From positions 1,101,910 through 1,165,909 of the forward strand of contig JAHPZH010000002.1 in NCBI GenBank assembly GCA_019058315.1: a stretch of DNA of 64,000 nt. The letters are read 5' to 3'. Position 1 is the stretch's first letter. Each line of letters starts with the position of its first letter. This document shows, piece by piece, positions 1 to 64,000 of this stretch. Source of the stretch: Candidatus Helarchaeota archaeon. Lineage in GTDB: Archaea; Asgardarchaeota; Lokiarchaeia; Helarchaeales; RDOG01. Under the pieces are notes generated by a model that was not told where the DNA came from, made no database searches, and saw nothing but the letters and a program-made list of their open reading frames with translations. A program made the position numbers and the translations under genes.

Positions 1-1
1 G

Positions 2-553
2 GCTAAATATATCAAAAGCCATTTAATTATAGCACACATTAGAAAAGCATCTCGAGGAAAGGTCACCTTAAGAAATACACATCCATTTCAACGTGAATTA
101 TTTGGAAAATCTTGGGTTTTTGCTCATAATGGAACTGTATTTGAGAGACCTGAATTAAGAAATTTTACCTTATCACACTATTTTCCAATCGGAACAACCG
201 ATTCTGAATTGGCTTTTTGTTATATACTTAATAAATTAAAAGATAAAGGATATGATTTAACATTTGAACAAACACTCAATTTGATAATAGATTCAATTAA
301 TGCAATTGATGTAGGTGCCTTTGGTTTTAATTTCTTAATGTCCGATTCGCAAAATCTTTATGTATATCGAGGGAAACGTGGTCCAACTCTTCATTATATT
401 CATTTATCGAACGAAAATTCTGATAAATTAATAATCGTATCCACTAAGAAGCTTAAAAAAATCGGTGTTAATAAGGAATGGATTCGGATGAGGCGAGGGC
501 AATTTTTAACTATTAAAGAGGGGTTAATAATTAAAGATTTAAATTTAAGATGA
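2..553 (+). CDS. Class II glutamine amidotransferase, YafJ/EgtC-like (5' partial)
   Basis: Frame is open from base 2: IIAHIRKASRG..NTHPFQRE..WVFAHNG..GTTDSE, the GATase-II/YafJ motifs; start lies outside the window. Confidence 0.85.
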   Translation, partial: AKYIKSHLIIAHIRKASRGKVTLRNTHPFQRELFGKSWVFAHNGTVFERPELRNFTLSHYFPIGTTDSELAFCYILNKLKDKGYDLTFEQTLNLIIDSINAIDVGAFGFNFLMSDSQNLYVYRGKRGPTLHYIHLSNENSDKLIIVSTKKLKKIGVNKEWIRMRRGQFLTIKEGLIIKDLNLR

Positions 554-578
554 GTTTTTATTAAAATGGTGGTAAATT

Positions 579-1730
579 CTGGAATCAAATAATTATATTA
601 GGGTCCAATCGATAGATTTTATTCGTGGGCTTGCAATTATATTAATGATCTGGGCTCATTTAATGTGGTGGCTTGTTGATAGGCGTATAATTTATGCTTA
701 TTTTGGTTTTGGAAGCCCAATCGACATACAATTTTCATACACCGGCATCCCCTTATTTCTGCATCTTCTGGCTAATTACTATCCCGTTCCAGTATTTTTT
801 ACATTAACTGGAATATCTTTAATCCTATCTATAGAAAATAAGAAATCAAGCGGTATAACCGACTCAAATATTAGGATATATGTAATAAAAAGAACTGCAA
901 TTATTTTAATAATCAGTTATTTTGTTTTTAATTTATTAATAAAGGGACCAATTAGTGTCTTTTATCATTCCTTCAATATGCTCCATTTAATCGCTCTAGG
1001 GGGGCTGATTACTTATTTTTTGTTAAAATTTTCAAAAAAAATTCGTCTGGTAATAGCATCTATTATTTTAATAATCAGTCCTTTTATTCAAATTTTATTT
1101 AATTACGAGGAAATTCATTATCTATATCCTGTTCAAGGTGGAATTCTAAGCAATATGATTTATTCAGGAGAATTCCCAATATTTCCATGGCTTTTTTTTG
1201 TAATAATTGGGTCAATATTTGGAGAATTACTAAACGAAGCGTCAATAAATGAGAAAATTATTCCATTTTTGAAAAAAGAATTAATTTTAGGAATAATATT
1301 CACCATTTTAGGTGTAATAATTACTATATTTAATTATCCGCCTTTCACGTCATTTGAAAAATATCCATGCTCAATCCCTTATATTGTTTTTTTTACGGGA
1401 ACTGTCTTAATTACTCTCTCATTAACTTATTATTTCTTTGATTATCGAAAGAAAAAAGCCGGTTTTAGCGAACCTTTTATTCTCTATGGCACTTTTTCAT
1501 TAACAATTTTTATTGGCCATTATTATATAGGGTATAGACTGACAAAAATACTAGGAATTTATGAGAAATTTTCATATAGTTCCGCAGGAATTTTGACTTT
1601 AAGTTTTTACCTCACCTGTTGGGTGTTTTTAATAATTTGGGCAAATTATAATAATTACAAACTTTCTCTTGAATGGATTATGAAGAAAATAAGTTATAGA
1701 CATTTTAAAAAGAATGGAAAAGAAGAATAA
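579..1730 (+). CDS. DUF1624/HGSNAT-like multipass membrane acyltransferase
   Basis: Family N-terminal motif RVQSIDFIRGLAIILMIWAH begins upstream of the ORF-track ATG (645); FPIFPW motif; about 10 TM segments; proposed CTG start at 579 after GGTGG. Confidence 0.75.
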   Translation: MESNNYIRVQSIDFIRGLAIILMIWAHLMWWLVDRRIIYAYFGFGSPIDIQFSYTGIPLFLHLLANYYPVPVFFTLTGISLILSIENKKSSGITDSNIRIYVIKRTAIILIISYFVFNLLIKGPISVFYHSFNMLHLIALGGLITYFLLKFSKKIRLVIASIILIISPFIQILFNYEEIHYLYPVQGGILSNMIYSGEFPIFPWLFFVIIGSIFGELLNEASINEKIIPFLKKELILGIIFTILGVIITIFNYPPFTSFEKYPCSIPYIVFFTGTVLITLSLTYYFFDYRKKKAGFSEPFILYGTFSLTIFIGHYYIGYRLTKILGIYEKFSYSSAGILTLSFYLTCWVFLIIWANYNNYKLSLEWIMKKISYRHFKKNGKEE

Positions 1731-1735
1731 ATCTT

Positions 1736-3286
1736 TCAATTATCAGATTTTGCTTTAATATATTCATTAATTATGCCTTTTTTCCTAATCTCCAGTTCAA
1801 TAAAATCCCATGGTAAATCGAAATCCAATTTATAAGTTTTAGGAGTAAAATCGGAATCTTTTAATGCTTTATTCCAAGCTCCTAACCCTCCACCTAATTT
1901 AGCCACCATAGATATTATATCTCCAAATTTTGTATCTCCCAGAGATAGATAAGTTTGAATTCTAGCCCATCGAGGATCTAAAAAATTAGTTTTGACTTTT
2001 AAAATTTTCTTTAATTCTTTTATTTTATTTCTTAATATTTCTAAATCAATACTAGATTCCCATTGAAATGGTGTATGTGGTTTGGGAATGAAACTATTTA
2101 TACTCAATTTTAAATTAGATTCTCTAAAACCTCCTTGAATTACTTTTTGAACTAAATTTCCAATTGCTTCTACGTCTTCTGAAGTTTCTGAAGGTAAATT
2201 TAACATAAAATATAATTTCAAGTTCACAATTCCATTTTGTTTAACATTATATATGGCTGTAAGAACATCATTTATTGAAAAACCTTTATGAATAACTTTT
2301 AATAATCTCTCGGAGCCAACTTCCGGAGCCAATGTTAATGATTTCTGATTTCCTTTCTTTAATGCTTGAAGTAAGTCATCAGTAATGCAATCTACTCTCA
2401 AAGACGGAAGGGATAATTCTAAACCATTATTTACAATATACCAACAAATATCTTCTAAATTAGGATGATCAGACAATCCAGATCCAATTAATGATACTTT
2501 TTTTAATTGGGTAATTTCAATTCCTTCAGAAATTATCTGTTGGATCTGTTTGAATGACCGAAACCTAATAGGTCGTCCTTGATAACCTATTAAACAAAAT
2601 CTACAACCTCTATTACATCCTCTAGAAATTTCTAATAGAAATGATTTTCCAAGACTTGGAAAAAAAGGACTTTTAGGTTCGACTTGTGGCACAATTTGGC
2701 TGATTGAATGGGGACAATTATCTAAATTAGGTTCATAAATTTTTTTAACTTTGCCTTTAACATATTCAGGGACATAAAATCCTTCAAAACTTGCACATTG
2801 CTCCAAAAAATCTCGTTTATCATTTGCATTATTATAAGTATCTACAATTTTTTTTGCAACTGGCTCGAAATCTCCGATTACAAATAAATCAATAAAGGAA
2901 CTTAAAGGTAATGGATTTACCGAAAGAGGACCTCCTGCAATTAAAATTGGATGTGTTGTGTCTCTTTCTTTAGAATAAATGGGTATATTTGTTTTTAATA
3001 GAATTTTGAGTAAATTTATGTAATTTATTTCGAAATGTAAAGAAAAGGCTATAAAATCAAAACTTTCCAAACGTTGGTTAGATTCTAATGAGTAAGGGGC
3101 TGAATTATCAATTGGCAGGAATACTCGTTCACAAGATACATTTTCAAAAGAATTTAAAATATTATAAATTGTATGCATGGCTAAAGAACTCATTCCCACT
3201 CTATAAATTGAGGGAATACATAAGGCAAATTTAATTTTATTCCTTAAATCTTTTTTAATCGAATTAAATTCTAAAATTTTCATCAA
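1736..3286 (-). CDS. B12-binding-domain-type radical SAM protein
   Basis: EISRGCNRGCRFC (CX3CX2C), N-terminal AFSLHFE/AGGP domain, TLAPEVGSERL, FIPKPHTPFQW. Confidence 0.85.
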   Translation of the reverse strand: MMKILEFNSIKKDLRNKIKFALCIPSIYRVGMSSLAMHTIYNILNSFENVSCERVFLPIDNSAPYSLESNQRLESFDFIAFSLHFEINYINLLKILLKTNIPIYSKERDTTHPILIAGGPLSVNPLPLSSFIDLFVIGDFEPVAKKIVDTYNNANDKRDFLEQCASFEGFYVPEYVKGKVKKIYEPNLDNCPHSISQIVPQVEPKSPFFPSLGKSFLLEISRGCNRGCRFCLIGYQGRPIRFRSFKQIQQIISEGIEITQLKKVSLIGSGLSDHPNLEDICWYIVNNGLELSLPSLRVDCITDDLLQALKKGNQKSLTLAPEVGSERLLKVIHKGFSINDVLTAIYNVKQNGIVNLKLYFMLNLPSETSEDVEAIGNLVQKVIQGGFRESNLKLSINSFIPKPHTPFQWESSIDLEILRNKIKELKKILKVKTNFLDPRWARIQTYLSLGDTKFGDIISMVAKLGGGLGAWNKALKDSDFTPKTYKLDFDLPWDFIELEIRKKGIINEYIKAKSDN

Positions 3287-3443
3287 TTTTACTCCAAATT
3301 AATATACGATTGTATCAAATTCTATAAATTATTAGTTAAAATTAGAATATCGTAAAGTTGAAATTCTATTGTTAGTTTCTGATATTACTAAGATTAAAAA
3401 CTAATTATTATTTATAATGGTTAGCTAATGGACATGTCTTTGA

Positions 3444-6400
3444 TTGATTTATATGAATGGTAGTGTTAACTTAATAAAAAGGTGCTCTTTTAGGAAAAGG
3501 GCTGCATTAATGATTACTTTGTTTTTAATGATAACTAATTTTATTATCCCCATTGTTATAGAATCAAGCAAAAATTCGGAAAACTATGTTCAAGATTTTA
3601 TTAATCTCGATAATTTTAATACTCCTAAAAAAAAGAATCCAATTACAGACCCAAATATACCTCTGAAGACTTTAAGTAATGGGGAATTTACAGGATATGG
3701 AAATAATAGATCAGTTACTGCATTTTTTGACAGTTACGGTTCTACTAATGGGAATAGCACTAATTTAGAAATTGATACAAATGGATGGGACTTTTCGGCT
3801 ATAAATTTTACAATTGATCAACTTACAGCCTACAACCATACTAAAATTCTTGAGGATCAAGCCAGCTTCTCTTATGATGTAGCAACTGACCTATATTTAA
3901 TGTCTTTTAACATTTCGCAAGATGCTAATTTAACAAAAATAAGTTTTCTATTAAGAAGTCAAGCAGATAACACGACAATCTTTATATATTCTGCAAATGC
4001 AAGTTTAGCTCCCGATTCAGTTCTCTATAAAATAAATACCAGTGGATTTGATGCTGGATTAGGAAGCGGAACTTGGATTAATTTTACACTAACAGAAAAT
4101 AATTCCTTACAGCTTAGTCAAACAAATAATGGAACTTTTTTTATTGGTATTAATAGAACAGTCTCTACTTTACAATGGAGAGGTGAAAATGATGGAGTTG
4201 ATGGAGGAAAAGTATTTCGACAAGTAGGGATCGTTTGGGAAGAAGATCCAGGTATAGATTTAACATTAAAATTAAAATTTACTCCTTTAAATGAGACACC
4301 AAATCCAACTGATGTTAATTTAAGGATAAATGGACAAAGCGTGCTAAATAATTTCACATGGAAAAATAATTCGCGGTTAAATGCTACGGGATCTGCTGTT
4401 ATTTTCGATATAGATTCCTCATGGGGCAATTTAACTTATAGAGCAAATTGGACCGCTAATTTAATTCAAAATTTAAATGGAATAACAAATTTTTCTGCTA
4501 ACGCGACTCAAAATATCGTGAACTGGAATATATCTATTTCAAATTTAGATTTTGGAGCAATATCTTCAAACAAACAAATTAATGTAAGTTTACCAATAAG
4601 CTGGAATATTAGCACAGTATTTAGAGATTCGACTCCATATGGAAATTTTGATAATGTAACAGAAAATAATTTAAAAATATTAAGGATTTTTGACCCACCA
4701 AATTCGAGTTGGAATATTGGTGCAGAATCTCAAAATTATATTACTTCAATAAAATTATATAAAGGGAGTAATGAAGTAAATTCTTCTATAATGTTCGAAC
4801 AAATTACCGTAAATGGTTCTTTAAAGAACAAATGCTTTGATACTTCAAACTTAACAATAATACTTGGTGGAGTGGAGAAGAATACAACTATTCTTACCCC
4901 TAATGAAAATATCTCAATTGATGTGGTACTCAATGATAGTTTCGGGATTGTAACAAATGGAAATTACACTTTTAGATTGACATTCAATAATGGAACCGAT
5001 GTTGGTTTAAATCAGACATATCTTTATGTTTTAAATAAAACTTATTTGAATGATATTTCTCCAGAAGCGCAAAGAACAATATATTATTCTGGTGCAATAC
5101 TAAATATTACAGTTAATTTCACCATGTCTTATTGGGATGGTTTAAACTTTACCGAACAACCAATTGATAATCTAAGCGGCGGTAATATAACTTATAATCT
5201 GCCTGAAATCACCGGAAATAATTGGATACCACTTAATTTTAATCCTACGAAGAAGATTTGGACAATAACGATTTTATTAAACATGGATATTGGTAAATAT
5301 ACCATTTATGTTAATGCATCAAAGAATGGTGCTGAGTACCAATCTTTTTCTAGAACTATAGAAATAATTTATTTTAACGGTACCATTAAAGGGAATGGTG
5401 ATCAACGACCAATAATAATTCAAGGTTATGAGAATGGTACATATCTATTCGGGGATGAATCAGAAATTCAATTACCTGTTCATGGTCATAATTTGACTTA
5501 CGCAAATTTTACAATATTTAATTTATCTTCAATTAATAAGAAAATTCTTGAAACCAATATTAATTTTAATTCATATAATATCACAGAAAAGACATATGCG
5601 ATGAAATTTAATATTAGCGCACCATCGTTCATTACAAAAATTGGATTTCATCTTTATATAAATCATGCTACATTTACACAATTAACGAATTTAAATGTTT
5701 ATTTATGGAATGCTTCATGGACTGGTTCTCGTATTGAACCGGATAAAATAATATGGAATAATATAAATAACTTGGCTACTATTGGCCCACTTAATCAAAA
5801 AATATTCGAACTTAATATTCCCAATTTATTTTTAGATACCATTCTAACTAGCAATAATTCTTATTTTTTGACTCTTAACGGCACACCAGTAGGTTTACCC
5901 AACTTATCACCTAACTGGCTTTATACTAATGATAGTATAGACGGTATTAATAATGGTGAAGCCTATAACTTTACTGGAGGAAGTTGGACACTTCTTGATA
6001 AAGACTTTTGGATGAATGTAACTTTAATTGAATTTAAAAATGCTTCTCAACTTTCTTTAAATATTTCTAATATTCCCGTTTCTGATAATCCAAATTTAAA
6101 ATATTCTGGATTCTGGGAGTCCAGCAATACATTTCTTGCTGATTTAACTGGTAATGTAAGCCTTTCTGTCCAAGCAAATGAATCTGATATCAGTTATATT
6201 ATCAATTATACAATTATATATGAGAATAGTTCCGTTGACTCACTAACTAAATATTCTTTTAATGTTACTAAAAATGTTATTAAGTGGAATGTTAGCTTTA
6301 TTGCTGGTTTACCCGATAATGCATTCAACGGATCTATTAATATTACCTATCCAAAATCATGGAATGCCTCTTTAATTTATACACCAAATAAACTGAATTA

Positions 6401-9400
6401 TACCAACACAGAAATACTAAATTTGGGTAATTTAAAATTACTTCTGATAAAAAATATTAATTCTTCATACAATGGTAGTTGGAATTTAATATTTTATAGC
6501 AATAAAGTTATTAGTAATATTTGGATTTGGAACAATACGGGTGGGGGCTATCAGCAAGTCAATAACGCATATATAACTAATACTATTAAAATTAATGCTA
6601 CAGTTACAAATGCTATAAATGGTTGGGGAAACATTTCTATATTCAATTCAAAAGATACTTTGAATAATTTGATATCTTTAACTTCTCCTACACAAAATAG
6701 TGATTATGATTTTTCAGACTATACATTAATGGACAACCTAACGACTGATGGAAATTGTACGGTATTATTTTTATGGAGTAATGGAACTGAAGTATCAGCA
6801 GAACTGGAATTTCTTTATGTCCGAAATGTGAGTTCACTCGTTATAATTTCGCCAGAATCCCCGGAATTGCAAGGAAACTTAATTGAAGGAATTAAAGGTA
6901 GCACTTTTAATTTGACTCTATATTTTAATATGTCATATTGGGATAGTGGTTGGACTTCTGTAGCTATAAATGATTCACCTTCAACTTTAGTCTCTTATCA
7001 AACAAATAGTTTGGATATTGCAAATCCAACATCTGGGAATCTAACCTTTATCGGTAACGGAACGTGGACAAAGATATTTAATGTGCCTACAGTAAATGCA
7101 TCATATTACCTCTTTATTAATGCAAGCGGTGAAAACATTCGCGCAAGCAGTAGAAATTTTACTATAATTGTGTCTAATAGTTCTAATTTGGAATTAATAC
7201 CGCCTATACAATCAGTCTTTTGGGGTGAAAACGTGACTTTCTCCCTTAATTATACTGATCAAATTAGTGGCTCCCCAATTATTGGTGCAAATATAACTGA
7301 AGTTAATTATACAATATTTAGTTTAGCGCAATCGGGGTTGTTTTTAGAGAATATCAATTATACTACAACTTCACAAAACGGAATTTATAATATCACAATA
7401 ATTTCTAGAACACTTTTGAATTATACTTATAATATAACATTTAAAATTAATATAATCGGCTTCCAGACTCAATCACAAACTGGAACTTTATTTGTAAACA
7501 ACCGTTCAACAACATTAACACTCGTATTAGCACCAATACCCATTTTTCTAGGTGATAATGTTAGTTTTGTAATATTCTACGAAGATACAATTAACAATTC
7601 TGGAATTTCAGATGCAATAATTATGACAAATGCTTCAACATTGCTTGATTTTACGTTGAGCCAAGTAGCTGGTGAGCCAGGGAATTATAGTATAAATTTG
7701 GATTCTAGTAATTTCAATAATATAGGTACATTTTTAATAGAGTTTAATGCGTCTAAAAATCTCTATGATATTGCTTATCTAAATGTTTTTGTTCAAGTTT
7801 CTTTGTTTTATACAAATCTAACTCCAATTTCTGGAGTTAATGGAACAATATATGATTGGAATATCAGTGTTATGTTGAATTCTTCTCATAAAGTTCAAGT
7901 AAAATACTTAAATTTATGGGATAATAGCCCTGTTGAGGATGCTTTGATCGATGCTTATTTGGAAGACACACTATTATCTACTTCACAGCTAGGAAATGGA
8001 AACTATTCGATTACTTTAGATGCATCAGTAATTTCAAATCCTGACATCAATGAGAATTATACATTAAATGTAACTATGTATAAAACTGGATATGAAACCC
8101 AAACGATCAATATTACAGTTAAATTCGTCCCATTAACAACAATTTTAACCCCTATTCAAGATTATATTAATGCATCTCACAATGATGTAATTTCCATCGA
8201 TGTTATTCTAACTAATATTAATTTGGAAAATATTGCACCTAGTTTTGGGATAATTACTTATAATATTACTAATTCAAGTGGGGGGTATTACAAAAATGGG
8301 ACTCTGAATTATCAAACTGGATATTATACTGGTTCAGTTCAACTCTTATCAACCGAACTGGCAAATGGAACTTATGATATTATTGTCAATTTTAGCTCAA
8401 ATTATAATTTCTATTTGAATTCATCATGTACTATAGCATTAAATTTCTCTGTGGAAACACCCATAATTCCAACAGTAATAGAATTCGTAAATCTACCAAC
8501 GATTGTAAATGAGTCCAGTTATGTTGATATTATTATTAATGTAACAAATGCGCAAAAAACAGAGACGATACCATTCGGATTAGTCGAAATAACAATAATA
8601 GCTTCATTCGGGGATGGTTCAACTCAAACTAATATTATAAATACAAATACGAGTGCCTCAGGAGATGCCAATATATCCTATTTCGTCCCATACGAATCCA
8701 TCTCAATAAGTATAACTGCTAATTATTACGGCTCATCTCAATTTGAACAATCTTCGAATTCAACTAGTATTTTAGTTGTTCGTCAAAAAATAGATTTAAC
8801 TCTATTGTTATTGCCACCATTATTTGTTCCAGAAGGATTGCCATTATTTATAACTGGTCAAATTAAAACTACAAATGGCACTGTTCTAAATGGAACCATT
8901 GTTTTAAGCATATCTATCGCTTTATCAATCTCTTCATTACCCATATTACATACATTTAGTATTAATTTTACTCCGTCTTCAGATGGATTATTTATATTCA
9001 TCCTACCCATTCCTGAAAATATTTTTTCAGTATCAGTTTCAGCAACTTACTATGGAACAAGGGGATATAAAGTCGAAGCTTCTCCAAGAGCTGTTGCAAT
9101 ATTAAATGAACTTGAATATTTTATTCGTGAAAACTTCTTTTTACTTTTAATAATTTTCTTAATTATTGCACTAGTTATTATTGGGATAGTAACTTACTTT
9201 AAAGCTATCAGACCAAAAACAGAACCATTAACTGCAAAAAAGAAGAGGCTTATGAGTCAAAGAATGGAAACGACTAAAGAACTAGCTAAAATAACCAAAG
9301 AATTAGATAAATTGAGAAGCGATACCTTGATACAAGCACAGAAAGCAGAAAGAGATGGATTATATGAAGAAGCTGCAAAAGCTTATGAGAAGGTGGGTAA

Positions 9401-10937
9401 TCTCTCATTGGAATTAGCAGAGAAAAGTATAGCAAAAGATTACTTTGCAAGATCTAGAGTGTTACTGAAGAAAGTCGCTAAAGACGAATTAATCTCCAAG
9501 AGAGAACAGGAGAGAAAAGAACTTATTGAATCAGCACGTATGGCATTAAGAGAAAGAAAAGTTCTAGAAGCTTCTAAATATTATTCGAAGATTGTATCAA
9601 TTTCTATACAATTAGGCGATCTAGAAACCGCACAGAAGTTCTCTAACTTAATGGCCTCCACCGAAGACCAACTTAAATTGTTAAAAGACCAAGAATTAAG
9701 AACAGAATTAAAAGATATTCTCCAAAAAGCTGATAAGGCAATGGGTAAACAAAAATTCGATGCAGCAGCGAAATACTTCGAAGAGGCTTCTCGTTTATTA
9801 TTACTCCTTGATGAGCCAGAAGGTGTAAGAAAGTTTTCTAGTTGGGCTAAACTTTCACGAGAACGTCAAGAATTATTTTCTGAAGAAGTAACGGATTGGA
9901 AAGCTGATTTAAATAAAATTATAGATGAAACTGAAAAAGTTGTGGAAAAGAAAAAGGAGGAAGCAGACTACGACCAAGTTATTTTAAATCTGCTTAAAAT
10001 TGCAATTTATTATTTAGAACTTGAAGATGAAAATAAATTTAGAGAATATCGTCAAATGGCCAAAAGTTATTCTGATAAGCTGAAAATATTTAGAACCGAT
10101 AGAAGGGCAGATATAGAATCAGAAAAACTTAAGATTCTGCAAAAAGCAGAGCAGGCAGAATCTAAAAATGATTTTAAAAATGCAGCGGAATTATATGAAA
10201 AAGCAGCAAAATTGGCAATTGATCTCGGAGATCGCTATGAAGGAAGGTCAATTATGGAAAAGGCACAAATACTTTTTAAACAAGCAAAGAAATGGGCTGA
10301 AAGTGAAAAAATAGAAGAATTAATGAAACCAATTAAACCTGCTCCAAAAGAAATTTCTAAGCCTCCTAAACCTAGACTTATGACTGAATTACCTAAACCT
10401 AAACCAATTAAACCCTTAATTGAAAGAATTAAACCTACAGAACTTCCTGAAATAAAAGTGATATCTGAACCAATTGAACCAGAAAAAATCATTACAAAAC
10501 CAATTGTTGAAAAACCAATTCCTAAAGTGATTCCTAAAGAACCACTACCCACAATAGAAGAACAAAAAATTAAGAATATTCGAAATCAGATAGATAAATT
10601 ACATACTCTAGTTTTTGACTGTCAAAAAAATAATAGAATTAATACAGCCATTCATTATTATAAACAAGCATCCATTTTAGCTAATCAAATCAACGATAAA
10701 CGATTGGCTGACTCTTATTTTCTTAAAATAGAGGAATTAAAAGTTTCAAAGCCTAAAAAGATTGAATCAAGGGATAGATTGCAAAAATTAATGGAATCTT
10801 CTGAGAATCATATAAGGCAGAAAAAGTTTGCTAAGGCAATTGAAGAATTAAAAGATATTGCAGAAATATTTTTCTCACAGGGTGATGAAGAAGCGGGAAT
10901 TGATTTTTTGGATAGAATTAAAGAAATTCAAGAATAA
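3444..10937 (+). CDS. Giant single-pass surface/receptor-like protein with cytoplasmic SNAP/TPR-like helical repeats
   Basis: 2497 aa; N-terminal hydrophobic segment, about 1850 aa Asn/Thr-rich beta ectodomain with many NxS/T sequons, TM at about 9135-9200, charged helical tail; start may be ATG 3453. Confidence 0.8.
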   Translation: MIYMNGSVNLIKRCSFRKRAALMITLFLMITNFIIPIVIESSKNSENYVQDFINLDNFNTPKKKNPITDPNIPLKTLSNGEFTGYGNNRSVTAFFDSYGSTNGNSTNLEIDTNGWDFSAINFTIDQLTAYNHTKILEDQASFSYDVATDLYLMSFNISQDANLTKISFLLRSQADNTTIFIYSANASLAPDSVLYKINTSGFDAGLGSGTWINFTLTENNSLQLSQTNNGTFFIGINRTVSTLQWRGENDGVDGGKVFRQVGIVWEEDPGIDLTLKLKFTPLNETPNPTDVNLRINGQSVLNNFTWKNNSRLNATGSAVIFDIDSSWGNLTYRANWTANLIQNLNGITNFSANATQNIVNWNISISNLDFGAISSNKQINVSLPISWNISTVFRDSTPYGNFDNVTENNLKILRIFDPPNSSWNIGAESQNYITSIKLYKGSNEVNSSIMFEQITVNGSLKNKCFDTSNLTIILGGVEKNTTILTPNENISIDVVLNDSFGIVTNGNYTFRLTFNNGTDVGLNQTYLYVLNKTYLNDISPEAQRTIYYSGAILNITVNFTMSYWDGLNFTEQPIDNLSGGNITYNLPEITGNNWIPLNFNPTKKIWTITILLNMDIGKYTIYVNASKNGAEYQSFSRTIEIIYFNGTIKGNGDQRPIIIQGYENGTYLFGDESEIQLPVHGHNLTYANFTIFNLSSINKKILETNINFNSYNITEKTYAMKFNISAPSFITKIGFHLYINHATFTQLTNLNVYLWNASWTGSRIEPDKIIWNNINNLATIGPLNQKIFELNIPNLFLDTILTSNNSYFLTLNGTPVGLPNLSPNWLYTNDSIDGINNGEAYNFTGGSWTLLDKDFWMNVTLIEFKNASQLSLNISNIPVSDNPNLKYSGFWESSNTFLADLTGNVSLSVQANESDISYIINYTIIYENSSVDSLTKYSFNVTKNVIKWNVSFIAGLPDNAFNGSINITYPKSWNASLIYTPNKLNYTNTEILNLGNLKLLLIKNINSSYNGSWNLIFYSNKVISNIWIWNNTGGGYQQVNNAYITNTIKINATVTNAINGWGNISIFNSKDTLNNLISLTSPTQNSDYDFSDYTLMDNLTTDGNCTVLFLWSNGTEVSAELEFLYVRNVSSLVIISPESPELQGNLIEGIKGSTFNLTLYFNMSYWDSGWTSVAINDSPSTLVSYQTNSLDIANPTSGNLTFIGNGTWTKIFNVPTVNASYYLFINASGENIRASSRNFTIIVSNSSNLELIPPIQSVFWGENVTFSLNYTDQISGSPIIGANITEVNYTIFSLAQSGLFLENINYTTTSQNGIYNITIISRTLLNYTYNITFKINIIGFQTQSQTGTLFVNNRSTTLTLVLAPIPIFLGDNVSFVIFYEDTINNSGISDAIIMTNASTLLDFTLSQVAGEPGNYSINLDSSNFNNIGTFLIEFNASKNLYDIAYLNVFVQVSLFYTNLTPISGVNGTIYDWNISVMLNSSHKVQVKYLNLWDNSPVEDALIDAYLEDTLLSTSQLGNGNYSITLDASVISNPDINENYTLNVTMYKTGYETQTINITVKFVPLTTILTPIQDYINASHNDVISIDVILTNINLENIAPSFGIITYNITNSSGGYYKNGTLNYQTGYYTGSVQLLSTELANGTYDIIVNFSSNYNFYLNSSCTIALNFSVETPIIPTVIEFVNLPTIVNESSYVDIIINVTNAQKTETIPFGLVEITIIASFGDGSTQTNIINTNTSASGDANISYFVPYESISISITANYYGSSQFEQSSNSTSILVVRQKIDLTLLLLPPLFVPEGLPLFITGQIKTTNGTVLNGTIVLSISIALSISSLPILHTFSINFTPSSDGLFIFILPIPENIFSVSVSATYYGTRGYKVEASPRAVAILNELEYFIRENFFLLLIIFLIIALVIIGIVTYFKAIRPKTEPLTAKKKRLMSQRMETTKELAKITKELDKLRSDTLIQAQKAERDGLYEEAAKAYEKVGNLSLELAEKSIAKDYFARSRVLLKKVAKDELISKREQERKELIESARMALRERKVLEASKYYSKIVSISIQLGDLETAQKFSNLMASTEDQLKLLKDQELRTELKDILQKADKAMGKQKFDAAAKYFEEASRLLLLLDEPEGVRKFSSWAKLSRERQELFSEEVTDWKADLNKIIDETEKVVEKKKEEADYDQVILNLLKIAIYYLELEDENKFREYRQMAKSYSDKLKIFRTDRRADIESEKLKILQKAEQAESKNDFKNAAELYEKAAKLAIDLGDRYEGRSIMEKAQILFKQAKKWAESEKIEELMKPIKPAPKEISKPPKPRLMTELPKPKPIKPLIERIKPTELPEIKVISEPIEPEKIITKPIVEKPIPKVIPKEPLPTIEEQKIKNIRNQIDKLHTLVFDCQKNNRINTAIHYYKQASILANQINDKRLADSYFLKIEELKVSKPKKIESRDRLQKLMESSENHIRQKKFAKAIEELKDIAEIFFSQGDEEAGIDFLDRIKEIQE
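3678..7172 (+). repeat. Two tandem diverged ~570-600 aa modules in the giant protein ectodomain
   Basis: Paired motifs NGEFTGYGN/NGTIKGNGD, VNWNIS/IKWNVS, LPISWN/YPKSWN, NNGTDV/SNGTEV, FTMSYWD/FNMSYWD, YVNASK/FINASG; boundary near 5376. Confidence 0.7.
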
Positions 10938-10944
10938 CAATATT

Positions 10945-12228
10945 TTATTTTTTAAACGTCCAATCCTTCTTAATAGTATCTTCTTTTGGTAATATTAAAG
11001 TATCATTGGGAATATCTTCCCATATATTCATATTTGGTCCTATAACACAATTTACCCCAATAATTACTCCTGGCATAAAAGTCACTCCTATTCCAGATTG
11101 GCTATTATCTCCAATAATTGCACCGAGTTTTTTTCTTCTACTATCAACCCGTTTATCTTTTATATTGGCTTTAACAGAACCTTTGGTAAATTTAAGGTTT
11201 GCAGTAATTGTTCCTGCACCTAAATTAACATTTCTTCCTATTATTGAATCACCTATGTAACTTAAATGGGGAGCTTTCGAATTACTCATCACTAAACTGG
11301 CTTTTATCTCACAAGCATTTCCTATTCTTACTCTATCTCCTAGGACAGTATTGGATCTTAGGTAACAATTGGGTCCAATATCACAATTTTTTCCTATTAA
11401 TACAGGTCCATCTATATATGTGCCGGAACGAATAATAGTACCTTCACCGATCCCAACAGGATCTTTAATAGTTACATTGTTTTCTATAGTTCCTCTGTTT
11501 TCTAAAGGCCAATTAGGAAGTAACAATTCATTTGCCTCCAACAAATCCCATGGAACTCCAATATCTTTCCATATTGAACTAATTTCAAAGTCAATAATGT
11601 CAAAATCGTCATCAATTAACATTTGAATTGAGTCGGTTATTTCATATTCATTTCGTTTTGACAATTTTGTCCTTTTAATCGCATTAAATATTTCATGGCC
11701 AAAAATATAAACTCCTGCATTGGCTAAATTAGTAGGTGCAGTTCCAGGTTCAGGTTTTTCAATAATTTTTTTAATTTTATCATTTTCTTTAGCAATTACT
11801 CCATATTTAGAGGGATCTTCCACAGGGTAAACTGATAATAAAGAATGAGGTTTCTTAGTGTTAAATTTATTTACAATCGACTTATATACATCGGGAGAAA
11901 TTAAAACATCTCCATATTGCATAAAAAAAGGTTCAGAACCTATTAACTTTTCAGCTAGACCTACTGCTTGAGCTGTACCCTTCGGATCATCTTGATTCAC
12001 AAATTCTATATTAACTCCAAACTCAGAACCATCCCCAAGATATTCTTTAATTAATTTGTCAAGATAACCAATAAGAATTATTATATCTTTGATTCCTGCG
12101 GATTTTAATCCATCGATTATGTGCTTAATCAATGGCTTGCCCACAATTGGAAGAAGATGTTTAGGTCTGGTAAATGTGAACGGTCTTAATCTTGTCCCTT
12201 TACCTGCACATAAGAGTAGAGCTTTAAT
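10945..12228 (-). CDS. glmU: Archaeal GlmU-like bifunctional sugar-1-phosphate nucleotidylyltransferase/acetyltransferase
   Basis: KALLLCAGKGTRLRPFTFTRPKHLLPIVGKP lies upstream of the ORF-track start; C-terminal hexapeptide repeats (HLSYIGDSIIG, NLGAGTITAN); proposed ATT start at 12228. Confidence 0.9.
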   Translation of the reverse strand: MKALLLCAGKGTRLRPFTFTRPKHLLPIVGKPLIKHIIDGLKSAGIKDIIILIGYLDKLIKEYLGDGSEFGVNIEFVNQDDPKGTAQAVGLAEKLIGSEPFFMQYGDVLISPDVYKSIVNKFNTKKPHSLLSVYPVEDPSKYGVIAKENDKIKKIIEKPEPGTAPTNLANAGVYIFGHEIFNAIKRTKLSKRNEYEITDSIQMLIDDDFDIIDFEISSIWKDIGVPWDLLEANELLLPNWPLENRGTIENNVTIKDPVGIGEGTIIRSGTYIDGPVLIGKNCDIGPNCYLRSNTVLGDRVRIGNACEIKASLVMSNSKAPHLSYIGDSIIGRNVNLGAGTITANLKFTKGSVKANIKDKRVDSRRKKLGAIIGDNSQSGIGVTFMPGVIIGVNCVIGPNMNIWEDIPNDTLILPKEDTIKKDWTFKK

Positions 12229-12271
12229 ATTAATCGCCTTTAGTACTTTATTAATTCCTTATTAAAATAAA

Positions 12272-12895
12272 TTATAAGACAATAGAACTTAATAATCTGC
12301 GAGTTTTTAGTTCTTTATCCTCCATATTTTTTAAAGTTTCTTCTAATCTCGCCTCTAATTCGACAATATCAAGTGATAAATTTACATTTTCTGCTTTAAC
12401 CTTATCAAATTCATTGTATAATTTTTGAATAGTAACATTTCTCTTATTCATTTCATCTACTAATCTTGTACAAATTACGGGAAGAAGATCAACTTGTTTC
12501 TGTAATTCTTCGATTTTTCTTGATTGTTCTAATATTCTTTTTGATTGTTCAATTATTGTTTTTTTAAATTCGCTATGATCATTTTGAGGTTCGTAAAGTA
12601 TTTGAGAAGCTCTTTCTTCTTGAAGCCTAGCCGAATTAGCTCTAATTTGTTGAATAATTTCTCTTTGTTCTACAATTTGAATATCTTTTTCTATTACTCT
12701 TTTCTCTAATCTTTCTATTTCTCCCTTTAATGCTTGAATTGTCTCCGCCATCTGAGGAGCAATATCTTCTTTAAAGGTTATGATTTGGGCTTCTTGTGAA
12801 TCTATTTGAGTTTGTAGTTTTTCTACCATACTGTTTATTTCTGTTCTTTGTTCTTCCTCTGTCTGCATTTTCTTTTTACGCTTAAAAAATCTCAT
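12272..12895 (-). CDS. Long coiled-coil hypothetical protein
   Basis: Heptad-rich E/Q/K/L composition throughout; ATG at 12895 (MRFFKRKKK) preceded by GAGG. Confidence 0.7.
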   Translation of the reverse strand: MRFFKRKKKMQTEEEQRTEINSMVEKLQTQIDSQEAQIITFKEDIAPQMAETIQALKGEIERLEKRVIEKDIQIVEQREIIQQIRANSARLQEERASQILYEPQNDHSEFKKTIIEQSKRILEQSRKIEELQKQVDLLPVICTRLVDEMNKRNVTIQKLYNEFDKVKAENVNLSLDIVELEARLEETLKNMEDKELKTRRLLSSIVL

Positions 12896-12965
12896 TAAGA
12901 CCGTCCTCAAAAACCTAAGGACAATTGTTATTAAAATAGTTTTTTATTTATGTAAAATTTGATTT

Positions 12966-13589
12966 TTAAGAAGCCGCAGAGCTCTCTTTAGGCATTTTAA
13001 CTAATTTTATCTTCATTACTTCTGAACGACGAATTGGATATATTTTCTCGCATCGTTGGGTAATTTCTTTTGCAATATTCCCATATACTGCGTTATATGA
13101 AAATTCAGAAAAAGACAACGTAGTTGCAGCTCTCTCTATTATTTCACTCATGATATTTCGAATTTCTTTTTGTTGATTAGTTTTTGCTCGCCTCTGAGTA
13201 AGGACCATTGCTGTGACTCTTATAAAATATCCGTCTTTTGTAGTTAAATTAAAAATTCCATCAATTCTTGATGTAGTACGCCTTACCAAACTTCGAAGAT
13301 AATCTCGAGTAAAATCAGAGCCAATAAACATTGTTTTTATTGTATTTGAAGCATCTAAAAGCTCATTGAATTTAAACTTCAAAATAATATGAGTGTGGTT
13401 AAAATCACCTGTTAGATCATAAAGAGTTGCTTCAAACACTCTATCATTTAATTTTTTATTCCCCTCAAATGCTGGTGTTTTACCAATAATTTTATTTTGA
13501 AAAACTTTAGGAGCTTCTATGGTGTACCATATCTTATCTTTAAATTTATCTCCTGCTGATTTCTTTTCTTTTCGTCTCGATTTTCCCAA
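12966..13589 (-). CDS. rps3ae: 30S ribosomal protein S3Ae (eS1)
   Basis: DKFKDKIWYTIEAP, TLYDLTGD, DYLRSLVRRTTSRID, IYPIR; TTG start at 13589 more plausible than ORF-track 13691. Confidence 0.95.
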   Translation of the reverse strand: MGKSRRKEKKSAGDKFKDKIWYTIEAPKVFQNKIIGKTPAFEGNKKLNDRVFEATLYDLTGDFNHTHIILKFKFNELLDASNTIKTMFIGSDFTRDYLRSLVRRTTSRIDGIFNLTTKDGYFIRVTAMVLTQRRAKTNQQKEIRNIMSEIIERAATTLSFSEFSYNAVYGNIAKEITQRCEKIYPIRRSEVMKIKLVKMPKESSAAS

Positions 13590-13653
13590 TTTCTTTGCTT
13601 CCAAATATATTAAAGAAAATTTGAATTTAATAGGATGAATAGAGAGATGGTAT

Positions 13654-15102
13654 TTATAAATTTCTATTTTTATTTGAAATCTGTTTTTCAATAATAGTAT
13701 CCAATGTTTCTAAAAATTTTTCCTCAAGATTTGTAGGAATTTGTCCACCAGCGGCAATATTATGTCCTCCAGCTTCTCCTTCAATTTCTAAATTTTTAAT
13801 TGTTTCCCTTAATGCCTCACCTAAATCCAGACCCTTTTCAATGAGCTCAGGAAATCCTCTTGCCGAAATTTTACTCATGTTTTCAGCATCTTTTATATAT
13901 GCAATACCAATAAGAGGTTTATCTGATTTTATCAAATTAGAAGAGGTTACGATTGATGTTATGGTCCCTATCATTTTATCAATTATTTTATTTCCACCAT
14001 GAAAATGATATATCGCTTTTTTTTCTTTAAGAACATCCTGTTCCTGAAACCAATTAAGGTATTCAGCTATCTTTTTTCTATATTCTGTTAAACTTTTTAA
14101 TGCTTCTTTAAAACTGTCAGCATCTCCCATACATATAGAAACTCCTAAACCTCCTTTACTCATTCGTCCACATGCGTTTAAAAGTGAAGAAAATTCCCTA
14201 GCATCTCTTAATACACTCCCTTTCTCTTGATCTAAAAAATTATAAGATGTTCCTATCAAATTTAAAGCTTCTTTTCGATCTAAACCCTTTTTTAATGCAA
14301 ATTTAACAATTTCAGAGTTAAGTTTTACTTTTTCATCTTGAGATAGATCAGAAATAGTTCTCCATTTTTTATCTTCTTTAGGTTTAATCCCTGCCGCCAT
14401 TAAAAGTCTTATACAATTTTCTTCGTTCCCAGAAATCCCGGGAATAAAAGGTTCAGTTGTATATTTTAAAGAAAGATGAATAGGCCTCGATTCTTTTCCA
14501 AAAAATCGTAAATCTCTTTCAACTTTTAATATTCCAGCATTACTTCCATCTTTTATAATTAAATCATTAAGTCCCGAAAGAGAATAATATTTACCTTTGT
14601 CTTGTCGATCTCCAATTCCTCCTACAATAGCTAAATTAGCAAGATCGATATTTTGTTCATTCAATGCTTTAGCTACAAAATACACAATGCCTGCTCCACT
14701 AATTTCTGTAACACCATTAATTCCAAAAAGATGAGGATTTACATGTATAAATGGTGTTTTATTTTCATTCATTGGTTTATGATGATCAAGTATAATTACC
14801 TTAGTATCTATTAGATATTCTTTCAAATAATCAATTTGACCTGAGCCCATATCTAAGAATATATAATTTTTTCTTTTTTCATCTACTAACTCATTTATAA
14901 AAGATTTTTCTAATTGTCGTATTATTCGTAAATGAAATTTTCCCCCTTCTCTATATAATGCTTGAGATATAATTCCACCAGCTGAAAGACCGTCTGCATC
15001 TAAATGAGTCGTAATACGGATTATTTCATCATTATGGATCCAGTTGTGAATCTCATCTGCTGCTTTCTTTATATAATTAAAAAATTCTGAATACTCTTCC
15101 AA
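13654..15102 (-). CDS. DHH family phosphoesterase (archaeal RecJ-like)
   Basis: HLDADG, DMGSG, DHH, GGHNIAAG motifs; usual position between uS15 and eS1. Confidence 0.92.
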   Translation of the reverse strand: MEEYSEFFNYIKKAADEIHNWIHNDEIIRITTHLDADGLSAGGIISQALYREGGKFHLRIIRQLEKSFINELVDEKRKNYIFLDMGSGQIDYLKEYLIDTKVIILDHHKPMNENKTPFIHVNPHLFGINGVTEISGAGIVYFVAKALNEQNIDLANLAIVGGIGDRQDKGKYYSLSGLNDLIIKDGSNAGILKVERDLRFFGKESRPIHLSLKYTTEPFIPGISGNEENCIRLLMAAGIKPKEDKKWRTISDLSQDEKVKLNSEIVKFALKKGLDRKEALNLIGTSYNFLDQEKGSVLRDAREFSSLLNACGRMSKGGLGVSICMGDADSFKEALKSLTEYRKKIAEYLNWFQEQDVLKEKKAIYHFHGGNKIIDKMIGTITSIVTSSNLIKSDKPLIGIAYIKDAENMSKISARGFPELIEKGLDLGEALRETIKNLEIEGEAGGHNIAAGGQIPTNLEEKFLETLDTIIEKQISNKNRNL

Positions 15103-15191
15103 TCGATCACCGAAATGGAAAATAGAACTAAAAATCCTAAACTAAATATTAAATTGCTCATCCATCACGGAATAAAAATTTTTAATATAAA

Positions 15192-15647
15192 TTATCTTAT
15201 CAACATTGCCGCATCTTTATAACTATATTTCCAAGTTGGGTCTAAAACGCCCTTTCGTTTATAATATTTGGCAAGTCTCCTAACTTTGCTTTCAACTAAT
15301 GTTAATCCCCTTTTAGAACTAAGATCCTTAGGATTCTCTTCTAAATGTCTTCGAAGGTTAACTGCTTTCTTGATTAAATTTAAAATATCATCTGGTAGTG
15401 TTGGTAATAAATCTCTATCTTTTAATATCTCTGAAATTGTTTTTCCAGTTACTAATCGCGTAAAAGGAACTCCATATGAATCCCTTAAAATTATTCCAAT
15501 CATTGATTTAGATTTACCTTCCTTAGATAGACGGATTATAATATCCTCTACTTCTTCAGGAGATCTATTACACCAGTCTGGTAAAGTGGGTCTGGGGGGT
15601 CTTTTAGAACCCGATTTTCCCTTTCTCCTAGTATGCATACGTGCCAT
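15192..15647 (-). CDS. rps15: 30S ribosomal protein S15 (uS15/S13e)
   Basis: MARMHTRRKGKSGS, IGIILRDSYGVP, ESKVRRLAKYYK. Confidence 0.97.
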   Translation of the reverse strand: MARMHTRRKGKSGSKRPPRPTLPDWCNRSPEEVEDIIIRLSKEGKSKSMIGIILRDSYGVPFTRLVTGKTISEILKDRDLLPTLPDDILNLIKKAVNLRRHLEENPKDLSSKRGLTLVESKVRRLAKYYKRKGVLDPTWKYSYKDAAMLIR

Positions 15648-15705
15648 TTTCGCAACTCACAATTTATTCATCTTATCTTTATAATGAACTTGCAATTTAT
15701 TAATT

Positions 15706-16269
15706 TTATCTACCTTTAAACCATATTCCAAATTTTTCTAAACTCTTCTTTCTATGTGAGATTTTATTTTTTTCTTCTAAGCCCATTTCTGCATAAGTTT
15801 TGTTATTTCCCTCTTTTGGTAAAAAGATTGGATCAAAACCCCAACCTCCATTATTTCCTTTTAAAATTTTGGTTGAGATTGTTCCAGAAGTTTGACCAAT
15901 AAATGTTATAATAAAATCCTCGGATTCGCAATACGCGATTACAGACTTAAAAATTGCATTTTTATTTGTTTTATCTTTAATTAATTTTAAAATTCCATCA
16001 TTTCCTATTGTCTTATAAACATAAGATGAATATGGACCTGGAAATCCACTTAAGACCTCTATAAATAATCCAGAATCTTCAACGAATACGGGTTTCTTAA
16101 TTTCTTTAAATGCATATTTCACACTAAATTTAGAAATTTCTTCCAGGTCATTTGATTGGATTTCAGGGCATTCCAACAATATAGATTCAACTTTTATTTT
16201 ATATATTGCTAAAATCTTTGTTGCTTCTTTCAATTTATTTTTATTACTTGAAGCAAAATGAATTTTCAA
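15706..16269 (-). CDS. rdgB: Non-canonical purine NTP pyrophosphatase (RdgB/HAM1)
   Basis: FASSNKNK, VEDSGL, GFPGPYS, GWGFDPIF, KNKISHR. Confidence 0.95.
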   Translation of the reverse strand: MKIHFASSNKNKLKEATKILAIYKIKVESILLECPEIQSNDLEEISKFSVKYAFKEIKKPVFVEDSGLFIEVLSGFPGPYSSYVYKTIGNDGILKLIKDKTNKNAIFKSVIAYCESEDFIITFIGQTSGTISTKILKGNNGGWGFDPIFLPKEGNNKTYAEMGLEEKNKISHRKKSLEKFGIWFKGR

Positions 16270-16856
16270 TCAGTATCACTCCCTTCTTCCCCAAAGGTTT
16301 TTTTTTCTTTTTTAAATTTTTTGTTTTCTTTTGAATCCTTAATATATTTAACTTTAATTTCTTTTCTCTCAGGTAAAACAAATATAGTCCCATCATCTGG
16401 ATACTCAAAATGTCCATCTAATAGCTCATCTGCCATAAGTAAAACAATAATATCCTCAATTTTATCTATATCGAAATTTGTTTTTTTCTCTATTGCAGAT
16501 AATGAAATTTTATTACCTTTTATTTTTGAAAGTGAGTGGATTATACTTAAAACACGCATTTTTTCATTTTCAAAGAGTGCTTCTTCAAAAATCTCGTCCT
16601 CTGTTAGATCCGGTTTAATAACCTCTTTAACTTGTTCCTTTTCTCTCTCAGAATATAAAGCTCTTATGTAAGATAAAACTGAATATATAAGAATAAGTGA
16701 AATGATTGGAATTATAGTTGTTAAAACAACCCATCTACCTTGAACATCAAAATTTAGTTGTTCCATAATTCTTATAGTTGGTGGGACAATTAGAAGAAAT
16801 ACAAATAATATCACACCAATAGTGGCTCCAATATAAATAAAATTTACCTTTTTCAT
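16266..16856 (-). CDS. Two-TM membrane protein with C-terminal PCI-like winged-helix domain
   Basis: Two N-terminal TM helices; KISLSAIEKKTNFDIDKIEDIIVLLMADELLDGHF matches the PCI winged-helix pattern; stop overlaps the rdgB start. Confidence 0.6.
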   Translation of the reverse strand: MKKVNFIYIGATIGVILFVFLLIVPPTIRIMEQLNFDVQGRWVVLTTIIPIISLILIYSVLSYIRALYSEREKEQVKEVIKPDLTEDEIFEEALFENEKMRVLSIIHSLSKIKGNKISLSAIEKKTNFDIDKIEDIIVLLMADELLDGHFEYPDDGTIFVLPERKEIKVKYIKDSKENKKFKKEKKTFGEEGSDTD

Positions 16857-16863
16857 CCTTTTA

Positions 16864-17490
16864 TCATTCTTTTTGTCTTATAACATATCTTCCTCTATTA
16901 AGAATTTCATCCAATCTATCTATTACCTCAGATCCTTTAGTCTCCATTTCTATTAAATATTGATTTTTAATTTGCTGAAAATAACTCTTAGCATTTTTAA
17001 AATGTGTCGATTGTAATGCTCTTCTTAATAAATGTAAATCAATTCCAAAATCTTCAATTGAATTGGAAAAATCTCCCAATCCAAAATCTATTAAAATTAT
17101 TTTACCCCTTGATAAAATCATATTTGATGTGGTTAAATCTCCATGAATAATCCCATTATTATGTAAGCGACCAACCAAATAACCAATTTTCTTACAAATC
17201 TCCATTGAATTATTTGAGTTAAGAAATAATTCTTTAATTCTTTCTCCTTCTATATATTCCATTATAATTGTCGTATTTGGAATATCCACTTGATAAATTA
17301 TGGGAGTAGAAACCCCTATTCTTCGAGCTTCTGCTAAAAGTTTCGCTTCATGAATGGTTCTATATGTTCGAATTTGTTGATCAAGTGCTTCTATACGATA
17401 GTTTTTTGGTCTTCTAAATTTTCGAATTATCTGTTTTCCATACCAGGTTTCTTTATATAGATATGCTTCGGCTCCTTTTTTTATTAACAT
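16864..17490 (-). CDS. bud32: KEOPS complex kinase/ATPase Bud32
   Basis: KKGAEA, RTIHEAKLL, IIHGDLTTSN, IDFGL, RGRY. Confidence 0.95.
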   Translation of the reverse strand: MLIKKGAEAYLYKETWYGKQIIRKFRRPKNYRIEALDQQIRTYRTIHEAKLLAEARRIGVSTPIIYQVDIPNTTIIMEYIEGERIKELFLNSNNSMEICKKIGYLVGRLHNNGIIHGDLTTSNMILSRGKIILIDFGLGDFSNSIEDFGIDLHLLRRALQSTHFKNAKSYFQQIKNQYLIEMETKGSEVIDRLDEILNRGRYVIRQKE

Positions 17491-17506
17491 AACTTTTAAC
17501 CCACTA

Positions 17507-18493
17507 TCACTTTGTTATCCAAGGAATTTCAATTTCATCTAACCGCCATTTAGCTTTTATTTTTGTTTCTGCCAAATTTAATTTCATTCCATGTTGATAT
17601 TGTAAAATTCCAGTCCATGCAATCATTGCTCCATTATCACCCGCCAATTTTGGAGAAACGACATAAAAGTTCACATTATGTTCTTCTGAAATTGATTTTA
17701 ACATTTCCTGTAACCGTTTATTTGCAGCTACTCCCCCCGTTAATAAAATTGAATCTTTTTCGGTGTGTGCTAAAGCTCTCTCTGTTATTTCAGTTAGCAT
17801 TGAAAATGTGACCTCTTGTAGACTATAACAAAGATCATTTAAATTGGCACCTTCTGTAAATTTGTTATTAGCTGCGGTTAATAAACCAGAATAAGATAAA
17901 TCCATTCCTTTAACGACATAAGGTAATTTAATAAAATTTTTACCATTCTTAGCTAATTTCTCAACTTTAGGTCCTCCAGGATGTTGTAATCCTACATGTC
18001 TGGCGAATGTATCAAGTAAATTTCCGATTGGGATATCTAATGTCTCTCCAAATATCCTATATCTACCTTCTTCAAAGCCTGTTACCATTGAATTTCCACC
18101 AGAAACATATAATACAATTGGATCGATATGATTTCCAATCTCTTTTCTACCAATTTCAATATGGGCTAGACAATGATTTACACCAACTAAATCTTTAGAT
18201 AACAACTGGGAAAGTGATCTTGCTGCAACGGCTACAGATCTCAAACAAGGTCCCAACCCCGGTCCTTGTGAAAAGGCAATTAAATCAATATTTTTCATAC
18301 TCAAATTTGCTTTTTTTAGAGCTTCAATTAATAAAGGTTTAAAACATTTAGTGTGATGCTCAACTGCTTCTCTTGGATGTATCCCTCCAGTTTCAGGAAT
18401 ATATTGATCACTAATATTTACTAAAATTTTCTCATCTTGGATTATTCCAAAACTTAAGGTATGTGCAGTTCCTTCTATTCCTAAAGTTATCAT
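17507..18493 (-). CDS. kae1: KEOPS t6A synthase Kae1
   Basis: LGIEGTAHT, GPGLGPCL, VNHCLAHIE, YVSGGNS, GGVAAN, DNGAMIA. Confidence 0.97.
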   Translation of the reverse strand: MITLGIEGTAHTLSFGIIQDEKILVNISDQYIPETGGIHPREAVEHHTKCFKPLLIEALKKANLSMKNIDLIAFSQGPGLGPCLRSVAVAARSLSQLLSKDLVGVNHCLAHIEIGRKEIGNHIDPIVLYVSGGNSMVTGFEEGRYRIFGETLDIPIGNLLDTFARHVGLQHPGGPKVEKLAKNGKNFIKLPYVVKGMDLSYSGLLTAANNKFTEGANLNDLCYSLQEVTFSMLTEITERALAHTEKDSILLTGGVAANKRLQEMLKSISEEHNVNFYVVSPKLAGDNGAMIAWTGILQYQHGMKLNLAETKIKAKWRLDEIEIPWITK

Positions 18494-18582
18494 TTATTAT
18501 CACTAAACTTAATAAAAAACTATAAACTTAAAAAATTTGAAATGGATTTTAATAAAATTTAAAACAGAAATTTAGGATTTAA

Positions 18583-18918
18583 TTAAATCAAAATTTCTTC
18601 TATTACCCAAAAATTTGTATGTGCCCCTATTTTACCTTTTTTAGCAAACATTGATGGAGCTGGCTTATTCTGATCACCAAAAATTAAGTTCTTTAATTCC
18701 CCAATTTTATTTTCTTTTTTAAGATAATCAACAAAATCTCTTAATAAATAAATATTTCTTTTGTTGGGTGCTATATCAAATCCCATAGTAGTTGTTGTGG
18801 TTATTAAACCTACAACAGAATAAATATTAGTTTTAGCATTTGGGATTCTAGAAAATTTAGCAGTTATATAACTAATTTTTAAATCCTTTGAAGGTGCTCT
18901 TTCGATTCTCATATCCAT
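18583..18918 (-). CDS. Hypothetical protein
   Basis: 111 aa ORF, co-oriented, fills the gap; no motif recognised. Confidence 0.55.
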   Translation of the reverse strand: MDMRIERAPSKDLKISYITAKFSRIPNAKTNIYSVVGLITTTTTMGFDIAPNKRNIYLLRDFVDYLKKENKIGELKNLIFGDQNKPAPSMFAKKGKIGAHTNFWVIEEILI

Positions 18919-19031
18919 TATTTCAACTATCCTTATTAATAATTAATTTAGTCCATATCTTATTAGAAAAACATACTATAAATCAGTTAAGTTTTATAAA
19001 ATAATTTTTTAAATAATAAAATTCGATTCTC

Positions 19032-19343
19032 CTAATCGATCAAAAATCTAAGGACATTAATTATTGTGCTTATTTTCTCTATTTCGTCTGAATAATATAA
19101 TAAATTCCATAACTGTATGCTGCTAGAAATAAATACCAATACAAGATAGGGTAGAATATATCTTAATCTCATTTTTTTTTCTATATTTTCTCTTTTTTTC
19201 AGCATAATGACATAAATAACTAATATAATTGGTCCAATTAACATAAGAATAAGAGATATGAGCCTCAAAGCACTTTCTAGGGCCTCCATTTCATCTTTTA
19301 TTACTTTAAGATAAACGTATACTATTAAAACATCTATTCTCAA
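19032..19343 (-). CDS. Small membrane protein
   Basis: Two hydrophobic helices; AGGTG SD before TTG. Confidence 0.55.
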   Translation of the reverse strand: MRIDVLIVYVYLKVIKDEMEALESALRLISLILMLIGPIILVIYVIMLKKRENIEKKMRLRYILPYLVLVFISSSIQLWNLLYYSDEIEKISTIINVLRFLID

Positions 19344-19385
19344 TTAAATGCACCTTTCTAGTCGACATTTTTCTTTACTAATTGG

Positions 19386-20207
19386 TTATTTAGGAATAAA
19401 TTTTGGTAATTTCCAATTATAAAAATATGATAATATATAAAACATACAAATAAAAATTATAAAAAACCAACCAAAATAGATTAGATAGGGAATATCATAA
19501 GGTCCTAAAACCATTATTGGATTATTTGAATTATAACTCCAAATTGGGGAATGAGATCCAACACCATAAAATTCTATTCCCCAACCCAAGGGAGTAATAG
19601 TCAGCGCAGAAGCGGCAATTAAGATAAATTTTCCAAAACTTTTTAATTCTTTATGTTTTTTCCATTCAAAAAGAAATAAACATACTAACACGCCGTATAT
19701 CATAACAGAAAGCCAAAGAAAATATGAAAACAATGGTAAACCTATTATATCAGATATGAGCCAAGTATGGCTTGCTAATACACCATAATTATTTTGCAGC
19801 CAATTATTTATATAATATCCAACAGAAATTATTGCAAGACCCCAAGAAACAGGGAAGGTATAAATAGCACCTACCTCTATAAGCATTTTTATTTTATCTC
19901 TTCTTGTTAAAGGTAAATTGGTATTATTTACTAATTCTAAAAGACGAGTTATCGTGATAGATCCATAAAGCATGACGAAGAACCAACCAAACCATATTGG
20001 CAGTGGAAGCCCAAAAATTGGAATTAATTGTTTTATTGAATAGGAAAAAAAACCTAATTGTATAGATATTATTTCCAAAATCCATCCAATGGGTGCTGAA
20101 AGAAGAGTTGCTAAAATTATCATTCTTTTATTTCGACAAATTAAAAAAAAACCAATATCTCCAGCTACAATAGTTGTTGCAAAAATTTGAGTAATAACAT
20201 GAACCAT
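19386..20207 (-). CDS. Multipass membrane protein, CruF/carotenoid-biosynthesis-protein-like repeats
   Basis: Three copies of an (E)..G...Y....GLPL..xGW-like unit (GWILE..LGFFSY..FGLPLPIWFGW; IIGLPLFSYFLW; GWGIE..WSY..DIPYLIYFGW). Confidence 0.5.
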   Translation of the reverse strand: MVHVITQIFATTIVAGDIGFFLICRNKRMIILATLLSAPIGWILEIISIQLGFFSYSIKQLIPIFGLPLPIWFGWFFVMLYGSITITRLLELVNNTNLPLTRRDKIKMLIEVGAIYTFPVSWGLAIISVGYYINNWLQNNYGVLASHTWLISDIIGLPLFSYFLWLSVMIYGVLVCLFLFEWKKHKELKSFGKFILIAASALTITPLGWGIEFYGVGSHSPIWSYNSNNPIMVLGPYDIPYLIYFGWFFIIFICMFYILSYFYNWKLPKFIPK

Positions 20208-20273
20208 ATTTAAACCGGAGAATGATTTTAATAATTAAAAAAAAATCTAAAATTTTTAATTAAAAAACCTAAA

Positions 20274-20543
20274 TTATCTTTTTCTTTTCTTCTTAGGTTT
20301 TGCTATTGTTTTTGTTGGTTTTTCTCTTGGTTTAGCTTTTTTTTCTGTTTCTTCAGGTTCTTCTCTAACTTTTTTTGGTTGTTTTTTCTTAAATTCAGTG
20401 AATCCGCAATGCCCACATACTATTCTATCGTACATTTCGGCCATAAATGTTCCAGGACCACATCTTGGACAAAATTTTCTAGTTCTTTTTAAGGTTTCTC
20501 CATCTTCAGAAACTTTATAATATTTTCCTACTCCTTTTGACAA
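20274..20543 (-). CDS. rps27ae: 30S ribosomal protein S27Ae (eS31) with basic C-terminal extension
   Basis: [25 protein letters not shown] zinc ribbon; no ubiquitin fusion. Confidence 0.95.
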
Positions 20544-20546
20544 TAT

Positions 20547-20849
20547 TTATTCCTCTTTCTTCTTTTCTGTTTTTTCTTGATTTCTCTTAATAATATGTTT
20601 TGGTTCAACAAGTTTTGCTCGTTCTTCTGATTCATAAATTCTTACAAGTCCAATAGTTTTAGGTAATCCAAATTTGGATTTCAAAGATTTAACATAAGTA
20701 TTTTCTAATGGAACATTAAGTTGCGCGGCAATTTTTTTACGTATTTCAAATCTTGTTGGAGTACTTTTTTTATCATGTTCAATTTCGAAAGATATTTCCT
20801 TTCTTTTTAATAAAACATTTTCCTTTTCTGAAAGGATGTTGATTGCCAA
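20547..20849 (-). CDS. rps24e: 30S ribosomal protein S24e
   Basis: ENVLLKRKEI, STPTR, SKFG, EPKHIIKRN; GGTGA SD. Confidence 0.95.
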   Translation of the reverse strand: MAINILSEKENVLLKRKEISFEIEHDKKSTPTRFEIRKKIAAQLNVPLENTYVKSLKSKFGLPKTIGLVRIYESEERAKLVEPKHIIKRNQEKTEKKKEE

Positions 20850-20868
20850 TATTTATCACCAATTTCTA

Positions 20869-21402
20869 CTATATTTTATTCATTTGATCAATATAACCTT
20901 GAAATTCCTTCTTTTTTTCATCATTAACCTTAATCATAACAACTCCAGAAGGTCCTGCTATGGGAGGTTGTCCATAAAACACTAATGACCCATTCGGTGC
21001 GAGCATAACCGCAGGGAGGGCTAATAAATCTTCTTCGCCCTCTACACGAATTTCAACTAATTCTTTTAATGAATAGGCTTTTTTTAAGATTTCCCAACTA
21101 TTTTTTTCAATTAAAGCTGGGCGATTTTTTAAATGTAAGACATGTATTCCAGCTTTTCCAACCTCTTCTTTTGAGGTTCGTAAAGTTTTCCCGTCTATTA
21201 CGAAAACATTTATTTCTACTTTTGCTTTCAACAAATTTCTAGAAACAATATCTCCAACGGCAACTATTAAGGGAGGTTTCAACTCTTTTATATAATTTTT
21301 AACAATTTTGATTGTTTCTTCAGGGTCTCCTTCTATTAAAATCCCTAAGGGTTTTTTTAATACTTGTCTTAAATGCTTTGTTATTTCTAAATTATATTCC
21401 AA
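20869..21402 (-). CDS. GTP-dependent dephospho-CoA kinase (DUF359)
   Basis: LKKPLG, VGDIVS, IDGKTLR, VEGEEDL, YGQP; conserved position between spt4 and eS24. Confidence 0.9.
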   Translation of the reverse strand: MEYNLEITKHLRQVLKKPLGILIEGDPEETIKIVKNYIKELKPPLIVAVGDIVSRNLLKAKVEINVFVIDGKTLRTSKEEVGKAGIHVLHLKNRPALIEKNSWEILKKAYSLKELVEIRVEGEEDLLALPAVMLAPNGSLVFYGQPPIAGPSGVVMIKVNDEKKKEFQGYIDQMNKI

Positions 21403-21424
21403 GATATTTTCACTTATAAAAAAA

Positions 21425-21610
21425 TTAACGGACTTTTAAAGCATATTTACCTGGTTCACTGACATTTAATTTACTGGCTATTAGTGAATTCGTCGGATCT
21501 ATTATGACTACCACACCAACAAAGTTTTCTGATAAATTTGAAGTCTTACATTTTGGACAATGGCTACTTTCTGTTATTCTATGACAGGTTCTACAGGCTT
21601 TTTCTTTAAT
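21425..21610 (-). CDS. spt4: Transcription elongation factor Spt4 (RpoE2); missing from the ORF track
   Basis: Translated by hand: (M)KEKACRTCHRITESSHCPKCKTSNLSENFVGVVVIIDPTNSLIASKLNVSEPGKYALKVR; ATT start after GAGGTG. Confidence 0.93.
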   Translation of the reverse strand: MKEKACRTCHRITESSHCPKCKTSNLSENFVGVVVIIDPTNSLIASKLNVSEPGKYALKVR

Positions 21611-21623
21611 TTAAGAGCACCTC

Positions 21624-22259
21624 TTATCTTTTTCGTTTTTTCTTTCTTTTCGATTCTTTTGCAGGTTTTTGGGTTTCCTTCTTATCTTCTTTGGTAATCC
21701 GTTCAGGTTCGATTCCTAAAATTTTATCTTGTATCCAATCGGTTTTTCCTAAATATGGTGTTCTCATGGTTAATCCTAATTTCCCAGATCTTGAGCCTCC
21801 TGTCCCTATAGAAACAGCAACAATTCGAGCTCGTACCTGATCTCCTTCCATAATCACTCTACCAGTTTCTTTTGCTAATAAAGTTCCTTTTTTAATATCA
21901 AATGAAATATAGTCGTCTGTAACTTGAGAAACATGAATTAAACCGTCCAATGGTCCAAGCCGAACAAATAATCCAAATTCTACGATTTCTACAACTTCGC
22001 CCTCAACGATCTCATACATATCAGGCTTAAATGTTAAGACTTGGAACGTTACATGATTATAAGAGGCACCATCCCCCGGTAAAAGCTTTCCAATTCCTAC
22101 ATCCACGACTTTTACAACAGCAATAATAAATCCTAAATTTGGTGTAATTTTATCCTCGTATTCAAGCTTCAATATCTCTTGAGCAACTTCTTTAAGGTCT
22201 CCACCAAATCGATTAGGCGGAATTCTGACTACATCTTTCACAGTAATTAATTTAAACAT
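21624..22259 (-). CDS. rpo7: RNA polymerase subunit Rpo7 (RpoE1)
   Basis: DVVRIPP, PGDGA, GPLDGLIHVSQ, LTMRTPYLGK. Confidence 0.96.
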   Translation of the reverse strand: MFKLITVKDVVRIPPNRFGGDLKEVAQEILKLEYEDKITPNLGFIIAVVKVVDVGIGKLLPGDGASYNHVTFQVLTFKPDMYEIVEGEVVEIVEFGLFVRLGPLDGLIHVSQVTDDYISFDIKKGTLLAKETGRVIMEGDQVRARIVAVSIGTGGSRSGKLGLTMRTPYLGKTDWIQDKILGIEPERITKEDKKETQKPAKESKRKKKRKR

Positions 22260-22417
22260 TATATCTTTGACCTTTAATTTAAAATTTATATTTTTTTATA
22301 ATTCTCTTACTAAAGTTAAGAAATTTTTAACCTTAAATAAAAATTATACTAAAGAATTAAAGTTCCTTATTGTTTTATTATTTTAAATATTTCCAATTAG
22401 ATGAGTTTAATAGATTA

Positions 22418-22834
22418 TTAAAATGTAAATCCTTCAAGAATTAGGTATTTCTTTTGTCTTAAATAAATAATTGGAACTCCATGACTTTTTAATTTCTTTT
22501 TTAAAACTTTATCATTCGTAGCTACGATCCGATTTTTTTCTTTAGCAATTCTTAAAATGAATTCATCAATACTTTCTTTCGGTAAAGGAGAATCGTCATG
22601 AATTTCGCATTTTTCAGTTATTTTTAACGCCATCTGGATTCTTTTTTTCCATATCACAGAATCTTTTTTTGTACCTAGCTTTTTTAATTCTTCGATAATA
22701 GCTGGAAAAGTTAATAATCTATAAGTCGTTGGAATTATCCTATCAAATTCTTCAAATATATCAATTTTAAAATCAAATAGAATAAAGAAAAAGTTTGTAT
22801 CCATAATTACTCCTAAAAAGTCCAAATCTTTCAC
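22418..22834 (-). CDS. PIN-domain nuclease, Fcf1/Utp24-like
   Basis: IMDTNF, EEL, VATNDK, IYLRQKK; conserved position between aIF2gamma and rpo7. Confidence 0.88.
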   Translation of the reverse strand: MKDLDFLGVIMDTNFFFILFDFKIDIFEEFDRIIPTTYRLLTFPAIIEELKKLGTKKDSVIWKKRIQMALKITEKCEIHDDSPLPKESIDEFILRIAKEKNRIVATNDKVLKKKLKSHGVPIIYLRQKKYLILEGFTF

Positions 22835-22880
22835 AATTGAAATTCTTATTTTTTAATTTCTCTAATTTAATATCTTCGTA

Positions 22881-24146
22881 TTATTCTATGATTACTCCAT
22901 ATCCAATTAGTCTCCAACGACCGCTTATTTGTCGACTTATGGCAACACGTTGACCAACTTCGGCACAAACTGGTCTTTTAAGTGCTATTTCTATAACTTT
23001 CTTTTTTATTGAAGTAACCGGACCTACCGTCATTTCAATTCCAACATTAAGCATCAGAATTTCTTTATTAGCGATTTCCTTTACTTTTATTAATTCTCTA
23101 GCTCCAACAACTCTTTCTAGTAATTTCTTTTCTAGACGTAAATTCTGCCAAGTTGGTGGTAATGTTCCCGGTTTGCCTGCTACATTGCCAATTAGACTAT
23201 CTGCTTTTGTTAAGGCAGGATCTAATTTAGTTCCAATACCAATTAATCCTCCTGCGACAGCTTCATTCAAACCGCGTATATCTCCCGCTTGAAGTGAAGT
23301 AACTTCGGTTAATATTGGTTCATATTTAGTCTTATCTTTCATGGGGTTTATAATGCCTGGCCGTATTTCAATCTCATCTCCCAGTTTCACCTTACCCCTT
23401 GCAATTGTACAACCTAAAACTCCTCCAACAAGGTCTTTTGGACTAGTTCCTGGTTTACAAATATCAAATGACCGCGCCACATAGCAAAGAAATGGTTTAT
23501 CAAGATCTCTATCAGGAGTGGGTATTTTTTCCTCAATTGCTTGAAGTAAAACATCTAAATTTGCCTTATGAATTGCTGATATGGGAATTATAGGTATGCC
23601 ATTATTTTTATTATCGATAAACTTCGCAATATCTCGATAGTTTTCCATATTTTGTTCGAAAGAACGTAATTCGATCTTATTTTGAACTGCGACAATATTT
23701 GCTACGTTAGTAATTTTTATTGTTTCATAATGTTCCCTTGTTTGAGGCATAGGACATTTTTCATTCGCAGCAATAACTAAAATGGCACCATCCATTATAA
23801 AAGCACCAGAAATCGTGGTCGCCATAAATATTTCATGACCTGGTGCATCTACAAATGAAACTCTTCGTTTTAATTCGAGTTTACTACCACATTTATTACA
23901 TTTATTCTTCGGACTTAATTCTGGAGTAGAATAGGCCTCAGGAGGTTCGCAAGTGGGACATTTTAATATATCCACATCTGCATAACCTAATTTAATTGAA
24001 ATACCTCTTTTTATTTCATCGGAATGTCTATCGGTCCATTCACCAGATAAACTCTGAACTAAAGTAGTCTTTCCATGGTCTACATGACCGATCATACCTA
24101 TATTTACTTCTGCTTGTCTAGGTTCAACTTTCTTACTCTTGGGCAT
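22881..24146 (-). CDS. eif2g: Translation initiation factor aIF2 gamma
   Basis: GHVDHGKTT, RGISIKLGYAD, DAPGHE, QNKIE, RWRLIGYG. Confidence 0.97.
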   Translation of the reverse strand: MPKSKKVEPRQAEVNIGMIGHVDHGKTTLVQSLSGEWTDRHSDEIKRGISIKLGYADVDILKCPTCEPPEAYSTPELSPKNKCNKCGSKLELKRRVSFVDAPGHEIFMATTISGAFIMDGAILVIAANEKCPMPQTREHYETIKITNVANIVAVQNKIELRSFEQNMENYRDIAKFIDNKNNGIPIIPISAIHKANLDVLLQAIEEKIPTPDRDLDKPFLCYVARSFDICKPGTSPKDLVGGVLGCTIARGKVKLGDEIEIRPGIINPMKDKTKYEPILTEVTSLQAGDIRGLNEAVAGGLIGIGTKLDPALTKADSLIGNVAGKPGTLPPTWQNLRLEKKLLERVVGARELIKVKEIANKEILMLNVGIEMTVGPVTSIKKKVIEIALKRPVCAEVGQRVAISRQISGRWRLIGYGVIIE

Positions 24147-24155
24147 TTCAATCAA

Positions 24156-24581
24156 TTATTTCTTTGATTTTTCTTCTTTAACTTTTTTTTCTTCTTTAAA
24201 AATGGGTTCTTTACCCCATTTAGTAATTATAAGGTTAATTTGGGCGATATCTTCGGTTATAATATTGCCCCTTATCATTTTCTTCTTCCTAATTCCCTTT
24301 CTCTTCAATTTACTGGGTTTGAATCCAACTCCTTTAGAAACATATAGTCTTTTTCGTATACCACCATGAACATCAGCACGCATTGGAACTCCGTCTGCAT
24401 CAGAACCTCCTGAAATTTTAAATTCGTATCCTTGAAATTCAAACATGGTACCTGAAACTATCTCTCCTATTTTTAGACCGATTAAGCTTCGAATTTTTTC
24501 CTCTGCAACTTCTTTTTGAAGTGACTTTCCTAATTTTGGGTCGCTAATAACTATTTTAATACCAGCTTGAGCTTTTGACAA
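24156..24581 (-). CDS. rps6e: 30S ribosomal protein S6e
   Basis: IVISDPK, GGSDADGVPM, IRGN, AQINL. Confidence 0.95.
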   Translation of the reverse strand: MSKAQAGIKIVISDPKLGKSLQKEVAEEKIRSLIGLKIGEIVSGTMFEFQGYEFKISGGSDADGVPMRADVHGGIRKRLYVSKGVGFKPSKLKRKGIRKKKMIRGNIITEDIAQINLIITKWGKEPIFKEEKKVKEEKSKK

Positions 24582-24778
24582 TAATTTAGCCTCTTTAATA
24601 ATTTTGAATTTACAAAATTTTTATTATAATACTAATTGGGTTTTTTAATGGTTAAAATAAATTTTTTGGAGAAAATTATAATTCTTTATAATTCTAAATT
24701 CAAAAATAAATTTAAAAGTAATTAAAACAGTTTTTAAAAATATTTTAAAATAAATTTAAGATTATTAATAGATTTAAA

Positions 24779-26566
24779 TTACATACCCCAATATGACTTT
24801 GTCTTTCTTTTAATTTTAGCCAAGTCCTCCAATAAGTCTTGTTCTTCCATAGATAATTCATCCCAAAATTTACTTTTTAAAATTTTAAAATGATGTTCTG
24901 GTAAATCTATAATCAATTCATCTTCTTCTTTAAAAGATCGTCCCGCTGTTGCACCTCTTATTGAAATTGCAACCTCTTGACCTAAATTGGCTAAATCTAG
25001 ATTCTGACCTTTATCTTGGATTTCTCTAATTAATCCAATAATTTTATTTTCGCTGGAAATTAATCTAACTTTTGGTTTGATTTTACCTACTAAAACAGCA
25101 ACTCCTACTATCGCGGGATCATTTCGACGAAATATACATCCTCTTAAAACCTTTACTTTTCCTGGATATATAACATCCTTTAATTGAAGTTTTTTTAATT
25201 CCTCTTTTGTTTTAAGATACCACTCTTTATAATCTTCAACCAATCGATAAATGATTTGGTTCTCAAATATTGGAATTTCGAGAGCTTCTGCTTCTTCTTT
25301 TGCATCTGGTAGCAGCTTTGAGTTAAAAGACAATATTACTGCTCTTAAAGGATCAGATTCTTTTACAACCGAAGCTTCAATAATGTCTCGCTTTGAAATT
25401 GCTCCAACATCAGCAATCCTGATAGGGATATCTTCTTCTTTAAAAAAATCCACTATGGCTTCTAAGGAACCTAAAGTATCTGCTTTTAAAATCACTCCTG
25501 ACTTATCAACATCAATTTTTATTTTGCTAATTTCACTTTGAATCTCTTCAATAACACTTGGAAGCTCAGATTCATCACTAACACCTCGTAAAGGAGCACC
25601 TGCCATTACCTCATCTAAATTAGGGCCAACTATCTTGACTCCTGCAGCTGCAGAAATTTGATTCACAGGATTAAATTTCTCTCTCGGATCTCTTATTTCA
25701 TCCAACGGCTTAGGAAGTAATAGCGCACGAATTCTTGTTACAATGGCATCCTCAGCACCACCCACCACTATTTTATCATCTTTTTTAATTACACCTTCAT
25801 AAATAATAGTGTCTAAGGTTATACCTAAACCAGGTTCCTCTTTAACTTCTAAAACAGTTCCTTTAGCATTCCCTTTGGAAATTTTTATTCGATCCTTTAA
25901 ATACTGTTGACTTAGACCTGCTAAGACCATTAATATTTCTGGAATTCCTTCTCCCGTCTTCGCAGAGGTTGGGACAATTGCAATGTTCTGTGTAAAATCC
26001 TCTATTCTATCAAATCTATCTGATATATATTTAAGCTCTGAAAACTCTCCTATCAACTCATAAATTTTTTCATCGACTGCTTGCTGAACAAAAGGGTCTT
26101 GAAGGCTAAAGGATTCCAAAAAAGAATTAGTATCTTGAGCTTTCCACCCAGAAATTCTATCAATTTTATTAGCAGCAACTAGAAATGGGGTTTTTCGAGC
26201 CTTAAGTATATTTAAGCTTTCACGTGTCTGGACTTGAATTCCATCCAAAATATCAATAACTAATATTGCAATATCAGCTACAGCGCCACCTCGAGTTCTT
26301 AAATTCATGAATGCCGCATGGCCTGGAGTATCAATAATAAGTAAACCAGGTATATTCAATTTTGAAATACCTAACTTTTTTAGGAGAGGACCACAAATTT
26401 CTTCTATCGTTGAAGCAGGAAAAAAACTAGCCCCGATATGTTGGGTGATTCCTCCAGCCTCGCGCCTCTGAACACTAGTACCTCTGATTTTATCTAATAT
26501 ACTAGTTTTTCCAGAATCTATATGTCCTAATACTGTTACAATAGGTTGACGAACTTCTTGTGTCAT
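24779..26566 (-). CDS. infB: Translation initiation factor aIF5B
   Basis: RQPIVTVLGHIDSGKT, GGITQHIGA, DTPGH, ANKID, KADTLGSLEA; no intein. Confidence 0.97.
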   Translation of the reverse strand: MTQEVRQPIVTVLGHIDSGKTSILDKIRGTSVQRREAGGITQHIGASFFPASTIEEICGPLLKKLGISKLNIPGLLIIDTPGHAAFMNLRTRGGAVADIAILVIDILDGIQVQTRESLNILKARKTPFLVAANKIDRISGWKAQDTNSFLESFSLQDPFVQQAVDEKIYELIGEFSELKYISDRFDRIEDFTQNIAIVPTSAKTGEGIPEILMVLAGLSQQYLKDRIKISKGNAKGTVLEVKEEPGLGITLDTIIYEGVIKKDDKIVVGGAEDAIVTRIRALLLPKPLDEIRDPREKFNPVNQISAAAGVKIVGPNLDEVMAGAPLRGVSDESELPSVIEEIQSEISKIKIDVDKSGVILKADTLGSLEAIVDFFKEEDIPIRIADVGAISKRDIIEASVVKESDPLRAVILSFNSKLLPDAKEEAEALEIPIFENQIIYRLVEDYKEWYLKTKEELKKLQLKDVIYPGKVKVLRGCIFRRNDPAIVGVAVLVGKIKPKVRLISSENKIIGLIREIQDKGQNLDLANLGQEVAISIRGATAGRSFKEEDELIIDLPEHHFKILKSKFWDELSMEEQDLLEDLAKIKRKTKSYWGM

Positions 26567-26659
26567 AGTGTAAAACCTCTTTTCTGTAAAAGTAAAATAA
26601 ATTAAAAATTTTCATTAAATTAATAACAATATCAAGAATTACTAAATAAAAATCAAATT

Positions 26660-27271
26660 TTAAATTTTCAATAGATTTGAAATTATTTTTTTAACTTGTC
26701 CAAAAGTATCATCAATAGCCCGATCTGAATTGATTAAATAGATTTCAAATGGATATTTCTTGTCTATTGTCATTTGTTTGAATTTTTGGCGAACCTCCTC
26801 TAAGAGCTCGAGATTCTCCCACTTTTCAAACTTTCCTTTTTTTCTCTCCAGACCTATTTTTACTGGAACATCCAAAATAATAACTGCATCTGGAAAAATA
26901 AACGTATCAGAAGCGAGAACCATATCAAAATCTTTAACCTCAAAATAAATATTATGGAGATCAAATAGATTTCCAATTAGTATAGATGATTGGTAAGCAA
27001 ATGTAGATAAAAAACACCTTTCAGCCAGAATTATTTTATCGTCAGATAATTTTTCTAACGCTTTTTGCTGTATTAACCTATCTGCTACAAATAATAGCGT
27101 ATCTATTCTATCATCTATATCATATGTTCCGACAACCTCACGAATTTTTTCACTTGGTTCTTCTAGGTTATAAACGTCAAAATTTAAAGAGTTCAACCAT
27201 TCAGTTACTTTTGAAATCATTAAACTCTTCCCTGAACCAGCAACGCCCTCAAATACAATATATTTCTTCAT
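26660..27271 (-). CDS. tmk: Thymidylate kinase
   Basis: YIVFEGVAGSGKS, LEEP, LLFVADR, ERCFLSTFAYQ. Confidence 0.88.
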   Translation of the reverse strand: MKKYIVFEGVAGSGKSLMISKVTEWLNSLNFDVYNLEEPSEKIREVVGTYDIDDRIDTLLFVADRLIQQKALEKLSDDKIILAERCFLSTFAYQSSILIGNLFDLHNIYFEVKDFDMVLASDTFIFPDAVIILDVPVKIGLERKKGKFEKWENLELLEEVRQKFKQMTIDKKYPFEIYLINSDRAIDDTFGQVKKIISNLLKI

Positions 27272-27362
27272 TATAATACTATCATCCTTTAACAAGTTAA
27301 AATATCTAATAATTCGAATAATTTCTTTTATATATAAATATAATAATTAGTAAAATCTATAA

Positions 27363-28001
27363 TTACAGAACAAATTTTGTTTTTTTCTTCTTTTTTTCTC
27401 CTTCCACTTTCTCCTCCCCTTCCTCCTCCTCCTCTTCTTCCTCTTTTCCAAACATCTCTTTCAAGACTTCTTCCTCTAACTTTTTTTCTTTCTCCACAAC
27501 TTTTTCGGGCTTTATTTCTTTTTTAACCTCACCTTCAGGTTCTCCCTCTTCTTTACTCATAATCTTTTTAATATAATCTGCATGAACTTTAATTGGAATC
27601 GGGTGAGTAGATTCGAATAATTCTAAAATAACTTCATCTTTAGTTGTATCAACTCGGGTGATTTTTGCTTTTTCACCTTTAAATGGTCCTCCAATAATCT
27701 CCACTATATCGCCCACCTCTACGCCTTCAGTAGATTTTTTAGCAATTAGGAATTCCTCTAACTCAGCTATGTTTACTTGTCCAATAAGCCGTCCTCGAAC
27801 ATGTGGTATCTTCACAAGCTCTTGATTTACAATTTGTGGTTCATGAGTTTCAACAAAAATATATCCACGAAGAGTTTCTGGTACTAAAATTGCTTTTAAT
27901 GCCTCTTTCATCCTTCCTTGCATCATGAAATCAATTACAGCTTTTTCTTGACCTATTGTTGTTTTAATAGCAAAAATTTGTGGTTTACTTCCTCCTTTCA
28001 A
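27363..28001 (-). CDS. spt5: Transcription elongation factor Spt5 (NGN+KOW) with acidic/basic C-terminal extension
   Basis: FAIKTTIGQE, LRGYIFVE, GDIVEIIGGPFKGEKA. Confidence 0.95.
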   Translation of the reverse strand: MKGGSKPQIFAIKTTIGQEKAVIDFMMQGRMKEALKAILVPETLRGYIFVETHEPQIVNQELVKIPHVRGRLIGQVNIAELEEFLIAKKSTEGVEVGDIVEIIGGPFKGEKAKITRVDTTKDEVILELFESTHPIPIKVHADYIKKIMSKEEGEPEGEVKKEIKPEKVVEKEKKLEEEVLKEMFGKEEEEEEEEGEEKVEGEKKKKKTKFVL

Positions 28002-28011
28002 TCCAAATATC

Positions 28012-28203
28012 TTAAATCACCCCCACTATAAGACCTATTATTAATTTAACGACAAAACCAACTGCACCAATGACAACAACTCCTAATCCCGTGATGCGCA
28101 ATATGAGGCGCATTTCCTTTACGGTGGGCTTTCTTGCCATTTTCATGACACGTTTTGAATTAGCCCAAAATGTTTTAACTCGAGCTTCTATATCAAACGG
28201 CAT
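28012..28203 (-). CDS. secE: Protein translocase subunit SecE/Sec61 gamma
   Basis: RVMKMARKPT..E followed by TM GLGVVVIGAVGF; ftsZ-secE-spt5 synteny. Confidence 0.92.
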   Translation of the reverse strand: MPFDIEARVKTFWANSKRVMKMARKPTVKEMRLILRITGLGVVVIGAVGFVVKLIIGLIVGVI

Positions 28204-28346
28204 TTTCTACTTTCTTCAATTTTTTGCTTTTAATAAAATATAGAATTTAAAAATAAAAGAACAATAATAGATTAAAAATATTACTTTTTAAAACTTAGAT
28301 GTTATATTAAGGAATAAAAAGGAGAAAAGAAAAGAATTTGACTTGT

Positions 28347-29519
28347 TTAACCAAATTTATGTATTCCAAGATCAAATACTTGATCTCTTGTTGATTTTTT
28401 TTGTGATGGTTCGAATAGATTGTTTGATTTGATTCCGCTTATTAATGTGGTTACTCTAATTGTGTTTTTAAGCTCCGGATCTATTAATGCGCCCCAAATA
28501 ATTTCAGTTTCAGGATTTAATTCTTCTGTTATCGTATTTATTACTGTTTTAGTATCTTGCAATGACATGTTACAATTGCCCATAACATTGATCAAAGCTC
28601 CCCTTGCATTATAAATATCTAAATCAAGTAAAGGATTATTCAGAGAATTCAAAGCCGCCTCTTCAGGATTTTGTGATTCACCAAGACCAATCAAAGCTTC
28701 ACCAGATTCTAAAAGAATAGTACGAACATCTGCAAAGTCAACGTTTACTAATCCAGGTCTTGTAACAAGATCTGCTATACCTTTTACACCTCTAATTAAA
28801 ATCTCATCCACTACAGCAAATGATTCAGCCAAGGATAAATCTGGTGCAATGTCCAATAGTTTTTCATTTGGAATAACAACGATTGTATCCGAAACTTGGC
28901 TTAAACGTTCTAAACCCCATATAGCATTTTTCTTTTTCTTCAACCCCTCCACCTGAAAAGGTAATGTGCAAATTGAAACCACCAATGCTCCTAAATCCTT
29001 TGCTATTTCTGCAAGAACATGTGATGCTCCCGTTCCAGTTCCACCACCTAAACCGCAAGTAATGAATAGCATATCTACATTGAGAAGATTCCTAATCTCA
29101 TCCGCACTTTCTAAAGCAGCAGCCTGTCCAATTTCAGGATTATTACCTGCTCCAAGTCCTCCAGTTAAGCGTTTTCCTATTAAGAATTTTTCATCTGCAC
29201 TGGTGTATAAGAGGTCCTTTGCATCAGTATTAATTGCAAAAGTTGTAGCTCCTTCAATTCCAAGCTCAAATAACCGTGAAATTGCATTATTTCCAGCTCC
29301 GCCTACTCCTGCACATTTAATTCTAGCTGTAGACCTGTTCAGAATTTCTTCTAATTCTAGATCCACATTATTTTGCTTATAAATGTAATTTGGTGCAATT
29401 TGGCTTTGGTTAGTATTCCTTTCTTTTCTTTCATAATTTGGCAAGATTTGTACTTGGTTCGTGTCTCTTTCTTTTCTTTCATCCTCAATAATTTTCTTTA
29501 TAATTGATTGCAAACTCAT
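28347..29519 (-). CDS. ftsZ: Cell division protein FtsZ
   Basis: GVGGAGNNA, NTD, GLGAG, GLGGGTGTG, IPNEKL, NVDFADV, IIWGA. Confidence 0.97.
   Translation of the reverse strand: MSLQSIIKKIIEDERKERDTNQVQILPNYERKERNTNQSQIAPNYIYKQNNVDLELEEILNRSTARIKCAGVGGAGNNAISRLFELGIEGATTFAINTDAKDLLYTSADEKFLIGKRLTGGLGAGNNPEIGQAAALESADEIRNLLNVDMLFITCGLGGGTGTGASHVLAEIAKDLGALVVSICTLPFQVEGLKKKKNAIWGLERLSQVSDTIVVIPNEKLLDIAPDLSLAESFAVVDEILIRGVKGIADLVTRPGLVNVDFADVRTILLESGEALIGLGESQNPEEAALNSLNNPLLDLDIYNARGALINVMGNCNMSLQDTKTVINTITEELNPETEIIWGALIDPELKNTIRVTTLISGIKSNNLFEPSQKKSTRDQVFDLGIHKFG
29385..29480 (-). repeat. 48-bp tandem duplication in the ftsZ N-terminus
   Basis: ERKERDTNQVQILPNY / ERKERNTNQSQIAPNY. Confidence 0.85.
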
Positions 29520-29706
29520 AAACCTACCATTATCTTAAACTAATATCTCTCTCCTCACTATAACCATATAAGACTAGAGAATATGATCCACTATAGCTCA
29601 AGAATATCACATGATATAAAAAAAAGGTCAGCTTTTGAATTAATTAGTATTCAGAGGCGATAAGATAAAAAATTTAAAAATATTGAAATAATAAAAAACG
29701 ATTAAA

Positions 29707-30369
29707 CTATTTTTTAGACTTTTGTTCTGCTGCATCTTTTATAAAATATTTTCCCCAATAATAATTATTTAAAACTCCTACTGGATTATGAGAGTTAGCT
29801 CTATCCTTAGCGATTAATGTAGTAACAGGTGCTTTTGAGTATTTTGTAAAGACTGCATCATGCCCCACGCATAACCCAATAAGTACATTTAAATCTGTGC
29901 CACATTCATTTAGAAGTAAAGCTTGCCCGACAGGATTACAAGCAACAAAACCAATCATGTAACCAGTTTTTGAAGTCATTTGATATTCTTTTGGAACCTC
30001 ATGATCATCTTTTTTAACGCTTCCAGTTTTACACATTATAGAATATACATCAAAACCGTAATTCTCTAAAATTTTTGCCACTTCCGAAGTCTCATTTATT
30101 AAACCAACACAACATGCCAATCCAATTTTGTTATAATTCATTAATCTAGCAAATTCAATAGTATCCTTTAACCGTGGCCATACTCTGTAACCAGTTGCTT
30201 CTACAATGGCAGCATTTTTTGTCATTTCTCGAATTTCTGGCTCGGATTCATATATTTTCTTTGCTTCATCTAAAACTTCATTATGTGTTTCTCTAGGACA
30301 ATTTAAAGGTCTTCTCCTGGAATCAGTTATGCAAGCAAGCCTCTTACAGAATGCACATTGAATTTTCAT
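29707..30369 (-). CDS. DUF1847 Cys-rich metal-binding protein
   Basis: CAFC..C, IGLACCVGL, CKTG, CNPVGQA, GLCVGHD, KDR..HNP. Confidence 0.85.
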   Translation of the reverse strand: MKIQCAFCKRLACITDSRRRPLNCPRETHNEVLDEAKKIYESEPEIREMTKNAAIVEATGYRVWPRLKDTIEFARLMNYNKIGLACCVGLINETSEVAKILENYGFDVYSIMCKTGSVKKDDHEVPKEYQMTSKTGYMIGFVACNPVGQALLLNECGTDLNVLIGLCVGHDAVFTKYSKAPVTTLIAKDRANSHNPVGVLNNYYWGKYFIKDAAEQKSKK

Positions 30370-30383
30370 ATTAATTCATCCCT

Positions 30384-31859
30384 CTAATTTAATTTTTCTT
30401 TTTTTTTATTATTTAAAATATTCAATAGACAAGTAGGATCACTTTTTGTTAAGCTTTTCTCGAAAATAAATACTTTAGCACGACAACCTCCACATATAAT
30501 TTTATATATGCAATTGCCACACTCACCATCAAATTTTAAATTGCGATATTTACCTAATACAGTCGAGTGGATCCAAACGTCTTGAATATTATTTTTCCTT
30601 ATGTTACCAATAACACAAGGATTAAGAGGACATGGAGTCAATTCGCCATTTGGTTTGATATGAATAACATAAATCCCCGATTCACAACCTGTAATAAATG
30701 GGGAAAATGGGGATTGTTCACTAAAAATTCCTTTAGAAAGTCTATTTGAAAAATTAAAAAATTTTAAAGCAGTTCTTGGAAAATTTCCTTTAAAGAACGG
30801 AATAACTTGAGAATTAGGCATTCTTTGTGCTAAGATTTTATTGAAAATGGGATTTTTATAAGATAATGTTAAAGGATAATCATCAGTCATTAATTTTTGC
30901 CAAATATCACATAAAATACTTCCAAACTTTTCTACTTGAAGTGATGACAATGCATAATGTTCTTTATTCACTGCTTTTTGAGAAGGGACGAAGTCTAAAA
31001 GTTCTAATTTCTGAACCTTAAGCTCTTTAGCTAACTCAACTAGTGGATAAATTTGATTTGCATTTAATTTAGTAACTACAACATCCATACTAACATATAA
31101 TCCGGCATTTAAACAATTTTTAATTCCTTCGATTGCATTTTGAAAACTTCCTTTCCCCCTACTTTTATCGTGTAAGTTTTCTAATCCATCAATACTAATT
31201 TGAATATAACCAAGTCCTGATTTCTTTAATCTTTGTGCTATATTCGGGGAAATTAAGATTCCATTCGTAGCAAGAGCTGTTCTCATGGGTTTTTTCGTAA
31301 TATATTTTATTAAATCAAATATATCTTCTCGTAGTAATGGTTCCCCTCCCGTGAAACCAACTACTAAATTTTTTGCATCATATAATTGATCTATAACATT
31401 ACATGCTTCGTCATAGGTCAACTCTTTATTACCTGTATTATTATGAATATAGCAATGAGGACAGCTTAAATTGCATTTATCAGTTATTGACCAAATTGTA
31501 ATTATTGGTCCAGCAGGAATTTGTGGAATTTTTAATCCAAATATACCAATTCCTTCAATATATGATTGTAATAGTCTTTTAATGGAAATATTTTCTTTTA
31601 AAATTCGTTTAAATCCACCATTTGGCATTTTAAGTGCATGAGATACTAAATTTAATGAAATTGAAATTAATTTAGAAAGAAATCTTGCTTTAATTTTACA
31701 ATTTCTACATGTAATATGTTCATCAAGATAAAAATTGATGAAAGTTTCTGAATATTTTCTTCCACATGTCTTACAATTTCCTGAAAATATTTTAAAAGGA
31801 TTCAGAATATCAATTTTATTGACAAGATTCCACATTAATAAATCTAGCACATTATTCAC
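30384..31859 (-). CDS. Radical SAM protein with SPASM domain and N-terminal CxxC extension
   Basis: CNLSCPHC, FTGGEP, ISIDG; SPASM GCESG..TPCP..CGNC..CGGCRA..C. Confidence 0.88.
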   Translation of the reverse strand: MNNVLDLLMWNLVNKIDILNPFKIFSGNCKTCGRKYSETFINFYLDEHITCRNCKIKARFLSKLISISLNLVSHALKMPNGGFKRILKENISIKRLLQSYIEGIGIFGLKIPQIPAGPIITIWSITDKCNLSCPHCYIHNNTGNKELTYDEACNVIDQLYDAKNLVVGFTGGEPLLREDIFDLIKYITKKPMRTALATNGILISPNIAQRLKKSGLGYIQISIDGLENLHDKSRGKGSFQNAIEGIKNCLNAGLYVSMDVVVTKLNANQIYPLVELAKELKVQKLELLDFVPSQKAVNKEHYALSSLQVEKFGSILCDIWQKLMTDDYPLTLSYKNPIFNKILAQRMPNSQVIPFFKGNFPRTALKFFNFSNRLSKGIFSEQSPFSPFITGCESGIYVIHIKPNGELTPCPLNPCVIGNIRKNNIQDVWIHSTVLGKYRNLKFDGECGNCIYKIICGGCRAKVFIFEKSLTKSDPTCLLNILNNKKKEKLN

Positions 31860-32000
31860 AAAGTTTTGACAATCTTTTAATCAAAAAAAGAATAAACTTT
31901 TAATAAACATTTGTATACGTGCAAAACATATAATTGCTTTTTGCAACTCGTTCCTCATCTGAAATTTATTTGTCATATCATTTGAAAATTTGTTTTTAAT

Positions 32001-32444
32001 ATGAAAGAATCTGTTATTATATTCAAACCGAAAAAAGAAGACGTCTATAATTGGCATGGAAATCAATTATTGCCAGAAAGTCGTGATTATGTCAGTTTAA
32101 ATAATATAGTTAGACTTCAATTTATGGATACTCAAAGTAAATGGTGGGAAGTTATTTATGTTAAAATCGTAGATATAAAAAATGTAAAAATAGCTGAAAT
32201 AAATATTGAAAAATTATATGGGGAAGCTCTAGATACTTATAGAATAATGGAAGATTGCCAGAAATATGTGAAAAATGGAGAAATTATAGAATTCGAGAGA
32301 AATAATATCCTTGAAATACCCTATGATGTTGAATTCTGGGCAGAAAATAACAATTTAAAACATCTTGAAAATATGAGAACTGGTAAGGGAAGAGGTATAA
32401 CTGGTTTAATAGATCCAGATGATGGAAAAGATCTAGATGCATAA
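32001..32444 (+). CDS. Hypothetical protein
   Basis: 147 aa ORF with normal composition. Confidence 0.6.
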   Translation: MKESVIIFKPKKEDVYNWHGNQLLPESRDYVSLNNIVRLQFMDTQSKWWEVIYVKIVDIKNVKIAEINIEKLYGEALDTYRIMEDCQKYVKNGEIIEFERNNILEIPYDVEFWAENNNLKHLENMRTGKGRGITGLIDPDDGKDLDA

Positions 32445-32521
32445 AAAAATTGTTAATAATAAAGATGATAAATTAAATTTAATAAAAATTAATTTTATTC
32501 TAAAAGAATTGAAGTGATTAA

Positions 32522-32827
32522 TTGGCTAACGAAAAAACTTTGATTAAAAAAAGAACTGGATATCCATTTAATAGGATCGATACGGTGAAAAAGTTATCTA
32601 AAGAAATAATTAAGGAAGACTTAGAAGATAAAACTAAGCGAAGTCAGCTGATAAGATGCGAAGAATGCCCAAAACGTTGCTCTACACATAAATTTGTGAC
32701 TAATAAAGAAAAAGCAGAAATTCTTGCTGATAAAGAAAAATTAAAAGAAATGTTGAATTGTGACCCCCCAGCAAATCCGCTTGATTACAAACCTCCCCCA
32801 CGTTATGGTGTGTATTCGAAAATCTAG
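32522..32827 (+). CDS. Small hypothetical protein, putative metal binding
   Basis: CEECPKRC..H..C; GAAGTGA before TTG. Confidence 0.6.
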   Translation: MANEKTLIKKRTGYPFNRIDTVKKLSKEIIKEDLEDKTKRSQLIRCEECPKRCSTHKFVTNKEKAEILADKEKLKEMLNCDPPANPLDYKPPPRYGVYSKI

Positions 32828-32831
32828 GTTA

Positions 32832-33965
32832 TTAATCTGATCGGGGATCCATAATACGACCTAAAAACAAGATATTTTTCGTTTTAACATCCATAATAAA
32901 GAATAAAAATGGATGATCTACTCTGAAGATAGGTGTAGGTCTTGGTTCTTCTGGAGCTGCCCCAAGTAACATAACAGCAGCAGTTGCTGCGGCTGCTTCT
33001 GTCCCTTCTTCATTAACATCTACATATGTCTTATGTACCACTTCAGATATGAAGAGATTAAGATTCGGATCTTTTGGAGCAATTCCAGTAAAATCGGCTT
33101 TATCTTGGTCGAATGCGTCAACTATACCCATCTCTTTCAGAGTTTCTGCCAATTTAAATTCAGATGTAATCTTGAATTTTGGGAGATATACCTCAACTTC
33201 TTGGAACAATTTGGGCCTAATCCATCCTGTCAAATTCTCGGATGTTATCGATTTCTCTATTTCTATAATTCCATCGACTTTTTTGGGGAGAATTATACCC
33301 ATAGAAAGCTCATCTCTGAAATATGTTAATTCAAGTGCTTCAAAATCTTGATTTTCATAATAAATATGCATTTCTTTTTGGTACATCATTGGTACCTTCA
33401 CTTTCTGGCCATTTATCAAGGTGAAGGACTCCTCATTTGTATTATGTTTCTTAAATTTTTTGCTCCATTCACTTAAAAAATATATTGCATTAGTTAATAT
33501 CAATCGAGTTAAAACATTCACCATCTCTGGTTTAAGTAAATCTTTAATTTTATTCTCTGTTCTATCCTCGACCCATTTATTGATTTTATTACGAGCATCT
33601 TCTGATTGATTTTTAAAATCCATCTTGGATATTCCACCGAAATAAGAATTTTCAATGATTTCGAGATATTCTGGAAATATCTTATAGTCATCTTGTATCC
33701 ACAAAGCATTTGCAATGCGAAGTTCATAACATTTAGATCTTGATGGGGCATTCAAACCTTCGATGAGATAGTTGAAAGTGGCATGGATGTCAGAATGACC
33801 TTCAAAATGAAGAGTCGAAGCTATCTGGTCTGCTGTTGCACCCTTAGCCCCAGCATACAACATAGCTATACAAATAGAAATACTTATCGGTGAAAAAAAT
33901 AGATTTTTATCATTCGATTTTAGAATTTTATAACATTCTAGAGCGAATTTATTATTTAAAGTAAT
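32832..33965 (-). CDS. Serpin (serine protease inhibitor family)
   Basis: NNKFAL..NLFFSPISIS upstream of the ORF-track start; INKWVE..T, NAIYF, KVPMM, LPKF, EEGTEAAAAT hinge, DHPFLFFI; proposed ATT start at 33965. Confidence 0.93.
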   Translation of the reverse strand: MTLNNKFALECYKILKSNDKNLFFSPISISICIAMLYAGAKGATADQIASTLHFEGHSDIHATFNYLIEGLNAPSRSKCYELRIANALWIQDDYKIFPEYLEIIENSYFGGISKMDFKNQSEDARNKINKWVEDRTENKIKDLLKPEMVNVLTRLILTNAIYFLSEWSKKFKKHNTNEESFTLINGQKVKVPMMYQKEMHIYYENQDFEALELTYFRDELSMGIILPKKVDGIIEIEKSITSENLTGWIRPKLFQEVEVYLPKFKITSEFKLAETLKEMGIVDAFDQDKADFTGIAPKDPNLNLFISEVVHKTYVDVNEEGTEAAAATAAVMLLGAAPEEPRPTPIFRVDHPFLFFIMDVKTKNILFLGRIMDPRSD

Positions 33966-34130
33966 TAAATTCGCCTCTTTTGCTCTAATATTGACTGTGA
34001 TTTTAAACTACTCCAAATAGAATAATTTCAACAAATTAAGTTATGTTATAAATCCCAATATTTAAGCTTTTATAAGAATAATAGATAAATTTTTAGTTAA
34101 ATTATAAAATAAAGTCAGTCTAAATGATTA

Positions 34131-34694
34131 ATGATGTCAACTAACAAGATTTTAATAGCATATGGTTCCCGATATGGAAGCACTGCTGAAATATCAGAAA
34201 AAATATCAATAATATTGAAAGAATTAAATATTGAAAGTGTAGTTTTAGATTTGAAAAAAATAAAAGAAAAACATTGGCCTTCAATTGATGAATTCGATGC
34301 TATTTTGGTCGGTTCGGGTATTAAAATGGGCCGTTGGATGAAAGAACCTCAAAAATTACTAAAGAAGAATAAAGATAAAATTAAGAATAAGGAAAAAATC
34401 CTTGGATTATTCGTAAGTTGTTCCACTGTTCTTGATGATCCTGTGAAAGCAAAGAATGAATATCTAGATAAAATTATGGATAAGCTAAAGTTCAAAGCTG
34501 ATATGTTTGATGCATTTGGACCAGTATTTGATTTCTCAGAAACCTCTAAATTAGGATATTTAACTAAGAAATTATCAATAGCAGGTCTAAATGATTCAGG
34601 AAACATAGAATTTGATCCAAATGCAAGAAATGACTTAAGAGATTGGGACCAAATTAGGAGTTTTGCAGAAAAATTTGCTGAGTTAATAAAATAG
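34131..34694 (+). CDS. Flavodoxin-domain protein (HemG-like)
   Basis: ILIAYGSRYGSTAEI, ILVGSGI, DLRDWDQI. Confidence 0.85.
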   Translation: MMSTNKILIAYGSRYGSTAEISEKISIILKELNIESVVLDLKKIKEKHWPSIDEFDAILVGSGIKMGRWMKEPQKLLKKNKDKIKNKEKILGLFVSCSTVLDDPVKAKNEYLDKIMDKLKFKADMFDAFGPVFDFSETSKLGYLTKKLSIAGLNDSGNIEFDPNARNDLRDWDQIRSFAEKFAELIK

Positions 34695-34862
34695 TGTTTA
34701 ATTTTATCTTTGGAATTCATGATCTCTATAAATTTTGAAATACTTGAAAATGTTAAAATTTATAAATGAAGAACTTTATCTAACTTAAACATAATAAAAT
34801 TCGATTTTACTATTAAAAATTCTTCTAAACTGGCAAAAACCCTAAAATACAATCTTATAAAA

Positions 34863-35879
34863 ATGAGAAATAAAAATATTAGAAAAATGAATAAGAATTT
34901 CCAGGATTCCACTGTTGCAGTCAATGTAATGAAAAAAAAATGGGATTTTTTAATAATTCTAGATGCATGCAGATATGACTATTTTGAAAGAATATATCGA
35001 CAAAGCAAGGATCTTTTAAATGGTAAACTTTATAAATACAAATCTATCGCTTCATCTACAATGGAATGGAGAAACAAATCATTTAAAGGTTATTATGACG
35101 ATATAGTGTATGTATCTACGAATCCCTATATTAACTCAGCCGTTTCAGTAGAGAACTTCCTTGGAAAGGACCATTTTTTTAAAATTTATGATATTTGGAA
35201 TGAGGGTTGGGATGAAAAAGAAAATACCGTCCTACCTGATACTATAACTGAGGTCACAATTAAACTATTACCAAAGCACCCAAATAAAAGATTTATAATT
35301 CATTACATTCAACCACACGCACCATATATTAATTTAGACTTAAAAAATAAAAAAGTTGCAGCATTTAGATTTAGAGCAGATATAATGAAAGAATTAAAAG
35401 AAAATTCGCACGAATCCAATGAAAAAAAGAGTCTTAGACTTAAAATAATCGAAAAATTTTTGCAACACTTTAATAAATTTAAAAAAATAATCAACAGACC
35501 TGACTGGATTTTAGGAAATCAACCCAAGTGGAGGTTGAGAGAATTTTTTAAATTGGATCCATTATCTCCAATGGATGCTGTCAGAAGAATATATGGTGAT
35601 GAGGGATTAAAAAAGGCATATATGAACAATTTAAAGTTAGTATTAAAATCCGTAATAAAATTATTGAAACATCTATCAGGTAAAATTGTAATAACGGGTG
35701 ATCATGGTGAACTACTCGGAGAAAATGGATGTTATAGCCATATAAACGAGTCCAATAACCCTTACTTAAAATTGATACCTTGGTTAGAAATTCAAAAAGG
35801 TGAGCATCGAAAAAAAGTCTTGAAAGAAGATTCTTTAATAAGTAGCCTTAAATTGAGTGATTTCACTCGTAAAATTTAA
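34863..35879 (+). CDS. Alkaline phosphatase/sulfatase superfamily protein
   Basis: IILDACRYD, HYIQPHAPY, ITGDHGE..GE..H; no CxPxR sulfatase motif. Confidence 0.8.
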   Translation: MRNKNIRKMNKNFQDSTVAVNVMKKKWDFLIILDACRYDYFERIYRQSKDLLNGKLYKYKSIASSTMEWRNKSFKGYYDDIVYVSTNPYINSAVSVENFLGKDHFFKIYDIWNEGWDEKENTVLPDTITEVTIKLLPKHPNKRFIIHYIQPHAPYINLDLKNKKVAAFRFRADIMKELKENSHESNEKKSLRLKIIEKFLQHFNKFKKIINRPDWILGNQPKWRLREFFKLDPLSPMDAVRRIYGDEGLKKAYMNNLKLVLKSVIKLLKHLSGKIVITGDHGELLGENGCYSHINESNNPYLKLIPWLEIQKGEHRKKVLKEDSLISSLKLSDFTRKI

Positions 35880-35928
35880 AAATAATTATATTTTAGTAAC
35901 CTAACCCGTGATAAAAAATTTTATTTAA

Positions 35929-36774
35929 TTAGATATCAATCGTCAATCTATCATATGCAATTTTAAATCCCATTTTAATAGAATATCTCCATTCCTCTCC
36001 TTCTGGTTTCACAATTGGATTTGAGTGGTTAAAATGTGTAAAATAAATCTCGGTAGTTGATTCTTTCAATAGATCCATTGTTTCTACTATTGGTACATGG
36101 GGGACTTCTTTATACCTTGAAATCTCTTTGTTTGTATAAAAAGTGCCATCTAAGAAAGCAATATCAACTGAATTGACATGAGTGATAATTTCTTCAGTCC
36201 AAAGATCCAAATCTGACAAATATAGAATCTTATTTTGACCTTTTATGATATATCCAACAGTATCAGAGTGCTCATTTCGATGTGGAACCTCTATTGATGT
36301 TATTGAGAACTTAAATTTTTTAAAACTCAATTCCTTTCCAATTGCCATCTCGTTTAAAATTATATTTTTTCTATCTGATAAATGATTAAAGGGATGGTTA
36401 TTTTGAAGAAATTGTTTCATAACTGGTGAACAATAAACAGGGACATTTTTCTCCTCCGTGCATTCTTTCCCTAATAACCACAAACCCGAACAATGCCCAA
36501 AATGTGCGTGAGTTAAAAATATACCATCAACTGGCAAAATCCCCTTACGATTACTTACAATTTTTTTGTTTGTTAATATATCTATTTGGTATTTAATATC
36601 TGGAGAAGCTTCAATTAAAAAGCAAAATTTATTTTCATTATCATATAAAGCAATGGAAGGTGCTAAACGAATATATTCCTTATTTTTTCTTGCATTATTA
36701 CAATTCTCGCAATAGCACCCAATTTGAGGAATACCCGCATCTTGGCCAGAACCAAGAATTAAAATTTTCATCAT
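35929..36774 (-). CDS. Metallo-beta-lactamase-fold hydrolase, PqqB-like
   Basis: LGSGQDAGIPQIGCYCENC, LTHAHFGH, FLDGTFY, THFNHSN. Confidence 0.85.
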   Translation of the reverse strand: MMKILILGSGQDAGIPQIGCYCENCNNARKNKEYIRLAPSIALYDNENKFCFLIEASPDIKYQIDILTNKKIVSNRKGILPVDGIFLTHAHFGHCSGLWLLGKECTEEKNVPVYCSPVMKQFLQNNHPFNHLSDRKNIILNEMAIGKELSFKKFKFSITSIEVPHRNEHSDTVGYIIKGQNKILYLSDLDLWTEEIITHVNSVDIAFLDGTFYTNKEISRYKEVPHVPIVETMDLLKESTTEIYFTHFNHSNPIVKPEGEEWRYSIKMGFKIAYDRLTIDI

Positions 36775-36791
36775 TTAAAAAGTTCTTTTAA

Positions 36792-38189
36792 TTAACTATA
36801 TTTACTTTTGTATTTGTACATATTTGAAAAAGCCCGTGCAGCTCTTTCTACACTCGGAAAAACAGGAATTTTATCTTTTATTAATATATCTTTATATTTT
36901 TCTCTCTGAGCACCCCTAATATGAGGTAGGGACATTAAAAATGGTTTTCCTTCTTCTCTAGTATAATTAGCTATTTTCATGATATTATTATGATGAAGCA
37001 TATGATGATCATCAAAGTCTCTAGGAGCAAAGGCTTCAATTATTACTCCACCCACGTATGGTTCTTTAATTGCTATTTTACAAATTTCAGGATATTTTTC
37101 TTCATGTCCAATCCAAGGCAAATCTAAAGGGTTTGCAACACTCCCAATTGAAATCATTGATTGCATTTCACTTCTTGCAGGATCTTGTATTTCTGGAATA
37201 TCTACTCCTAAATTTATGATTCGATCCACGCCTAGAGAGGCGGTTCCCCCTGACCAAGTGATTAAAATCAAACTATTAACTTTTGGGTATAGCCCTTTAC
37301 AATAATAAAAAGCTATAGTCGAATCCATCAATTCTTCAAATGTAGCGACATTTATTATTCCAGTTTGAGCAACTACAGAATTCCAAATCTTTGAATTAGA
37401 TGATATCGAACCTGTGTGAGAACTAGCCGTCTTCGCCCCTTTCTCTGTGACTCCACCACGTAATATAAGTGTTGGTTTCTTATTCTCTTTTAAAACTTTT
37501 AATAAATCTCTTCCTTCAAATTCTCTAAATTGTGAAAATCCTTCAAAATATCCGCTAATGATGTCTGTTTTTTCATCAGAGCTAAAATAGTCAATAAAAT
37601 CTGAGAATTTAAGACTTATAGTATTACCAATACTTGCAGCAACAGAGAAATTAATTCCATAATTATTGCAGTCTGTAACATATCTGCTAGTTAAATCTCC
37701 AGAATGAGAAACGAAAGCAAGACATCCACTTTCACATATTTTTTTAGAGAAATTTGGATGATAAGAAATTCGACCACCAGTGGAATAAACTCCCATGCAA
37801 TTTGGTCCAATTGCCCTAGTATCGCTATTTTTTAACATTTCATGAATTTCATGTTCTAATTCAATACCAGGTTCATCATATTCTCCTAATCCCGCTGAAA
37901 AAATATGCAGTGTATAAAATTTCTTCTCGATACACTGTTTAATTATAGGTTTTACTTTACTCTTTGTTATTGCAATTACCGCTAAATCTATCTTATCAGG
38001 TAATTCAGAAATGGATTTATAACATTTCATGCCTAATATTTCTTCGTCTTTTTCAGAGACAAGATATATATCTCCCTTATAACCCCTCTCAATTACTCCC
38101 ATAATATTCCAAACTCTTCTGCTGGTTGCTCCTATATACGCTAAGGACTCTGGATAAAATAATTTTTTCATGTATTCTTTTGTCTTCAT
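36792..38189 (-). CDS. Acyl-CoA synthetase (NDP-forming) alpha subunit, AcdA-like
   Basis: CoA-binding N-terminus, IGPNCMG, SHSG, ASSHTGS phospho-His, NPLDL. Confidence 0.85.
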   Translation of the reverse strand: MKTKEYMKKLFYPESLAYIGATSRRVWNIMGVIERGYKGDIYLVSEKDEEILGMKCYKSISELPDKIDLAVIAITKSKVKPIIKQCIEKKFYTLHIFSAGLGEYDEPGIELEHEIHEMLKNSDTRAIGPNCMGVYSTGGRISYHPNFSKKICESGCLAFVSHSGDLTSRYVTDCNNYGINFSVAASIGNTISLKFSDFIDYFSSDEKTDIISGYFEGFSQFREFEGRDLLKVLKENKKPTLILRGGVTEKGAKTASSHTGSISSNSKIWNSVVAQTGIINVATFEELMDSTIAFYYCKGLYPKVNSLILITWSGGTASLGVDRIINLGVDIPEIQDPARSEMQSMISIGSVANPLDLPWIGHEEKYPEICKIAIKEPYVGGVIIEAFAPRDFDDHHMLHHNNIMKIANYTREEGKPFLMSLPHIRGAQREKYKDILIKDKIPVFPSVERAARAFSNMYKYKSKYS

Positions 38190-38353
38190 TTTATCAATTA
38201 TTCCATTTAATCTGTTTTATTCATTTTATTATTAAAATGCGAAAGTTGAGTTCTTTAAATTTTCCATATTTGGTCAATATTCAAGGTTAACGAACTAAAG
38301 AGAATTAGAAAATATAAAAGTGTAGAAAATTGGTACTTTTTTCGTGAGGAGGG

Positions 38354-39286
38354 CTATTTTTCTTCAGATTCTTTAGCAAGCATTATGAATCCAATCAGAA
38401 TAGGTACTAGAGAGAGTAAAAAGAGGAAATACCAGACAAAGTAAAAATAGATGACATCGGAAAAGTGCCAAGGTGCCCATCCCATGTAAGTAATTGTCAA
38501 TCCTAAATATCCAAGGAAGATAATTTTTGGTCCTGCATATCCCGATTTTTGACCATAATTGAAAAAGATATAACTGATGGAGAAACAAATTGGAATCCAA
38601 ATAGCAAATAAAAAGCCATACATCATATATTCTATATCTTGAACAACAAATAAACCAAAGCTAAACCAAATAAATCCTAATAAAATTACTACTATAGAAG
38701 GCATTATTCGTAATTTCTTATCCTCAATTAATAATCTAAGAATGCCGTACAAAGATCCAGCTGCCCAAAAAATCATTCCAAATCGTAATAAAAAGAAATT
38801 TCCAGGAGATATATTCTCATTTGCCCAAGTAATTCCCAAACCTCTGAAAATATGTCCTATAAAGGTAATACTATAAATAAAAAAGACAATACCCCAAATA
38901 AGCTGAGAAATATTAGTTCGACCACCTTTATACCAGCGATAAAGCAGATATGTTCCAATTATCCAAATTAAAATAGTAGTATCCAACCCAAGACCGAAAA
39001 ATAGGAGGTTATAGACTTGGGATTTAAAAGGATGATAAAATTTCCAGATTAATATTCCCATTTTGTCTACCCCCATTTCTTCTTGTAATATAATTGCAAT
39101 AAGATCTCTTAGTAAAAAACCATATGTAGGATCTAAATCTCTTGGTGCAAGTGTATAGGTCGCACGTGGTTTAAAAATGAGAACATATATACATAGAATA
39201 GCAATTATAATTATACCAAAAAAATAAGGCAAATTTTTTCTAATCAAATCTTTAATATCTACCAAATTATTAACCCCAATTACCAA
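38354..39286 (-). CDS. Multipass membrane protein (1+7 TM)
   Basis: About 8 hydrophobic helices; TTG start overlaps the stop of the DENN-like gene. Confidence 0.7.
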   Translation of the reverse strand: MVIGVNNLVDIKDLIRKNLPYFFGIIIIAILCIYVLIFKPRATYTLAPRDLDPTYGFLLRDLIAIILQEEMGVDKMGILIWKFYHPFKSQVYNLLFFGLGLDTTILIWIIGTYLLYRWYKGGRTNISQLIWGIVFFIYSITFIGHIFRGLGITWANENISPGNFFLLRFGMIFWAAGSLYGILRLLIEDKKLRIMPSIVVILLGFIWFSFGLFVVQDIEYMMYGFLFAIWIPICFSISYIFFNYGQKSGYAGPKIIFLGYLGLTITYMGWAPWHFSDVIYFYFVWYFLFLLSLVPILIGFIMLAKESEEK

Positions 39287-40365
39287 GTTTCTTTTCCAAA
39301 TCCACTTAGGACCTTATCCAGCTTCTTTCGACATTCAGAAATTGTGTCATTTAATTTAGTCGAAATATCTGGATTGTCTGACATTAGACAAGTTCCGATT
39401 AAATCAAGTTCATCAAGATCTAAATCGGATATTAAATCATCAATATTTGAGGTAGTAACGTTATCTTCTTTGACCATTTTAAGAAGTTTATTTTTTGTAG
39501 CAAGAAACTTCTTAATATCTTGTTTAATTTTTTGTTCTGCTTGCTCCGAATCTAATTGTTTAGCCCGATTAATTAATTTTTTACAAAATTTATTCGATTC
39601 CCCTCCAGTGACTTTACCTTTTTTTAAATCTACTAGAATACTTGTCTTAAAAATTTCTGTTAGGTTAGAAGGTCCTCCAATAATATCCCCAAGCATATAA
39701 TCCTTTGTCCAATATACTATTTCAGGAGGTTTTTCAACATAAAACATAGTTAGTGTATCAATAATTAATTTAACTAAGGTTTTATCACCTGTTACAATAA
39801 CAGGTTCACCTAAAATTAATGCGTTAATGACTTTATCGAGATTTTTTTGAACTAGATTAAAGAGTAAAACTAAACTTCTTTTAACTTCAGCTTTTTCTGT
39901 TTTTTTCATAAAAGAATTTAAAATAAGATTAATTATACTATTATAAAAATCTAAAAGTTCTCCTTCAATTTGTTGTTTTTCTGCCTTTGTTTCTAACAAA
40001 GCATTTAATTTATTTGCAGTTTCATTAAATAGCGTTTCTAACACATCTATATACCGATAAAAAATAACATCATTTGTCTCATTGAATAGTACAGTGATTG
40101 AACTGTCAATTATTCCCCCTCGACGAGTCCGATCTTTAGTTACTATAGATTTAATAAAACCTTTTAAATTGAAGGATGGAAATGGAACTATTGCCAAAGA
40201 TTTGGGAACTATACCTTCTCTATCTGACATTAAATTAATTGATTTGAGGCTGATATAATTTTTAGCTTCAACTGATAAATCTGGCGGAATCCATGCTACC
40301 GCTTTTGGTCCAAATTTTTCATCAAATTGTGAAAATATAATACCTGAAATTAATTGTTCCTTAAT
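39280..40365 (-). CDS. DENN-like protein (uDENN/longin + cDENN + dDENN-like)
   Basis: ISGIIFSQFDEKFGPK longin start lies upstream of the ORF-track ATG; LDKVINALILGEPVIVTGD cDENN-like; ILVDL; proposed ATT start at 40365. Confidence 0.7.
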   Translation of the reverse strand: MKEQLISGIIFSQFDEKFGPKAVAWIPPDLSVEAKNYISLKSINLMSDREGIVPKSLAIVPFPSFNLKGFIKSIVTKDRTRRGGIIDSSITVLFNETNDVIFYRYIDVLETLFNETANKLNALLETKAEKQQIEGELLDFYNSIINLILNSFMKKTEKAEVKRSLVLLFNLVQKNLDKVINALILGEPVIVTGDKTLVKLIIDTLTMFYVEKPPEIVYWTKDYMLGDIIGGPSNLTEIFKTSILVDLKKGKVTGGESNKFCKKLINRAKQLDSEQAEQKIKQDIKKFLATKNKLLKMVKEDNVTTSNIDDLISDLDLDELDLIGTCLMSDNPDISTKLNDTISECRKKLDKVLSGFGKETW

Positions 40366-40464
40366 TCTTACCCACTCTCAATTATATATTCTCTAAATTT
40401 CATAATTTAACTTACTATAATTATTATTTTTTATAATTATCTTTTCAAGGATATGTTTTAAATT

Positions 40465-41862
40465 TTATTTTAATTCCATTTTTCTCATAATTAAATTTGA
40501 AATGAAATATAATATTCCCGCTATTGGAAATACTATACCAATTGCCAAAGTATTTTCTGCATTTTGTCCCATTAAGATTAAACCCAAAATTAAATCACCT
40601 AATGCATTTCCGATATTTACCACAAAAAGAAAAGATCCAAAATACGACCCAGATAACGTATTAGAATCCATTTTATCCTTAATTTCTTCTGGTGAATTAT
40701 CAACGAGCTCACTAATTGCAGGATTTGGTAAAATATATCCCACAACTAAACCAAATAATACTCCTGCTAGTAATACACGGGTAATCCACAATAGAATATC
40801 ATTTGGCATACTAATTAATAGGATTCCTGTTAAAATTAGTGAGACAGCAACAAACCATCTTGCATGTATAAAGGATTCTTTAATTCCTACACTATGGGCT
40901 CGCTTTGACCAAAAAATAAAACCTAGTACAGCAAATGCGACTAACGGAAGAATAAATAGTATAAATGCATTTCCTTTTAAATCTAAAACAAATGTAAAGA
41001 ATAATGTTAAGTTTTTAACTAATAATCGAACACCAATAGTCACAGTAAGCATACTAAATAAAAAATAATAATAATTTTTATCAGAAAAGGGTTTAAAAAT
41101 ATTCTTAAGAACCTTATTTATTGTCAAATTTTCACTTTGTTTCGTTCTTTCATCTATTTCGGTAAAAAAATCCTCATTAGTTGAAAAATATGCCATTAGC
41201 GTAAAAATTACTACAAAAATTGCAAAAATCAAACCAAGAATAGGAAGTGTTTCAATTAGAAATTGACGATCTATTGGATTATAAAAAATAGCATCTGGAG
41301 TTATAAGTCTGCTTTGTATAATTAATGGTAAAAATATTCCAATAACTGTTGCAAGTATACTAAATATACCAGTTAAAGAACCAATTTTAATTCGATTATC
41401 TGCCTCTTGGCTTTGTTCAGGTATCATCGATAAAAACGTGCTGCGTAGTAGTGAATAAAAAAGATAAAATATTAATATAAATCCCCATAGAAAAAAACTA
41501 ATGCCCCAATTTATCTCTCCAAATTGCTGAGCTAAAGGTGAATACCACATCATAATTAATGAAAAAATTAATAGAGGTAAACTCCAAATCAGAAAAGGTC
41601 TTCTTTTTCCTAGCTTTCCGGGGCGTTTTTTATCAACTAAATAGCCAAAAATAGGAGCAAAAAAAGCTAATACAACAACTCCCAAAGCAGTACCTATTGA
41701 GACTAAGAGTGCATTTAATCCGACTGCGTAAGTAAAAAAAATAAAAATATAAGCACTAATTAGAGTTATGGGAAGAATTTGACCTAAAACACCTGCTGTA
41801 AATCCATATAATTTTATACCTTTTAATGTTCTTAATTTCTCTTTATTATTTAAATCTGCCAA
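40465..41862 (-). CDS. MFS transporter, GPH/MelB-like
   Basis: About 12 TM; PIFGYLVDK..LGKRRPF. Confidence 0.85.
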   Translation of the reverse strand: MADLNNKEKLRTLKGIKLYGFTAGVLGQILPITLISAYIFIFFTYAVGLNALLVSIGTALGVVVLAFFAPIFGYLVDKKRPGKLGKRRPFLIWSLPLLIFSLIMMWYSPLAQQFGEINWGISFFLWGFILIFYLFYSLLRSTFLSMIPEQSQEADNRIKIGSLTGIFSILATVIGIFLPLIIQSRLITPDAIFYNPIDRQFLIETLPILGLIFAIFVVIFTLMAYFSTNEDFFTEIDERTKQSENLTINKVLKNIFKPFSDKNYYYFLFSMLTVTIGVRLLVKNLTLFFTFVLDLKGNAFILFILPLVAFAVLGFIFWSKRAHSVGIKESFIHARWFVAVSLILTGILLISMPNDILLWITRVLLAGVLFGLVVGYILPNPAISELVDNSPEEIKDKMDSNTLSGSYFGSFLFVVNIGNALGDLILGLILMGQNAENTLAIGIVFPIAGILYFISNLIMRKMELK

Positions 41863-42074
41863 AATTAATACCTAATTTAATTCAATTACATTATTTATTT
41901 GGATGAATTTAGGAATTAGATGAAATAAAAAGAATAAAAAAAATAATTTAAGTTTATCTAATTTTTTCACTTTTACATGGCTCTCTATTACTTTAATAAA
42001 AAAATCTTCTATTAGCATAATTGAATAATTTATCGACAAAATTTTTATAGAATATATTAAGGGAAATAGATTTT

Positions 42075-42533
42075 ATGTCAAAGAATGTGAATAGAAAATA
42101 TTATAATAGTCTCAAAGAATTTAATGGACAAACATATTCTGGAATGATAGTTGGTGGGAAGCATAGTTGGGATTACAATAATGGAATTTGGAATGAAACA
42201 AAAATTAAACCTAACAAGTGGAAATTCGAATTTATTTGTAATAAATATCGAAGAAACCCAGCCCCGCCGGGCACAGGAGTACCTAATAAAACAGAGTTCC
42301 ATTGGTACATCTTAGCAGATCAAAAAGTTGTAAAACTTGATGAAAATACGTATAAAACGGTAATGACGGGCTCAAAATATAAAATTGGCCATAAAAGACC
42401 TAATTGGAAGCATAATTGGAGTTATGATTATAAAAAGGAATCATATGAAGATAAATTAATTGAGATATTGGAAGAAATCCTAGAAAAATTAAAAGCAAAG
42501 AAAAAAAGAAAAGAATTAGCGAGCTTTTTTTAA
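42075..42533 (+). CDS. Conserved hypothetical protein
   Basis: YSGM.VG..H.W.Y..G.W.E, APPGTGVP..TEFHWYILA, HKR; resembles a widespread uncharacterised family (from recall). Confidence 0.7.
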   Translation: MSKNVNRKYYNSLKEFNGQTYSGMIVGGKHSWDYNNGIWNETKIKPNKWKFEFICNKYRRNPAPPGTGVPNKTEFHWYILADQKVVKLDENTYKTVMTGSKYKIGHKRPNWKHNWSYDYKKESYEDKLIEILEEILEKLKAKKKRKELASFF

Positions 42534-42668
42534 ATTAAGGAACTTAATCCTTTTTTTAGTTTTAAATACAAGAAACATCTGATAAATCTCTAATAAAATA
42601 TTTTGATTTTAGAAAAAGAATAATTTTATATTTAAGGTATTTCATTATCAAATAAGGTGACATAAATA

Positions 42669-42953
42669 ATGCCTCCAAATTGCCAAAAAATCACTTTACA
42701 TCTTGTTAGCGGTTCTACTATTTCTTTTTATACTAAATTAGAGAAAAAGGACGAATGGAAGACGAAATTATCAGAATGGTTTGAGCAAGATAATTCTAAA
42801 CCTATAACTATTCTTCAAATGTCTGTAGAATACATAGGAGATACCAATCTCTATAGATATAATGAAGGTCAAGTTCATCCAAAACATGTAGTGTTTTGGG
42901 TGATGAAACCTCAAGGGCTTCCTCCAGAAAAAGAAAAATTTATTGTGAATTAA
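42669..42953 (+). CDS. Hypothetical protein
   Basis: 94 aa ORF with AAGGTGA SD. Confidence 0.6.
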   Translation: MPPNCQKITLHLVSGSTISFYTKLEKKDEWKTKLSEWFEQDNSKPITILQMSVEYIGDTNLYRYNEGQVHPKHVVFWVMKPQGLPPEKEKFIVN

Positions 42954-42990
42954 TTCATTTCTTAATCCTTTTTTTTAAATGATCAAAACA

Positions 42991-43416
42991 TTAAAAAATA
43001 ACTTCTGCAAACCATCCCCGATCATCTTGTCCACAGATTTTAAATCCAAATTTTTCATGCAAATTTTTAGAATGCTCATTTACAAATTGGAAATGAGATC
43101 TTATTCTTTTATATCCATCTGCTTTTACTTGGTTTACAAATTTTTCCATTAATTGAGAACCAATATGTCTACCTCGATATTTTTCGTTTATAGCTACTTG
43201 GTAGAGCCAAAATTCTCCTTTCACAGATGTATTTGGAAAACCAACTATATAACCAATAATTTCTGAATTATCTAGATAAACGAAAAATGTTCTTTGAAAA
43301 CAGCGAGCTAAAAATTCATATGTTCCATTAACACTCGCTCTAAGTAAAGGAGCGCAATTTTCTGCCACCTTAGTTACAGCAAATTTATCTTTAACTTGAA
43401 CATTCCGAATTGGCAT
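42991..43416 (-). CDS. GNAT family N-acetyltransferase
   Basis: QVAINEKYRGRHIG acetyl-CoA motif A, N..S..LHEKFGF. Confidence 0.88.
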   Translation of the reverse strand: MPIRNVQVKDKFAVTKVAENCAPLLRASVNGTYEFLARCFQRTFFVYLDNSEIIGYIVGFPNTSVKGEFWLYQVAINEKYRGRHIGSQLMEKFVNQVKADGYKRIRSHFQFVNEHSKNLHEKFGFKICGQDDRGWFAEVIF

Positions 43417-43530
43417 GTAAATTTCATCCTCTTAAGCGTATTTTGTTAACTTATCTTTAAATTTATAATTATTTTATGAATTTTATAAATTTTAATCATA
43501 TTTTTATCAAGTTTCAATTTTAATAAAAAA

Positions 43531-43555
43531 TGCCAATATAAATTTCAAATTGGCA
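43531..43555. promoter_or_regulatory. Inverted repeat, possible operator
   Basis: TGCCAAT-N11-ATTGGCA in the divergent GNAT/mvhG-like intergenic region. Confidence 0.3.
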
Positions 43556-43766
43556 ATAAAGCCCTAATTTAAATTTCATAATCTCCAAAATCTATCAAAC
43601 TAAGTTTCAACTTTTAGAGCTCGTATTATTAAATAGCCCTTAAACTGCCGAATTATTTTTATTAACAAAAATCTTACTGAATTTCATCTAGATTAATTCA
43701 ATATTTCTTATATATATTAAAAAAATTAATCAGAATCGTATATTTTGAAATGTATGGTGAAAAAAA

Positions 43767-45188
43767 ATGGCTATTAAAATAGCATTTGTTCAATTAGGCA
43801 GTTGCTGGGGTTGTCATCAATCCTTAGTAGACTTGCACGAAGAACTCTTGGACATCCTACCAGCCCTAGAGATAGTCTATTGGGCTGCAGTAGTTGATAC
43901 AAAAGATAAGCAGCTCGAAGGTATGCCTGATGGCTCTGTTGATGTAGTATTAGTGGAAGGACAGGTTCGAACTGAGCATGACGTTCATCTACTTAAAGTT
44001 GCCCGAAAGAAAGGCAAAGTACTAATTATGCATGGATCATGTGCATGCTATGGTTCAGTTGCAGGACTTGCAAATATGTATCCTATTGAAGATTGTACGA
44101 AGCGAAAATATGTAACAGCAGACTCTGTAATAGATAATTATGCAATTCCCAGTGTAAATGTACCCAAATTTCTTGATAAGGTAACCGCCAATCCAGATAT
44201 AGTTAAAATTGATGCTTGGATGCCAGGTTGCCCTCCTAGACCTCATAATTATAAAAGTGCTGTATATTTCTTGGCGACATATTTTGGTGCTGAAAAATAT
44301 CCGGGCACAAATGTCTGTGAAGTCTGTGATATGAGGGGAGCTGATTGCTTAATAAAAAAAGGCAAATTATGTTTCGGTCCCATAACCGCAGCAGCTCCAG
44401 GTGTCAGGTGGCCAAAAGGAAATAAACCTGTTATGGGTGAATGGGGAATTTCTGATAAACCTGCAGATCCAGAAGCAGTTGATCTCGCTAAATTAGCTAT
44501 CAGTGTTCCTAAGCTGGCCGATAAACACATAGCACAAATAATTGAATTTGCAACTATAGCACTCAAATTACCTAACTTTGGTCATGTTCATATAGATGCA
44601 AATGTTCTAGAAATCGCTGGTCTTAGAAAACTTGCACTCCCAACAAAAGATGTATTGGGTGCAAAGGCTGTTGATTTAACAGCAGTTGCAACGGCAGATC
44701 CTCCAATATTAGGACCTCTTGCAATTAGTATTCTCACTAGCATACCAGAATTAACAAGAGATATCATTGGTGTTGCTTTACTAAAACTAGCACAGGATGA
44801 AAGATATGATGCAGGACAATCAAGTGTCTGTGATCAATGTGATAGAAAAAGTCCAGATATGGCAATTACTGGATATAAACGTGATTTTGAGGGAAAAATG
44901 GATCCAAACGTATGCTTTTTAAATCAAGGATACATGTGTATGGGTTTCCTTGCAAATAATGGATGTGGGGCGATTTGTCCTAATAATGCAAACATGGTTT
45001 GTTCCGGTTGCTTCGGCCTGTTACAGGAAGTAATTGATAATCCAGAAAAACTTCAAGCGAAAGTTTCTGAACTTTGTAAAAAAGGCGGAGTTTCAGCTGA
45101 AGATTTGATGAAAAAGATAAAAGATCCAGCTGGGCTTATATTCAGATATACGTATGCCCGAGCTAAAAAACCAGATAATATTAAATAG
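43767..45188 (+). CDS. MvhG-like NiFe-hydrogenase small subunit homolog with extra Fe-S module
   Basis: GSCWGC, VEGQVRT, GSCACYG, PGCPP proximal ligands; two C-terminal CxxC..C..C modules; GGTGA SD. Confidence 0.85.
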   Translation: MAIKIAFVQLGSCWGCHQSLVDLHEELLDILPALEIVYWAAVVDTKDKQLEGMPDGSVDVVLVEGQVRTEHDVHLLKVARKKGKVLIMHGSCACYGSVAGLANMYPIEDCTKRKYVTADSVIDNYAIPSVNVPKFLDKVTANPDIVKIDAWMPGCPPRPHNYKSAVYFLATYFGAEKYPGTNVCEVCDMRGADCLIKKGKLCFGPITAAAPGVRWPKGNKPVMGEWGISDKPADPEAVDLAKLAISVPKLADKHIAQIIEFATIALKLPNFGHVHIDANVLEIAGLRKLALPTKDVLGAKAVDLTAVATADPPILGPLAISILTSIPELTRDIIGVALLKLAQDERYDAGQSSVCDQCDRKSPDMAITGYKRDFEGKMDPNVCFLNQGYMCMGFLANNGCGAICPNNANMVCSGCFGLLQEVIDNPEKLQAKVSELCKKGGVSAEDLMKKIKDPAGLIFRYTYARAKKPDNIK

Positions 45189-45197
45189 GTGAAAAAG

Positions 45198-45713
45198 ATG
45201 CAAGATGTTGTTTTTAGAAGAAAAGTTTTAGATGTTGTTGCTGCAACTCAATTAAGAATGTGTGTACAATGTAGCCGCTGCGTTGATAACTGTCCTGTCG
45301 CTATTGAAGTCGGTGATGATAAATACAATCCAAGAAAATTAATTATGGAATCTTTCTTAGGGATGAAAAGCTTTATTTTTGGACAACCGGCTCCAGCTGA
45401 AGGATTTCCAGAGAATTTTAACCTTTGGGGATGCACTGTGTGTGATAAATGCGATGAACAATGCCCAAATAACATTCCCTTAACTGAAGTATTTTATATA
45501 CTTAAAAATATAAGTACAGAGCTCGGACAAGCACCAGAATTCTACTATACACAAGCAAAGACAATTGCGGAAAACGGTAAAGCAATCCCTATAATGGATG
45601 CTATAAAAAGAAGACGTTCATCTATGGGTTTAGCAGAGGAACTTCCAGCAGTTAATATGAATGAAATAAATACAATTTTGGAGGCAACCGAATTAAAAAA
45701 GGTGCTAAAGTGA
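45198..45713 (+). CDS. hdrC: Heterodisulfide reductase subunit C-like
   Basis: CVQCSRCVDNCP and WGCTVCDKCDEQCP (2x4Fe-4S), YNPRKL. Confidence 0.88.
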   Translation: MQDVVFRRKVLDVVAATQLRMCVQCSRCVDNCPVAIEVGDDKYNPRKLIMESFLGMKSFIFGQPAPAEGFPENFNLWGCTVCDKCDEQCPNNIPLTEVFYILKNISTELGQAPEFYYTQAKTIAENGKAIPIMDAIKRRRSSMGLAEELPAVNMNEINTILEATELKKVLK

Positions 45714-45723
45714 GGTTTTTATC

Positions 45724-46563
45724 ATGGCAGATATGAAATTATTCCTAGGTTGTGTAATTCCTAACAGATTACCATTCATCGAAGCAACTTCCAGAAAAGT
45801 ATTTGATAAATTAGGTGTTGAAACTTCTGATGCGGCTTTCTCATGCTGTCCAGAACCTATTGGTTTTCAATCAGTATGCAAGGAAAGCTGGTTAGCAATG
45901 GGAGCAAGAAACCTTTGTTTAGCAGAAGCTGAAGGGAAAGATATTGTGAGTCTATGCAATGGATGTGCACAAACTCTTAAGGCAACTAAACACGAATTAG
46001 ACCACGATGATGATAAGAAAGCTGAAATAAATGCAATTCTTTCAAAAGTAAATAAAGAATACAAAGGAACCTCAAGTGTTAAACATTTTATTCAAGTACT
46101 AATGGAAAATGTCGGTGTCGACAAAATTAAAGGCGCAGTTACGAATCAGATGAGCAAATTAAAAGTAGCTTGTCACACAGGTTGTCATTATTCCAGACCT
46201 TCTGAAATCATGCAATACGATGATCCTCTAAAACCAAAATTCTTAAGGAAACTTGTTGCCGCAACTGGTGCACAAGTTGTAGATTATGAAGGCGAAGAAA
46301 TTTGTTGTGGTAATGGAGCTGGAAATACTTCCAACGATGTAGGAGATGCATTAGCTAAAAATAAACTAAATAATGCAAAAGCCGGTGGAGCAAACTGTAT
46401 TGTAGTTTGTTGTCCTGCTTGTTTCCAGCAATTAGATTCGCAGAGAGATTTGCCTATAATTTACTTAACTGAACTCATAGCACTTTCTATGGGCATGAGC
46501 TACGACGACTTAAACATGAAATTTCATCAAGAAAAAAAGAATACAAAGGAACTTTTAGTTTAA
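45724..46563 (+). CDS. hdrB: Heterodisulfide reductase subunit B
   Basis: FLGC, FSCCP, LCNGC, HTGCH..RP, ICCG, CPACF: two CCG domains. Confidence 0.92.
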   Translation: MADMKLFLGCVIPNRLPFIEATSRKVFDKLGVETSDAAFSCCPEPIGFQSVCKESWLAMGARNLCLAEAEGKDIVSLCNGCAQTLKATKHELDHDDDKKAEINAILSKVNKEYKGTSSVKHFIQVLMENVGVDKIKGAVTNQMSKLKVACHTGCHYSRPSEIMQYDDPLKPKFLRKLVAATGAQVVDYEGEEICCGNGAGNTSNDVGDALAKNKLNNAKAGGANCIVVCCPACFQQLDSQRDLPIIYLTELIALSMGMSYDDLNMKFHQEKKNTKELLV

Positions 46564-46568
46564 ACCCT

Positions 46569-46605
46569 ATTTTTATTTTTTCTTATTTATTTTATTTTGG
46601 TTTTA
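46569..46605 (+). terminator. T-rich archaeal terminator-like tract
   Basis: Long oligo-T runs directly after the hdrB stop. Confidence 0.45.
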
Positions 46606-46770
46606 TCTAATATTCAGAAATGAATATTTTAACCACTCTAGTAAGATTTATTCTGATCTGGTAACTGTGTAGTAATTTTAAATTAAATTTTTTCATTTTT
46701 TTAATTAATTATCTGAATTATACTTGAAAATTTAATGACTTAGCAAAAAAAAGAAAATAAATGAAAGAAC

Positions 46771-48855
46771 TTACCATGATGAAAATATTAGCGCCGATAC
46801 TATGGAATCGTATATTTTTATGGTATGATCAGATGTATTTGAACCATAACACGAAATCGAGGTAAACGAGGATAATTGAGCAGTTACTCTCGAAGAACCT
46901 TGAACAGTTAATGAGTTTATTGTTGAGTTTCTAATAGTTCCTATACTTGCTCCCATAAATAATATTGTATCGATTTGAGAGTTCGTATCAATAGTCGCAT
47001 TAGATTTATCAAGGAAAAACGCGAATCCTGTTATACCAATCGTAGAACTGTTATATAGAATAACCTTTGAGTTGTTATATGTATTCAATGTAGTAAAACT
47101 TGCATTATCCAATGTAGCACTAGCATTATCGACCAACAAGATGGCAAGTCCCAAAGTAGGAAGGTCATTAATGTTGATATTTGCTGTATTATTTACTTCT
47201 AGATAAAGTATTGAACTTGAACCAATCGGAGAATTAATAATTGTGGTATAGTTCACGTAATTTCCCGGTCCGCTTAACCCATTTTCATTGTATAAAATGG
47301 TTCCTGAATAAATCACATACCCTTCTGCAAGAGATGTGATGGAACAATTTTCAATCGAAGCAACTGCAGATCCACTAATTCCCAAAATGTATATACTACA
47401 ATTTACAATTTTTACGTTACCAGTTGGAAGACCTATTTTCGGAGAAGTAACCGTTAAAGATTGAATAATTGTACTGAAATTTAATGAGACTGTATTTGTC
47501 GTACTTATCGATACGATTGGCATAAAACTATTATTCATGGCTATTAGCGAAGAATTCATCGAAATAGAAATTATATTTTTTGCGGAACAATTATTAAAAG
47601 TTACTTTTGAATTTTCAGCTGCCTGAATAGAAGGTGTCACAACTGTAGATATAATATTCCCTGATACAGTCGAATTTCTGATCAATGCTTGAGAATTACC
47701 ATAAGAATTTAGTGAAGTTATATTTGAATTCATAACCGACAACTGAGAATTGTCAGAAATCGTTGTAGTTGCAGTTCCAATCCCCATTGCTAAATTCGAA
47801 ACATTTACATTGTTTATTTGAGCAGATGCAGTATCATATAAATTAAGGACCAGAGAAGACATTGTAGACCATCCATTAATATAAACTATTGCAGAATTAT
47901 TTGCCACTACACTTACAAGGTTTGAAGCAGGAAGAGGCATGTTTATAATTCTGGTATTATTTTCATAAGTACCTGGTGCTGGAAGGAGACCATTATTAAT
48001 ATTAGTTGTACCTTGATAACAAATTATACCATAAGCTAATGTGCTTACAGAAGAACCATTTAAAGTTAACCGTGCAATTCCTGAAACTATTGCTATTGTA
48101 ACCATTGAATTATATACAATCGCACTTGAACCTTCTGATATACCAAGTGCAAGTATAGTCGAATTTATAATCTTTGCCGGTAAAGGCGGTCCAGATAGTC
48201 CGATTGTTTTATAAGGACATGCCATATTTATACTATTAATACTGGCATTGTTAATGTAAAGGGTTGAGTTTCTCATTAGCATAAGGTATGTTACAGTCGA
48301 ATTTGGTAAGATCTCTATTTCACTCGAACCCAGAAAAGAAATTGTTCCACTTAATGCCAGATCTGTTATTTGTTGAACAATAGAGTTTTTAACTTGGACT
48401 TTCGAATTATCTGCAAGTGCGACTTGATTTATTGTAGAATTTTCAATTACTAATTCTGAATTATTATGTAAGAAGATAGTTAACATAGGGGCGTTTATAT
48501 TTCTCATAGTAAGTTTTGCATCATTATAAATATGGATAGAACTTAAACTAGTTGATGTGCTTGTACAATTTTCAAGTTTCGTCGAATTTAATACACTAAT
48601 TCCATTTATTTTGCCTGCAGTGATAGTTAAATCGTCTTCGATGATATTATTTCCGCTATCTATTAGTATACCGTAATTATTTGAATCTATTGTTGTATTC
48701 CTGCCATAAATAGGAGTTATCGTTTTTCCTGCACTTGGTGGTGGGAGTATCAAGAAACCTCCAGGAGATGGTCCGATAAAAATTAATGCAACAAATACTA
48801 TACTGATGATAGCTATTATTGAAACAGTTGTTACAATTTTACCATTTTTTTCCAT
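46771..48855 (-). CDS. Membrane-anchored beta-helix/solenoid surface protein
   Basis: N-terminal TM, then S/T/N/I-rich ~10-residue turns (..ENSTINQV..KNSIVQQI..). Confidence 0.7.
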   Translation of the reverse strand: MEKNGKIVTTVSIIAIISIVFVALIFIGPSPGGFLILPPPSAGKTITPIYGRNTTIDSNNYGILIDSGNNIIEDDLTITAGKINGISVLNSTKLENCTSTSTSLSSIHIYNDAKLTMRNINAPMLTIFLHNNSELVIENSTINQVALADNSKVQVKNSIVQQITDLALSGTISFLGSSEIEILPNSTVTYLMLMRNSTLYINNASINSINMACPYKTIGLSGPPLPAKIINSTILALGISEGSSAIVYNSMVTIAIVSGIARLTLNGSSVSTLAYGIICYQGTTNINNGLLPAPGTYENNTRIINMPLPASNLVSVVANNSAIVYINGWSTMSSLVLNLYDTASAQINNVNVSNLAMGIGTATTTISDNSQLSVMNSNITSLNSYGNSQALIRNSTVSGNIISTVVTPSIQAAENSKVTFNNCSAKNIISISMNSSLIAMNNSFMPIVSISTTNTVSLNFSTIIQSLTVTSPKIGLPTGNVKIVNCSIYILGISGSAVASIENCSITSLAEGYVIYSGTILYNENGLSGPGNYVNYTTIINSPIGSSSILYLEVNNTANININDLPTLGLAILLVDNASATLDNASFTTLNTYNNSKVILYNSSTIGITGFAFFLDKSNATIDTNSQIDTILFMGASIGTIRNSTINSLTVQGSSRVTAQLSSFTSISCYGSNTSDHTIKIYDSIVSALIFSSW

Positions 48856-49164
48856 GAATTATCACCGATATTCTCTAAAAATTTTTATTAAGGGTCTTAA
48901 AAAATTCATATTTTTGAATTTTTTGATTCATCCTCTACCCATTAAGGGGTGTTTTAATACGAAGATGTTCTTCTTTAAAAAATATTGTTGTATTAAAATC
49001 TGTCTAATAATTTAAATTAAAAATATGGAATTTAATTTAAATTGAATAGTCTAAGGCGTTAAAGCTAATATCTTGATTTATTGAAAGAACGAGATCAATC
49101 TAATAGTTCGAATATATAAGAAAATTGAAAAAATTTTGATTATTTTAAATAATTCACTTATTTA

Positions 49165-50532
49165 TTAATGCAATTGTTTTAATTTTTCTTTCATTTCTCT
49201 TGTTTTTTCAAGATTTAAAGGATATATCGACAAAAATATAAGCCCTAGAATCATTGCAATTGCTGGAAATAAGCCCATTATCATTCGAATACCCCATATT
49301 GCTGAAGTGCTTTGTGGGATGTTTATAATCTTACCAAATGGATCAATTAAATCCGGGATAAAACCAGTTGTAGCTAATGTAATAGCTATCACAGCTTGTG
49401 CCACTCCAATAGCTGGTTTTGTAAATAATGCATTAGTTCCAAAATACATTGCTTCTCTCCTTTGGTTTGTTCTTAATTCATCCCAATCCGTACATTCTGC
49501 AATCATCACATTTGAGAAAATTAAAGGACCAGCTAATCCGAATCCGCATATTGCAAGTATAATGAATGAAAATATATAGTCCGAACCTAAAATGAATAGC
49601 AGGAATAATCCAACTATGATGAATAATGCACTATAAATTACGGTAGCTTTTACTCCAATTTTTTTAGATACATTAACCCAAATAAAAAAACCTGGTAAAA
49701 GTGTTATGAATAAAGCGACAAATAATAGCATTGCCCCTAATGAAGAAGTCTGTAGGACATGTGTTGCGTAAAAAATAACATTCGCTACTATTATAGAACT
49801 CATAAATTGTTGCATAAAATTCCATCCGACAAAAGCCATAAACGGTCTATTTTTAATACTTTCAATTAAAGCTTTACCTAAACCCATAGATTCTTCTTCC
49901 TCATATAAACCTCTTTCTCGAATCAACAATGATGGTATTAAAAGGACAATCATTGAAATTGCACTACTAATAATAATGAATAAAAAGAACATAAACAGGT
50001 TATTTTTGAATAATAATGGAAATATGAAAGAGGCTGCAATGCCGACTATTGAAAAAACTTGACTAATCATACTAATTTTCGTCCTTTCTGTCGTTAATGT
50101 AGTTAATTCAGGCATTAAGGCGTTATAACAGCCAGCAACCATAGTATAGCAAGTGTCAAACAAGAGTAGGAAGAAAGTAAACCAAATCGCAAGACCGATT
50201 TGATCCACAGATAAATATGGAAAGAATAGAAATATCGTGGAAATCATCCATATCGGAGTAAAAATTCTGATAAAGGGTATTCGTCTCCCCCATTTAGTTC
50301 TTGTTCTATCTGAGATCCAACCAAAAATTGGATCATTTAACGCATTCCAAATATTATAAAAAACTAGCATTATGATTGAATAAGTATAATTATCTAATTT
50401 CATAATATTGAGCCAAAACCATGCGGTTACTGCCGCTTGTATTCCATTAAACATTTGTGTGCCAACATATCCCATTCCATAAATTATTTTTTTTCCAGTG
50501 CTAATCTCAACAGCCATAGTCCCTTCTAACAT
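49165..50532 (-). CDS. MFS transporter, GPH family sugar:cation symporter
   Basis: WNALNDPIFGWISDRTRTKWGRRIPF, DWDELRTNQRREAMYFG. Confidence 0.92.
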   Translation of the reverse strand: MLEGTMAVEISTGKKIIYGMGYVGTQMFNGIQAAVTAWFWLNIMKLDNYTYSIIMLVFYNIWNALNDPIFGWISDRTRTKWGRRIPFIRIFTPIWMISTIFLFFPYLSVDQIGLAIWFTFFLLLFDTCYTMVAGCYNALMPELTTLTTERTKISMISQVFSIVGIAASFIFPLLFKNNLFMFFLFIIISSAISMIVLLIPSLLIRERGLYEEEESMGLGKALIESIKNRPFMAFVGWNFMQQFMSSIIVANVIFYATHVLQTSSLGAMLLFVALFITLLPGFFIWVNVSKKIGVKATVIYSALFIIVGLFLLFILGSDYIFSFIILAICGFGLAGPLIFSNVMIAECTDWDELRTNQRREAMYFGTNALFTKPAIGVAQAVIAITLATTGFIPDLIDPFGKIINIPQSTSAIWGIRMIMGLFPAIAMILGLIFLSIYPLNLEKTREMKEKLKQLH

Positions 50533-50622
50533 TTTAATTAGCTCATTAATTAATATTCAAATGATGAAAAAAGATAATTAAAAACTAAGTTTAATCAATT
50601 ATAAAAAGGAGATCTTCAGTAT

Positions 50623-59797: not shown

Positions 59798-61360
59798 TTA
59801 TTTTTTAAGCCATTTTCCTGGATTCATTATTCTATTTGGGTCGAATAATTGTTTTATTTTTTCTGTTATTGTTTTTTGAATTGCAAATTCTGGTATTTCT
59901 TTTACTACATCCCAATGATAGGCTTTAAATTCATTATGAGGAGGCCAAGTTTTATTTTGGGATTGTGCTGTTTTTTGTATTTTACCAGCGAATTCTAAAC
60001 ACGCTTTTAATTCTTCTGGAGAATTTTGGTCATAAAAAACGTCTAATTCGTGTAAACCAAAGTGTCCCATATCGACAGGAACTATACAACTACTGAAGAG
60101 ATCTTGAGGATAAATAGGAACATCTTTTAGCATATTTTCCATTAATTTTTCTGATTTCATTGCTTCCTCCATTGGTTCTTGAGGGAAGAAAGCGGGCATA
60201 AATCCTCCTTTAAATCTCAGTATACGTGGAGATACTTTTGCTCTAAAAAATTCAATTCCTAAGCTTTCAGCAGTTCTTTCAGGCAGTAATCCTCCACCTA
60301 TCTGATCCATCCTTTCAGGCTCTAAAATCATGCCTCTAGTTTCTTTAGCAATCTGTCTTACAACCTTTTCACCAAATTCTAGTTGTTTTGGGGAAGTTAT
60401 GCCTTGGATACAAACAAAAACCACATATTTAAGAAATGGCTTGAGATTTTTTCTGTTCTCCCATAATTCTTTCGATTTTTCAAGAGAATCAGTCATTCCT
60501 AAAATAGACCAAGCCATTGGCATATTTGTTGCTATCACAGCAATATCTGCTCTACCAAGTTCTTGTAAAGCTTTAACCATTCTTTTTCCACTGCTGTATG
60601 ATATTACAAAAATTTTAGTATTTTCAGGTAGTTCATCTTGTTTTAATCTTGGTCCACCCACCCAAGGGTGTAATTTCACAGTCATTTCAGTGCAAATTCC
60701 TAATTCTCCAACTGCACCTATTAATAATCCTTTTAAATCGGGTCCAGGACCGTTCCACCAAAAATTTCCTAGATCTTTAATCGTCCTTGAACCAGTTTTT
60801 ATAATTTCGCCTTGTGGAGTAACCCAAGTCATCGAAATAATTGATCTTCTTTCATACCCATACTTTACCATGCACCAACTCATGCCACAATATAACATAT
60901 TTGAAATTATTCCTACTGTTGAAGGTGCTGCAGGTGCTGGAAGCCATAAACCTTTTTTCATTGTTTCCGCTTGCAATTCGGCATAGCTTACATACGGTTG
61001 GATTGTTGCCGACATATTAAGTTCGTCAATTTCAATAACTTGATTTAGACGACGTAAATGCATTAATATTGAACCAGTTTCTGAAGGAACACAGCAACCT
61101 CCGACATTTACTCCTGTATTCTGAATCACAACAGGGATTTTATATTCATTAGAAATTTTCATGATGTGTTGAATATGTTCTGTATTTTCTGGTAAAACCA
61201 CGAATCCGGGCGTAACTCTGTTTAAATTAGCAAAGGGAGATTGATCTCGCGAGTGAACTACAAGAACGGATGGATCATCTGAAATATATTCTTTTCCAAC
61301 AATTTTCTCCAGTTTAGTATAAACTTCAATGTGTTTATCAGATAATTTTTGTTCGGACAT
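59798..61360 (-). CDS. FAD-binding oxidoreductase (VAO/GlcD family)
   Basis: VVLPEN, PGPDLKGLLIGAVGELGI, FDPNRIMNPGK. Confidence 0.88.
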   Translation of the reverse strand: MSEQKLSDKHIEVYTKLEKIVGKEYISDDPSVLVVHSRDQSPFANLNRVTPGFVVLPENTEHIQHIMKISNEYKIPVVIQNTGVNVGGCCVPSETGSILMHLRRLNQVIEIDELNMSATIQPYVSYAELQAETMKKGLWLPAPAAPSTVGIISNMLYCGMSWCMVKYGYERRSIISMTWVTPQGEIIKTGSRTIKDLGNFWWNGPGPDLKGLLIGAVGELGICTEMTVKLHPWVGGPRLKQDELPENTKIFVISYSSGKRMVKALQELGRADIAVIATNMPMAWSILGMTDSLEKSKELWENRKNLKPFLKYVVFVCIQGITSPKQLEFGEKVVRQIAKETRGMILEPERMDQIGGGLLPERTAESLGIEFFRAKVSPRILRFKGGFMPAFFPQEPMEEAMKSEKLMENMLKDVPIYPQDLFSSCIVPVDMGHFGLHELDVFYDQNSPEELKACLEFAGKIQKTAQSQNKTWPPHNEFKAYHWDVVKEIPEFAIQKTITEKIKQLFDPNRIMNPGKWLKK

Positions 61361-62532
61361 TATTTTGTAACCTCCTCTAAGATTTTAACAAGTGGAATCA
61401 CTTCAATTGGGTCCTTCATTGTCTTAGAAGCTTCGAGGAAATTTGTAATACAAAAAGGACAAGGTGAAGTTAAAACATCAGCACCCACATATTTTGCTTC
61501 TTCCAATCTTTTTGATGCAGTCCAATACGCAAAATCTTTATATGCAGAAGCTACACCCGCTCCTGCTCCACAACACCACGCATTTTCTCTAATTCGTTCC
61601 ATTTCAACTAGTTTTAACCCTGGAATTTGTTTTAAAACTTCGCGAGGGGCATCATATACTTTAGAATGCCGACCTAAATGGCATGGATCATGATAAGTGA
61701 CTGTTTTTGGATAATTTTTCAATTTGACATTATGTTCCTTAAAATATTTTAATAAAAATTCAGTCACATGAAGGACATTAAAATTATATTCTCCAGAATA
61801 TTGAGGATAAGTCTTTTTGAAAGTTTTATAACAACCTGCACAAGAAAAAATTAAATTCTCTATTCCTCTTTCTTTAAAAACTTCCAAATTATGTTTCATT
61901 AATTTTATACCTTCATCGACTTGCCCCGTCATAAATAATGGACTACCACAACACCATTCATTCGGATGGAGAATATTAAAATCGACTCCGATTGCATTCA
62001 AAACATTGACCGTAGCTTTAGCAATTTCAAATCTTCTATATGAGGACGTACATCCCACAAAATAAGCAGTTTTTGCATTTTTATTAAGTTTTATATCTTT
62101 TGGGATCCAATCCAATCGATTTTCATGTGGTTCGTTATAAGGATTATGGAATTGTTCTATGCTTTTAGCAAATTTAGCATGAGCTGGTAAAGGACCTTTT
62201 TCTTTAACAACTTTCGCCCTTAATTTTTGTAATACATCAAGCGGTTTAATAATATTCACATCATCACATTGTGCTTGACATCCTCCACATAAAGGACAAG
62301 CGAATATTATATGCATTAAGCGATCAGAATATGAGATTTCTTTATCTAATAAAGCTCGAGTTATTTCCATTTTACCTGGTGCGAAATAAGCTTCAAACAA
62401 GAATCGAGATCCGCTTGGACATATATCCTTAAATCGTTTGCTCTGCATCTCCCAAGGAGACATATTTCGACACATGGAGCATTTGCAACAATTATATATG
62501 ACTTTATAATAATCTTCCAATTCAGTACTCAT
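61360..62532 (-). CDS. Fe-S oxidoreductase, GlpC/HdrD-like (4Fe-4S dicluster + 2 CCG domains)
   Basis: CCKCSMC..CP, CPLCGGCQAQC, YFVGC, WCCG, YHDPCHLGR, CCGAG, CPFC. Confidence 0.9.
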   Translation of the reverse strand: MSTELEDYYKVIYNCCKCSMCRNMSPWEMQSKRFKDICPSGSRFLFEAYFAPGKMEITRALLDKEISYSDRLMHIIFACPLCGGCQAQCDDVNIIKPLDVLQKLRAKVVKEKGPLPAHAKFAKSIEQFHNPYNEPHENRLDWIPKDIKLNKNAKTAYFVGCTSSYRRFEIAKATVNVLNAIGVDFNILHPNEWCCGSPLFMTGQVDEGIKLMKHNLEVFKERGIENLIFSCAGCYKTFKKTYPQYSGEYNFNVLHVTEFLLKYFKEHNVKLKNYPKTVTYHDPCHLGRHSKVYDAPREVLKQIPGLKLVEMERIRENAWCCGAGAGVASAYKDFAYWTASKRLEEAKYVGADVLTSPCPFCITNFLEASKTMKDPIEVIPLVKILEEVTK

Positions 62533-62533
62533 T

Positions 62534-63946
62534 TCAGCGAACCTCCCATTCAATCTTCCCAGGATTCATTATTTTATTGGGATCAAAAATATTTTTGACT
62601 TTGTTAATCAATTTTGAATAATTTCCAATCTTTGAATATACTACCTTCTTTAATGGACCATAAGGTATATCGATAAATGCCCCAGATTTAAGCGCTAATT
62701 CACCTAAACTCGAGAAAAATTGTCGGAATTTGATGATATTTTCTTCATTTATAAGATTTGTATAAAGATCAAATTCTACATAAGCCACACGATTTCGTTC
62801 AACTGGTATGATAGATACTCCTAACTCGATATTGAAATCATTAAATTCCCTTAATTCATCTGAAATAGCTGAATGAAGTTTTAAAAATCTATTTAGTGTG
62901 ATATATAGCGGGAGATCATAATGCTGACTTTTTAATCCAGCAGGGCTATTAAATTCTTTTAATATTATTGCCTCTAATTGAGATATTAACTCATTTTTTT
63001 CGATATTTATTGAACTTTCTTTAATTAAATCATATATTGCTTCTTTTTCGTAAGCGATTTTTTCCTCAGGTAAGCGTTCAAGCCCTTCCAGACAAATTAG
63101 AAATATCCAATCAGGAAATTTGGCATTTTTATTTTCAATATTTAGATATTCCAAAGCATTGCATTTATTAAGAATAAGACATTCAGTTCCGATTTCTTTA
63201 CGTTCAACTTTATAAACAAAATCAATAAGATCTTCAAGCTTTTGAAAAGGAATAGATACTATTTCTTGAATTTGGGGTTTAGGTTTAACACGAATTGATG
63301 CTTTAGTGACAATACCTAAACCACCTCTTGCACCATGAAATATTCTAAAATAATCTAATGTTGAACCATAGGGATAAACAGGGGGACTTTTAGAAGAAGC
63401 CATAGAGCCCGTCCTAAAAATTTCACCATTGCCTAAAACAACCTCTAAATTTACTACGAGATCATTGTACTCAAATTTTGGCATAGCGAAAAATGGATAT
63501 CGTCCTAAATATGAAGATATTATCGAATCAGAATTTGAAAAAATAGTCGGAATTGTTCTTAAACCAACCTTATCAAGTTCATCTTGTAATTGTTGATAAG
63601 TTACACCAGGTTCTATAACTACATACATACTATTATTATCGATAGATAAAATTTGATTCATCATTTGTAAATCTATTATTAAACCACCGTTTTCAGGAAT
63701 TGTACCACCATATCGATTCAATTTCGAGCTTTTCGGAATGATAGGTATTATATTTTGGCTTGCAATTTGAATAATTCTTTGAATTTCACCTATATTTTTA
63801 GGCATGACAATAAGATCGGGAATCTTTGATTCAATTAAAGGAAAATGTAAACTTTGAGAATATTTTTTTAACATTTTTACTTCATGAACTACATTTTCTT
63901 CTCCAACTAAATCAAATATTTTTGTTTTTAACTCCTCTAAGTTCAT
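62534..63946 (-). CDS. FAD-binding oxidoreductase (VAO/GlcD family)
   Basis: PDLIVMP, IEPGVTY, GARGGLGIVTK, FDPNKIMNPGK. Confidence 0.88.
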   Translation of the reverse strand: MNLEELKTKIFDLVGEENVVHEVKMLKKYSQSLHFPLIESKIPDLIVMPKNIGEIQRIIQIASQNIIPIIPKSSKLNRYGGTIPENGGLIIDLQMMNQILSIDNNSMYVVIEPGVTYQQLQDELDKVGLRTIPTIFSNSDSIISSYLGRYPFFAMPKFEYNDLVVNLEVVLGNGEIFRTGSMASSKSPPVYPYGSTLDYFRIFHGARGGLGIVTKASIRVKPKPQIQEIVSIPFQKLEDLIDFVYKVERKEIGTECLILNKCNALEYLNIENKNAKFPDWIFLICLEGLERLPEEKIAYEKEAIYDLIKESSINIEKNELISQLEAIILKEFNSPAGLKSQHYDLPLYITLNRFLKLHSAISDELREFNDFNIELGVSIIPVERNRVAYVEFDLYTNLINEENIIKFRQFFSSLGELALKSGAFIDIPYGPLKKVVYSKIGNYSKLINKVKNIFDPNKIMNPGKIEWEVR

Positions 63947-64000
63947 TTCTTTAACTCCTCGGAAGTTTTATCGGATTATAGTATATGATTTCTATTTATA

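What the first reader, a model, noticed from the sequence alone, without database searches (positions are those of the whole stretch)
38354..40365. Full DENN-like protein translationally coupled to a 1+7 TM membrane protein
Seen: with its restored N-terminus the 361-aa protein has a longin-type start (IIFSQFDEKFGP), a cDENN-like segment (VINALILGEPVIVTG) and a helical tail. Its stop overlaps the start of an 8-TM protein (TTGGTAA). Known: eukaryotic DENN proteins (e.g. folliculin, NPRL2, C9orf72) are GEF/GAP modules for Rab/Rag GTPases, and longin/DENN domains are Asgard eukaryotic signature proteins. Inference: a membrane sensor plus GTPase-regulator pair, a possible prokaryotic precursor of membrane-localised small-GTPase signalling. 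No GTPase gene is adjacent.
Basis: partly seen in the sequence, partly recalled or inferred. Interest (0 to 1): 0.7.

Follow-up and report, generated by a model that had tools for sequence, protein, structure and literature searches.

The report
Asgard folliculin-like regulator with 7TM partner
An Asgard archaeon encodes a folliculin/SMCR8-like longin-DENN protein (the kind that switches small GTPases off in eukaryotes) in a tight, conserved two-gene unit with a receptor-shaped eight-helix membrane protein, which names a testable membrane partner for an archaeal GTPase regulator.

Summary
Both genes are real. The 45 codons upstream of the annotated ATG are coding: against an 86%-identical relative they show 11 synonymous and 0 non-synonymous changes. 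None of six orthologues has ATG, GTG or TTG ahead of this stretch. All carry a G-rich Shine-Dalgarno-like box 5-6 nt before an aligned ATT/ATC/ATA codon (ACG in one).

The AF2 model (pLDDT 83) is a two-lobed longin plus DENN protein. Best full-length match is folliculin (Z 16.5, 310 residues). The FLCN C-terminal domain (Z 13.2), DENND10, C9orf72 and SMCR8 also match. It carries the GP motif and an invariant arginine aligned to SMCR8 Arg147, so it is a GAP-type longin.

The partner is 1+7 TM with a GPCR-like bundle. It most resembles the 7TM input modules of bacterial kinases and cyclases. It has no Pfam family.

The pair is adjacent (-4 to +66 nt) in all 14 orthologue contigs. In its order, three genomes hold both genes and four hold neither. 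In sister families the same TM gene follows a stand-alone 165-aa GP-motif longin.

Complex prediction gave weak support (0.57 against 0.01 for controls). Asgard DENN proteins and GAP-type longins are published; I found no paper on the 7TM pairing. This scan has noted similar 7TM-longin-GTPase modules on other Asgard DNA.

The parts
39280..40365 (-). Gene A: 361-aa longin-DENN (folliculin/SMCR8-like) protein, from ATT 40365 to stop TAA 39280-39282. Databases annotate it as a 316-aa ORF from ATG 40230.
40371..40379 (-). G-rich Shine-Dalgarno-like box GAGAGTGGG, 5 nt upstream of the ATT. The in-frame stop TGA lies at 40378-40380.
   Evidence: The aligned box (GAGTGG, GAGGGA or GAGGGC) is conserved in 6 of 7 orthologues. 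Its function is inferred.
40363..40365 (-). Proposed non-canonical start codon ATT.
   Evidence: No ATG, GTG or TTG upstream of the conserved strand 1. The aligned position reads ATT/ATC/ATA in 6 of 7 orthologues and ACG in one.
39901..40362 (-). Longin (uDENN) domain, residues about 2-155.
   Evidence: VIA Z 20.1 to the Lokiarchaeota longin 8yqg, 13.7 to the Lst4 longin, 12-12.5 to NPRL2/NPRL3 longins. HMM E 2.9e-7 to 8yqg.
40306..40311 (-). GP motif (Gly19-Pro20) in the loop between strands 1 and 2.
   Evidence: G is conserved in 35 of 37 and P in 33 of 37 members of the wider family. It aligns to the SMCR8 GP motif at 58-76. The motif is described in PMC12290439.
40114..40125 (-). RRGG loop. 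Arg82 is the candidate arginine finger.
   Evidence: R82, G83 and G84 are invariant in 13 orthologues; R is kept in 17 of 37 members of the wider family. It aligns to SMCR8 Arg147 in a segment that is weak on its own.
39601..39888 (-). Core DENN alpha/beta domain, residues about 160-255, including the VINALILGEPVIVTG stretch.
   Evidence: FLCN C-terminal domain 3v42: Z 13.2, 171 residues aligned. DENND10: Z 11.7, model residues 160-336. SMCR8 720-756 aligns by HMM.
39283..39591 (-). Helical dDENN lobe and tail, residues 259-361, ending in F-x-K-x-x-W.
   Evidence: helices. The C-terminal motif is present in all 15 TM-linked long and short partners whose gene junctions were read and in only about 10-13 of 37 members of the wider family.
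38354..39286 (-). Gene B: 1+7 TM membrane protein. It is 310 aa from TTG 39286, or 303 aa from TTG 39265. Stop at 38354-38356.
39263..39265 (-). Alternative, comparatively favoured TTG start of gene B, 14 nt after the stop of gene A.
   Evidence: Homologues start at the aligned M-V/S-D-I/L-K. Junctions are compared.
39173..39232 (-). N-terminal extra TM helix (residues 19-38), conserved across the family.
38360..39031 (-). 7TM core (residues 86-309), oriented N-out, C-in by the positive-inside rule.
   Evidence: helices. (Lys/Arg cluster on the predicted cytoplasmic ends). (fold matches).

Best explanation
Genes A and B form a two-gene operon in a Helarchaeota-like Asgard archaeon.

Gene A encodes a cytosolic two-lobed longin-DENN protein of the folliculin/SMCR8 type. 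It carries the two sequence marks of the eukaryotic longin GAPs: a GP loop and an arginine in the strand 3 to strand 4 loop. Gene B encodes an eight-helix membrane protein. Its last seven helices form a receptor-like bundle with conserved polar residues on the outer face and conserved basic loops on the cytoplasmic face.

Most likely mechanism: protein B holds protein A at the membrane, perhaps through A's conserved C-terminal F-x-K-x-x-W tail and B's cytoplasmic loops. There A accelerates GTP hydrolysis on a small GTPase encoded elsewhere. The best candidates are the genome's eight or more longin-Ras-family fusion proteins, whose longin domains are A's closest paralogues, or an Arf-family protein. 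B may pass on an extracellular or membrane signal.

Translation of A appears to start at a weak ATT codon behind a Shine-Dalgarno-like box.

Shown: gene structure, fold, motifs, conserved linkage, co-occurrence. Inferred: binding, GAP activity, the substrate GTPase, sensing, use of the ATT start.
For: FOLD. AF2 model pLDDT 83.4, pTM 0.78. Foldseek against PDB: C9orf72 E 5e-7, FLCN 1e-6, DENND10 2e-6, DENND1B 1e-5, all full-length alignments. VIA: FLCN 6nzd_H Z 16.5 over 310 residues; FLCN C-terminal domain Z 13.2 over 171 residues at rmsd 3.8; DENND10 Z 11.7; Asgard longin 8yqg Z 20.1.

SEQUENCE. The 37-member family profile hits SMCR8 at E 1.8e-4 in three collinear pieces: the GP motif, the Arg147 region and cDENN. 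Family members hit Pfam Folliculin_C (5.9e-6), C9orf72-like (6.8e-5) and Folliculin (3.1e-5, above its cutoff). The precomputed Pfam label is SMCR8_C. The GP motif and Arg finger are the published marks of Asgard FLCN/SMCR8-type longins (PMC12290439).

LINKAGE. The TM gene lies -4 to +66 nt downstream in the window and in L015, L016, L021, L023, L032, L033, L034 and L035. Five more pairs follow from locus tags or shared contigs. In the order, G000, G123 and G124 have both genes and G125-G128 have neither. Both genes are single-copy in this genome.

SHORT FORM. In 7 of 8 sampled loci of two sister families, the gene just upstream of the TM gene encodes a 164-170 aa protein. Its junction ranges from a 4-nt overlap (ATGGTAA) to about 15 nt. 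By hhalign it matches the longin domain of A (E 1.5e-5, probability 80%), with GP on GP and RG on RRGG. It ends in the same F-x-K/R-x-x-W.

OTHER CONTEXTS. In one further family the TM gene is followed by a longin-Arf-longin fusion.

COMPLEX. Weak support: median ipSAE 0.57, best of three controls 0.01, runs agree in at least 84% of contacts, partner pLDDT at least 75. The tool's mark was reached by 58 of 80 solved complexes and 2 of 110 mismatches, but at 0.60 or under by only 7 solved complexes and by both mismatches.

PARTNER FOLD. The ESM Atlas finds 7TM modules of GGDEF, EAL and histidine-kinase proteins at TM 0.56-0.62, rmsd 2.5-3.9 over 200-220 residues. VIA wide finds GPCR-like folds at Z 12-15.5.

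PARALOGUES. The genome holds eight or more longin plus Ras-family fusions. Their longin is 45% identical to A's.
Against: No GTPase gene is adjacent in any long-form locus, so the substrate is a guess.

This protein itself does not reach any Pfam cutoff (C9orf72-like 14.5 bits against a cutoff of 27).

The Arg147 alignment segment is not significant on its own (i-Evalue 45). The arginine is kept in only 17 of 37 members of the wider family.

Eukaryotic longin GAPs work as heterodimers. No dedicated second longin-DENN subunit is linked here; one unlinked paralogue exists (L028).

The complex score falls in the band that the tool calls more often wrong than right without a strong prior.

For helical bundles, Z of 12-15 can reflect only a common arrangement. 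Foldseek E-values against PDB are 0.02 or worse.

In more distant Asgard families (f16, f19, f31) the TM homologues sit beside unrelated genes, so the family is not bound to longins everywhere.

Similarity of the C-terminal tails of long and short partners is not significant by hhalign (E 0.047).

Confidence: 0.55

Rival explanations
1. Same complex, opposite chemistry. The DENN lobe acts as a nucleotide exchange factor (as in DENND1-Rab35), so the membrane protein recruits an activator rather than a GAP.
For: DENND1B and DENND1A GEF domains are full-length Foldseek hits (E 1e-5 to 7e-5; VIA Z 9.3-9.6). Liu et al. proposed a GEF role for Asgard DENN modules. The arginine is not universal in the wider family.
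Against: The best matches are the GAP-type proteins FLCN, SMCR8/C9orf72 and NPRL2. The GP motif and an arginine invariant among orthologues are marks of the GAP longins. The short-form partners keep the longin and lack the DENN lobe altogether. The conserved function linked to the TM protein therefore sits in the longin.
Confidence: 0.15
2. The membrane protein is the functional centre, as a transporter or membrane enzyme, and the longin-DENN protein is its regulatory or assembly subunit. No small GTPase is involved.
For: No GTPase gene is linked. The TM family has conserved His, Glu, Asn and Trp residues on the outer face. One 7TM hydrolase, ACER3, appears among the fold matches (Z 11.9). An MFS_2 transporter lies just upstream in the window and in L021. 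In eukaryotes, longin-DENN complexes dock on lysosomal transporters (own knowledge: SLC38A9, PQLC2).
Against: Every characterised member of this longin-DENN class acts on a GTPase. The closest paralogues of A's longin are physically fused to Ras- or Arf-family GTPases. The MFS neighbour is not conserved beyond close relatives. Only two conserved histidines are present, too few for the PAQR/ACER metal site (the comparison is from own knowledge).
Confidence: 0.15
3. The two genes are only co-transcribed neighbours and their products do not touch.
For: The complex prediction gives only weak support. Distant TM homologues have unrelated neighbours.
Against: Adjacency is kept at 49-86% protein identity. 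It survives replacement of the long partner by a short longin-only form. Co-presence and co-absence hold across seven genomes of the order. Spacing is -4 to +18 nt at most junctions.
Confidence: 0.12
4. The gene is the annotated 316-aa ORF from Met46, or a decaying gene, and the upstream frame is not translated.
For: There is no canonical start codon upstream. Public annotations-317 aa or 340-344 aa forms in 12 of 23 orthologue clusters.
Against: Eleven synonymous against zero non-synonymous changes in the 42 upstream codons. Starting at Met46 would remove strands 1 and 2 and helix 1 of the longin fold, including the most conserved motif of the family. A conserved SD-like box plus an ATH codon is present.
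Confidence: 0.03

Closest known systems
Eukaryotic longin-DENN GAP subunits: folliculin (FLCN-FNIP, GAP for RagC/D), SMCR8 (C9orf72-SMCR8-WDR41, GAP for Arf/Rab) and NPRL2 (GATOR1)
   Same: Both have a two-lobed longin plus DENN architecture. Both have the GP loop, an arginine in the equivalent longin loop, and the cDENN core strand and helix. Both work at a membrane through a membrane-protein partner; for the eukaryotic complexes that is own knowledge.
   Different: This protein has 361 aa, without the long inserts of the eukaryotic proteins. No paired second longin-DENN subunit is linked. No Rag or Arf gene is linked. The partner is a dedicated 1+7 TM protein encoded in the same operon. Activity is untested.
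Asgard DENN and FLCN-like proteins, and the Roadblock plus Rab-like GTPase plus DENN operon (Liu et al., 10.1101/2020.10.19.343400); Asgard FLCN/SMCR8-type longins with GP motif and Arg finger (PMC12290439)
   Same: This protein belongs to the same protein class in the same phylum. [quoted passage not shown]
   Different: The operon here contains neither a Roadblock gene nor a GTPase gene. It has a 7TM-type membrane protein instead. The pairing also exists with a longin-only form. I found no mention of this in those papers or in PMC10933270.
Asgard longin-GTPase fusion proteins (Tran et al. 2024, PMC10933270)
   Same: The longin domain is of the same subtype, 45% identical over 135 residues. 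Eight or more such fusions are encoded in this genome.
   Different: In gene A the longin is followed by a DENN lobe instead of a GTPase domain.
7TM input modules of bacterial sensor histidine kinases and diguanylate cyclases; the GPCR fold in general
   Same: The seven-helix bundle of gene B superposes at TM 0.56-0.62 and rmsd 2.5-3.9 A. It gives Z 12-15.5 on GPCR-like folds, with N-out, C-in topology.
   Different: There is no detectable sequence relationship. There is no fused output domain. An extra N-terminal helix is present. The presumed output is a separate longin protein.
Actinobacterial conservon (CvnA-D): membrane sensor kinase, Roadblock protein, DUF742 protein and Ras-like GTPase (own knowledge; named in an earlier scan note)
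   Same: Both are prokaryotic operons that tie a membrane protein to a regulator of a small GTPase.
   Different: The components differ: longin-DENN instead of Roadblock, 7TM instead of a sensor kinase, and no GTPase in the operon.

Membership tests
DENN-domain superfamily (FLCN, FNIP, SMCR8, C9orf72, DENND) | N-terminal longin (uDENN) alpha-beta-alpha domain | tested here: met
   VIA Z 20.1 to 8yqg (145 aligned, rmsd 2.2), 13.7 to the Lst4 longin, 12.3-12.5 to NPRL2/3. HMM E 2.9e-7 to 8yqg.
DENN-domain superfamily (FLCN, FNIP, SMCR8, C9orf72, DENND) | Central cDENN alpha/beta domain followed by a helical dDENN | tested here: met
   FLCN C-terminal domain 3v42: Z 13.2, 171 aligned, rmsd 3.8. 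DENND10: Z 11.7, model residues 160-336. SMCR8 720-756 aligns by HMM. Folliculin_C is hit by 3 family members, best 5.9e-6.
DENN-domain superfamily (FLCN, FNIP, SMCR8, C9orf72, DENND) | Passes a curated Pfam model of the superfamily | tested here: not met
   This protein scores 14.5 bits on C9orf72-like against a cutoff of 27. A 29%-identical relative passes PF11704 Folliculin (24.3 against 23.3). Membership at the sequence level therefore holds for the wider family and only through a profile for this protein.
Longin-domain GAPs (FLCN, NPRL2, SMCR8) | GP motif in the loop between strands 1 and 2 | tested here: met
   Gly19-Pro20; conserved in 35 of 37 and 33 of 37 family members. Aligned to the SMCR8 GP motif. 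Motif defined in PMC12290439.
Longin-domain GAPs (FLCN, NPRL2, SMCR8) | Catalytic arginine finger in the longin domain | tested here: inconclusive
   Arg82 is invariant in 13 orthologues and aligns with SMCR8 Arg147. That HMM segment is weak on its own (i-Evalue 45), and the arginine is kept in only 17 of 37 members of the wider family. No residue-level structural superposition was available.
Longin-domain GAPs (FLCN, NPRL2, SMCR8) | Obligate heterodimer with a second longin(-DENN) subunit | tested here: inconclusive
   No second longin-DENN gene is linked. One unlinked paralogue lies at G000:C3:1199044-1199793. It is absent from G124 and from G125-G128 at the thresholds used.
Longin-domain GAPs (FLCN, NPRL2, SMCR8) | Stimulates GTP hydrolysis of a small GTPase | not testable with these tools
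   This needs a biochemical assay.
Asgard Roadblock plus Rab-like GTPase plus DENN operon (Liu et al.) | Adjacent LAMTOR1-like Roadblock gene and Rab-like GTPase gene | tested here: not met
   The window neighbours are MFS_2, a CoA-ligase subunit and an MBL hydrolase. Nine long-form loci show no such genes next to the pair.
GPCR / 7TM receptor fold | Seven-helix up-down bundle, N-out and C-in | tested here: met
   AF2 helices at 86-309. VIA Z 15.5 and 13.9 on designed GPCR-like folds and 12-13.8 on class C GPCR 7TM domains. Lys/Arg cluster on the predicted cytoplasmic helix ends.
GPCR / 7TM receptor fold | Sequence homology to a known 7TM receptor family | tested here: not met
   No Pfam or NCBIfam hit for the protein or for 16 family members. 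Foldseek against PDB gives E 0.02 or worse.
Bacterial 7TM sensor input modules (linked to HK, GGDEF or EAL domains) | Same 7TM fold attached to a cytoplasmic signalling output | tested here: inconclusive
   Atlas fold matches at TM 0.56-0.62. A language-model lead to HisKA_7TM scores only 0.82, with the family on 10% of that cluster's members. No fused long forms were found. One distant homologue directly follows a PAS histidine kinase gene (L009).

The most novel reading that the evidence does not exclude
The 1+7 TM protein is a true receptor. Its state controls a membrane-docked longin GAP and, through it, a small GTPase. That would be an archaeal '7TM receptor to longin/DENN regulator to Ras/Arf-type switch' pathway. 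It would be ancestral or parallel to the docking of FLCN-FNIP and C9orf72-SMCR8 on lysosomal membrane proteins in eukaryotes. A conserved weak ATT start would set the stoichiometry of the regulator.
Probability: 0.2. Interest if true: 0.8.

Novelty: new variant of a known kind. Interest (0 to 1): 0.55.

Why it matters
Asgard archaea encode many small GTPases and many longin, Roadblock and DENN proteins. A published analysis notes that these genes rarely sit together, so matching regulators to partners from the genome layout is hard (PMC10933270).

This locus supplies one firm pairing. A GAP-type longin protein, in long (DENN) and short forms, is tied to one family of receptor-shaped membrane proteins, with a shared C-terminal tail motif as a candidate docking element. 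That gives bench-testable hypotheses on how GTPase regulators are localised to membranes in the closest prokaryotic relatives of eukaryotes.

The conserved non-canonical start also explains why half of the public orthologues are annotated with truncated N-termini. That truncation would hide the GP motif from sequence surveys.

Tried and rejected
Pfam and NCBIfam on both proteins gave nothing above cutoff. Pfam on all 16 TM family members gave nothing.

The search for longer, fused forms of the TM protein (563-2000 aa) found none; the tool itself calls this weak evidence.

hhalign of the short partners against the 13-orthologue profile was not significant (E 0.053, probability 1%). It became supportive only with the 37-member profile.

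Homology of the C-terminal tails of long and short partners was not significant: BLASTP E 0.007 over 22 residues and hhalign E 0.047. I keep the F-x-K-x-x-W motif as an observation only.

Rhodopsin reading rejected: there is no mid-helix lysine in the last helix.

PAQR/ceramidase reading not favoured: only two conserved histidines.

A frameshift or read-through origin of the N-terminus was considered. In a close relative a GTG is in frame (L032), whereas in the window and in L021 the homologous GTG is out of frame. I dropped this in favour of the ATH start, because six orthologues from different assemblies share the SD-like box plus ATH arrangement.

The MFS_2 gene upstream is not part of the unit. 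It is conserved only in the nearest relative.

An earlier scan note proposes an ATT-started spt4 in this window. My one translation at its stated coordinates did not give an open frame, and I did not pursue it.

Complex prediction gave weak support only; the figures are in the For line.
Full report
WHAT IS THERE

On the minus strand, a frame runs open from an in-frame TGA (40378-40380) to a TAA at 39280-39282. A mechanical ORF list shows only the 316-aa ATG ORF 39280-40230. Immediately downstream lies a 310-aa ORF, 38354-39286, starting at TTG. G+C is about 29%, as in the rest of the window. The window is G000:C5:1101910-1165909 of a 5.79-Mb, 12-contig genome. Its nearest public relatives are labelled Helarchaeota, Promethearchaeota or Lokiarchaeota.

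THE N-TERMINUS

Homologues of 360-366 aa cover 100% of the extended protein and carry the same first 45 residues. Against the 86%-identical orthologue (L021), the 42 codons upstream of the annotated ATG show 11 synonymous and 0 non-synonymous differences. The remaining 316 codons show 62 and 45. The stretch is therefore translated and under strong constraint.

The window, L021/L022, L023, L033, L034 and L035 all lack ATG, GTG and TTG between the preceding stop and the conserved first strand. Of 23 orthologue clusters, 12 are annotated in truncated form, at 316-317 or 340-344 aa.

I aligned seven orthologues on the G-I-I-F/Y codons. The codon eight positions upstream reads ATT (window, 40365), ACG, ATT, ATA, ATC, ATA, ATC. 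The box GAGTGG, GAGGGA or GAGGGC lies 5-6 nt before it. In L023 an in-frame TGA lies between the box and the ATT. A longin paralogue elsewhere in this genome (L029) shows the same absence of a canonical start.

WHAT PROTEIN A IS

An AF2 model built from 13 orthologues has pLDDT 83.4 and pTM 0.78. It shows a longin-type alpha-beta-alpha domain (about 2-155), an alpha/beta domain (160-255) and a helical lobe (259-357).

Foldseek against the PDB gives full-length alignments to C9orf72 (5e-7), FLCN (1e-6), DENND10 (2e-6), DENND1B (1e-5), SMCR8 and FNIP2, and domain-level hits to NPRL2/3. The low global TM-scores (about 0.3) with rmsd of 18-26 A reflect a different angle between the two lobes.

VIA-align gives the following:
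- Z 20.1 for the longin domain against a Lokiarchaeota longin (8yqg).
- Z 16.5 against full-length FLCN (310 residues aligned).
- Z 13.2 against the isolated FLCN C-terminal DENN domain (171 residues, rmsd 3.8 A).
- Z 11.7 against the DENN lobe of DENND10.

At the sequence level the protein itself stays below Pfam cutoffs (C9orf72-like, E 0.028). The family of 403 clusters at 50% identity connects further:
- Members hit Folliculin (above its cutoff), Folliculin_C and C9orf72-like.
- The precomputed label is SMCR8_C.

Gly19-Pro20 are kept in 35 and 33 of 37 family members. Arg82-Gly83-Gly84 are invariant among the 13 orthologues. These are the two marks that PMC12290439 describes as shared between eukaryotic longin GAPs and a class of Asgard longins. 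I therefore read A as a GAP-type longin-DENN protein. The arginine assignment rests on a weak alignment segment and remains inconclusive.

WHAT PROTEIN B IS

The AF2 model (16 sequences, pLDDT 82.8, pTM 0.80) has one N-terminal helix (19-38), a poorly modelled lineage-specific insert, and seven long helices (86-309). Lys and Arg cluster at the helix ends predicted to face the cytoplasm, which gives N-in for the protein and N-out, C-in for the seven-helix core.

There is no Pfam or NCBIfam family for it or its relatives. Fold searches give three results:
- Foldseek against the PDB finds only weak GPCR and rhodopsin hits (E 0.02 or worse).
- VIA finds GPCR-like bundles at Z 12-15.5, a range in which helical bundles can match by arrangement alone.
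- The ESM Atlas finds, at TM 0.56-0.62 and rmsd 2.5-3.9 A over 200-220 residues, stand-alone bacterial 7TM proteins and the membrane modules of diguanylate cyclases, GGDEF-EAL proteins and sensor histidine kinases.

Conserved polar residues (His145, Asn156, Glu219, Tyr223, Trp270, Trp273, His274) lie toward the outer face. Conserved Arg117-Trp118, Lys190 and Pro253-Lys254 lie on cytoplasmic turns. 'Receptor-shaped' is shown; 'sensor' is an inference.

LINKAGE

Every long-form orthologue whose DNA I read has the TM gene directly downstream on the same strand: the window, L015 (G123), L016 (G124), L021, L023, L032 (intact there but uncalled, because it has no ATG), L033, L034 and L035. Five further pairs follow from consecutive locus tags or shared contigs.

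Junctions are -4 to +18 nt, and +66 nt to the called start in L035. In the window both the overlapping TTG (39286) and a TTG 14 nt after the stop (39265) are in frame. Comparison favours the second, since in L015 and L016 the overlapping frame is closed and in L023 there is no overlapping start codon, and all three start after GGAGG-like boxes. The sister genus does have ATGGTAA with an open overlapping ATG.

Among 400 species-representative Asgard genomes, the TM family occurs in 44. In the window's order, three genomes have both genes adjacent and four (82-94% complete) have neither. Kin are not independent, so I treat this as supportive and not as a statistic. Both genes are single-copy in this genome.

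THE SHORT FORM

In seven of eight sampled loci of two sister families, the gene just upstream of the TM gene encodes a 164-170 aa protein. Its junctions range from a 4-nt overlap to about 15 nt. A profile comparison aligns its first 104 residues to the longin domain of A (E 1.5e-5, probability 80%), with GP on GP and RG on RRGG. Language-model neighbours include an NPR2-labelled cluster (the family on 19% of members, score 0.89) and LST7/Folliculin (score 0.76).

Long and short partners all end in F-x-K/R-x-x-W, including where no overlapping start could constrain the Trp codon. Only about a third of the wider DENN family ends this way. The conserved unit is therefore 'GAP-type longin protein plus this TM protein', and the DENN lobe is a lineage-specific addition or loss.

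Elsewhere the TM gene sits next to other signalling genes:
- a longin-Arf-longin fusion (L007);
- a Roadblock gene (L008);
- a longin-like gene with a Rab-like GTPase nearby (L006);
- a PAS histidine kinase gene (L009).

In more distant families the neighbours are unrelated.

BINDING

One complex prediction (A1 plus A2 alignments) gave weak support: median ipSAE 0.57 and best control 0.01. The runs agree in at least 84% of contacts, and partner pLDDT is at least 75. By the tool's calibration, scores of 0.60 or under were reached by 7 of 80 solved complexes and by both mismatched pairs that passed. With the strong genomic prior I put binding at about 0.6.

WHICH GTPase

None is adjacent. The genome encodes at least eight proteins of about 350 aa that fuse this same longin subtype (45% identity) to a Ras-family GTPase domain. 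Two are in tandem on C3 and four are clustered on C1. Such fusions are published (PMC10933270). Because longin domains pair with each other in all known complexes of this class, these fusions are the most economical candidates. The L007 context points to Arf-family proteins as an alternative. This step is inference.

WHAT IS KNOWN, AND NOVELTY

The following are published:
- Asgard DENN proteins, FLCN-like longin-DENN architectures and a Roadblock-GTPase-DENN operon (10.1101/2020.10.19.343400).
- Asgard GP-motif and Arg-finger longins (PMC12290439).
- Longin-GTPase fusions (PMC10933270).
- A 2026 preprint that lists GPCR-like Asgard structural clusters without context.

I found no paper that links this longin class to a 7TM partner.

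Earlier unpublished notes of this scan describe analogous 7TM plus longin/DENN plus GTPase operons in Heimdall, Thor and Atabeya genomes and elsewhere in this genome. One of them was later down-weighted for its bold reading. The membrane proteins of the other cluster in this genome are not sequence relatives of B, because B's family is single-copy here.

VERDICT

This is a new variant of a known kind. It is solid as genomics and untested as biochemistry.

Noticed in passing
G000:C11:292532-292996 (L029:1515-2828): Another longin-domain paralogue of this genome (438-aa open frame) has no ATG, GTG or TTG before its conserved GP-motif strand. An ATT follows the stop directly. Non-canonical starts may be more general in this genome or gene family.
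   Followed up: partly
L032:1197-2153: In the GenBank record of the 84%-identical relative (GCA_048940975.1), the TM partner gene is intact but not annotated, apparently because it has only TTG starts. The 1-kb 'gap' after the DENN gene is this gene.
   Followed up: yes
G000:C1:31291-35001 and G000:C3:543170-544693 (L027, L024): Clusters of four and two tandem genes for proteins of about 350 aa that fuse a GP-motif/RGG longin domain to a Ras-family GTPase domain (Pfam Ras 1e-44 to 1e-50). One of them also hits Pfam Folliculin at 7e-5.
   Followed up: partly
G000:C3:1079820-1080221 (L030:1327-2856): A 510-aa protein joins the same longin subtype to a TrmB-type winged-helix DNA-binding domain (Pfam TrmB 4e-13). 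This suggests a longin-controlled transcription regulator.
   Followed up: no
G000:C3:1199044-1199793 (L028:2039-3073): An unlinked 345-aa DENN paralogue has a different N-terminal domain without a GP motif, next to a reverse-transcriptase gene. It is a possible FNIP/C9orf72-like second subunit, but it is not conserved in the relatives examined.
   Followed up: partly
L009:963-2918: In a distant Asgard family the TM homologue directly follows a soluble PAS-HisKA-HATPase histidine kinase gene. This fits the idea that this 7TM family serves as a membrane module for separate signalling proteins.
   Followed up: no
L007:4869-6365: A 499-aa protein has the architecture longin (GP, RGG), Arf-family GTPase, then a second longin-like domain (RGG). 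It is encoded directly after a TM homologue.
   Followed up: partly
window 39031-39170 (protein B residues about 40-85): The window's TM protein and its two closest relatives carry an insert of about 30 residues between the first helix and the 7TM core. It is absent from all other homologues, is predicted to lie outside the cell, and is poorly modelled (pLDDT 55-60).
   Followed up: no
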